The notes under the pieces: generated by a model
What the model was told of the DNA's origin: nothing
Seen by the model: the letters and a program-made list of their open reading frames with translations, nothing else
Database searches by the model: none
Position numbers and translations under genes: made by a program
Part shown: one piece after another, positions 1 to 32,057 of the stretch
Position numbering within the stretch: the stretch's first letter is position 1
How the letters are laid out: every line of letters starts with the position of its first letter
NCBI GenBank assembly: GCA_043819135.1
Contig: JBDRFG010000099.1
Location: 1 to 32,057 of the forward strand
Source: Candidatus Eiseniibacteriota bacterium
Lineage (GTDB): Bacteria > Joyebacterota > Joyebacteria > Joyebacterales > Joyebacteraceae
DNA length: 32,057 nucleotides
Reading direction: 5' to 3'

Positions 1-316
1 CAGCAGGAGGTCCGCAGGCGCACCACACCAATGAGGAGCTTCGCCAACGACAGAAGCTGCCAGAGGATAGTCTATGCAATAGTCGCAGGGGTCGAACCGG
101 ATGTGCCCAGGTGAATCTACACACAACTATGGACACTACCCCGACCGCGAGTGCAGACCGTCGCGCAGGTGTTTGAATCGGGCCAGATCAGGTCCTGTCG
201 AGTGAGCCTCAGGTTGACGCTTTGCCTGGTGAGTGACGTACGCTAGTCTCGGTCTGACAGGGCGCTCTTCGGACAGGCAAAAGGTCCGCAGCAGGTTCTT
301 CAGGAAGGGGGAGTCG

Positions 317-1804
317 ATGCCTCATCGTGACAGGTGGGCGAGCAGGCCGGCGTTCATCATGGCTGCCATAGGCAGCGCCATCGGACTGGGTAACCTCTGG
401 CGCTTTCCCATGGTGGCCTACGAGAACGGCGGGGGCGCGTTTCTCATTCCCTACATCGTTGCGCTCATCACCGCCGGAATCCCGCTCATGATTCTCGAGT
501 ATGCGTTGGGACAGCACTTCCAGGGGTCGTCACCCTTCGCGCTCGGGAAGGTGAAGAAGCCGTTCGCCATGATCGGCTGGTGGGCATTGGGCGTCGGCGC
601 CACCATCTCGTTCTACTACGCGGTCATCATGGGGTGGGCGTGGGACTACCTCGTTTTCTCGTTCACCCAGCCCTGGGCGGGCGGCTCCGAGAACGCGGCG
701 GAGTTCTTCGCCCACGTCCTCAGAAGGACCTCCGGACCCGGTGAGATAGGCGTCATCTCGTGGCCGGTCCTGCTCGGTCTCGTGGTCACGTGGGGATGTA
801 TCTACTGGATCATCAAGAAGGGAGTGCTTCGTGTCGGCAAGGTCGTGATGTTCACCGTGCCTCTCCCAGCGCTCCTTGTCCTGATCATCCTCATCAGGGG
901 GCTGACACTCCCTGGCGCGGCGGAGGGACTCAGGTACTATCTTACTCCCCACTTCTCGGCTCTTCTCAGTGGAAAGACATGGCTGCAGGCGTACGCTCAG
1001 GTCTTCTTCTCGCTCAGTCTCGGCTTCGGGATACTGACGGCATACGCGAGCTACATGCCAAAGCGCTCGGATGTAAGCAATAACGCCTTCATCACCAGCT
1101 TCGCCAACGCGGGTTTCTCTTACTTCGCAGGTTTCTCCGTGTTCAGCGTCCTGGGCTATCTCGCGCAGGCGCAGGGCGTGCCTGTTGCTGAGGTGGTGGA
1201 GGGCGGACCCGGTCTCGCGTTTGTGGTCTATCCGACGGCCATCAGCCTCATGCCCGGGGCGCCGTTCATCGCCGCCGCCTTCTTCCTGACGCTTCTGACC
1301 CTGGGGATCGACTCGGCTTTCTCCATCGTGGAGGGCGTGGTAGCCGGATTGAGAGACAAGTGGAGCGTATCGCAGAGCGCCGCGGCGGGCGGCTTCTGCC
1401 TCTTCGGTTTGCTGGTCGGGCTGCTCTTCACGACCGGTGCCGGCCTCTACTGGCTGGACATCGTCGACCACTGGATGAACAACTACGGACTCGTCGTCGT
1501 CGGCCTCCTCGAGTGCGTCGCAATCGGCTGGTTCTACGGTACGAAGAAGCTAAGGGACTACATAAACGAGGTGTCCGACTTCCGTATCGGCTGGTGGTGG
1601 GACCTCTTCATCAAGTGGATCACGCCCCTCGCGCTGGGGTGGGCACTCGTCGCCAACGTGATCGAGGAGTTCAAGACACCGTATGAGGGCTACCCGACGT
1701 GGGCGCTTATCGCGGGTGGCTGGTCCGTCGTCGCACTCATCATCATCGTCGCCGCGATACTGACCGCCGTTCCAGGGACGAGGCGGGAAAGGGAGGAGAT
1801 GTGA
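317..1804 (+). CDS. Sodium-dependent transporter, neurotransmitter:sodium symporter (NSS/SNF) family
   Basis: N-terminal RDRWASR..GSAIGLGNLWRFP..GGGAFLIPY signature, QVFFSLSLGFG, GPGLAFVVYP and many TM segments. ATG 317 follows a GGGGAG RBS (the track start at 233 is too long). Confidence 0.95.
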   Translation: MPHRDRWASRPAFIMAAIGSAIGLGNLWRFPMVAYENGGGAFLIPYIVALITAGIPLMILEYALGQHFQGSSPFALGKVKKPFAMIGWWALGVGATISFYYAVIMGWAWDYLVFSFTQPWAGGSENAAEFFAHVLRRTSGPGEIGVISWPVLLGLVVTWGCIYWIIKKGVLRVGKVVMFTVPLPALLVLIILIRGLTLPGAAEGLRYYLTPHFSALLSGKTWLQAYAQVFFSLSLGFGILTAYASYMPKRSDVSNNAFITSFANAGFSYFAGFSVFSVLGYLAQAQGVPVAEVVEGGPGLAFVVYPTAISLMPGAPFIAAAFFLTLLTLGIDSAFSIVEGVVAGLRDKWSVSQSAAAGGFCLFGLLVGLLFTTGAGLYWLDIVDHWMNNYGLVVVGLLECVAIGWFYGTKKLRDYINEVSDFRIGWWWDLFIKWITPLALGWALVANVIEEFKTPYEGYPTWALIAGGWSVVALIIIVAAILTAVPGTRREREEM

Positions 1805-1944
1805 TGTCGCTTTCAGCGTGGATCACGAGCATAGCGGTGGGCATCGTTCTCTTCGGTGGCCTCGCGTGGTGCGTCACCATAGCGGTTCGGAAGGAGAGAG
1901 AGAAACATGACCGGGCGGAGCACGGTTCCTCCGAGCCGCAGTAG
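1804..1944 (+). CDS. MetS-like small subunit of the NSS transporter (46 aa, single TM)
   Basis: MSLSAWITSIAVGIVLFGGLAWCVTIAVRK. TGATG overlap with the transporter stop and GGAGGAG RBS. The size, the GGL motif and the position match MetS-type subunits. Confidence 0.8.
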   Translation: MSLSAWITSIAVGIVLFGGLAWCVTIAVRKEREKHDRAEHGSSEPQ

Positions 1945-3328
1945 GCACGCGGCGACACGAACCCGAGGACGGCGAGCGCACATCCTGCTTCTCGCGATCG
2001 CGTTCGGGCTTGCGTTCTCCCTTCTACCCGGTTCGGCCACCGCCCAGACGTGGCCCGGATGGGCCAAGCGGGAGCCAGTGCCCGAGCCCGACTACCCGGA
2101 TGTCACCTTCACGGTTGACCGGCTGGTCGATCGCCTCGGTGCGAGAAACGTGGTCGTCATCGACTGCCGTCCCACATCGTCATATGGAGCCGGGCACCTG
2201 TCGGGCGCCATCTCGTTCCCGTCGGAATCAGCGCCCCGCGTCGAATCGCTCCCCGAGTTGGAACGTCTCCCCGGTGTCCTGGGTGAATTGGGGCTGTCTG
2301 GCGGGGAGTGGCTGGTGTGTTGCGGGGAGGTGTCCTACTCGAGAGATGCCGCGAGGGTCTTCTGGCTTCTGGAGGTCGCGGGGGCGAGCCGCGTGGCCAT
2401 ACTCGACGGTGGGATCGCCAGCTGGCGCGCGGCCGGGCACGAGCTCGTGACGGAGGAGACTCAGCGGCCGCCCGTTGAGTGGACGCGGGAGCTCGCCCCC
2501 GAGCTCCTCGCTACGCGCGAGTACGTCAGGCGGTCGTTCGGGGAACCAGGCGTGGAGCTCATCGACGCGCGGGGCCTGGAGGCATGGCGCGGGACCGCCG
2601 AGCGCGAGTATTGGGGGACGCTGGTGCGAGTCGGGCACATTCCGCACGCGCTGCCGTTTGACTTCACCACGTTCTTTGCTCCGGACGGGAGCTTCCTGGA
2701 GCCATCCGAGACGTGGTCGACCTTCGCGGAACTCGGCCCTCGACCGGCCAATCCCGTGGACCTCTCGGACGAGTTCACGGTCCACGGGTGGGGCGTGGGA
2801 GGCGACGCTGATTCCGGTCAGTGGGGAGAGGATGTGTGGGGAGATGGCCCGCTCGGCTACTTCCTTCTGCGTCGCGCGGGCATCGCTAAGGTGCGTCTCT
2901 ACCCGGGAGCGTGGCGCGACTGGTCGGGGGATCCCTATCTCCCCATCGTCAGGGTAGTGACCGCGGAGGAGCTCATGCACCGGCTCGGCAAGTTGCGTCG
3001 GTGGCTCCGGCCGAACGCTCCGCCCGAGGATTTTGCCTTCTTCGACGTGCGCCATCCTGCGGACCACGCGAGAGGCCACGTCGGTGGTTCAGTCACTCTG
3101 AGGTCCGACTACTTCGCCGACTCGCTCGATGTCAGGCTCGAGCGCTACTGGCCGGACATCGACAGGTCGACGACACCCGTCGTCACCTACTGCTATGGGG
3201 AATCCTGCATTCGCAGCCGGGCCACCTCCACCGCGGCGGCGAGAATGGGATTCGTGTTCGTCGAGCGGTTCTACGGCGGGCTCGATGAATGGCGACTCGT
3301 CGGTGGGAAGCTCGTGCAGGGGGAGTGA
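1907..3328 (+). CDS. Exported multi-domain rhodanese/sulfurtransferase-like protein (three rhodanese domains)
   Basis: Signal-peptide-like LLLAIAFGLAFSLLPGSATA. Rhodanese motifs IDCR..GHLSGA..AARVFW..LDGGIASW, IDAR..GHIPHA..LYPGAWRDW and FDVR..GHVGG..TYCYGESCIRS..FYGGLDEW. Confidence 0.85.
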   Translation: MTGRSTVPPSRSRHAATRTRGRRAHILLLAIAFGLAFSLLPGSATAQTWPGWAKREPVPEPDYPDVTFTVDRLVDRLGARNVVVIDCRPTSSYGAGHLSGAISFPSESAPRVESLPELERLPGVLGELGLSGGEWLVCCGEVSYSRDAARVFWLLEVAGASRVAILDGGIASWRAAGHELVTEETQRPPVEWTRELAPELLATREYVRRSFGEPGVELIDARGLEAWRGTAEREYWGTLVRVGHIPHALPFDFTTFFAPDGSFLEPSETWSTFAELGPRPANPVDLSDEFTVHGWGVGGDADSGQWGEDVWGDGPLGYFLLRRAGIAKVRLYPGAWRDWSGDPYLPIVRVVTAEELMHRLGKLRRWLRPNAPPEDFAFFDVRHPADHARGHVGGSVTLRSDYFADSLDVRLERYWPDIDRSTTPVVTYCYGESCIRSRATSTAAARMGFVFVERFYGGLDEWRLVGGKLVQGE

Positions 3329-3426
3329 TGCGGCTGCCGAACTGCCGCGACGCGCGGGCGGATTCGCCTTGCCGCGAGAGCGGACAGATCGGACGACACG
3401 CGGTGAGAGCGAGCACAGAGAATGAG

Positions 3427-3465
3427 GAACCCGCCTGGCGCATGCAATCCGGGCGGGTTCTCTTT
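3427..3465. terminator. Stem-loop between convergent genes, probable intrinsic terminator
   Basis: GAACCCGCCTGG-loop-CCGGGCGGGTTC followed by TCTTT. Confidence 0.7.
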
Positions 3466-3499
3466 CAGTCAAGCCTGCGTGTTCCGGTACTCCCGGCTT

Positions 3500-4078
3500 C
3501 TAGAAGAGGTTCGCGAAGAAGCCCTTGATCCTGCCCCACGTGCTCGGTTCCACCGGGGTGCCGCCGTTCGTGTGGACGTTGTCCCTGATCTCCTCGACGT
3601 GCCACTCGCCGGCGAATTCCGGCGGGTTGAGGATCGTGACATAGTCACACACCTGGAGGGTGGCGGGCAGCTCGACCAGTGCGCAGTACAGAGGGCTGAC
3701 AACGTGATACTCGGTCCGGCTTCCGGGCAGCCCGACGGGCTCGACGATGAGCTGCTCGCGGGTTCCAACTCTCCAGAGGTAGATGGTTGGACCGGCCCAC
3801 TCGACGTGCTCCCAGACTCCATCGATCTGGATATTCTCACACTCGTCGATGAAGCCGTCGCCGTCAGAATCGTCGTGATCGGTCTGTGTCTGGAAGGTAC
3901 AGGCGACCTCCGGCGGGTAGAGGTTGTGCCACTGCGACCCATCGGGTGACCAGGGGATGTTGGAACGCATCCCGCCGCCGCTCTCACCGGGTGGTACGAC
4001 GAGTTCTCTGATCCTCAGCTCCGCGCTGGCGGGCAGAACCATCATTGCCACGACGAAGACTATGACAATCGCGCGCAT
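3500..4078 (-). CDS. Secreted hypothetical protein with C-terminal TPVEPSTWGRIK putative sorting tail
   Basis: Signal peptide MRAIVIVFVVAMMVLPASA, AAGGAGG RBS, Ca-loop-like DSDGDGFID, 4 Cys and its own promoter upstream. Confidence 0.85.
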   Translation of the reverse strand: MRAIVIVFVVAMMVLPASAELRIRELVVPPGESGGGMRSNIPWSPDGSQWHNLYPPEVACTFQTQTDHDDSDGDGFIDECENIQIDGVWEHVEWAGPTIYLWRVGTREQLIVEPVGLPGSRTEYHVVSPLYCALVELPATLQVCDYVTILNPPEFAGEWHVEEIRDNVHTNGGTPVEPSTWGRIKGFFANLF

Positions 4079-4183
4079 CGTTCTTCCTCCTTCCGCGCGC
4101 CGCGTCCGGCGCGCTGAAATCTCAGCCCAGGGTGAGCGCTCCGTTGCGAACTTCCCTGGGTGAGGCTTGACTGACTCATGATC

Positions 4184-4212
4184 ACAATATCACCGCTCAT
4201 TCCTCACGTCAA
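4184..4212 (-). promoter_or_regulatory. sigma70-type promoter for the 3500-4078 gene
   Basis: Minus strand TTGACG-17 nt-TATTGT with an extended -10 TG. Confidence 0.65.
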
Positions 4213-4317
4213 GGTCAAAATCACGAGGCGCACATGCGACGAGTGGGAAGTAGGGCACCGGGCTCGTCGGGGCGCCTGGCTGGCTCTGATGCGGTATTCG
4301 CGGCATGTGCTTCCGGG

Positions 4318-4434
4318 TCACCCCTGCTCGAAGATCGTCATCAGCTGCGCGCCGGCGGGTGAGACGAAAAAGAGGAGCCCGAAAAGGGCGAGAAAAACGA
4401 CAGCGAACGGGTGGCGACGAGGGCAGTGGGTCAT
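4318..4434 (-). CDS. Small ORF (38 aa): signal peptide plus 9-residue tail QLMTIFEQG
   Basis: AGGAG RBS 6 nt before ATG, basic n-region, hydrophobic core and AGA cleavage site. Candidate promoter TTGACT-17-TAGAGC at 4573-4545. Confidence 0.5.
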   Translation of the reverse strand: MTHCPRRHPFAVVFLALFGLLFFVSPAGAQLMTIFEQG

Positions 4435-4574
4435 GGCGAACTCCTGGCTGGTGGCTCTGGTCTCGGCTGACGTGAACCTGGCGGCCGCCTGGTACCCTGA
4501 CGTCGCGAGCCACCACTGCTGTCTGCTGGTCGGCCACCGTGACGGCTCTATCACGACGCCGATTCGGAGTCAAC

Positions 4575-4634
4575 AAGGAAAAGGGCGCCGGTAGTGCGGA
4601 ATGCTGACAACATTCCATCACTACAGACGCCCTT
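4575..4634 (-). terminator. Long imperfect hairpin with pyrimidine tail downstream of the lipoprotein gene
   Basis: Minus strand AAGGGCGTC/GGCGCCCTT, GTAGTG/CACTAC and GGAATGT/GCATTCC stems, then TTCCTT. Confidence 0.6.
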
Positions 4635-4701
4635 CTGTCTCGTCAGCCGGGTGGCGCCCGTGTCCGCCGCCGCCGGCGGACCAGGCGCCCACGACCGCCG
4701 T

Positions 4702-5124
4702 CTACTTCGTGGAGTCCTCGGTCACATTCGACGCGCTGCTCATGGGGCACGTGCCGGCTGCCTTGCTCGCGCACGAACCGCCCGAATCAGCCGTCCTGGC
4801 CATTCCGGGGCACGTTCCAGCGGCGCCTTCGCACGTCACGGTGCACTCGACGTCGCCTTTGGCGCCTTCGCAGGTCAGCGTGCACTCATCCGTGCCGTCG
4901 TGTCCCTGGCAACGGACTACGTACTCAGAGCTTCCCTCAGCTCCGGAGCACGTTACCGCGCACGTCATGTCGCCGTCCTTGCCCTCGCAGGTGACGGAGA
5001 CTCCCTCCGCGGAGGCGGAGCAGCTGCTGGTCTCAGCCTGCTCGTTGCTCTGTCCGCAGCCTGCCAGCAGCAGGCCGAGGGCGGCCACGATCACGAGCGT
5101 CGCGAGCATGTGTCTGATCTTCAT
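4702..5124 (-). CDS. Cysteine-rich repeat lipoprotein
   Basis: Lipobox LLAG-C, GGAGG RBS, 12 further Cys and five 13-aa VTCEGxxG repeats. Confidence 0.85.
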   Translation of the reverse strand: MKIRHMLATLVIVAALGLLLAGCGQSNEQAETSSCSASAEGVSVTCEGKDGDMTCAVTCSGAEGSSEYVVRCQGHDGTDECTLTCEGAKGDVECTVTCEGAAGTCPGMARTADSGGSCASKAAGTCPMSSASNVTEDSTK

Positions 5125-5226
5125 GCCGTTCCTCCGTCATTGACGTTGCGCCGTCTCCCTCAGCGGGGCGGCGGATTCAGGCGAGCATGGGATGACTTGT
5201 GCAGTCATCTGCTTCTTGTATTTCAC

Positions 5227-5255
5227 AGTCTAGCTAATATCGGGGCGCTGTGCAA
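5227..5255 (-). promoter_or_regulatory. sigma70-type promoter for the lipoprotein gene
   Basis: Minus strand TTGCAC-17 nt-TAGACT (an overlapping TTGACA-17-TATTAG is an alternative). Confidence 0.5.
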
Positions 5256-5572
5256 GTGTCAAGGCGTTCTCGAGCGTGAGGTGAGGTGCATGAGAGGAAG
5301 TCGGGGTGGATCGACGTGGTCGCGGCGCTCGCACGGCGTCCTCACGAGCGGAGGGTGGACAATGACGTCGGTGACGCTCCGTCGTCGCCGACGGACGACA
5401 GCTGTAAGTCACTGACGTTCCATCAATTGCAGTTGCGTAACGGCCTGTGGGCCGCTCGTGGATTACAGATTTGGGGACCGCGGGCACGGAGCGGCAGATG
5501 CGGAGTCTGCGAAGAACCCGTAACAGACTGAGTTGTCGCGGGTTGCAGCTCCGGTGGGTTTGGAGCACGAGT

Positions 5573-5588
5573 CGGCACACACCTTGCC
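5573..5588 (+). promoter_or_regulatory. sigma54 (-24/-12) promoter
   Basis: CGGCACACACCTTGCC matches GGCAC-N5-TTGC with exact GG-N10-GC spacing, inside a long intergenic region. Confidence 0.75.
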
Positions 5589-5743
5589 TTACAGGAGGGC
5601 AGTGCGAGTTGCCGGTCCATCCAAAGCATCTGATGCCCAGAGCGACGATTGGGGCAGCCGATGAAGGGACGCGTCCGCTCGCGACGGCTACGGCAGCAGA
5701 CGTCCGCGATGCAACTTCTTCGACAGAGAGGCTGAGGGTAACG

Positions 5744-6070
5744 ATGGTCTACGAGCTTATGAAACTGGGGCGGCTCCGGTACGTGGGCGAACGGAGCGCG
5801 AAGCTGGTTCACGACAGGTGGCACCAGGATTGCCAGGGATGCGGACTGAATGAGGCGGTCCGAAGAGGTGACGCCGTCGGGTTCGAACCGGACTCACTCG
5901 ACGGGGCGCTCCTCGAGGGGTACGAGTACTGTGAGGCGTGCCATGACAAGACGGAGCCCACCCCGCCCAAATGGGCAGACGTCGCGACGCCGGCGGCAGA
6001 GCACGCGGCATTTGAACAGCAGGCGCTCGCGCAGAGGCGAGAGCGCGAGAAGGCGAGAATCACAGGGTAG
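5744..6070 (+). CDS. Small putative metal-binding protein, Ada zinc-binding-domain-like
   Basis: YVG..SAKLVH..C..VGFEPDSLDGALLEGYEYCEAC resembles the YxG..H..C..F.S..A..GYxxCxxC pattern. GAGGG RBS before ATG 5744 and a terminator downstream. Confidence 0.65.
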   Translation: MVYELMKLGRLRYVGERSAKLVHDRWHQDCQGCGLNEAVRRGDAVGFEPDSLDGALLEGYEYCEACHDKTEPTPPKWADVATPAAEHAAFEQQALAQRREREKARITG

Positions 6071-6139
6071 TCCAACGCGGCTGACGTGGGATGCCCCGCA
6101 GCCAGGCTTCGGTCTGGCAAATTGCGCGCGGCAGCGCGC

Positions 6140-6172
6140 AGGACCGGCCCCGAAAGGGGTCGGTCTGTTTGT
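6140..6172 (+). terminator. Intrinsic terminator
   Basis: GACCGGCCCC-GAAA-GGGGTCGGTC followed by TGTTTGT. Confidence 0.8.
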
Positions 6173-6256
6173 ACGGGGATGACCGGAGGGTGTGGCGGCA
6201 GGGCTTGGAATCAGGCGGAGGCTCGCGCAGCGTCAAGGACGTGTGCCGGACGCCAG

Positions 6257-7423
6257 CTACGCCTCCTGCGGCTCGTCACGGGACTCGAGGTCCCCAAGTC
6301 CGAGGAATGCTTTTGCCCTTCTTGTGTGCTCCACCGTCAGGTCCAGGAAGCCGTGCCCGGCGAGCTGCCGGAGCGTCTCCTCGTAGGCGGTCTTCATCAC
6401 GGCAGGGATCTTCTCAACGTCGCAGATCCCGATGCTCATGGTCCTGGGCCTGAGCAGGATCACGGAGAATCCTCGCCGCGGTCTGTGGCAGTGAAGGAGG
6501 TTGTGGTCGGTGATGGCGCGGCCCTGGATGCTGTTGGAGTAGAGGACGAGATCCATCGGGTGCGAGATCGCCTCCTCCCGGGGAGCGTTGCCGCCGTACC
6601 CCAGGTCGACCGCAATGACCGCCGTGCGGCGTCGCCCGAGTCTGCGCGTTGACTCCCAGTCGTGGAACGCCGTGGCTATGGGAAGATGCTCGACAGTCGC
6701 GCCATCGATGTAGAACCTGCTACCGATCTTCTTCGGGGGCAGCGTTCCAGGAATAGCCATCGACGCTCCGATGGCGTCTGCGACGCTGAGGTCCGGGGAG
6801 GAGGTGGCGGAGAAGACCCACTTGGTCGTCCTCTCCCTGCGCTGGGGCTCCGGTTTGCCGGTTCCTATGTCGAAGGCCACGCACGAGAACGGTGTCGCGA
6901 GGTCGCAGAACCTCGGTACGCCCCCCAGGTGTCGCTGCATGAGTTCATTCAGGTACCCGTCGAGTCTGGTCGAGCCGTAGATGCCGGCGCGCTCGAAGGA
7001 CCGTCCCGCGAGCGCTCGCACCACTTCTCCGGCGACCAGGCGCATCGCCGGATGCCGGGCGGCGAATCCGAACAGCATGTCCGGGTCGGTGATGTCGCGC
7101 ATCACCTGCTCGAGTTCCGACACCGTCAGTCCGGCTGCGTGAAGCCCTCCTATGACGGCGCCGGCCGAAGTGCCGTAGATCCCGGAGACCGGCACGCCGA
7201 GCAGCTCGAGCACTCTGAGCACACTCACGTGGCAGGGCATCGCCATGCCGCCACCCGACAGGGCGACCACGACCTTCTTGTGTCTGAGGAACCTCAAGAG
7301 GGGGGAGAACTGTCCTTTCCACCGCTCGAGGGCGTCTCCCGAGAGGGACGTTCCGCCCCTGGACAGCGGCTCCTGCGGCTGCCGCGCCAGCGAGAACCAG
7401 TCGAAGTCCCTCTCGTTGTTCAT
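6257..7423 (-). CDS. Patatin-like phospholipase family protein
   Basis: ALSGGG, GTSAG nucleophile, ASMAIPG and YIDGA. ATG 7423 follows GGAG. Confidence 0.9.
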   Translation of the reverse strand: MNNERDFDWFSLARQPQEPLSRGGTSLSGDALERWKGQFSPLLRFLRHKKVVVALSGGGMAMPCHVSVLRVLELLGVPVSGIYGTSAGAVIGGLHAAGLTVSELEQVMRDITDPDMLFGFAARHPAMRLVAGEVVRALAGRSFERAGIYGSTRLDGYLNELMQRHLGGVPRFCDLATPFSCVAFDIGTGKPEPQRRERTTKWVFSATSSPDLSVADAIGASMAIPGTLPPKKIGSRFYIDGATVEHLPIATAFHDWESTRRLGRRRTAVIAVDLGYGGNAPREEAISHPMDLVLYSNSIQGRAITDHNLLHCHRPRRGFSVILLRPRTMSIGICDVEKIPAVMKTAYEETLRQLAGHGFLDLTVEHTRRAKAFLGLGDLESRDEPQEA

Positions 7424-7436
7424 CGCCGTCACTCCG

Positions 7437-8735
7437 CTATCCCCCCAGCAATCCGAAGAGAACACCGGTCACGGTGGCCATGACCAGAACCAGCGCCAGG
7501 TAGACGACAGTCTTCTTCGTCCCTATTATGCCTCGCAGTATCAGGATGTTTGGAAGAGAGACTGCAGGGCCCGCCAGAAGGAACGCGAGAGCCGGCCCCT
7601 TCGCCATGCCCGCACCCACAAGCCCCTGGACGATCGGTATCTCGGTCATCGTGCAGAAGTACATCAGGCCCGAGGCCACGGCGGCGACGAGATTCGACAG
7701 GATCGAGTTGTCGCCCACAAGGCCCGCGACCCACGCGGATGGTATCAGTCCCTCGTGACCCGGTCTACCCAGCATCGCTCCGACCACCAGGATGCCCGCG
7801 AAGAGAAGCGGAATGATGTCCCTTGCCAGGTTCCACGACCCGTCAAGCCAATCGCGCGTCTCACGGGTTCCCGTCGCCGCCACGACGGCCAGCCCCGCCA
7901 TCCCGGCCAGGAACGGGATCAGCGGCCTCCCCGGGAAGACCAGCGCGAGCACGGTCACGACCGCTCCCGCAGTCACGACGGTCCACGCTCGTACTCCGAA
8001 CCACCTGACGAGTATCGCGCCCAGCACGATGGCGGACGCGCCGGTCAGCGGCCACTTCGCGATGCCTATGGCGTGCGATATGCCGGCGCTGCCGGCGGCG
8101 TGCCAGTTCGCGAAGGCCAGCACGGCGACGGTCGAGGCGAAGACGGCCAGGCTCTGACGGAGAGGACGTTCGACCTCGGGTCTCGGTTCGGTGAGCTGTT
8201 TCTCTGCCCTGGCTTTCTCCTCGTCCCTGAAGATGAAGTGCATCATGAGCCCGATGACGATGCTGAACACTACCGCGCCCACTGCTCTTGCGGTTCCGAG
8301 CTGCGCGCCCAGAACGCGCGCGGTCAGGAATATCGCGATGACATTGATGGCCGGTCCCGCGTAGAGGAAGGTCGTCGCGGGGCCCAGGCCGGCGCCCCTT
8401 GAGTAGATGCCGGCGAAGAGCGGCAGTATGGTGCAGCTGCACACCGCGAGGATGCAGCCTGAGACCGACGCGACCGCGTAGGAGACCAGCTTGCTGGCGT
8501 GCGCGCCCAGGTATCTCATCACGGAGGCCTTCGATACGAAGGCCGAGATGGCGCCGGCGATGAAGAGCGCCGGCAGGAGACCCATGAGCATGTGGTCGCG
8601 CACGTACCACTGCACGAGCGCGAGTGACTCGATGACCGCGTTCCCGACCCTACCGGCGTCCATCGGGACGAAGTAGAAGATCAGGAAGACGGCGAAGATC
8701 GTAAAGAGAAGCCTGCCGTCTCTCTTCCAGTCCAG
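7437..8735 (-). CDS. DUF318/ArsP-family permease
   Basis: LAVCSCTILPLFAGIY..GAGLGPA..FLYAGPAIN and MYFCTMTEIPIV..GPALAFLLAGPAVSLP motifs. Start uncertain: CTG at 8735 or GTG at 8774. Confidence 0.9.
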   Translation of the reverse strand: MDWKRDGRLLFTIFAVFLIFYFVPMDAGRVGNAVIESLALVQWYVRDHMLMGLLPALFIAGAISAFVSKASVMRYLGAHASKLVSYAVASVSGCILAVCSCTILPLFAGIYSRGAGLGPATTFLYAGPAINVIAIFLTARVLGAQLGTARAVGAVVFSIVIGLMMHFIFRDEEKARAEKQLTEPRPEVERPLRQSLAVFASTVAVLAFANWHAAGSAGISHAIGIAKWPLTGASAIVLGAILVRWFGVRAWTVVTAGAVVTVLALVFPGRPLIPFLAGMAGLAVVAATGTRETRDWLDGSWNLARDIIPLLFAGILVVGAMLGRPGHEGLIPSAWVAGLVGDNSILSNLVAAVASGLMYFCTMTEIPIVQGLVGAGMAKGPALAFLLAGPAVSLPNILILRGIIGTKKTVVYLALVLVMATVTGVLFGLLGG

Positions 8736-8739
8736 GAGC

Positions 8740-9084
8740 CTACCCCTCTTTCTCTGGCGCCCAGGGGCGCGCACACAAGAGTTCGGTCACCCACGGTGCG
8801 ATGACGCGATAGTAAACGTGGTGCCCGCGTCGCTCGCTGTCGAGGATGCCGTTGCCGCTCAGAAGGGAGAGGTGCTTCGAGACCGTGGACTGGTCGAGCC
8901 CGGTCACGTCGGCCAGGTCACACACACAGCACTCACCTTGGGCGAGGTGTGTGAGAATGACCAGCCTCGACTCGTGCCCGAGCGCCCGGAACAGCCGGGC
9001 CTGACTCCTGAGGCCGCGACGTTCCTCCTGCACGGCCGCGCTCCCGTCGGCGGCCGCCGTGGGTGACTCCGTCTTCTCAGGCAC
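8740..9084 (-). CDS. ArsR/SmtB family metalloregulator
   Basis: FRALGHESRL..GECCVCDL..QSTVSKHL..L..GIL..RRG..VYY. GAGGAG RBS. Confidence 0.92.
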   Translation of the reverse strand: MPEKTESPTAAADGSAAVQEERRGLRSQARLFRALGHESRLVILTHLAQGECCVCDLADVTGLDQSTVSKHLSLLSGNGILDSERRGHHVYYRVIAPWVTELLCARPWAPEKEG

Positions 9085-9166
9085 GTCGCTCTCTCCTCTC
9101 GGCTTCCGCCGTCTGCTCAGCGCCCAGGTGTTCGGGGTCCGGGCGGCACTTAGCGAACACCTTCAC

Positions 9167-9195
9167 ATTATATTGCCATATGGGCATATTTGCAA
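9167..9195 (-). promoter_or_regulatory. sigma70 promoter with overlapping imperfect palindrome (likely ArsR operator)
   Basis: Minus strand TTGCAA-17 nt-TATAAT. The spacer contains the imperfect palindrome TGCCCATATGGCA. Confidence 0.8.
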
Positions 9196-9308
9196 TAATC
9201 GGTCCTGCAAGAGGGTTTATTCGGAGGCGGGGCGTGGGTCCAGTACGACCCGACGTGTGGCAACAGGGGGCGTTTCGACCCCACGGGGCGTACAGTCGCA
9301 GAGTTGGC

Positions 9309-9337
9309 TTGAATGCTGCTCGATTGACCGCTATTCT
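9309..9337 (+). promoter_or_regulatory. sigma70-type promoter for the DUF47-PiT operon
   Basis: TTGAAT-17 nt-TATTCT. Confidence 0.5.
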
Positions 9338-9464
9338 ATCCTTCTGTCGCGCTAACTTGCCAACCGGCGTGCTCCTATGAATCGACAGGCAACTGGCGCA
9401 TGAGTTGTCCGGGCGCACCACGCCGCCCCCGAGCCGGGAGACCGGCTGTCGAAAGGCCCCAGCC

Positions 9465-10106
9465 ATGAGCAGGATATTCAGCAAGACGAAGCTGTTGGAG
9501 TCACAGATCGACGAGTATCTGAATCACTCCAGCCAGGTGGGACTCCTCTTCCTCGAGGCGATCAAGGACTATCTGGGGGGGCGGATGGACGAGTTCGAGG
9601 CTCGCAGACAGCAAGTCGGCGAACTCGAGAATCAGGCGGACGAGCTGCGCCGTGACGTCGAGCGGCGGCTCTACGCTGAGACTCTGATCCCGGAGTCGCG
9701 AGGGGACGTGCTGGGCATTCTGGAGCACACCGACGAGGTCATCAACGCGGCGAAGGTCACGCTCGCGCGGTTCTCCACGGAGCGTCCCGACATCCCGGAA
9801 GAGCTGGACGGCGACTTCCTTGATCTCGCCGACTACGGCAATCGTGCCGTGCAGGAACTCGTCATGGGTATCCGGGCCTTCTTCCGCACGGCGGCAGTGA
9901 CCGACTTCGCGCACAAGGTAGGCTTCTGGGAGAAAGAGGCCGACACGGTAGCGGAGCGATTGAGACGCCGGATATTCGCGATGGACTGTGAGCTCGCGTG
10001 CAAGATACACCGCGGCGGTTTCGTCCGGCACATCGACACGGTGGCCGACGAGGCCGAGGACGTGAGCGAACGGCTCTCCATCTCGGCGATCAAGCGGTCG
10101 GTCTGA
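9465..10106 (+). CDS. DUF47 (PhoU-like) phosphate transport regulator
   Basis: LENQADELRRDVE..LIPESRGD and EKEAD..IDTVADEAEDVSERL, translationally coupled to the PiT gene. Confidence 0.9.
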   Translation: MSRIFSKTKLLESQIDEYLNHSSQVGLLFLEAIKDYLGGRMDEFEARRQQVGELENQADELRRDVERRLYAETLIPESRGDVLGILEHTDEVINAAKVTLARFSTERPDIPEELDGDFLDLADYGNRAVQELVMGIRAFFRTAAVTDFAHKVGFWEKEADTVAERLRRRIFAMDCELACKIHRGGFVRHIDTVADEAEDVSERLSISAIKRSV

Positions 10107-11617
10107 TGATACCCCTCTTCCTCTCGAGCGCGCTCCTGCTGGGATGGTCGCTGGGTGCCAACGACGCGGCGAACGTGTTCGGCACGGCGGTCGCCACGGG
10201 AATGGTGCGCTTCAGGACCGCGGCCATCTTCTGCGGTGTTTTCGTGATTCTCGGGGCGGTCATCTCCGGGGCCGGGACCACGGACACGCTGGGCCAGCTC
10301 GGCGCTGTGAACGCCCTCGGTGGATCCTTCATGGTCGCCCTCGCGGCGGCGCTCGCCGTCATGTGGATGACCAAGGCGGGGTTGCCTGTCTCGGTCTCGC
10401 AGGCCATCGTCGGAGCCATTCTTGGCTGGAACATCTTCACGGGATCGCAGACAGACATCAATTCGCTGGTGAAGATCGTGTCGACATGGGTGATCTGTCC
10501 GCTCCTGGCGGCGGGGTTCGCGGCCGTCTTCTATCTGCTGGCCCGCCGGATCATCACGAGATGGTCGGTGCATCTCCTCGAGCTGGATGCGATGACCCGA
10601 ACCGGTCTCATTGCGGCCGGTGCCTTCGGAGCCTACTCGCTTGGCGCCAATAACATCGCAAACGTGATGGGAGCGTTCGTCCCCGCATTCCCCGCCAGGT
10701 CGATCGACATCGCCGGTCTCCCGACGGTCGACAGCACGCAGCTTCTCTTCTTTGTCGGAGGACTGGCGATCGCGGTCGGGGTCCTTTCGTACTCCCGTCG
10801 TGTGATGATGACAGTGGGGAAGGGGCTGTTCCAGCTGACACCCGTGACCGCCCTGGTCGTCGTGCTGGCCGAGGCCATCGTCCTGTTTCTCTTCGCGTCG
10901 CAATCGCTCGAGAGTTGGCTTCTGTCGCACGGGCTTCCGGCGATCCCACTGGTTCCTGTTTCAAGCTCGCAGGCCGTGATCGGAGCCGTCATTGGGATCG
11001 CGGTGGCCAAGGGAGGTCGAGGAGTGCGTTACAGCGCACTGGGCAGGGTCGCCGGCGGGTGGATCGTAACGCCTGTGATCGCCGCGGCGCTGGCGTTTCT
11101 TGGCCTCTTCTTTCTGCAGAACGTGTTCGGCCTGATCGTAGCGCGGCCCGTGCCGTATCAGATCAGCCGGGCCGTTATCGAGAGGCTCTCGGGCGAGGGT
11201 CTGACGGGGGCCTCCCTGGAGAGACTCCAGGGTGACCGCTACGAGAACGCACGTGCCTTCAAGGGGGCTCTGGCGGATTCCACCGACCTGACGGGGGATG
11301 ATGTATACCTCGTGATGGAGTTCGCGGAGCGAGACAGCTTCGATATCGCCCCGAGGTTGATCGCTGGGCTGGAGTCGTCACGCCTGACGGTCGGCCAGGC
11401 CGACGCGCTCCGAGCATTGGAGCGGAAGAGCTTCGCGCATGCATGGCAGCTTCGGGAGGCTCTCGTGAACGAATCGGGCGAGTGGGCGATGCTTCCGGAT
11501 ACATGGGAGAACCGGGAGCACAACAGGATCGTGAGGAACAAGCTCAGGCACGTGTGTGACACGTTTCGGGTCCGGAACTTACAGGGACGCGGCAGGAGTG
11601 CTCTTCCTCGCGCATGA
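10106..11617 (+). CDS. Inorganic phosphate transporter, PiT family, with C-terminal soluble extension
   Basis: GANDAANVFGTAV and GANNIAN signatures, LPVSVSQAIVGA and PVSSSQAVIGA. TGATG overlap with the DUF47 gene. Confidence 0.93.
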   Translation: MIPLFLSSALLLGWSLGANDAANVFGTAVATGMVRFRTAAIFCGVFVILGAVISGAGTTDTLGQLGAVNALGGSFMVALAAALAVMWMTKAGLPVSVSQAIVGAILGWNIFTGSQTDINSLVKIVSTWVICPLLAAGFAAVFYLLARRIITRWSVHLLELDAMTRTGLIAAGAFGAYSLGANNIANVMGAFVPAFPARSIDIAGLPTVDSTQLLFFVGGLAIAVGVLSYSRRVMMTVGKGLFQLTPVTALVVVLAEAIVLFLFASQSLESWLLSHGLPAIPLVPVSSSQAVIGAVIGIAVAKGGRGVRYSALGRVAGGWIVTPVIAAALAFLGLFFLQNVFGLIVARPVPYQISRAVIERLSGEGLTGASLERLQGDRYENARAFKGALADSTDLTGDDVYLVMEFAERDSFDIAPRLIAGLESSRLTVGQADALRALERKSFAHAWQLREALVNESGEWAMLPDTWENREHNRIVRNKLRHVCDTFRVRNLQGRGRSALPRA

Positions 11618-11698
11618 GCGGAGTTCCAGAGCGCCCGGGCCTGACTACGGAAGCCAGCCGCATTCATCTCACGATCAGATCGCTACAGGAGGAGAACC

Positions 11699-13273
11699 GT
11701 GCGCTTCTCGAATGCCGCACTTCTAGTGTTGGGCGTCGTTGTGTTCGTGTCGGTAGCGCCGGTCGCCGGCGCCGGCTGGGAGGAATCAGTCGACGCGCTC
11801 GTGGTCGCCACCGATGACGGGGAGCGCGCCTCGGCGATGGGGAAGGTCCTTGCTCAAGCGCCGTCGTGGCAGGAGGTCGCGCGACGCCTCGAGTCCGCGG
11901 CGTTTGCCGCGCCCGAACTGGTCGGACAACCCATTCTCCGGTCGGCTGTCTGCATCGACACGGTCGAGCGTCCCTGGGTCCTGCTGGTTCCGCCGGACTA
12001 CGACCCTTCCGTCCCAACACCTCTTCTCGTGGTCCTGCACGGAGGCGTGGGAGCGGCCGAGGTCAACGACGATCCCGTGGGGGACGTGTTGGAGAACGAG
12101 CTTGGTGCGCTCGCACTGGAGAGGGGCTGGATCGCTCTCTTCCCGTTTGGTCAGGCCGGTGCGACCTGGTGGGACGAGGTCGGGATGGCGAACATCAGTG
12201 ACCTCGTTCGTACGGTCAAGCGCGAGCTCAACGCAGACGACGACCGCGTGTGGATGGCAGGCTTCTCTGACGGCGCGTCCGCCGGGTTCGCCCACGCGAT
12301 GCTTGCTCCCTCCGACTACGCCGCCTTCGTGGCCCTGAACGGACACATGGGCGTGGCCAGTCTCGATGGAGACCTGCCAACGTACGCGCCGAACATGGCC
12401 GCGACCCCCATCTTCGCGACGACCACGTTCGACGACGGGCTGTATCCTTCCCACAAGATGAGGTCGTCGATCGAGATGGCGCGGGAGTCCGGCGCCGACA
12501 TCTACTACAGGGAATTCCCGGGCGAGCACGACTTCGACGATGTGGAGAGCGAGTTGCCTGCCATCGCGCGGTTCCTCGAGCGACACCCGCGGGACCCTCT
12601 GCCCTCACGTATCGTGTGGGAGGCCGGCTCGACCGACTTCGGGGAGTGCAGGTGGCTCGCCATCGACCGCATTACGACCGACGAGCCTTCGCCCTGGCAC
12701 GGTGACCACAACGTCGCGTTGATGGACGACAGGATCACTATCGGGTTCCAGCCGGACTATGACTTCGAAGGTTCCGGCATCCGGGTCGGAGTCCTGTCCG
12801 ACGACGACTACCCCGCGCGCAACATCGGTCTCGTGGCCGGTGACGTTATCGTGAAGGCCGACGACGCGCGGATGGACAGCCTCCCTGACCTCGATGAGTG
12901 GAAGGCCACAGTTGAGAGGGGAGACCGGTTCGAGATGACCGTGCTGAGGGATGGAGAGAGAGTGGTCCTTGGGGGCGCACTGCCGGAGCCCGCGGGCCAT
13001 TTCATCTTCAAGCGCGACGTTCCGTCCGCCGCCGTCAGGGCCGACTTCGCGGCGAACCGCCTTGAGGTGACCACGTCCCGTGTGGGTTCGTTCAGAGTTC
13101 TGGTCCATCCTGACATGGTCGCGTTGGATCGGAGTTTGGTGATCGTCGCTGATGGGGAGGTCGTCTTTGACGAACTCGTGGAACCCGACCTGGAGTTCCT
13201 TCTCAACAACTACCTCGATAACCGCGATCGCAGTTTGCTCTATGTGGCGGAGGTGGTGGTGGAGCTGGAGTAG
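11699..13273 (+). CDS. Secreted alpha/beta hydrolase (esterase/peptidase-like) with PDZ domain
   Basis: Signal peptide, VPPDYDPS.PTPLLVVLHGG, GFSDG nucleophile, GEHDF and PDZ-like GLVAGDVIVKAD..VLRDGE. Confidence 0.8.
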   Translation: MRFSNAALLVLGVVVFVSVAPVAGAGWEESVDALVVATDDGERASAMGKVLAQAPSWQEVARRLESAAFAAPELVGQPILRSAVCIDTVERPWVLLVPPDYDPSVPTPLLVVLHGGVGAAEVNDDPVGDVLENELGALALERGWIALFPFGQAGATWWDEVGMANISDLVRTVKRELNADDDRVWMAGFSDGASAGFAHAMLAPSDYAAFVALNGHMGVASLDGDLPTYAPNMAATPIFATTTFDDGLYPSHKMRSSIEMARESGADIYYREFPGEHDFDDVESELPAIARFLERHPRDPLPSRIVWEAGSTDFGECRWLAIDRITTDEPSPWHGDHNVALMDDRITIGFQPDYDFEGSGIRVGVLSDDDYPARNIGLVAGDVIVKADDARMDSLPDLDEWKATVERGDRFEMTVLRDGERVVLGGALPEPAGHFIFKRDVPSAAVRADFAANRLEVTTSRVGSFRVLVHPDMVALDRSLVIVADGEVVFDELVEPDLEFLLNNYLDNRDRSLLYVAEVVVELE

Positions 13274-13281
13274 GTGGAGGA

Positions 13282-13365
13282 ACGGGTCTGACCTTCCCCC
13301 CGTGCTCAGACAGTAGACGCGGCTTCGCCGCGTCCAACTGCGCGCGGGGGGAAGGCCAGACCCGT
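13282..13365. repeat. Long inverted repeat filling a convergent intergenic gap
   Basis: 24-nt arms ACGGGTCTGACCTTCCCCCCGTGC / GCGCGGGGGGAAGGCCAGACCCGT with an inner GACGCGG/CCGCGTC stem. Confidence 0.8.
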
Positions 13366-13366
13366 C

Positions 13367-14623
13367 TCAACGTTCCAGCAGAAACCGCAACGTCTCCGCA
13401 AGCGCCGCGTACTGCTCGATCGAGTTGTAGATCTGAGCGGCGATGCGGATGATGCTGGCGGGCCCATCGGGGTACGCAAGCACCGGGACCTCGAAACCGT
13501 ACTCCTCTCGAAGCACCGTGTCCAGCTCGTCGAACGCGAGGGCGGTCGTCTCGAAATGGAACGTCCCCGCCGCGAGCGGAACGCTTGCGAGCGTGCCAAT
13601 CATCTCATCAGGGCAAGGTGCCTCGACACCGAGAGCATCACAGAGAAGCCGGCGCGCCGCGAGCGCGAGGTTCCTGTTGCGTTCCATCAGCTCAGGCCAG
13701 CCGCCCGGCAGCAGCGACCCCATGAATCGGATGGACTCCGGCACGCACAGGTACGCGGTCGGGTCGTCCGTCCCCGTCCATCCGAACTCCAGGTGGAAGC
13801 GCGACCTGTCGTCCCGCGTCGAGTTAGCGCCGTGGCTGATAGCCAGCGGCCGGATGCCGGGCTGCAGGTCGCGGCGCACGTAGAGTATCGCCGCCCCCTT
13901 GGGAGTGCACAGCCACTTGTGGCAGTTGCCGGTGTAGTAGGCGGGGCCGATCCCGGCTATGTCGAGCGGGATCATGCCCGGACCGTGCGCTCCATCCACC
14001 AGGGTATCGACGCCGCGCTCGGCGAGACCTCGCACGAGCCCTGCCATGGGCATCACCATGCCGGTCAGGCTCGTGATGTGGTCGACGAGTGCGAGACGCG
14101 TTCGTTCGGTCACTCCCGCGAGGACCGTGTCGACGACGAGGTCTGCGCAAGGAAGCGGGAAGGGGATGTCTACCACGACCACACTGGCGCCCGAGCGTGC
14201 CGCAACGAAGTCAAGGGCATTCCGGCAGGCGTTGTACTCGTGTGATGTGATGAGAAGCTCATCGCCCCGCTCGAAGTTAAGAGAGCGCAGGATTGTGTTA
14301 ACGCCTGTCGTGGCATTCGGCACGAAAGTGAGTTCGTCCGGATCTGCGCCCACGAATCGAGCTGTCTCGGAGCGTGCGGCATCGACCATGTCCTCGAGCT
14401 CGCGGTGCAAAAACTGCACCGGACCGCGCTCCATCCTCTCGCGCAGCCTCGTCTGAGCTTCGAGCACGGGTATGGGGCACGCGCCGAACGAGCCGTGGTT
14501 GAGGAAGGCCACGTCCGGGTCCAGGTTCCAGTGCCGGACGAACTCGGAAGCGCCCGACCTCGCGCCCAGACGGCGCGCCCCGGGCATGCCGTGGGCGCCG
14601 TCGTGTCCGCGACCCGCCATCAT
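13367..14623 (-). CDS. Aminotransferase class V PLP enzyme (isopenicillin-N epimerase/C-S lyase-like)
   Basis: FLNHGSFGACP, VPNATTG, VDGAHGPG, YTGNCHKWLCTPKG (PLP Lys) and WTGTDD. ATGA overlap with the upstream stop. Confidence 0.92.
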   Translation of the reverse strand: MMAGRGHDGAHGMPGARRLGARSGASEFVRHWNLDPDVAFLNHGSFGACPIPVLEAQTRLRERMERGPVQFLHRELEDMVDAARSETARFVGADPDELTFVPNATTGVNTILRSLNFERGDELLITSHEYNACRNALDFVAARSGASVVVVDIPFPLPCADLVVDTVLAGVTERTRLALVDHITSLTGMVMPMAGLVRGLAERGVDTLVDGAHGPGMIPLDIAGIGPAYYTGNCHKWLCTPKGAAILYVRRDLQPGIRPLAISHGANSTRDDRSRFHLEFGWTGTDDPTAYLCVPESIRFMGSLLPGGWPELMERNRNLALAARRLLCDALGVEAPCPDEMIGTLASVPLAAGTFHFETTALAFDELDTVLREEYGFEVPVLAYPDGPASIIRIAAQIYNSIEQYAALAETLRFLLER

Positions 14624-15600
14624 CCTGCCACCTCCGCAACGCGGTCCTGCTTCTGCTTCCACTGGTCGGGGTCCCAGTCCGGCATGCCGGACTTCTCGAT
14701 CTCGCCCAGCGCTTGCCTGAGCATCTCGCTGCCTGAGGCTTTGTCTCCGAGCTCCAGCGCCATTTCGCCAAGGTCCCATCGCGCGAAGCCCATCCACTCC
14801 ACCGCGTCCGGCGCTCCGCCGGCGTCAAGGCTCGTGGCCCAGTCAAGAACCTTGAGCATCTCGGATCTCGCCTCGTCCATGTTCCCCAGCTTCATCGTGA
14901 CGTGGGCCACCGCGTAGTCGGCTATGAGCTTCGGCAGGTCGTTCTCACCCTTGTAGTGATACTCCCGCGCCCTGACCAGGGCATCGAGGGCCTCGTCGTA
15001 GCGCTCCGCGTCGTAGTAGTTCCAGCCGAGGTTGTTCCAGAACGGGCCCAGCCATCCGTCCATGCCACCCTTCTCGGCCATCTCTATGCCCCTGCGCGAC
15101 CAGTCGAACCTCTCTGTCTGGTCGCCGGTGATGGCGATCATGTGCGCAGCGTCGACGGCGCGCTCCCACAGTTCCTTCTCGCCGCAGTAGTCGAACATCT
15201 CGCGGAACGTGTTCGTGGCGGTCTCGTTGTCCCCGTCCTTCCACTCGAATCGCCCGCGCACACCCAGATAGCGTGACCAACCGGCGGGGTCGGACTTCGC
15301 CGCCTCGGTGGCCGCGCGGCTCAGCCACTCCCGGCCTTCTTGTTTCTTCTCCGCTATCAGATAGCTCCTCGCGCGCATGGAGGCGGCCTCCACGAAGATC
15401 GAGTTGTCGTCGCCCTGCGCCTCGGTCGCGATCTCCTCGAACAGGACACCGGCCTGTTTGTACTCCCTGTTCTTGAAGAGCTGGTCGGCCTGTTCCAGCC
15501 TGGTAGCCAATCCGCTGTCCTCCTGCGGCTCGCCGGCGCACCCGGCGATCAGCACCACTGCAATGACCGCGGCCACCGCAGCCGCTCTGCGCGGGTTCAT
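14620..15600 (-). CDS. Tetratricopeptide-repeat lipoprotein
   Basis: Lipobox LIAG-C, helical repeats such as WNNLGWNYYDAERYDEAL, and AGGAGG RBS. Confidence 0.85.
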   Translation of the reverse strand: MNPRRAAAVAAVIAVVLIAGCAGEPQEDSGLATRLEQADQLFKNREYKQAGVLFEEIATEAQGDDNSIFVEAASMRARSYLIAEKKQEGREWLSRAATEAAKSDPAGWSRYLGVRGRFEWKDGDNETATNTFREMFDYCGEKELWERAVDAAHMIAITGDQTERFDWSRRGIEMAEKGGMDGWLGPFWNNLGWNYYDAERYDEALDALVRAREYHYKGENDLPKLIADYAVAHVTMKLGNMDEARSEMLKVLDWATSLDAGGAPDAVEWMGFARWDLGEMALELGDKASGSEMLRQALGEIEKSGMPDWDPDQWKQKQDRVAEVAG

Positions 15601-15685
15601 TCCGCTACCTCCTGAAATGCGTCGCGAGTCCGGTCGTCCTGTGCGGCGGTTCGGACGTCGGTCTCGATGGGCGTGGCAGTGCGAG

Positions 15686-15946
15686 CTACTCGTCCTCCTC
15701 GTCTTCCTCCTCGTCCTCCTCCTCGTCCTCCTCCTCGTCCTCCTCGTCCTCGTCCTCCTCCTCGTCCTCCTCCTCGTCCTCCTTCCACTGGGTGGCGTCT
15801 CCGCAGTTCATGCAGACGGGAAACCCCTCGCCCTCCTTGAACTCGTGGGTGTGGACGCCGCCCTCCGTGTGGCAGATCTCGCAAACGTAGGTTCCGGTCT
15901 TCTCGACCTTCTCACCCTCTCGGAACGTGTCCTTCTTGTCGCCCAT
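15686..15946 (-). CDS. Small zinc-ribbon protein with poly-Asp/Glu tail
   Basis: GEKVEKTGTYVCEIC..GEGFPVCMNC..W followed by 31 consecutive D/E residues. AAGGAG RBS. Confidence 0.85.
   Translation of the reverse strand: MGDKKDTFREGEKVEKTGTYVCEICHTEGGVHTHEFKEGEGFPVCMNCGDATQWKEDEEEDEEEDEDEEDEEEDEEEDEEEDEEDE
15689..15781 (-). repeat. GAG/GAC/GAA low-complexity trinucleotide tract encoding the acidic tail
   Basis: Imperfect (TCGTCCTCCTCC)n on the plus strand. Confidence 0.9.
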
Positions 15947-16180
15947 TTCGGAGCTCCTTTCCCAAGCGGCCCCAGTGCCGCATCGTGATGGACCTTCCCG
16001 TTCAACTCACCCACATGTTCGATTCGAAACGGACCAGTCGGTTCCTGGAGCCGTTGATGGATTGACAATTCATGCTACCGCTTAAGACGTCACGGCGCAA
16101 CTGAAGCTCTGCGCCGCGCGGCCGATCCGCCCGAAGGCGCGTCGCTGTTCCGGTGCGCTCCCTGAACCAGGGGGCCCATC

Positions 16181-17833
16181 ATGTCGCGGATTGGGGGAGA
16201 AGGTCATGAGGAGCGTCCTGGTGTTTGTGGCGTTGTGTCCGGTGATCCGGCGCAGCTCACCGTCACCAACGAGAGGAACGAGATGCCCATCCACGTGGCC
16301 ACCGCGGGCGGGCACGTGGATGTGGTCCGACTGCTGCTTGACCGCGGGGCGCAGGTCGCTGCGGGTGACAACGAGAACAGCACCGCGCTCGATGTCGCCG
16401 CGATCTTCGGCCACCTGGACCTCGCCAGGTTCCTTGCCGAGAGAGGAGTCGATCCGAGACACGGTGACATCAACGGCATGACGCCGCTTCACTTCGCCTG
16501 CTACAACGGGAACGCTGACATCGGCGGCTTTCTAATCGGGCACGGAGCCGACGTCCGAGCGACAACGAACTCAGGCAGCACGCCCCTTCATGACGCCTCC
16601 TTCAATGGTGACATAGAGTGCATGAACCTCGCTCTCGACGGCGACGCGATCATCGACGCGACGGAGGGTGGGTTTGCGGACGTGGCCGCGCGACTCATAG
16701 AGCGCGGGGCCGACGTGCACGCCGAACCGCCGGACGGAATGACGGCGCTCATGCGGGCTCTGGACCAGGGGCACCTCGAGATGTCGCAGCTGCTGTTGGA
16801 CAGCGGTGTGGACGTCAACGCCGCCGACCCCGACATGGGGCGTACGGCTCTCCATACCGCGTCACTGAGAGGGTGGCCCGACGTCGCGGGGCTCCTGCTC
16901 GAGAAAGGGGCGGACCTTTCGGCCGAGGATGCCTACGGCATGACCCCGCTCGAATACGCGGGGAAGTACGGCCACAGGGACGTGGCCGAGCTCCTACAGT
17001 CCCGGGGCGCCGCCGAGGCGCACATGGCTGAGAACTACGGCCGCTCTCCGGCGCTCGACAAGAGCGTGAAGAGCGGGCAGGCGTCTCTCTGGTATCTGGG
17101 GCACTGCGGATGGGCGGTGAAGACGGAGGAGCATTTCCTGATCTTCGATTACTGGAGTGGCGCCGGTGCTCCCCCGGCGACGCCGTGCATCACGAACGGC
17201 CACATCGACCCCTCCGAGCTGTCAGATGAGCACGTGTATGTCTTCGTTACTCACGAGCACGGCGACCACTACGATCCGGTCATCCACGAGTGGAGCGACG
17301 CGCTGGACAACGTGACGTACGTCTACGGCTTCAGGCCGGAACTGACCCCGCAGTACCGGACCGCCGAATACGACGGTCCCGAGTACGAATACGTCGGTCC
17401 GAGAGAGTATTGTGAGCTGGACGGTCTCAAGATCAGGACCGTCCGGGCCAACGACGGCGGCGTAGGGTTTCTGATCGAGGTCGACGGGCTCAGCCTCTAT
17501 CACGCCGGAGATCACGCTGGCTGGGCGGACGGCGAGCGCGACGGCTTCTTCGGGGAGATAGACTACCTCGCGCCCCACACGGAAGGGCTCGACCTGGCAT
17601 TCCTCAATGTGACCGGTTGCCACTCTCACGATCCGGATCGCCTGCTGGAAGGCAACGTCTACACGCTCGACGTCATGAACCCGAACGTGCTCATACCGAC
17701 GCACGCGATCGGCCGCGAGTACATCTACGCGGGGGCGGCGGAGAGACTCGCGGAGGAAGACGTGAGAACCAGCGTCTGCTGCCCAAAGAACCGCGGGGAC
17801 AGCTACTTCTACAACGGGGAAGCAATGGAGTAG
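16181..17833 (+). CDS. Ankyrin-repeat plus metallo-beta-lactamase-fold fusion protein, 5' end probably frameshifted
   Basis: Multiple TPLH/TALH ankyrin repeats, then WYLGHCGW..THEHGDHY..YHAGD..IPTH. The best RBS-ATG (16206) is in another frame. Confidence 0.85.
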   Translation: MSRIGGEGHEERPGVCGVVSGDPAQLTVTNERNEMPIHVATAGGHVDVVRLLLDRGAQVAAGDNENSTALDVAAIFGHLDLARFLAERGVDPRHGDINGMTPLHFACYNGNADIGGFLIGHGADVRATTNSGSTPLHDASFNGDIECMNLALDGDAIIDATEGGFADVAARLIERGADVHAEPPDGMTALMRALDQGHLEMSQLLLDSGVDVNAADPDMGRTALHTASLRGWPDVAGLLLEKGADLSAEDAYGMTPLEYAGKYGHRDVAELLQSRGAAEAHMAENYGRSPALDKSVKSGQASLWYLGHCGWAVKTEEHFLIFDYWSGAGAPPATPCITNGHIDPSELSDEHVYVFVTHEHGDHYDPVIHEWSDALDNVTYVYGFRPELTPQYRTAEYDGPEYEYVGPREYCELDGLKIRTVRANDGGVGFLIEVDGLSLYHAGDHAGWADGERDGFFGEIDYLAPHTEGLDLAFLNVTGCHSHDPDRLLEGNVYTLDVMNPNVLIPTHAIGREYIYAGAAERLAEEDVRTSVCCPKNRGDSYFYNGEAME

Positions 17834-17925
17834 CGGCGCGGGAACCGGTCCGACCGACCGCCGGCCCGGGCGGGCACGCAAGGTTGAGCGCCCACGGATT
17901 CCGGCAAGCCAGACCAACTACGGTA

Positions 17926-17954
17926 TTGACAATCGCACGGAAACGCAGTATCCT
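17926..17954 (+). promoter_or_regulatory. sigma70 promoter for the pro-peptide/activator pair
   Basis: TTGACA-17 nt-TATCCT. Confidence 0.75.
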
Positions 17955-18099
17955 CCCTTTGGACTCTGCAGTGAGAACCCCACCAGATAGCTGTGCTGGC
18001 TCGTCGCCAGACGCTTCGGTTGACTTCCGGACTCGGAGGCGACGAGGCTCAAGTTGAACGGACCGGTACCAGATCATATGCCCCCCAAGGAGGATGATC

Positions 18100-18468
18100 A
18101 TGAGCGCGAGGAGATTGCTCGCCCTGCTTGTGGTCGTTGCGTTGGGCCTGCTTCTGATGTGCCCCACGGCGCTTTCGCGCCCCGAACATCCACTCGTTGA
18201 CGCCACCGGTGCTGGTGACGCGACCAACCCAGGCGACGAAGAGGATCCGGATATTCCGAACGGGAATATCGACGGGGACGACGACAACTGGGACAAGTCC
18301 GCCGTCAACGGATACACGGTGGCGGAGTCGTTCGGCGAAAGCGGTGGTGTGGTGTGGGGAGCAGACACCAGCGGATCCGAGGACGTGCTTTCTCGGATGG
18401 AGATCAGTCTGAGCATGCGGCTCACACTGCTCCTGCAGTCGTGGGTCATTTTCTCCGGCTTGCGCTGA
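18100..18468 (+). CDS. Small secreted acidic protein (122 aa), putative signalling pro-peptide
   Basis: AAGGAGG RBS 6 nt before ATG 18100, signal peptide ending PTALS, acidic GDEEDPD/GDDDNWDK core and hydrophobic C-terminal helix. Confidence 0.8.
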   Translation: MSARRLLALLVVVALGLLLMCPTALSRPEHPLVDATGAGDATNPGDEEDPDIPNGNIDGDDDNWDKSAVNGYTVAESFGESGGVVWGADTSGSEDVLSRMEISLSMRLTLLLQSWVIFSGLR

Positions 18469-18489
18469 TCTCTGTACGGGAGGAAGCGA

Positions 18490-21400
18490 TTGGCTCGGAA
18501 GCGACCAGACATCAAACCTGACCTGAGTGCCCAAAGAGGACCGGGCGAACACGGGAGTCCGAACTCCCGCGAGTCCGCCGTCTCCGTCCTCCGCATGGGT
18601 CAGTTCTATCTGGAGTCCGACAGCTACTCCGATGCGATGGAGTATCTCAAGCGTGTCGACGAGGACGCGCTGCGATCACAGCTGTCGGACGCCGAGGTCG
18701 TAACGCTGTACGCAGGTCTGGCCCGGTGCTGTCTCGGTCTTGGCAGACACGACGAGGCCAGAGGCCACGCCGAGAAGGTCGCCACCCTTGCCGCCCGTCG
18801 TGAAGACCCCGTTTCCGCCGCGGAGGCAGACGTAATCCTGGCGAAAACGGAAGGCAAGAGCGGCCGTTTCAGGAAGTCCCTGCGCGCGGCCGAGAGGGCG
18901 TACGCGGTGCTCAGGAAGGAACCGGACAGCGCCCTGCTGGCAGAAGCCAGCAAGGCGTTGGGTGCCGCGCACGCGGAACTCGGGAACATGACGGCCGCGA
19001 GGGACTGCCTCATCGACTGTCTCGTGTGCAACAGACGCCTCGGCAACGAAGAGGGAGTCGCCGGGGCGTACAACAACCTTGGTATTCTGGCCAAGCGGTC
19101 GGGCGATCTCTCCACCGCCATCGATTACTTCGAGCGGTCCCTCGAGATCGACAGGAGACTGGGAAGGCCCGCCGCCATCGCGCGCCGGCTGAACAACCTC
19201 GGCGTGGCACTCTACAGGTACTCGCGGTGGAGCGAGGCTGAGGAGAATCTCAAGCAGGCGTGGGAGATCTACACGCACCTCGGCGCCGCCCGAGACATCG
19301 TCGCGGTGGAGTCGGCGCTGGGCAACCTCTGCCGGGTCAGGCGCAACTGGAGGGGCGCACGCGAGTACTTCACGCGCGTGCTTCGCACCAGCCAGAAGGA
19401 AGGGTACCGCCGCGCGGAGGCGCTCGCCTTCGAGTTCCTCGGAGATCTTGAGAGAGACCAGGGACGATTCGACGAGGCGCTGCGGGCGCTTGACCAGGCC
19501 CTGGCCTGCGCCCACAGGTTGTCGTCCGTGAGCGACGTCATCGGTGAGGTGCTCAGGCGTAGGGCCGAGGTCTACCTTGCGCTAGGCCGCCTCGATGACG
19601 CCGAGCGGGACTGCACTTCCGCCCTCGATCTCTGTCGCAAGATCGGCGACAGGCTGGAGGAGGGAGCCGCCCTGAGAGTTCTGGCGGCTGTCTCCTACGC
19701 GAAGAGCGAACGTTCCGACGCCAGCGTGCTTTCCGCCCGGGCCGAACGCCTCCAGACGCGGAACGGGGACCCGTTCGCGCTCGCCATGACCGCTTTGACG
19801 GACGGTATAGGCATGCGACTGTCCGGCCGCGTCGACGGGAGCGTGCTGGACATCATGGAGTCAAGACTCTGTACGGCGGAGCAGCTCTTCGAGAGTATCG
19901 GAGCTCACTACTGGGTGGCCAGATGTTCCCTCGAGAGAACCAAGGCGCTCCACGCCGCCGGGAACGACGAGCGCTGTCGCGTCTGGCTGGAGAAGGCGCG
20001 CCCCGAACTCCAGAGGGTCGGCGACGAGATCGGTCTGGCGGAGCTCGTGATCCTGCAGCGTGAACTTGACGCCGAACTTGCCGAACGCGCCGCGCTGCTG
20101 CCGAGCAGGTATTCCGTGCTCGCGGACGCCTCGCTCCTGTTGCGAACGAGCGCCAGGGACCCAGCGGTCCTTCACGGGTTCGCGATGGCCGTGGCAGACG
20201 AGGTGTCGGCAGACCGGGTCGTGGTCTTTCGGCAGGAGGCGAACGCGCAGCCGCGTGTGGTGACGTCCTTCGGACGTACCGGCAGGCGATTGGCCGAGGT
20301 GCGGCGCCTTGTCCGGTCGGCGGTCGGTGGTGGCAGTCTCGCCGGGCCCTTCGTGTCGGCGGGGAAGCGGCCGGATGCACCGATGGCGCGGCGGCTCGCC
20401 GCGGTGGCTTTGATCCCGGCGGAGACCTACCCCGCGACCGACCAGACTCTTCTTCTCTACGCGGATCGCCTGAACGGCGATGGCGCGGCCGCGTTCAGTA
20501 GGTCGGACGTCGAGTTCCTCGGCGCGTCGGCCAGACTGCTCGCGGACACGCTTCGCGAAGGCTTGCCGCGTGCATTCGAGCGGTCGGGCGGCCAGAGACG
20601 CGAATCCCCCGTCCCCGATCTGCCCCGAGGGTTCATCACGCGGGACCCGGTCACGGCGAAGATACTCGCGAGCGTCACACGTCTGTGTGACAGCACTATA
20701 CCCATCCTGATGCTCGGCGAGTCCGGTGTCGGTAAGGACATTCTCGCCCGGGCGGTCCACGACGGCAGTTCGAGAACCGGTCGTCTTGTCGCCCTGAACT
20801 CGGGCGCCGTGCCTCCGCATCTGCAGGAGAGCGAGCTGTTCGGGCACGTGAGAGGGGCATTCACTGACGCGGACCGCGACCGCGCGGGACTCATCGAGTC
20901 CGCATCGAACGGCACCCTCTTCCTTGACGAGATCGGCGACATGAGTGCCGAGCTACAGGTCAAGCTCTTGAGGTTCCTGCAGAGCGGCGAGTACAGGCGA
21001 GTGGGGGACAGCGCTATCCGGACGAGCAACGCCAGGGTCGTATCGGCCACCAACAAGGATCTCCACGCCGAGGTGCTCGAGGGCGGATTCCGACGCGACC
21101 TGTTCTACAGGCTTAGCGCGTTTACGGTGGAGATCCCCCCACTGCGCGAGCGACCCTGCGACATCGTTCCTTTGATGCGCCACTTCCTTGCGACCTACGC
21201 AGAGCTTGAGGGCAAGGAGGTTCCGGGCTTCTCCGATGATGTCGTGGAGCTGTTCCAGCACTACGATTGGGCAGGGAACAACGTCCGCGAACTGGAGAAC
21301 GAGGTTCGCAGATGCGTCGCGCTGTGCGCGGAAGGTGAACCCATCTGTCTCGACCAGATCCGTCCCGAACTCGTTGTCATGCGCGAGGCCATCCTGGCCT

Positions 21401-21579
21401 CCGGCAGGGCCGCGCCAGGCGACGCGTTGTCCCTCAAGGATGAGGTCGAGGCGTTGGAGCAGGGCCGCATCCGCGACGCGCTGGCTCGGCACTCCCGGAG
21501 CAAGCTCGACGCCGCCCGGTCTCTTGGCATGTCGCGGACGGGCCTCTACACCAAGATGAGGAAGTACGGGATGGAGTGA
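18490..21579 (+). CDS. sigma54-dependent enhancer-binding protein: TPR array, GAF-like domain, AAA+ and Fis-type HTH
   Basis: TPRs (AYNNLG, LNNLG, SALGNL), Walker A GESGVGKD, ESELFGH..GAFTDA, LFLDEIGD, FRRDLFYRL, GNNVRELEN and AARSLGMSRTGLYTKM. TTG start after GGAGG. Confidence 0.95.
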   Translation: MARKRPDIKPDLSAQRGPGEHGSPNSRESAVSVLRMGQFYLESDSYSDAMEYLKRVDEDALRSQLSDAEVVTLYAGLARCCLGLGRHDEARGHAEKVATLAARREDPVSAAEADVILAKTEGKSGRFRKSLRAAERAYAVLRKEPDSALLAEASKALGAAHAELGNMTAARDCLIDCLVCNRRLGNEEGVAGAYNNLGILAKRSGDLSTAIDYFERSLEIDRRLGRPAAIARRLNNLGVALYRYSRWSEAEENLKQAWEIYTHLGAARDIVAVESALGNLCRVRRNWRGAREYFTRVLRTSQKEGYRRAEALAFEFLGDLERDQGRFDEALRALDQALACAHRLSSVSDVIGEVLRRRAEVYLALGRLDDAERDCTSALDLCRKIGDRLEEGAALRVLAAVSYAKSERSDASVLSARAERLQTRNGDPFALAMTALTDGIGMRLSGRVDGSVLDIMESRLCTAEQLFESIGAHYWVARCSLERTKALHAAGNDERCRVWLEKARPELQRVGDEIGLAELVILQRELDAELAERAALLPSRYSVLADASLLLRTSARDPAVLHGFAMAVADEVSADRVVVFRQEANAQPRVVTSFGRTGRRLAEVRRLVRSAVGGGSLAGPFVSAGKRPDAPMARRLAAVALIPAETYPATDQTLLLYADRLNGDGAAAFSRSDVEFLGASARLLADTLREGLPRAFERSGGQRRESPVPDLPRGFITRDPVTAKILASVTRLCDSTIPILMLGESGVGKDILARAVHDGSSRTGRLVALNSGAVPPHLQESELFGHVRGAFTDADRDRAGLIESASNGTLFLDEIGDMSAELQVKLLRFLQSGEYRRVGDSAIRTSNARVVSATNKDLHAEVLEGGFRRDLFYRLSAFTVEIPPLRERPCDIVPLMRHFLATYAELEGKEVPGFSDDVVELFQHYDWAGNNVRELENEVRRCVALCAEGEPICLDQIRPELVVMREAILASGRAAPGDALSLKDEVEALEQGRIRDALARHSRSKLDAARSLGMSRTGLYTKMRKYGME

Positions 21580-21779
21580 GCCAGCCCGAGAGGCTCCTCG
21601 CGCCACCCTGCCACGGCCAGCGGACACCCCCCAACACGCCCCCCCAGACATGCGGAACGCCTACGGGCGGACCGCTCGTCGTTACTCTCCCGCGGTACTG
21701 GACGCCGTCGCGCCCTCGCGCCACCGCAACCCACTCTCTTCTCCACCACGAGCCGCCCGCCAGCGTTTCGGCAGCTTGC

Positions 21780-21828
21780 TGACACTGTCAAGACGTCGGG
21801 AACCCGACGACCTGTCGTGATCGTGACG
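21780..21828. promoter_or_regulatory. Candidate upstream activator sequences (tandem YGTC-N8-GACG palindromes)
   Basis: CGTCGGGAACCCGACG (21794-21809), TGTCGTGATCGTGACG (21813-21828) and TGACACTGTCA (21780-21790), about 200 bp upstream of a sigma54 promoter. Confidence 0.5.
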
Positions 21829-22021
21829 TTCCCCTAACCTCCGATATCCGAACAGGATAGGTGCGCCTCATGGGCCGGGTCCGCGACGGTGTGTCGCGGA
21901 CGCTCCGAAACGCCCATAACACTGCATTCGGCACGAACTCAAAAAGGGCTTTAACTGCTTGTCACTGAAGGAGTTACAGTCTGTCTGCGGCAGCCCGACT
22001 CGGGCGCTGCAGACCGGGTAC

Positions 22022-22037
22022 TGGCACGCTTAATGCG
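22022..22037 (+). promoter_or_regulatory. sigma54 (-24/-12) promoter
   Basis: TGGCACGCTTAATGCG, GG-N10-GC, downstream of a sigma54 activator gene. Confidence 0.8.
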
Positions 22038-22047
22038 GTTCTGAGAG

Positions 22048-22528
22048 GCGGAGCGCTCTTGCGCGGGGGTTGGTCCAGTTGTCCACAGCATCTGATCTGT
22101 CGTGGAGAGCGCACCAGAAACTGACAGTCGAGGCCCGTCGTGTAGGAGCGACGACCTGGCTGCGGCTGACGTGTTGCGGCTGACGCGCCCGGACCAGGAT
22201 GAAGCTGGAAGGAGGTGGTGCGGCAGGAGGAACCCGACCCGACTCTGGTGAAGGGGTTCCCCAGCTGTTGGGTCAGCTACTGCAGAGTTCCCCGGAGTTC
22301 TTCGCGACTCCCCGCCGTCTGTCTCAAGACGGGGGCCCGTCCGCCAGCAGGCCTCCTGACCTTAGTTCGGGCGGGGCGCCGACCAGACTCAACTTCGCGT
22401 TAGTATCGTCGGGCCCGTTGACTCTTCGCTGTCTATCCGGTAGGGGGTGTGTTCCGTTTCGGACAGCGAGGAAGCCGGCGGGCTCGACGTACGAAGGAAT
22501 CCCCGCGGCCGGCGGCCGCGGGGGTTTC
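22048..22528 (+). ncRNA. Putative sigma54-driven structured RNA of unknown family
   Basis: Bounded by a sigma54 promoter and a terminator-like hairpin, with no convincing ORF, several stems and a GGA cluster. Confidence 0.4.
22498..22528. terminator. GC-rich hairpin, probable (bidirectional) terminator
   Basis: AATCCCCGCGGCC-GGC-GGCCGCGGGGGTT followed by TC. Confidence 0.65.
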
Positions 22529-22578
22529 GCCCTGCCCGACCCCGACGCACGAGTGGGGTCGCATCTCACCCTCAGAGT

Positions 22579-24624
22579 CTACTCCATGATGTGGTCGAAG
22601 ATGAATGTGTAGGAGCCGGCGAGGTCGCCGGTGAGCTTCGCACGGCCGGACACGCCGTGCCCGAACTCGGTCTCCTCTTTGTAGAGAACGTCCTTCCCGA
22701 GCTTCTCCAGGACCCAGGCGAATCTGCGCGGGTCCGACGGGGGAACGCGCGGATCGTTGGACCCGGCGGTGACGAGGAGCGGCACGCGGACGTTGTCCGC
22801 GAAATACACGGCGGAAAGCCCGCGGGTCATATCGCTTCCCAGAGGGCCGAACTCCGCCTCGTGCGCCTCCACGAACCCGGGATTGCCGTGTTCGATCGTC
22901 CAGTCGATGTCGGACACCCCGACCTCCGATATCCCGCAGGCGAACTTGTCGGGTGCGTGTACGGCCAGGTAGTTGACGGTGTACCCTCCGTACGAAGCTC
23001 CCCAGATCGCCGTCCGCTCGGGGCTCGTCCAACCCTCGGCAACGAGATAGTCCAGAGCGGCCTCGGCGTCTTCGAGCGCCTGATAGCGACCGTCGAGATT
23101 GTCGGCTCGCTCCCACGTGGGGCCATACCCCGTTGAGCCCCTGACGTTCGGGAAGCAGAAGACCACACCACGCGCGAGCGCGAAGGCGATGTTCCTCTGG
23201 AACGCCGGAACGCTCTGGCCCGAGGGACCGCCGTGGTAGTTGACGATGCAGGGGTTCGAGCCGTCGCGGGCCGCGCCCTCCGGGACGTAGAGGAGAGCGG
23301 GTACCAAAGTCCCGTCAGTACTGGGATACCGCACGACGTTGACCTCCACGCCGCTGAAATCGTGTCCGAACGTGGATATCGACGCCACCTGCTCCAGTTC
23401 ACTCCCACTGACGCCGAGGTAGAGCACGGTCGGCGGTGTGGAAGGGGAGTTGAAGTCGAACACCATGTCGCCGCTGTCGTTGACCGACGGCGACCCTATG
23501 ATGCCCACGCCGGGCGCCGGGAGTTCGGTGACATTTCCCTCAAGGTCCAGCCTGACCAATTCGTTGTAGCCGTCCCTGTTGAGGGCGACTCCGGCGACGC
23601 CGGTCTCGCGACTGAAGGTGATGCCGTCTATCTCAACGTCGGGAGCGTAGATCACGCGCATCTCGTTGGGTTCGACCGGCGCGTCGGCGGGGTCCATCAG
23701 CGTCACCTTGTAGAATTCGTCCTCGCCCGACAGAGCATCCGACACCATCAGGATGCTGCCGTCACTCGCGTAGTAGGCCTCCCTGACCTCGATGTAACCC
23801 GTGAGATCGGAGGTCTCCCTGTTCGACACGTCGTATTCGAAAAGCTGTAACTCGGAAGCGGTCTTGAAGCGGACACAGAGGACCTTGCCGTTGTGGTAGT
23901 CGACGGGGCCGAACGGCATCGTCTCCGTGTAGAGTGTCTCCACCGCCGCCGAAGCGAGGTCGTAGCGGGCCAGCCAGAAGCCCCCCCGTTTCAGGTCCAT
24001 GATGTGGAAGAAGAAACCGTCGTCGCCGTCGCGGAAGGGGGACGAGAACGCCAGTTCGCGGTCCACGAGCAGAGGCCTGTAAGTTCCGTCCCTCTCGAAC
24101 CGGTATATGTCCCAGTTCTCGTCGCCCTGCTCCATCGCCTCCAGGTAGAGGTAGTTCCCGTCGGGATCGAGGACGTAGTCGCCGAGGTCCATGTTTCGCT
24201 CTGTCCATGCGTTCGGGGTGATCTGCGTCGGCCACCCCCACGGCTCGTCGACGTAGAAGAGCGCTCCCCTCTCGCCGGTGATGCGCATCTGGAAGTAGAT
24301 CCGACCCGTGTTGTCGAGGTCGGGTGATGCGACGTAGTCGATGGACAGCACGTCGCTCAGATCAGCGTAGACGGACGGCCAGTTCGACGACGACGTGATG
24401 CGCTCGTCCGTGATCTGATTGTGTCTCTCGATGAACTCGGCGACGCGCGAGTCGTCCGTGGCGATCCAGGGATCGACCTCCCGGAGAAGAGCCTCGACGC
24501 GGTCTTCTCCCGCATACTCCGACGCTCCGCCGGAGGCGCCCAGCGCTGTCGGCGCACCCATCACTGCAGAAATCGCGACGACCGTCATTACTGCGAACGT
24601 AGCTGCACGAGCCTGCCTCCTCAT
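22579..24624 (-). CDS. Secreted S9 family (prolyl oligopeptidase/acylaminoacyl peptidase-like) serine peptidase
   Basis: Signal peptide, propeller-like N-domain, YHGGP, PNVRGSTGYG, WGASYGG (Ser), NDPRV (Asp) and GHG (His). AAGGAGG RBS. Confidence 0.95.
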   Translation of the reverse strand: MRRQARAATFAVMTVVAISAVMGAPTALGASGGASEYAGEDRVEALLREVDPWIATDDSRVAEFIERHNQITDERITSSSNWPSVYADLSDVLSIDYVASPDLDNTGRIYFQMRITGERGALFYVDEPWGWPTQITPNAWTERNMDLGDYVLDPDGNYLYLEAMEQGDENWDIYRFERDGTYRPLLVDRELAFSSPFRDGDDGFFFHIMDLKRGGFWLARYDLASAAVETLYTETMPFGPVDYHNGKVLCVRFKTASELQLFEYDVSNRETSDLTGYIEVREAYYASDGSILMVSDALSGEDEFYKVTLMDPADAPVEPNEMRVIYAPDVEIDGITFSRETGVAGVALNRDGYNELVRLDLEGNVTELPAPGVGIIGSPSVNDSGDMVFDFNSPSTPPTVLYLGVSGSELEQVASISTFGHDFSGVEVNVVRYPSTDGTLVPALLYVPEGAARDGSNPCIVNYHGGPSGQSVPAFQRNIAFALARGVVFCFPNVRGSTGYGPTWERADNLDGRYQALEDAEAALDYLVAEGWTSPERTAIWGASYGGYTVNYLAVHAPDKFACGISEVGVSDIDWTIEHGNPGFVEAHEAEFGPLGSDMTRGLSAVYFADNVRVPLLVTAGSNDPRVPPSDPRRFAWVLEKLGKDVLYKEETEFGHGVSGRAKLTGDLAGSYTFIFDHIME

Positions 24625-24829
24625 GACCACCCTCCTTGTGCCACCTGTTACAGCGCCGTCTCATGGCCCCCGTAGGTAGGACACGACCCACTGCGAGGCG
24701 GTTTCGCGGCTCGACGCGGGCGCGACGCTCACGATTGTGCTATCCTCTGTCGTTCCCTTTCCTCAAGGACAGTTCGACGAGACGGCGGCCGGCCGGACCG
24801 GACCGCACGTCCCAGGAGTGACAGCGGAA

Positions 24830-25480
24830 GTGTCCCGGAAGAGAGCCTACATCACGACGAAGGGGTTTGCCAGAGAAGCCGAGGAGCTCGTGCGGTGGTC
24901 GAGCGATGCCGGTCGGGTCGCGTTCACCCCGGGTGCAACGGCCCTTCTTGTCGTGGACATGCAGGGCTGGTTCCTTGAGCCCACGTCGCACGCGTATCTT
25001 CCCAGCGCCGCACACATCGTCCCGGGCCTGGTCTCTCTCTCCCGGGCGTTCCGGGAGAACGAGCTGCCGGTGATCTTCACCAGGCATTTGAATACCGAGG
25101 AGGACGCCGGGGCTCTGGGGTTGTGGTGGAGCGACCTCATTCGCGTGGAGGACCCTCTGAGCGAAATAGCGTCCGCCGTGGACACGTCCGGGGGTATCGT
25201 TCTCACGAAGAACCAGTACGACGCCTTCCACGGAACGAGCCTGGAGGACATGCTGAGAGAACGCGGCGTCAAACGGATCGTGGTGACCGGTGTGGCGACG
25301 CACCTCTGCTGTGAGACCACCGCGCGCTCAGCCTTCGTGCGCGGTTTCGAGGTGACGTTCCCGGTCGACGGCACGGCCACATACGATGAGCACCATCACC
25401 TCGCGACTCTTCTGAATCTGTCGCACGGTTTCGCCACGGCGACGAGGGTCCAGGATCTGATCGATGCGGCTCGAGGTTGA
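24830..25480 (+). CDS. Isochorismatase-family cysteine hydrolase
   Basis: ALLVVDMQ, K..YDAF and GVATHLCCETTARSAF. Start uncertain (GTG 24830 or 24818). Confidence 0.92.
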   Translation: MSRKRAYITTKGFAREAEELVRWSSDAGRVAFTPGATALLVVDMQGWFLEPTSHAYLPSAAHIVPGLVSLSRAFRENELPVIFTRHLNTEEDAGALGLWWSDLIRVEDPLSEIASAVDTSGGIVLTKNQYDAFHGTSLEDMLRERGVKRIVVTGVATHLCCETTARSAFVRGFEVTFPVDGTATYDEHHHLATLLNLSHGFATATRVQDLIDAARG

Positions 25481-25572
25481 GTCGCGATGGGCGGCGGCTC
25501 GGGGTGCGGGATGGTCGTTCCCGCGGGGACCGGGGGGAGAGCGACGAAGATGACGGCAGCGGAGACATCGCC

Positions 25573-26538
25573 GTGAGACCGGAGACGACACACCACGCGG
25601 GTATCATCGGAGCGGGACCGGCCGGCATCGCGGCCGCCGTCCAGCTCGCGCGGCATGGCGTGAGGCCCGTCGTGTTCGAGAAGGGATTGACCGGCGGGCT
25701 GCTTCGCACCGCCTGGCGCGTCGAGAACTTCCCGGGATTCCCGGGAGGCATCTCTGGACCCGACCTGGCGGGGTTTCTCGACGAGCAGCTTTGCGCCTCC
25801 GGGGCCCAGCTGATCGACGAGGAGGTTGCGTTACTCGATCGCGAGGACGGGCTCCTGGTATGCAGGACAGGCGGCGGGGCGCTGCGGTTCGGAGCCGTGA
25901 TAGTGGCTTCCGGGACCCGACCCCGTCGGGTGATCGACATCGACGTCTCCGAGGACGCGCGGGAGAGGATCTTCCATGAGGCAGGTGAACTCCGGGGAGT
26001 CGCGGGTGCCCGCATCGTCGTCGTAGGTGGAGGTGACGCGGCCTTCGACTACGCACTCGGTCTCTCGGAGGAGAACGACGTCACGATACTGATCAGGGGC
26101 GGTTCCGCGCGCTGCCTTCCTCTTCTTGAGTCGAGGTCACGGTCGCGCGAGCGCGTGACCGTGAGGGTACAGACTCGGCTGACAGCGATTGCCCTCGAGA
26201 CGGGAGGACGTCTGAAACTGACGTCCGTGTCCCCCTCCGCAGCAGGCGGTGTTCGCAAGGACACCGCCGCCGATTACGTCGTCCTGGCTGCCGGAAGAGA
26301 GCCGGACGACGGGTTCCTTTCGGAGGAGGTGCGCCTGAACGCTCCCACGTTCGAGGCGCGCCGGGAATTGCTCTTCGCGGGCGATGTCCGGAGTGGTATC
26401 TTCCGCCAGGCGTCCATTGCGGCGGGTCAGGGCACGCACGCCGCGATGAAGGTGGCGGCGATGCTGCGGGACAGTGTCGGGGCGGACGTCGGCTTCGGAA
26501 AGACGCGCGGGGCGCGTTCGCGCGGGGAGTCGCATTGA
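25573..26538 (+). CDS. Thioredoxin-reductase-like FAD/NAD(P) oxidoreductase lacking CxxC
   Basis: IIGAGPAG, VENFPGF, VASG, VVGGGDAA and FAGDV..Q...AAGQG. GTG 25573 after GGAG (TTG 25477 is an alternative start). Confidence 0.88.
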   Translation: MRPETTHHAGIIGAGPAGIAAAVQLARHGVRPVVFEKGLTGGLLRTAWRVENFPGFPGGISGPDLAGFLDEQLCASGAQLIDEEVALLDREDGLLVCRTGGGALRFGAVIVASGTRPRRVIDIDVSEDARERIFHEAGELRGVAGARIVVVGGGDAAFDYALGLSEENDVTILIRGGSARCLPLLESRSRSRERVTVRVQTRLTAIALETGGRLKLTSVSPSAAGGVRKDTAADYVVLAAGREPDDGFLSEEVRLNAPTFEARRELLFAGDVRSGIFRQASIAAGQGTHAAMKVAAMLRDSVGADVGFGKTRGARSRGESH

Positions 26539-27509
26539 GAGTAGTCGCATCCACGGGTAGAGAGGACATAGCGGTGGCCTACGTGGCCGAGACGGCCGGA
26601 GGCCGCCTCGTCGAATTCACTGAGGCCGTACAGCCACCGGTTCCCCGAGAGCTGAAGTGGGTTCTCATCGTCTCGAGCCTGTACGGTTGCCCGGTACGTT
26701 GCGCGATCTGCGACGCCGGCGACAGGTACGAGGGCAAAATGAGCGCCGCGGAGATCCTCGAACAGATCGACTTCCTGGTCGACCGGCGCTACCCGGACAG
26801 GCGCGTGCCGTCCCAGAAGTTCAAGATCCAGTTCGCCAGGGTGGGAGAGCCCTCTCTCAATCCCGCCGTCCTCGACGTGCTGACGGAACTGCCGCTCCGT
26901 TATGATGCCCCCGGGCTCATGCCCTCCGTCTCGAGCGTCGCTCCGGTCGGATGTGACGCGTTCTTCGAACGGCTTCGCGACATCAAGAATCGGCTGTACG
27001 GCAGCGGGCGGTTCCAGCTCCAATTCTCCATTCACACGACGGATGAGTCACTCCGCGACCGACTGATCCCGATAAGGAAGTGGGGACTCGATCGCATCGG
27101 CAACTACGGCGCCGGATTCCGCGACGCGGGCGATCGCAAGGTGACACTGAACTTCGCGCTTGCCCGCGACACACCGGTCGACCCCGACGTCCTGCTTCGT
27201 TGGTTCGATCCGGCGGACTTCCTCGTTAAGATAACGCCCGTCAATCCGACACACCGCGCGGTCATGAACGGCATCGTGTCCCGCGTCGATCCCGGAAGAG
27301 AGGAGGCGGGTGCCGAGATCGAGCGCCTGCGGTCCGCGGGGTACGACGTGCTTCTCAGTATCGGTGAACTCGAAGAGAACCGGATCGGAAGCAACTGCGG
27401 GCAATACATACAGACGCACCTCGAGGCAAAGAAGCGGCTCGGGGACGGCTACGCGTGCGTGGATGACGTCGTGATCGCCGCGGCGTCACCGGGTGACGCC
27501 CGGAAGTGA
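26535..27509 (+). CDS. Radical SAM protein, divergent RlmN/Cfr-like
   Basis: SSLYGCPVRCAICDAG (CxxxCxxC), EILEQI, FARVGEP, LQFSIH..RDRLIP and C-terminal IGSNCGQ. Confidence 0.9.
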   Translation: MRVVASTGREDIAVAYVAETAGGRLVEFTEAVQPPVPRELKWVLIVSSLYGCPVRCAICDAGDRYEGKMSAAEILEQIDFLVDRRYPDRRVPSQKFKIQFARVGEPSLNPAVLDVLTELPLRYDAPGLMPSVSSVAPVGCDAFFERLRDIKNRLYGSGRFQLQFSIHTTDESLRDRLIPIRKWGLDRIGNYGAGFRDAGDRKVTLNFALARDTPVDPDVLLRWFDPADFLVKITPVNPTHRAVMNGIVSRVDPGREEAGAEIERLRSAGYDVLLSIGELEENRIGSNCGQYIQTHLEAKKRLGDGYACVDDVVIAAASPGDARK

Positions 27510-27578
27510 CGGAGGCGTGGGTTCCAACGTGCGGAATAGACCGCGCCGACGCGTGTAGTATCAGCAGGAGGTGACGCC

Positions 27579-28022
27579 ATGGAATTCCAGATCTGGTGGC
27601 TGTGGTTCGCGCTCGCGGCCGTGTTCATCATCGGCGAGGTTTTCACCGAGGGGTTCTTCCTGCTCTGGTTCGGCGTCGGCGCCGGCATTTCGGGCGTGCT
27701 CGCGCTCGTCGGCGTTGGTCCGGCATGGCAGTGGGCCGTGTTCGTAGTGGCTTCCGGGATGCTCTTCGCCGTCTCCAGGCGGTTCGCCGAGAGGTTCACG
27801 CAAAAGCAGCCACCCGGCATCGGCGCCGACCGGCTCATCGGCAGGCGCGGTGTTGTGCTCGAGCAGATCGACAACGTGCAGAATGCGGGGAAGGTCATGA
27901 TCGACAAGGAGCAGTGGCGGGCCGAGAGCGAGGACGAGAGCGTCATCGAGTCGGGCGCCCGCATAGAGGTCACGCGTCAGGACGGCACTCACGCGGTCGT
28001 ACGCGTTCTCAAGGAGGGTTAG
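27579..28022 (+). CDS. NfeD-like membrane protein
   Basis: W..LA..F.IGE.FT.GFFLLWFG TM region and OB-fold LIGRRG..GKV..EQWRA, adjacent to an SPFH gene. Confidence 0.92.
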   Translation: MEFQIWWLWFALAAVFIIGEVFTEGFFLLWFGVGAGISGVLALVGVGPAWQWAVFVVASGMLFAVSRRFAERFTQKQPPGIGADRLIGRRGVVLEQIDNVQNAGKVMIDKEQWRAESEDESVIESGARIEVTRQDGTHAVVRVLKEG

Positions 28023-28026
28023 CCAC

Positions 28027-28953
28027 ATGGTAGGGCTCTTCATTATTGCGGGAGTGCTCATCCTGGTCCTGGCCTCGAGGGGCATCAAGATCGTCAGGCC
28101 CTGGCAGAAGGGACTCATCGAGAGGCTGGGCAAGTACCAGAGAACGGCGGACAGCGGCCTGACGATCATCGTTCCGTTCATGGAGAAGATGATCAAGGTG
28201 GACATGCGCGAGCAGGTCGTCGACGTGCCGCCTCAAGGTGTCATCACCAAGGACAACGTGGTGGTCGAGGTGGATGCGGTCGTCTACTTCGAGGTGACCG
28301 ATCCGGTCAAGGTCACGTACAACGTCGCGAGCTTCTATATCGCCGCTACGAAGCTCGCGCAGACCAATCTCAGGAACCTGATCGGCGACCTTGCACTCGA
28401 CGAGTCGCTGACGTCGCGCGAGATCATCAACACGAAGCTCCGCGAGATCCTCGATGACGCGACCGACAAGTGGGGAACGAAGGTCACGAGAGTCGAGCTG
28501 CAGAGGATCGAGCCGCCGGCGGACGTCACGGAAGCGATGCACAGGCAGATGAAATCCGAGCGCAACAGGCGATCGATGATCCTCGAGGCCGAGGGCCACA
28601 AGCAGTCGGCGATCCTCAAGGCGGAGGGCGACGCCGAGGCCGTCAGGCGCGTGGCGGAGGCGGAGAAGTTCCGCAAGCTGACCGTGGCGGCCGGTGAGGC
28701 GGAGGCCGTCAGCACGGTCTACAGAGCCATTCACGAGGGGCGGCCGACGAACGACCTCATCGCGATCAAGTACCTGCAGACGCTCGAAAAGATCGCGGAC
28801 GGGCGTGCCACGAAGATCTTCCTGCCGTTGGATACATCCGGCGTGCTCGGGAGCATCGCCGGCATCGGGGAGCTGCTTAAGGGGAAGATCGGCGACTCGG
28901 TAGGGGTCGGACCCCAGGGGGGCTCGGCGCACGCGGATGAGGGAACCGACTAA
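28027..28953 (+). CDS. SPFH/Band 7 (stomatin/QmcA-like) protein
   Basis: ERLGKY, VITKDNV, QTNLR..IG, WG.KVTRVE and AM..QM..ER..R..ILEAEG. Confidence 0.95.
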   Translation: MVGLFIIAGVLILVLASRGIKIVRPWQKGLIERLGKYQRTADSGLTIIVPFMEKMIKVDMREQVVDVPPQGVITKDNVVVEVDAVVYFEVTDPVKVTYNVASFYIAATKLAQTNLRNLIGDLALDESLTSREIINTKLREILDDATDKWGTKVTRVELQRIEPPADVTEAMHRQMKSERNRRSMILEAEGHKQSAILKAEGDAEAVRRVAEAEKFRKLTVAAGEAEAVSTVYRAIHEGRPTNDLIAIKYLQTLEKIADGRATKIFLPLDTSGVLGSIAGIGELLKGKIGDSVGVGPQGGSAHADEGTD

Positions 28954-28996
28954 CCGCGCGCAGGCCCGTTTCGGAGACCGCTGAACCGCATTTGGG

Positions 28997-29033
28997 AGAG
29001 GGGCCGCTGCGAAGGCGCAGCGGCCCCTCTATT
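28997..29033 (+). terminator. 15-bp perfect hairpin, probable terminator
   Basis: AGAGGGGCCGCTGCG-AAGG-CGCAGCGGCCCCTCT followed by ATT. Confidence 0.75.
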
Positions 29034-29093
29034 CGTACGGTTGAGGCCGTAGCGTCCTTGACCGAGGTGGAAGCGCGTGAGTAAGATTCATCC

Positions 29094-29984
29094 ATGAGCA
29101 AGGTCATGGTCGTAGTCAATCCCGCGTCCGGTCACTACGATGCGGACACGGTCCGGGCGGCCATCGAGAGGGCGGTCGCCGCGGGCGAACGGACACCCGA
29201 ATTCCGTGAGGTCGTCGAGGGAGAGTCCGTCCCGGACATCGTGCGGAGCGCTCTTGCTCGCGGTTTCAACATGTTCGTCGCTGTCGGAGGGGACGGCACT
29301 GTGTCGGGTGTCGTCGAGGGGCTCGACGGGTCACCCGCGCTGGTCGCCGTGGTCCCGGCGGGCACAGGGAACCTGCTGGCGAGAGGTCTCGGCCTCCCGC
29401 TGGACCCCATAGCCGCCGCAGGTCTCATCGCGGGCGAGCATTCGATCAGAACGCTGGATGCCATGCGTATCGGCACGCGCGTGTTCATTCTTAACGTCGG
29501 TGTCGGTATCAGCTCTGTGACAGTGCGCGACACAAGCAACGCCGACAAGCGAAGGTTCGGTCGGGCCGCCTACGTGTGGACCGGGTTACGCGAGATACTG
29601 GGATTCCGGCCATGCCGGTTCACGGTCACGGTCGACGGTCGCGTCACTCGCCTCCGGGCGACAGAAGTGACCGTGGCCAACTGCGACTTCATAGGTGACA
29701 TTCCGTGGCCGTGGGCGCCCGAGATACTGCCGGACGACGGCAAGCTGGACGTGTGCCTCGTCCTCGTGCCGACCGCCGGCGAGTCCATCAGGTCCGGACT
29801 CAGGGCGATGCGCCATCGTCGGAAGCCCGCGCCGAACGTTCGATGGCTCCGCGCTCGGCGCAGCGTGAGGATCGAGGCCAATCGGACACTGCCTGTCCAG
29901 GCCGACGGCGACCTGATAGGGGAGACTCCCGTCGAGATGACAGTGCTGCCGCATGCGGTCAGGGTGATCGTCCCGCGGGGTTGA
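29094..29984 (+). CDS. Diacylglycerol/lipid kinase family protein (YegS/DgkB-like)
   Basis: VNPASG, GGDGT, PAGTGN, PDDGKLD and QADGD. Confidence 0.93.
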   Translation: MSKVMVVVNPASGHYDADTVRAAIERAVAAGERTPEFREVVEGESVPDIVRSALARGFNMFVAVGGDGTVSGVVEGLDGSPALVAVVPAGTGNLLARGLGLPLDPIAAAGLIAGEHSIRTLDAMRIGTRVFILNVGVGISSVTVRDTSNADKRRFGRAAYVWTGLREILGFRPCRFTVTVDGRVTRLRATEVTVANCDFIGDIPWPWAPEILPDDGKLDVCLVLVPTAGESIRSGLRAMRHRRKPAPNVRWLRARRSVRIEANRTLPVQADGDLIGETPVEMTVLPHAVRVIVPRG

Positions 29985-30063
29985 CCGTCTGCCAATAAAC
30001 GTGCTAGAGAACTGTGGAGTTCAGTTCCGCCGGGGCGAACGTCCCTGTTGACGGAGTCCGCGA

Positions 30064-31338
30064 TTGGTCGACCCTACCAGAACCTCCAACACGAGTACTC
30101 ACAGCGAGTCGCGCGGCGTGCTGCGCCGACTTCCCCGCAACGTCTGGGTCGTGACGGCCACCAGCTTCCTGATGGACATCTCCTCCGAGATGCTCCTGAA
30201 TTTGCTGCCGCTCTTCCTGTTCAACGTGCTTGGGGTCAGGACCGCGGCCATAGGCGCCATCGAGGGGGTTGCAGAATCCACCGCGAGCCTGCTCAAGATG
30301 TTCTCGGGATGGCTCTCTGACTGGCTCGGCACCCGGAAGAGGCTCGCCGTCCTGGGCTACGCGGTCTCGACCATCGTCAAGCCGTTCCTCTACTTCGCCA
30401 CGACGTGGGGCGGCGTGCTCGCGGTGCGTTTCGGTGACCGCGTGGGGAAGGGTATTCGGACGGCACCCCGCGACGCGCTCGTGGCCGACAGCGTGGACAA
30501 GCGTCAGCGGGGCGTCGCGTTCGGACTGCACCGCGCCGGCGACACGGCCGGGGCGGTCGTCGGGATCGGAATCGCGCTGCTCATTCTGCTGGCCACCCAG
30601 CGCGGCGCCGTCGAGCTGAGCCGAGCCTCCTTCCAGCTGGTCGTTCTAGCGAGCATGATTCCGGCCGTCCTCGCGGTGCTGGTGCTCGCGCTGGGGGCGA
30701 GGGAGACGAGGATCGAGGGGCCGAGAGCGAGGCCGCCGAAGCTGACGCTCGCCGGGTTCGACCGCAGGTTCCGGTTCTTCCTTGTCATCATCGTCCTCTT
30801 CACGCTCGGCAACTCGTCGGACGCTTTCCTGATACTGCGAGCGCAGCACGCGGGACTCACGGTCCCCGGAGTCCTAGGGATGATGCTGACGTTCAACCTG
30901 GTCTACGCCGTCGTCTCCGGTCCCGCTGGAGCCCTCTCCGACAGATTCGGCCGGCGCAGGTTCCTGGTCGGTGGGTGGCTGCTCTACGCGGTCGTGTATC
31001 TCGGGTTTGCGAGGGCAACGGCCGGGTGGCACACCTGGGCGCTCATGGCCGTGTACGGGGTTTACTACGGAGCGACTCACGGCGTCGCGAAGGCCTACGT
31101 GGCCGACCTGGTGCCTGCCGAGCGGAGGGGAACCGCATACGGCGTCTACAGCGCGGCCGTCGGCGTGACGGCTCTGCCGGCGAGCGTCATTGCCGGAGTG
31201 CTGTGGCAGGGAGTCGGGGGGTGGCACGGGTTGGGTCCTGGCGCGCCGTTCGTGTTCGGGGCCGTGCTGGCTCTCACCGCCGCGCTCATTCTGGCGCTGC
31301 TGCCCGGAGGTTCTTCCCGCTCCTCGGTTAGTGCCTGA
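30064..31338 (+). CDS. MFS transporter
   Basis: DISSEM, GWLSDWLG.RK, DRVGKGIRTAPRDAL, GALSDRFGRR and about 12 TM segments. Start approximate. Confidence 0.93.
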   Translation: MVDPTRTSNTSTHSESRGVLRRLPRNVWVVTATSFLMDISSEMLLNLLPLFLFNVLGVRTAAIGAIEGVAESTASLLKMFSGWLSDWLGTRKRLAVLGYAVSTIVKPFLYFATTWGGVLAVRFGDRVGKGIRTAPRDALVADSVDKRQRGVAFGLHRAGDTAGAVVGIGIALLILLATQRGAVELSRASFQLVVLASMIPAVLAVLVLALGARETRIEGPRARPPKLTLAGFDRRFRFFLVIIVLFTLGNSSDAFLILRAQHAGLTVPGVLGMMLTFNLVYAVVSGPAGALSDRFGRRRFLVGGWLLYAVVYLGFARATAGWHTWALMAVYGVYYGATHGVAKAYVADLVPAERRGTAYGVYSAAVGVTALPASVIAGVLWQGVGGWHGLGPGAPFVFGAVLALTAALILALLPGGSSRSSVSA

Positions 31339-32056
31339 CGTACTCTATCATCAGATTTCCGAGGTGTGTGTTGTCCTGGATGCCGCCCAGCGCCTCGCTG
31401 CCCGGCCCGAAGGCCAGGACCGGTACCATGCTCGCGGAGTGGTCGCCGGACCCGAAGTGTGGACGCGTGACTTCGTGCCGCTCCAGTGAGCCGTCGAGCA
31501 CCGCGTATGCGCCGGTCTCGTGATCGGCGGTGACGATGACAAGCGTGTTACCGTCGCGCTCCGCGAAGTCCATCGCCACGCCAACGGCCGCGTCGAAATC
31601 CGCCAGCTCGTCCATCAGCCACTCATGCTCGTTCTCGTGCCCCGCCCAGTCTATCTGAGAGCCCTCTATCATTGCGAAGAAACCGTCCTCGTCGCGCGAG
31701 AGAATCCCGAGCGCCCTGTCTGTCATCGCAGCAAGCGACGGTTCGCGGGAGGTCACGGTCGGCGCGTGGCCCGGATGGAACAGAGCCATCGCCGCATCCG
31801 TTTCCGGGAGGTTCCTGAACTCCTCCACGCTGAGCGCTACCGGCATGCGCTCGCGCAGCTCGTCAATGAGGTTCAGGCCGTCGGTCCGGGCGCCGCCCTG
31901 TTCCGTGTTCGGGAGAAAGAACGACCAGCCTCCTCCGAACAACACATCGACGCCGCTTCCCGCCATCTGCAAGGCGATCTCTTCGTCCTTCTGCCGGTTG
32001 TCGACGTGCGCGGCGAAGACGGCCGGCGTGGCGTGTGTGATGGAGCACGTGACGAT
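31328..32056 (-). CDS. phoA: Alkaline phosphatase, C-terminal part (runs off the window)
   Basis: ITHATPAVFAAH, FGGG, MIEGSQIDWAGH, VTADHETG and HS..MVP..AFGPG. The frame is open to the window edge. Confidence 0.92.
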   Translation of the reverse strand: MVTCSITHATPAVFAAHVDNRQKDEEIALQMAGSGVDVLFGGGWSFFLPNTEQGGARTDGLNLIDELRERMPVALSVEEFRNLPETDAAMALFHPGHAPTVTSREPSLAAMTDRALGILSRDEDGFFAMIEGSQIDWAGHENEHEWLMDELADFDAAVGVAMDFAERDGNTLVIVTADHETGAYAVLDGSLERHEVTRPHFGSGDHSASMVPVLAFGPGSEALGGIQDNTHLGNLMIEYVRH

Positions 32057-32057
32057 C

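Follow-up and report, generated by a model that had tools for sequence, protein, structure and literature searches.

The locus raises the question of whether a small secreted protein and the sigma54 activator encoded directly behind it form a peptide-sensing pair and, if so, what this pair controls. We addressed this question in the window, i.e., the whole analysed stretch of 32,057 nucleotides, and in related genomes. Counts for "the family" refer to the family of the window (probably Ca. Effluviviaceae), and G000 denotes the genome to which the window belongs (92% complete). The cassette consists, in this order, of a small signal-peptide ORF, a TPR-bearing sigma54 activator, a -24/-12 promoter and a structured RNA (Table 1). 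Comparison between genomes confirmed that it is real and conserved across relatives: a small signal-peptide ORF lies immediately 5' of the activator in 36 of the 38 family activator loci, and the same pair occurs in 29/30 loci of a second phylum, which is the synteny that the preliminary description had proposed to look for. Two divergent family receptors have no small ORF upstream. The gap between the two genes is 21-98 nt across loci (21 nt in the window), and there are 2-3 TPR-activator paralogues per genome. At the sequence level, the gene order, the motif, the promoter, the enhancer spacing and the non-coding RNA described below are established. Our literature searches, with most subscription papers beyond reach, found no published description of such a system, and the main text of the Effluviviacota paper (PMC11323493) contains no occurrence of "quorum", "sigma" or "tetratricopeptide". 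We give slightly better than even credence to RRNPP-like peptide sensing wired to sigma54, with an RNA predicted to pair with its own mRNA. The broader proposition of a widespread new class outside Bacillota, in which acidic peptides returned by OPT gate RNA-looped and mimic-tuned TPR-sigma54 activators and one channel leads to a RiPP, seems to us unlikely.

Table 1 Features of the cassette in the window (. = no strand assigned)
Feature	Position	Strand	Basis or remark
Sigma70-type promoter of the two-gene operon, TTGACA-17-TATCCT	17926..17954	+	Sequence match
Operon 5' leader	17961..18099	+	Start deduced from the -10 box
Leader segment predicted to bind the sigma54 RNA	17961-17984	+	Duplex tests
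RBS AAGGAGG	18087-18093	+	6 nt before ATG 18100
Precursor of 122 aa, ATG 18100 to 18468	18100..18468	+	Signal peptide, acidic linker, amphipathic C-terminal helix
GDDDNWD, likely ligand motif	18274..18294	+	No variation at G, D, D and W among 34 family precursors
Sigma54 enhancer-binding protein of 1029 aa, TPR(12)-GAF-like-AAA+(GAFTDA)-HTH	18490..21579	+	Domain profiles, AlphaFold2 model
Distal enhancer palindrome YGTCN-N6-NGACR, -228 from the -24 box	21794..21809	.	At -225 to -229 in 30/37 loci
Proximal enhancer palindrome, -209 from the -24 box	21813..21828	.	At -207 to -210 in 37/37 loci
Sigma54 -24/-12 promoter	22022..22036	+	Promoter pattern; 38/39 loci
Structured non-coding RNA of ~440 nt with inferred ends, produced on its own from the sigma54 promoter	22048..22490	+	Structure z -3.95
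Conserved 5' RNA elements: TAGGAG-loop hairpin and GCTGACGC element (two copies in the window)	22132..22185	+	Clade-A comparison
RNA segment complementary to leader nt +1 to +24	22247..22290	+	z -5.7; p 0.016
3' long hairpin, ~28 bp	22408..22488	+	Several pairs changed on both sides, four genera
GC hairpin separating the RNA from the convergent S9 peptidase gene, possible terminator	22498..22526	.	Sequence

The operon promoter is the sole match to its pattern between positions 17500 and 23000 (shuffle mean 0.3), and a comparable sigma70-like promoter precedes 33 family leaders. Both this promoter and the 122-aa ORF with its GDEEDPD and GDDDNWDK segments, ending 21 nt before the TTG start codon of the activator, are present as first described. 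The precursors range from 107 to 133 aa among the 34 examined in the family. Residues 1-26 of the window's precursor were predicted by hand to form a Sec-type signal peptide; all 34 family precursors possess a basic n-region, a hydrophobic core and an AxA-like site, and none carries a lipobox. The C-terminal helix, previously presented as hydrophobic, is amphipathic and only moderately hydrophobic (KD19 1.25 versus 2.64 for the signal helix), so that it provides no clear transmembrane anchor. The amphipathic helix follows the motif in the window's precursor and precedes it in many second-phylum precursors. A simple pheromone model assigns no role to this conserved tail. Searches with the small protein returned nothing in Pfam or NCBIfam and only unnamed clusters, under 0.9, in the ESM Atlas.

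Which part of the precursor could serve as a ligand? Beyond the signal peptide, conservation is limited to a short motif (mean column identity 29% in 34 precursors), with GDD[DE]xW as the sole near-invariant part: among 36 family precursor loci, 35 encode GDD[DE]xW and one GDDDGF, while GD-x-D is found in 28/29 second-phylum precursors (shuffle mean 4.0). The motif is internal, ~60 aa from the C-terminus. It is kept and differs with the receptor paralogue, as the proposed check for a short co-varying motif had anticipated; of the two acidic segments named at that time, GDDDNW is conserved, but GDEEDPD is not kept across paralogues. Of ~45 further GDD[DE]xW matches that were inspected, those outside the precursors and one mini-ORF fall in unrelated long frames or in unlikely frames. 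This mini-ORF of 11 codons, seen in six genomes of the window's genus, repeats the motif in an 11-aa peptide that has no signal sequence; it lies 3' of a DUF4342 gene, unlinked to the cassette, in 6/6 genomes in which DUF4342 was found. Its codon variants comprise eight synonymous and six non-synonymous changes in frame, compared with 2:12 and 5:10 in the other two frames. Of the 19 coupled mini-ORFs of G000, no other has GD-x-D. The mini-peptide is limited to one genus and absent behind DUF4342 in 3/3 genomes of genus g5.

Another question is what the activator controls. The enhancer-like palindromes and the -24/-12 promoter reported 3' of the activator hold up across relatives: the promoter pattern has two matches in the window, with 0.26 expected, and the proximal palindrome keeps its spacing in all 37 loci versus 0.00-0.04 expected per region. 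Among 62 sigma54-like sites in G000, tandem palindromes occur only beside the two TPR activators. An IHF site, searched for with a pattern of our own, was matched in 3/37 loci (1.3 expected) and is unsupported. The preliminary description was silent on the product of this promoter and missed the non-coding RNA, its predicted pairing with the leader and the signal-less mini-peptide elsewhere in the genome. Comparative sequence evidence indicates that the output is a non-coding RNA with conserved structure; in clade A, TAGGAG is found in 11/13 RNAs and GCTGACGC in 12/13, and the GC hairpin behind the window's RNA is not kept in other genomes of the genus. The RNA has no Rfam match at gathering score. 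With respect to the features of CsrB/RsmZ sponges, CsrA is encoded in the genome, only one GGA loop is conserved, and ANGGA occurs 0-5 times per RNA; AANAANAA repeats are absent from the 13 RNAs, and a PF17209 search did not find Hfq. A small share of one RNA run yielded a 380-nt contig identical to positions 21687-22066 and a 183-nt contig from the motif region of a relative, but such contigs cannot show transcription.

A coding output was considered and rejected: the sigma54 promoter is followed by ORFs of 137 and 62 aa, but their stops vary among relatives, and non-synonymous codon variants predominate whichever of the three frames is read (2:6, 3:5 and 1:6).

Pairing is predicted between the RNA and the start of the leader of its own operon, through a 12-13-bp helix at 22278-22290 and a second helix at 22247-22259. 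The pairing was first spotted by eye in the data later used for testing, and the accessibility-aware test in clade A, with p<=0.05 in 7/11 genomes and all values <=0.16, is post hoc. The clade-A pairing holds in three genera in which both partners differ in sequence, and pairing of an invariant loop in clade B gave p<=0.05 in 12/17. A gapless-helix test was weak (p<=0.05 in 2/12 for clade A and 0/17 for clade B), plain duplex folding was noisy outside the window's genus, and the pairing was not significant in genus g8. Genome-wide, the own leader ranked only 121 of 2128 in clade A and 225 of 2128 in clade B. Blocking of the target site produced no consistent change in RBS accessibility, so that the feedback may have either sign.

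The paralogous clade-B cassette stands ahead of a different output, a radical-SAM RiPP cluster together with a peptide of 24 aa. Its transcript encodes a hydrophobic peptide of 24-26 aa, and in 20/20 loci checked a radical SAM/SPASM gene comes after its promoter, accompanied by genes for Cys-rich precursors and for an ABC exporter. By eye, the N-terminal region of the radical-SAM protein resembles a prenyltransferase (profile match only E 0.11). Clusters of this kind are a typical quorum-controlled output.

How could these parts work together? The steps that follow, from export and processing through import and binding to the sign of control, are inferred. The small precursor would likely be exported by Sec, and a short peptide around GDDDNWD would likely be cut out of it and re-imported, probably via an OPT-family transporter. 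Inside the cell, the peptide would bind the TPR groove of the cytoplasmic activator, turning on the adjacent -24/-12 promoter. The resulting RNA would pair with the extreme 5' end of the cassette mRNA, in the simplest case stabilising the message, in the manner of FasX on ska, and giving positive feedback, and the signal-less 11-aa peptide would act as an intracellular agonist or antagonist. RRNPP(A) peptides are re-imported via Opp/Ami. The Opp/Dpp binding protein (PF00496) was not found in G000, and the Opp binding protein is patchy in the family (13/31 genomes); an OPT transporter is present in 30/31 family and 60/61 second-phylum genomes, and a search for PTR2 found none. The role of OPT may be plain nutrition in peptide fermenters.

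These transporter data bear on an alternative that we consider rather improbable, namely that the cassette is a cell-autonomous monitor of export or of the envelope, in which unexported or unprocessed precursor or a membrane-released fragment binds the TPR domain from inside and reports secretion or envelope stress rather than cell density. It is in keeping with the lack of Opp in most genomes, with the length of the precursor and its conserved amphipathic helix, with the co-transcription of precursor and activator at the short gap given above, and with the mini-peptide, which suggests that the motif may act without export; the groove conservation presented below fits it equally well. However, the paralogue-specific motif/receptor pairs, two to three per genome, suggest separate channels that a generic monitor would not need, the outputs seen include a RiPP cluster in clade B but nothing for secretion or chaperones, and the near-universal OPT offers a possible import route.

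Returning to peptide sensing by the activator, the receptor itself was analysed in terms of domains and conservation. The long TPR array described earlier is borne out by a TPR_12 match (E 9e-38) and by the AlphaFold2 model (pLDDT 87.7), in which 12 helix pairs at residues 26-510 are followed by a capping helix; further profile matches are Sigma54_activat (PF00158; 716-880, E 3e-57), the AAA lid and HTH_8. The proposed GAF-like domain corresponds in the model to an alpha/beta domain at residues 540-689 with GAF-like strand order, but Pfam contains no GAF match even at E<=1, so the label has the model as its sole basis. As previously noted, the activator has no receiver domain and no kinase is encoded among the 26 window ORFs scanned. 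The hallmarks of sigma54 enhancer-binding proteins are present: AAA+ with Walker A/B and a GAFTGA-type loop in its GAFTDA variant, a Fis-type HTH, an upstream enhancer, a -24/-12 promoter and rpoN in the genome. A GAFTDA-type loop is found in 38/41 activators; NorR G266D, with the same G-to-D change, is still active (PMC2941729).

In the first helices of TPR5-6, Asn and basic residues are kept in both phyla: N196 in 31/31 family and 26/30 second-phylum receptors, K202 in 31/31 and 28/30, and N236 and R/K243 each in 61/61 across both. K202 is missing from two second-phylum receptors, precisely those whose partner gene for a GD-x-D precursor is also lacking. In clade A, the peptide N-W-D accompanies receptor R232/N235 (11/11), and in clade B, R-W-G accompanies D232 (17/17) and T235 (16/17); we take positions 232 and 235 to be groove positions 2 and 5 by TPR numbering. 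Since each clade is one branch, the charge swap counts as a single event, and motif-clade matching is expected from co-inheritance alone. Prediction of a complex between TPR residues 25-535 and a 32-aa motif window (31-row alignments each) scored 0.27 against a mark of 0.32 and was counted neither for nor against binding. In the best 60 of 84 PDB sequence matches and in Foldseek ranks to 50, the best matches of the TPR domain are eukaryotic or designed TPRs, with no RRNPP receptor among them.

The nearest TPR structures in these Foldseek ranks (LGN/Pins, TSK and OGT) bind stretches of larger proteins, which, together with the hydrophobic segments at both ends of the precursor and the two receptors lacking a partner gene, would suit a model without direct peptide-TPR contact. 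In this case, which we regard as improbable, the small protein would be held in the envelope by its helices, with a membrane partner or a separate role, and the TPR domain would sense another cytoplasmic protein with an acidic motif; the restriction of conservation to 4-7 residues of the motif, the loss of K202 exactly where GD-x-D is absent and the free 11-aa copy of the motif under selection would then be left unexplained.

If the peptide does bind the TPR groove, does it activate or inhibit? NprR, PlcR and Rgg are activated by their peptides, and Phr inhibits Rap and AimP inhibits AimR. By analogy, activation appears somewhat more probable than inhibition because the paralogous cassette fronts a RiPP cluster. 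That the activator is on by default and switched off at high density by the imported peptide, with the RNA as a low-density product, is the least probable reading: RNA alone as the clade-A output resembles the aimR-aimP-aimX layout, but the RiPP output of the paralogue fits high-density activation. The GAFTDA change also frees NorR from repression by its GAF domain (PMC2941729), but regulation by a TPR domain can hardly be judged from a single NorR mutant.

The peptide-sensing reading lends itself directly to tests in E. coli, given a ligand candidate of 7-11 residues, a base-mapped enhancer and promoter, and a receptor position (232) from which the specificity of each channel can be predicted. 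Further leads from the cassette are a sigma54 RNA family not studied before, a mini-peptide without a leader that annotation overlooks and a RiPP cluster under putative peptide control, and orthogonal peptide-gated sigma54 switches would be useful tools.

Among known systems, LuxO-Qrr and CbrB-CrcZ combine an enhancer-binding protein with a small RNA output; their activators are phosphorylated response regulators, and they are Hfq-dependent. The cassette differs in its activator without a receiver domain, in the failure of the search to find Hfq and in an RNA without the repeats mentioned above, and it differs from NtrC-type two-component activators in the same missing receiver and in the lack of a kinase among the 26 window ORFs scanned. 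In FasX-ska, as in RNAIII, signalling acts through a regulatory RNA as its effector; FasX binds the 5' end of ska mRNA and stabilises it (PMC4691137). The cassette RNA, in contrast, is sigma54-dependent, has its own operon as predicted target and, with no Rfam match, shows no sequence relation. RopB-SIP of Streptococcus pyogenes, with its 8-aa leaderless TPR ligand, is a precedent for the mini-peptide; as outlined in PMC6565748, SIP is the sole ligand, hydrophobic and encoded beside its receptor, whereas the mini-peptide is acidic, unlinked and additional to signal-bearing precursors. In streptococcal Rgg/SHP RaS-RiPP loci, a peptide-sensing TPR regulator lies directly 5' of a radical-SAM RiPP cluster, as in clade B, but with an HTH and a hydrophobic motif (PMC13361665) instead of a sigma54 activator and an acidic motif.

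The closest comparison is with RRNPP(A) systems (Rap-Phr, NprR-NprX, PlcR-PapR, Rgg-SHP and AimR-AimP). There, too, the gene of a small precursor, Sec-type in RRNPP(A) and predicted to be so in the cassette, adjoins that of a cytoplasmic TPR receptor, and a short ligand-like motif, paralogue-specific pairs, orphan receptors and an adjacent target promoter are found. According to PMC10075063, RRNPP(A) systems consist of adjacent genes for a Sec-secreted propeptide of 10-100 aa and a receptor of 250-500 aa with TPRs, and Gram-positive Bacillota, with their mobile elements, are the group for which intracellular TPR peptide sensing has been described. The precursors of the cassette, which measure 107-133 aa, carry the motif internally and end in an amphipathic tail, and its 1029-aa receptor, with a sigma54 AAA+/Fis-HTH instead of an HTH or phosphatase output, both lie outside these size ranges, and its host is outside Bacillota with Opp mostly absent. 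The analogy drawn in the preliminary description stands, while the size differences set the cassette apart from RRNPP(A) membership. It would carry the logic of TPR peptide sensing to other phyla, with a sigma54 remodelling output and probably a different importer.

The preliminary description holds for every feature that it had read in the sequence (see the table): a sigma70-type promoter, a small ORF ending 21 nt before the gene for a TPR-sensor activator, and a -24/-12 site after that gene. The domain scan found TPR repeats, a sigma54 interaction domain, an AAA lid and a Fis-type HTH in the activator but no receiver domain, and no kinase was present among the 26 window ORFs scanned. The proposed GAF-like domain is supported by the AlphaFold2 model (pLDDT 87.7), in which 12 helix pairs and a capping helix are accompanied by an alpha/beta domain resembling GAF, but not by Pfam, in which no GAF match was obtained. 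The window's genome (G000; 2.69 Mb, 64% GC, 92% complete) encodes rpoN. A gene whose product joins ankyrin repeats to a metallo-beta-lactamase-fold domain (16181-17833) lies directly upstream of the cassette; elsewhere in the genome, tRNA-Sec was found and tmRNA (tag ADYTPAYVC) was called on two contigs.

Features of the cassette in the window and of its paralogue in the same genome
Feature	Position	Strand	Basis	Content
Sigma70-type promoter	17926-17954		sequence	
Small ORF	18100-18468		sequence	122 aa
TPR sigma54 activator	18490-21579		sequence, domain scan	1029 aa
Sigma54 -24/-12 promoter	22022-22036		sequence	
Paralogous cassette output	L071:2547-12575 (G000:C62)	minus		RNA with 24-aa hydrophobic peptide, then radical SAM/SPASM cluster

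These elements constitute a real, conserved signalling cassette. Every one of the 24 genomes searched in this family has a close relative of the activator (best E no higher than 1e-275), frequently as two or three paralogues, while 16 genomes outside the family yielded AAA-level or generic matches only, or none. Scanning species genomes with a TPR-GAF alignment revealed four weak loci and 44 close ones, the latter labelled Ca. Eisenbacteria, Ca. Effluviviaceae or 'bacterium'; the family is probably Ca. Effluviviaceae. The architecture also occurs in more distant proteins, those with a name being labelled Eisenbacteria or Gemmatimonadota. Through one weak locus we reached a second phylum, where matches at E<=1e-30 occur in 52 of 61 genomes. 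The suggested synteny was recovered: among 38 family loci with sufficient upstream DNA, 36 possess a small signal-peptide ORF upstream, carrying GDD[DE]xW in 35 and GDDDGF in one, and the other two, L048 (G013:C270) and L049 (G024:C83), are divergent TPR activators lacking the small ORF (orphan receptors). The expected short motif was likewise present, with G59, D60, D61 and W64, and nothing else, invariant in 34 aligned precursors. The motif tracks the receptor paralogue group: GDDDNWD in clade A, that of the window (13/13), GDDDRWG in clade B (18/18), and G-W-H or E-W-T in clade C. This matching is partly co-inheritance, since clades A and B each form one branch of a quick IQ-TREE tree of the TPR region. 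In the second phylum, a signal-peptide ORF of 96-117 aa directly precedes the activator in 29 of the 30 best loci, and GD-x-D occurs in 28 of these 29 precursors (shuffles: mean 4.0, maximum 9). An amphipathic helix precedes the GDADD motif, instead of being C-terminal, in precursors L214, L216-L219, L221, L224, L230, L235, L236, L238 and L239 of that phylum.

The control sites are equally regular. Of the 39 loci whose sequence extends far enough beyond the activator, 38 have a -24/-12 site there, and the remaining locus has a one-base variant. The palindrome YGTCN-N6-NGACR is located at -207 to -210 in 37/37 loci tested, and 30 of them carry a second copy at -225 to -229 (0.00-0.04 expected per region), one frameshifted locus having been excluded and the pattern itself having been built on a handful of the same loci. 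In G000, which has 62 sigma54-like sites, tandem palindromes stand beside the two TPR activators alone; therefore, the regulon of each looks local. A second TGGCAC-N6-TGC site, at window positions 5819-5833, has no tandem enhancer. The activator loop reads G[AS]FTDA in 38 of 41 proteins; NorR G266D, the same change as GAFTDA, is active and escapes GAF repression according to the excerpt of PMC2941729.

Judging by sequence, the output of the window's sigma54 promoter is an RNA. Region 22048-22565 folds better than 100/100 shuffles (z -3.95), no conserved reading frame was found in the clade-A output region, and the following gene varies between genera and is often convergent. The 13 clade-A copies share a 3' hairpin of ~28 bp, a TAGGAG-loop hairpin (11/13) and the element GCTGACGC (12/13), with two-sided changes in 12 of 50 consensus pairs; Rfam gave no match. 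RNA nucleotides 22278-22290 are predicted to pair with 17961-17973 in the 5' leader of the precursor-activator operon, and 22247-22259 with 17975-17984 (z -5.7); pairing is still predicted in genera g4 and g7, where the sequences of both partners are different. Under our own accessibility-aware duplex model, in which cognate pairs were compared with 250 random G000 leaders, p<=0.05 was reached by 7 of the 11 clade-A genomes (none above 0.16; genus g8, 0/3) and, in clade B, by 6/17 for the whole RNA and 12/17 for its invariant loop, the hypothesis being post hoc and the relatives compared not independent. The matrix of leaders against RNAs falls largely into diagonal blocks by clade. A gapless-helix test was weak (2/12 in clade A, 0/17 in clade B), the own leader ranked 121 (clade A) and 225 (clade B) of 2128 as a genome-wide target, and no consistent change in RBS access upon pairing was predicted. 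We consider the pairing probably real, with moderate confidence. Because the predicted binding at +1 recalls FasX, which stabilises ska mRNA (PMC4691137, excerpt), our guess is that it may give positive feedback on the operon. CsrA was found in G000, and Hfq was not.

The clade-B transcripts contain an invariant 5' loop, a hydrophobic peptide of 24-26 aa ending in SP[FV]LG (ATG missing in one copy; in 21 copies, 16 codons show 15 synonymous vs 10 non-synonymous variants) and 3' hairpins. A radical SAM/SPASM gene is next in 20/20 loci checked, followed in G000 by ORFs for two Cys-rich precursors and genes for a beta-propeller protein and an ABC exporter. The radical SAM/SPASM protein of this G000 locus (L071) has a possibly prenyltransferase-like N-terminal part, and the cluster further includes a kinase, a sigma54 response regulator and a ZraP-like gene. 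Two loci form a tandem cascade, with a second precursor and activator driven from the sigma54 promoter of the first activator (L043/L113 and L115; the second precursor in L043 has GDDDEW). Clade-B leaders (e.g., L031, L032 and L057) carry a conserved nested hairpin or pseudoknot-like element. Cross-talk between the clades is possible, as the clade-A RNA element GCTGACGC is complementary to one strand of this leader element and the beginnings of several clade-A leaders are complementary to the clade-B loop.

How might these parts work together? In the reading that we favour, with confidence barely on the positive side, the precursor would be exported and trimmed to a short acidic-Trp peptide, which would re-enter through an OPT-family transporter and bind the TPR groove; the activator, on its tandem enhancer, would then open the sigma54 promoter, and the RNA would feed back on the operon message, other targets being probable. 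The sequence itself shows the gene order, the motifs, the DNA sites and the RNA structure; export, processing, import, binding and the sign of control are inferred. An OPT transporter, found in 30/31 family and 60/61 second-phylum genomes, is the obvious candidate importer but may be nutritional. The Opp/Dpp binding-protein family was present in 13/31 family genomes, was missing from several near-complete ones and was not found in G000 (92% complete); a search for a PTR2 transporter found none. The OPT matches G098:C1:407273-408957 and 434466-436533 are fragmented, with in-frame TGA stops that could be assembly errors or recoding.

A genome-wide motif search revealed a free copy of the motif, an 11-codon ORF with GDDDxW and no signal peptide (G000:C41:5030-5065; L135, L175-L179, L183), coupled to a DUF4342 gene through an ATGA overlap. 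DUF4342 is matched in 9/31 family genomes; the mini-ORF lies 3' of it in all six of these that belong to the window's genus (M-I-[HQ]-[SF]-G-D-D-[DA]-[KQ]-W-[DAS]-stop), and the pattern is absent behind it in the other three, from genus g5. Synonymous:non-synonymous variants are 8:6 in frame, compared with 2:12 and 5:10 in the other two frames, and among 19 coupled mini-ORFs of G000, this one alone has GD-x-D. Selection on the same residues in a peptide that lacks a signal sequence suggests that the motif acts as a short, probably cytoplasmic, ligand; a leaderless TPR ligand has a precedent in RopB-SIP (PMC6565748, in excerpt). The same binding could occur from inside, with the receptor monitoring export or the envelope, which we regard as unlikely beside return through OPT. 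Downstream of the mini-ORF (L129, L133, L155), a small ORF is preceded by a sigma70-like promoter and a strongly conserved non-coding stretch of ~350 nt, a possible structured leader or RNA.

Binding from either side would use the groove, whose positions we take, by standard TPR numbering, to be 195, 196, 202, 203, 232, 235, 236 and 243. N196, K202, N236 and R/K243 are retained in both phyla, and the two second-phylum receptors lacking K202, both long branches, are those without a GD-x-D partner. Position 232 is R in 11/11 clade-A and D in 17/17 clade-B receptors, and position 235 is N vs T, mirroring N-W-D vs R-W-G in the peptides. As a single evolutionary event, this swap is suggestive, not proof. 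We consider it improbable that peptide and TPR act without touching. An inhibitory peptide, which would reverse the sign of control in our preferred chain, is marginally less probable again.

A literature search returned no paper describing this cassette, which is apparently unpublished. In structure, the TPR region is best matched by LGN/Pins, TSK and OGT, all binders of extended peptides, and no RRNPP receptor is among the sequence and structure matches listed. Compared with the five criteria for RRNPP systems in the excerpt of PMC10075063, the cassette shares the TPRs and the adjacency of its two genes, the support for Sec export comes from manual inspection alone, and both sizes fall outside the definition. 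The RRNPP analogy drawn previously therefore fails as membership but stands as a likeness in how the cassette would work.

Follow-up and report, generated by a model that had tools for sequence, protein, structure and literature searches.

The 32,057-nt window (the whole stretch of DNA analysed here) very probably encodes a sigma-54-driven non-coding RNA, placed directly behind the gene of a TPR-domain sigma-54 activator. We consider it likely that this is a real, conserved non-coding RNA gene, its transcription being deduced from sequence comparison, and regard it as a new RNA family within a known kind of circuit. Feedback by pairing of the RNA with the leader of its own activator operon is the reading that we favour by a narrow margin. 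The first-pass annotation of this DNA had proposed a structured, non-coding output of the neighbouring activator's sigma-54 promoter, and this was supported: the promoter is kept, helices covary and no ORF is conserved.

Layout of the locus and conservation of the promoter

The comparison set comprised 31 genomes in 8 genera, and searches at the family and the phylum level gave the identical set. A homolog of the TPR-type activator was present in all 31. In a quick tree (48 rows, with the type-A copy of G004 and several type-B copies left out) the activators fell into types A (the window locus), B and C, type A being split from the rest by a branch of support 100. The genus of the window genome (G000, of which the window is contig C99) is labelled g1; type-A loci were also found in genera g4, g7 and g8, and all 17 genomes of these four genera carry a type-A activator. 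RNA type tracked the activator clade. Comparison of the loci shows a strict linkage of the predicted RNA to one activator clade.

The sigma-54 promoter noted in the first pass was confirmed as TGGCAC-N6-TGC at 22022-22036, and it is kept in 18/18 orthologous loci (17 genomes plus the metagenome locus L197), where it sits 305-449 nt past the activator stop in all four genera. The pattern occurs 24 times in the 2.69-Mb genome, counting both strands, and rpoN was found there. The pair of palindromes behind the activator gene is also visible by eye at other-genus and paralogous loci, and the window genome has 2 places with the paired pattern. Between palindromes and promoter lies a candidate site which we take to resemble the IHF consensus.

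No receiver domain was reported for the 1029-aa activator by the domain search. Among the 25 NCBIfam matches listed for it there was no equivalog above cut-off, and the LuxO model scored 239 bits against a cut-off of 800. None of the 80 generic sigma-54 activators returned by a search of genome contigs was a full-length relative. A motif scan of metagenomes gave 15 matches, two of them true homologs (L188 and L197) and 13 unrelated; the same scan of viral contigs gave 0.

Upstream, the TTGAC-17-TAnnnT pattern of the operon promoter was present in 14/14 readable type-A leaders (G004, G005 and G045 were left out of this set). The small secreted protein matched no Pfam or NCBIfam family; the ORF finder started its gene at 18094, and the SD spacing fits 18100.

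Table 1. Features of the window locus, with positions counted from the first nucleotide of the window.
Feature	Position	Strand	Remarks
Sigma-70-type promoter of the secreted-protein/activator operon	17926..17954	+	TTGACA, 17 nt, TATCCT; predicted 5' end ~17961
Operon leader 5' end, predicted RNA target	17961..17986	+	Box 1 17961-17973; C-rich box 2 17973-17986; prediction
Small secreted protein gene	18100..18468	+	Signal peptide, acidic linker, core GDDDNW(D), hydrophobic C-terminal stretch
Sigma-54 enhancer-binding protein, 1029 aa	18490..21579	+	TPR array, AAA+ domain (716-880), Fis-type HTH
Two GTC-N8-GAC palindromes, putative activator binding sites	21795..21827	+	Kept in genus alignment; binding inferred
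IHF-like site, between palindromes and promoter	21952..21976	.	Candidate
Sigma-54 -24/-12 motif	22022..22036	+	TGGCAC-N6-TGC; predicted start ~22048
Predicted non-coding RNA, ~445 nt	22048..22490	+	Sequence comparison
P1, long 5' hairpin	22053..22112	+	Consensus fold
P2 hairpin, AGGA-containing loop	22125..22162	+	Covariation score
Near-invariant motif GCGGCTGACG	22162..22185	+	Immediately 3' of P2; tandem copy at 22176
Segment complementary to leader 17961-17973	22278..22290	+	13 bp; sequence match
P5, long terminal hairpin, G-rich apical loop	22407..22490	+	Covariation; leader-pairing part in genus g4
GC-rich hairpin	22498..22526	.	Window genome only; role inferred
Prolyl oligopeptidase (S9) gene, convergent	22579..24630	-	Outside conserved unit

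A predicted structured RNA with no conserved reading frame

The RNA interval was 75-81% identical in 7/7 same-genus genomes. Its fold was better than that of shuffled sequences (z -2.96, with 1/100 shuffles equally good), and across 8 genomes the z values of the RNA ran from -1.8 to -5.1, those of the upstream stretch from -0.1 to -2.8; taken by itself, the window genome gave -2.4 for this upstream control and -2.1 for the RNA, the control thus scoring equally well. The four stems drawn in the first pass were all found where it had placed them, the first in a corrected register: in its conserved form GTCGT pairs with GCGAC to enclose a GTAGGA loop, with a second helix closing it, and the ACGAC arm is altered in most relatives. 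The AGCGC...GCGC arms of P1 recur in single-sequence folds from g4 and g7.

Covariation was tested against shuffles across four genera, and the P5 and P2 helices covary. Structures came from RNAalifold on the alignments that were scored, with one closing pair of P2 added by hand. In P5, 93.8% of cells were paired (17 rows), against 39-57% in slid controls; double changes occurred in 7/25 pairs (reached by 6/500 shuffles) and in 29 cells (reached by 0/500). In P2, 93.8% of cells were likewise paired, with double changes in 4/9 pairs (16 rows), and the covariation score exceeded 500/500 shuffles; the count of pairs was not significant (119/500). These scores are inflated by kinship, the rows being non-independent and drawn from four genera only. 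A P5 model, built from these same loci, found one match per genome, at the type-A locus, in 16/31 genomes (the G002 locus is cut by a contig end) and none in the 14 genomes of genera lacking a type-A activator; G013 had an extra weak match on the opposite strand of the identical hairpin. The P2 model gave 12 weak extra matches (E 4e-5 to 0.01).

The absence of a convincing ORF was upheld: over 10 rows, ORFs 22199 and 22215 lacked codon-level conservation, and both showed wandering stops and frameshifting indels. ORF 22199 had 5 synonymous against 14 non-synonymous variant codons and had lost its ATG in 4/10 rows, while ORF 22215 had 6 against 14 and ranged in length from 21 to 78 aa. Inspection of 18 loci revealed no ORF common to the genera, and 22199 and 22215 were not seen in g4, g7 or g8. 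A peptide message that has decayed or has a dual function, comparable to the paralogous transcript with its 24-aa peptide, is therefore very improbable in our estimation: a paralogous locus does hold a conserved 24-aa ORF, and in g1 an SD with GTG at 22215-22218 is kept in 10/10 rows, but against this stand the dominance of non-synonymous changes, the shifting stops and indels, and the missing counterpart in the other three genera.

The terminator-like hairpin described at the end of the interval exists, and is specific to the window genome rather than part of the shared RNA. The convergent next gene, which had also been reported, was confirmed as encoding a prolyl-oligopeptidase-family protein. 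Hairpin and peptidase were both absent from six same-genus relatives, those with contigs extending to this point, so the shared RNA ends at about 22490, giving about 445 nt; the hairpin is probably a terminator shared with the convergent peptidase. Reading the downstream DNA of G001, G004, G005 and G006 showed that a same-strand gene, isochorismatase-like by eye, directly follows the RNA, and the peptidase therefore looks inserted. In the window, positions 24737-27509 hold an isochorismatase-family gene (Pfam), followed by what appear by eye to be an FAD oxidoreductase and a radical SAM gene. Across loci the predicted RNA measures 420-600 nt, with longer 3' extensions in g4 and g8.

An RNA run from groundwater contained one identical 380-nt contig, at 21687-22066 (depth 2.4), upstream of the RNA; no assembled contig of three RNA runs lay over 22067-22500, and contigs cannot show absence. 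This sole contig, the roughly equal conservation of the upstream promoter region within the genus, and the same-strand downstream gene of several g1 relatives would suit a reading without an RNA gene, as a conserved DNA element or a downstream gene's 5' leader. We hold this to be highly unlikely, since G-U-tolerant and double changes keep the plus-strand helices across genera, downstream genes differ (convergent in the window genome and, by eye, in g4 and g8), and the g8 RNAs have a clear terminator hairpin at their end.

The Rfam check was also carried out, and neither the window nor six related loci matched a model at gathering score; ranked by E-value there was a single chance match, outside the interval. 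Housekeeping RNAs (RNase P, tmRNA, SRP, 6S) were rejected as identities, no family model matching at the locus; RNase P, tmRNA and large SRP were found elsewhere in the genome, as was a sub-threshold 6S-like match. Two full-length tmRNA matches were seen in the window genome (C109:11547-11918 and C26:256-627), reflecting either duplicate assembly, contamination or a mobile copy. We found no description of the RNA in the accessible literature; supplements of motif surveys may hold it under another name.

Proposed titration of an RNA-binding protein

The first pass had suggested a protein-titrating RNA acting through GGA motifs, and this part of it gained no support: GGA was at chance, csrA was nearly absent and hfq was not found. 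The seven GGA triplets counted in 22145-22231 are there, and this 87-nt cluster is marginal (p 0.046). Over 22048-22528, where the density had been called only modestly above chance, there are 13 against 12.2 ± 2.6 expected from 1000 shuffles (p 0.45). Only one AGGA loop is widely kept, and it is degenerate in genus g8.

In the searches for the two protein genes, csrA was present in 2/31 family genomes and in 1/17 RNA-bearing genomes, and hfq in 0/31, with 20/31 genomes at least 90% complete. The csrA-family gene of the RNA-bearing set (G000:C167:5010-5156) adjoins a DnaB-like helicase gene on a 5.7-kb contig and is the only csrA in its genus of 8 genomes; we read its context as prophage-like. 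No LSm gene was found in the window genome. The search for RNA-binding proteins covered csrA, hfq and LSm.

A CsrB/RsmY/RsmZ sponge was rejected on the GGA count, the single csrA among 17 RNA-bearing genomes and the lack of an Rfam match; CrcZ/CrcY identity was rejected because hfq was found in 0/31 genomes, no receiver domain was reported for the activator and no Rfam CrcZ match was obtained. Titration more broadly, whether of CsrA/Rsm, of Hfq-Crc or of another RNA-binding protein reading the invariant motif and the AGGA loop, is in our view quite unlikely. The layout resembles cbrB-crcZ as presented in the accessible text of PMC8871633, and the motif behind P2 hardly varies and in several genomes comes as a tandem pair, features frequent in binding sites; the chance-level GGA and the scarcity of csrA and hfq weigh the other way. 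Pairing with the leader of the activator operon is a better fit to the evidence than titration.

Predicted pairing with the leader of the operon

The 13-bp complementarity listed in Table 1 falls on the predicted first nucleotides of the operon message, and an RNA-leader duplex is predicted there. Leader start sites were placed from promoter motifs. Plain hybrid energy was significant in 0/14 genomes (p 0.065-0.83), and the longest perfect match reached p <0.05 in 4/14. An accessibility-aware score with a 170-nt target placed the cognate leader at ranks 1, 1, 1, 2, 4, 10, 19, 27 and 32 among 40, that is at 1-4 in 5/9 genomes. When leaders were cut into 30-nt tiles and scored for accessibility, the first tile was the best in 11/14 genomes, and in 10/14 it outscored at least 98 out of 100 shuffles (Fisher p 1.5e-4 on genus medians), in a test set up post hoc, the match having already been noticed, and with our own heuristic scoring code. 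The first tile was not the best in genus g4 (G010 p 0.83).

Cognate 5' ends gave -10.4 to -14.4 kcal/mol in 10/10 RNAs, against means of -4.7 to -8.7 kcal/mol for other-genus leaders (10 RNAs) and -1.1 to -8.6 kcal/mol for the untranscribed upstream stretch used as control. Among 378 promoter-like 5' ends of the window genome the cognate ranked 4, three others outranking it. Every genus's RNA has a segment complementary to its own leader, at a GC content (64%) at which G-run/C-run complementarity is easily obtained. The segment varies by genus, from the central region (g1 and g7) to the P5 loop (g4) and the 3' extension (g8), and the predicted paired leader nucleotides are 1-13 in g1, 1-23 in g7 and further in for g8 and g4.

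An RNA that acts mainly in trans on other mRNAs, in the manner of Qrr or RNAIII, through the G-rich P5 loop, CU-rich loops or the invariant motif, would make pairing with its own leader minor or a matter of chance. The RNA is large and multi-domain, with several conserved unpaired motifs; the P5 loop provides 7 of the 12 best-scoring 5' ends, including that of the paralogous operon (rank 8 of 378 in the window genome), and a costly switch with feedback as its sole output would be odd. Against this, a genome scan for complements of the conserved motifs gave no convincing target gene (the strict motif behind P2 has no 5'-region complement in the window genome), and pairing of the type-A RNA with the leader of the paralogous operon was no better than shuffles in 6/8 genomes; that candidate was rejected, and because of this failure no cross-pairing is claimed. 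We think a mainly trans-acting role unlikely, if less so than titration, and it is compatible with feedback on the operon's own leader.

In the feedback reading, which we hold to be slightly the more probable course, the sigma-70 promoter would yield a single message for the small secreted protein and the TPR-domain sigma-54 activator. Once activated, the activator would bind the palindrome pair that follows its gene and open the sigma-54 promoter, which would yield the folded non-coding RNA of about 445 nt. This RNA would pair with the first 15-50 nt of the operon message, at least 100 nt upstream of the start codon, and so feed back on its own activator.

The paired site is no closer than 100 nt to the start codon, and in silico folds of type-A leaders with the 5' box blocked left the SD sequestered, so a direct block of ribosomes is unlikely; release of an anti-SD by the 5' box, unseen in the folds, was likewise rejected. 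An effect on decay or on leader folding is what is left. By analogy, we lean slightly towards stabilisation of the message through shielding of its 5' end from decay, giving a self-reinforcing switch, over repression. In the accessible text of PMC5419742, RoxS stabilises yflS, and FasX ska, by pairing at the very 5' end, and any mRNA could in this way be protected against RppH, RNase J1 or RNase E; feedback of Qrr on luxO, as the accessible text of PMC3262071 has it, is the negative precedent. RNase E/G and RNase III were present in the window genome and RNase J was not found there, so the RoxS route is not transferable as it is. At 18090-18145 the start region of the small protein is predicted to lie in a hairpin with signal-peptide codons conserved at the nucleotide level, and the type-B equivalents are alike.

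The secreted partner and the paralogous loci

The activator gene adjoins the small secreted protein gene as in the RRNPP pro-peptide layout. In the secreted protein the core GDDDxW is invariant, reading GDDDNW at type-A and GDDDRW at type-B loci, so that the core tracks the activator clade. This may fit a ligand precursor; shared descent of the two neighbours would explain it equally well. A complex prediction for the TPR region (25-545) with the core (40-85) spoke neither for nor against an interaction (score 0.02, mark 0.32).

At type-C loci (L063, L179 and L062, genus g3) the sigma-54 promoter fires directly into secreted-protein genes. In G024 the gene so targeted encodes the GDDDxW protein that belongs to another activator in tandem, and a cascade is suggested.

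A type-B cassette (G000:C62; L065, L204; activator at 26001-29093, minus strand) runs from a sigma-54 promoter through a structured leader and an ORF for a conserved 24-aa hydrophobic peptide to an 867-aa protein. The peptide signature was present in 21/22 type-B loci, the remaining one being cut by a contig end. The radical SAM/SPASM part of the 867-aa protein has PapB-type peptide maturases as its nearest match (below cut-off); the N-terminal part matched no family and by eye resembles a prenyl synthase. The cassette, a candidate peptide-modification cluster, also includes an FG-GAP propeller and an ABC exporter.

In the type-B RNA an invariant G-run/GUCCGGU hairpin is predicted to pair with the leader of its own operon, at a CCGGAC/C-run box close to the 5' end; this one site is used in 11/12 genomes, in one of these 11 only partly. 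Type-B leaders (L032-L042, L053-L059 and L065) also contain a conserved hairpin whose loop, by eye, can pair alternatively with a downstream CCCGGCG; it is possibly a switch or pseudoknot beside the RNA pairing site.

A wider reading is tentative, and we would sooner doubt it than accept it: the TPR sigma-54 activator would read the secreted core motif, and a large Hfq-independent RNA would lock the switch, on or off, by pairing at the 5' end of its own operon, in two insulated paralogous channels. Each channel would have its own core motif, RNA and leader, and one would also drive the 24-aa peptide with the radical-SAM/ABC-exporter cluster. No comparable signalling module (secreted core, TPR sigma-54 activator, RNA output) was found in the literature searched.

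Comparison with known systems

The agr/RNAIII system of Staphylococcus offers a likeness in that a large RNA is the output of what may here too be a peptide-sensing switch, and the paralogous RNA described above also carries an ORF for a short hydrophobic peptide. The agr system works through a histidine kinase and AgrA. RRNPP receptors similarly place a TPR sensor beside a small secreted protein, peptide sensing being putative in the present case, and they are not sigma-54 AAA+ activators. CrcZ is similar in size to the RNA described here.

In the CbrB-CrcZ system of Pseudomonadaceae, according to the accessible text of PMC8871633, the sRNA gene lies directly downstream of the sigma-54 activator gene as a sigma-N-dependent unit of its own, which is also the arrangement here. 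The same text has CrcZ acting by binding and sequestering Hfq/Crc, and CbrB as a two-component response regulator, whereas the present activator has a TPR array and no reported receiver domain. In the LuxO-Qrr system of Vibrio a sigma-54-driven sRNA base-pairs and feeds back on the activator mRNA, as is predicted here; the Qrr RNAs are, in the accessible text of PMC3262071, short, Hfq-associated repressors of luxO, and LuxO is switched by a phosphorelay, while the present RNAs span 420-600 nt, Hfq was not detected and the activator is of the TPR type. Unlike that of Qrr, the predicted pairing site is the 5' end of the transcript, far from the start codon. Qrr identity was rejected, given no Rfam Qrr match and a LuxO model score far below its cut-off (239 bits against 800).

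RoxS-yflS and FasX-ska are Firmicute pairs in which the RNAs act on other genes; the accessible text of PMC5419742 gives the RNase J1 route as shown for RoxS and suggested for FasX, and RNase J was not found here. Neither RNA has sequence or structural kinship with ours. Pxr of the Myxococcus PxrR-Pxr pair is, in the part of its description available, a short three-stem RNA, and the present RNA has no Rfam match.

A sigma-54 activator with an adjacent sRNA is thus already known from Pseudomonas, Vibrio and myxobacteria, the first two cases relying on Hfq and phosphorylation. This layout occurs here in a small uncultured phylum in which Hfq is undetected and CsrA nearly missing, with a TPR sensor and a secreted partner in place of the kinase. 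If the pairing holds, RNA feedback on a signalling operon could be tested here in a system that needs no chaperone, and the natural variants of four genera and two paralogs would supply compensatory pairs.
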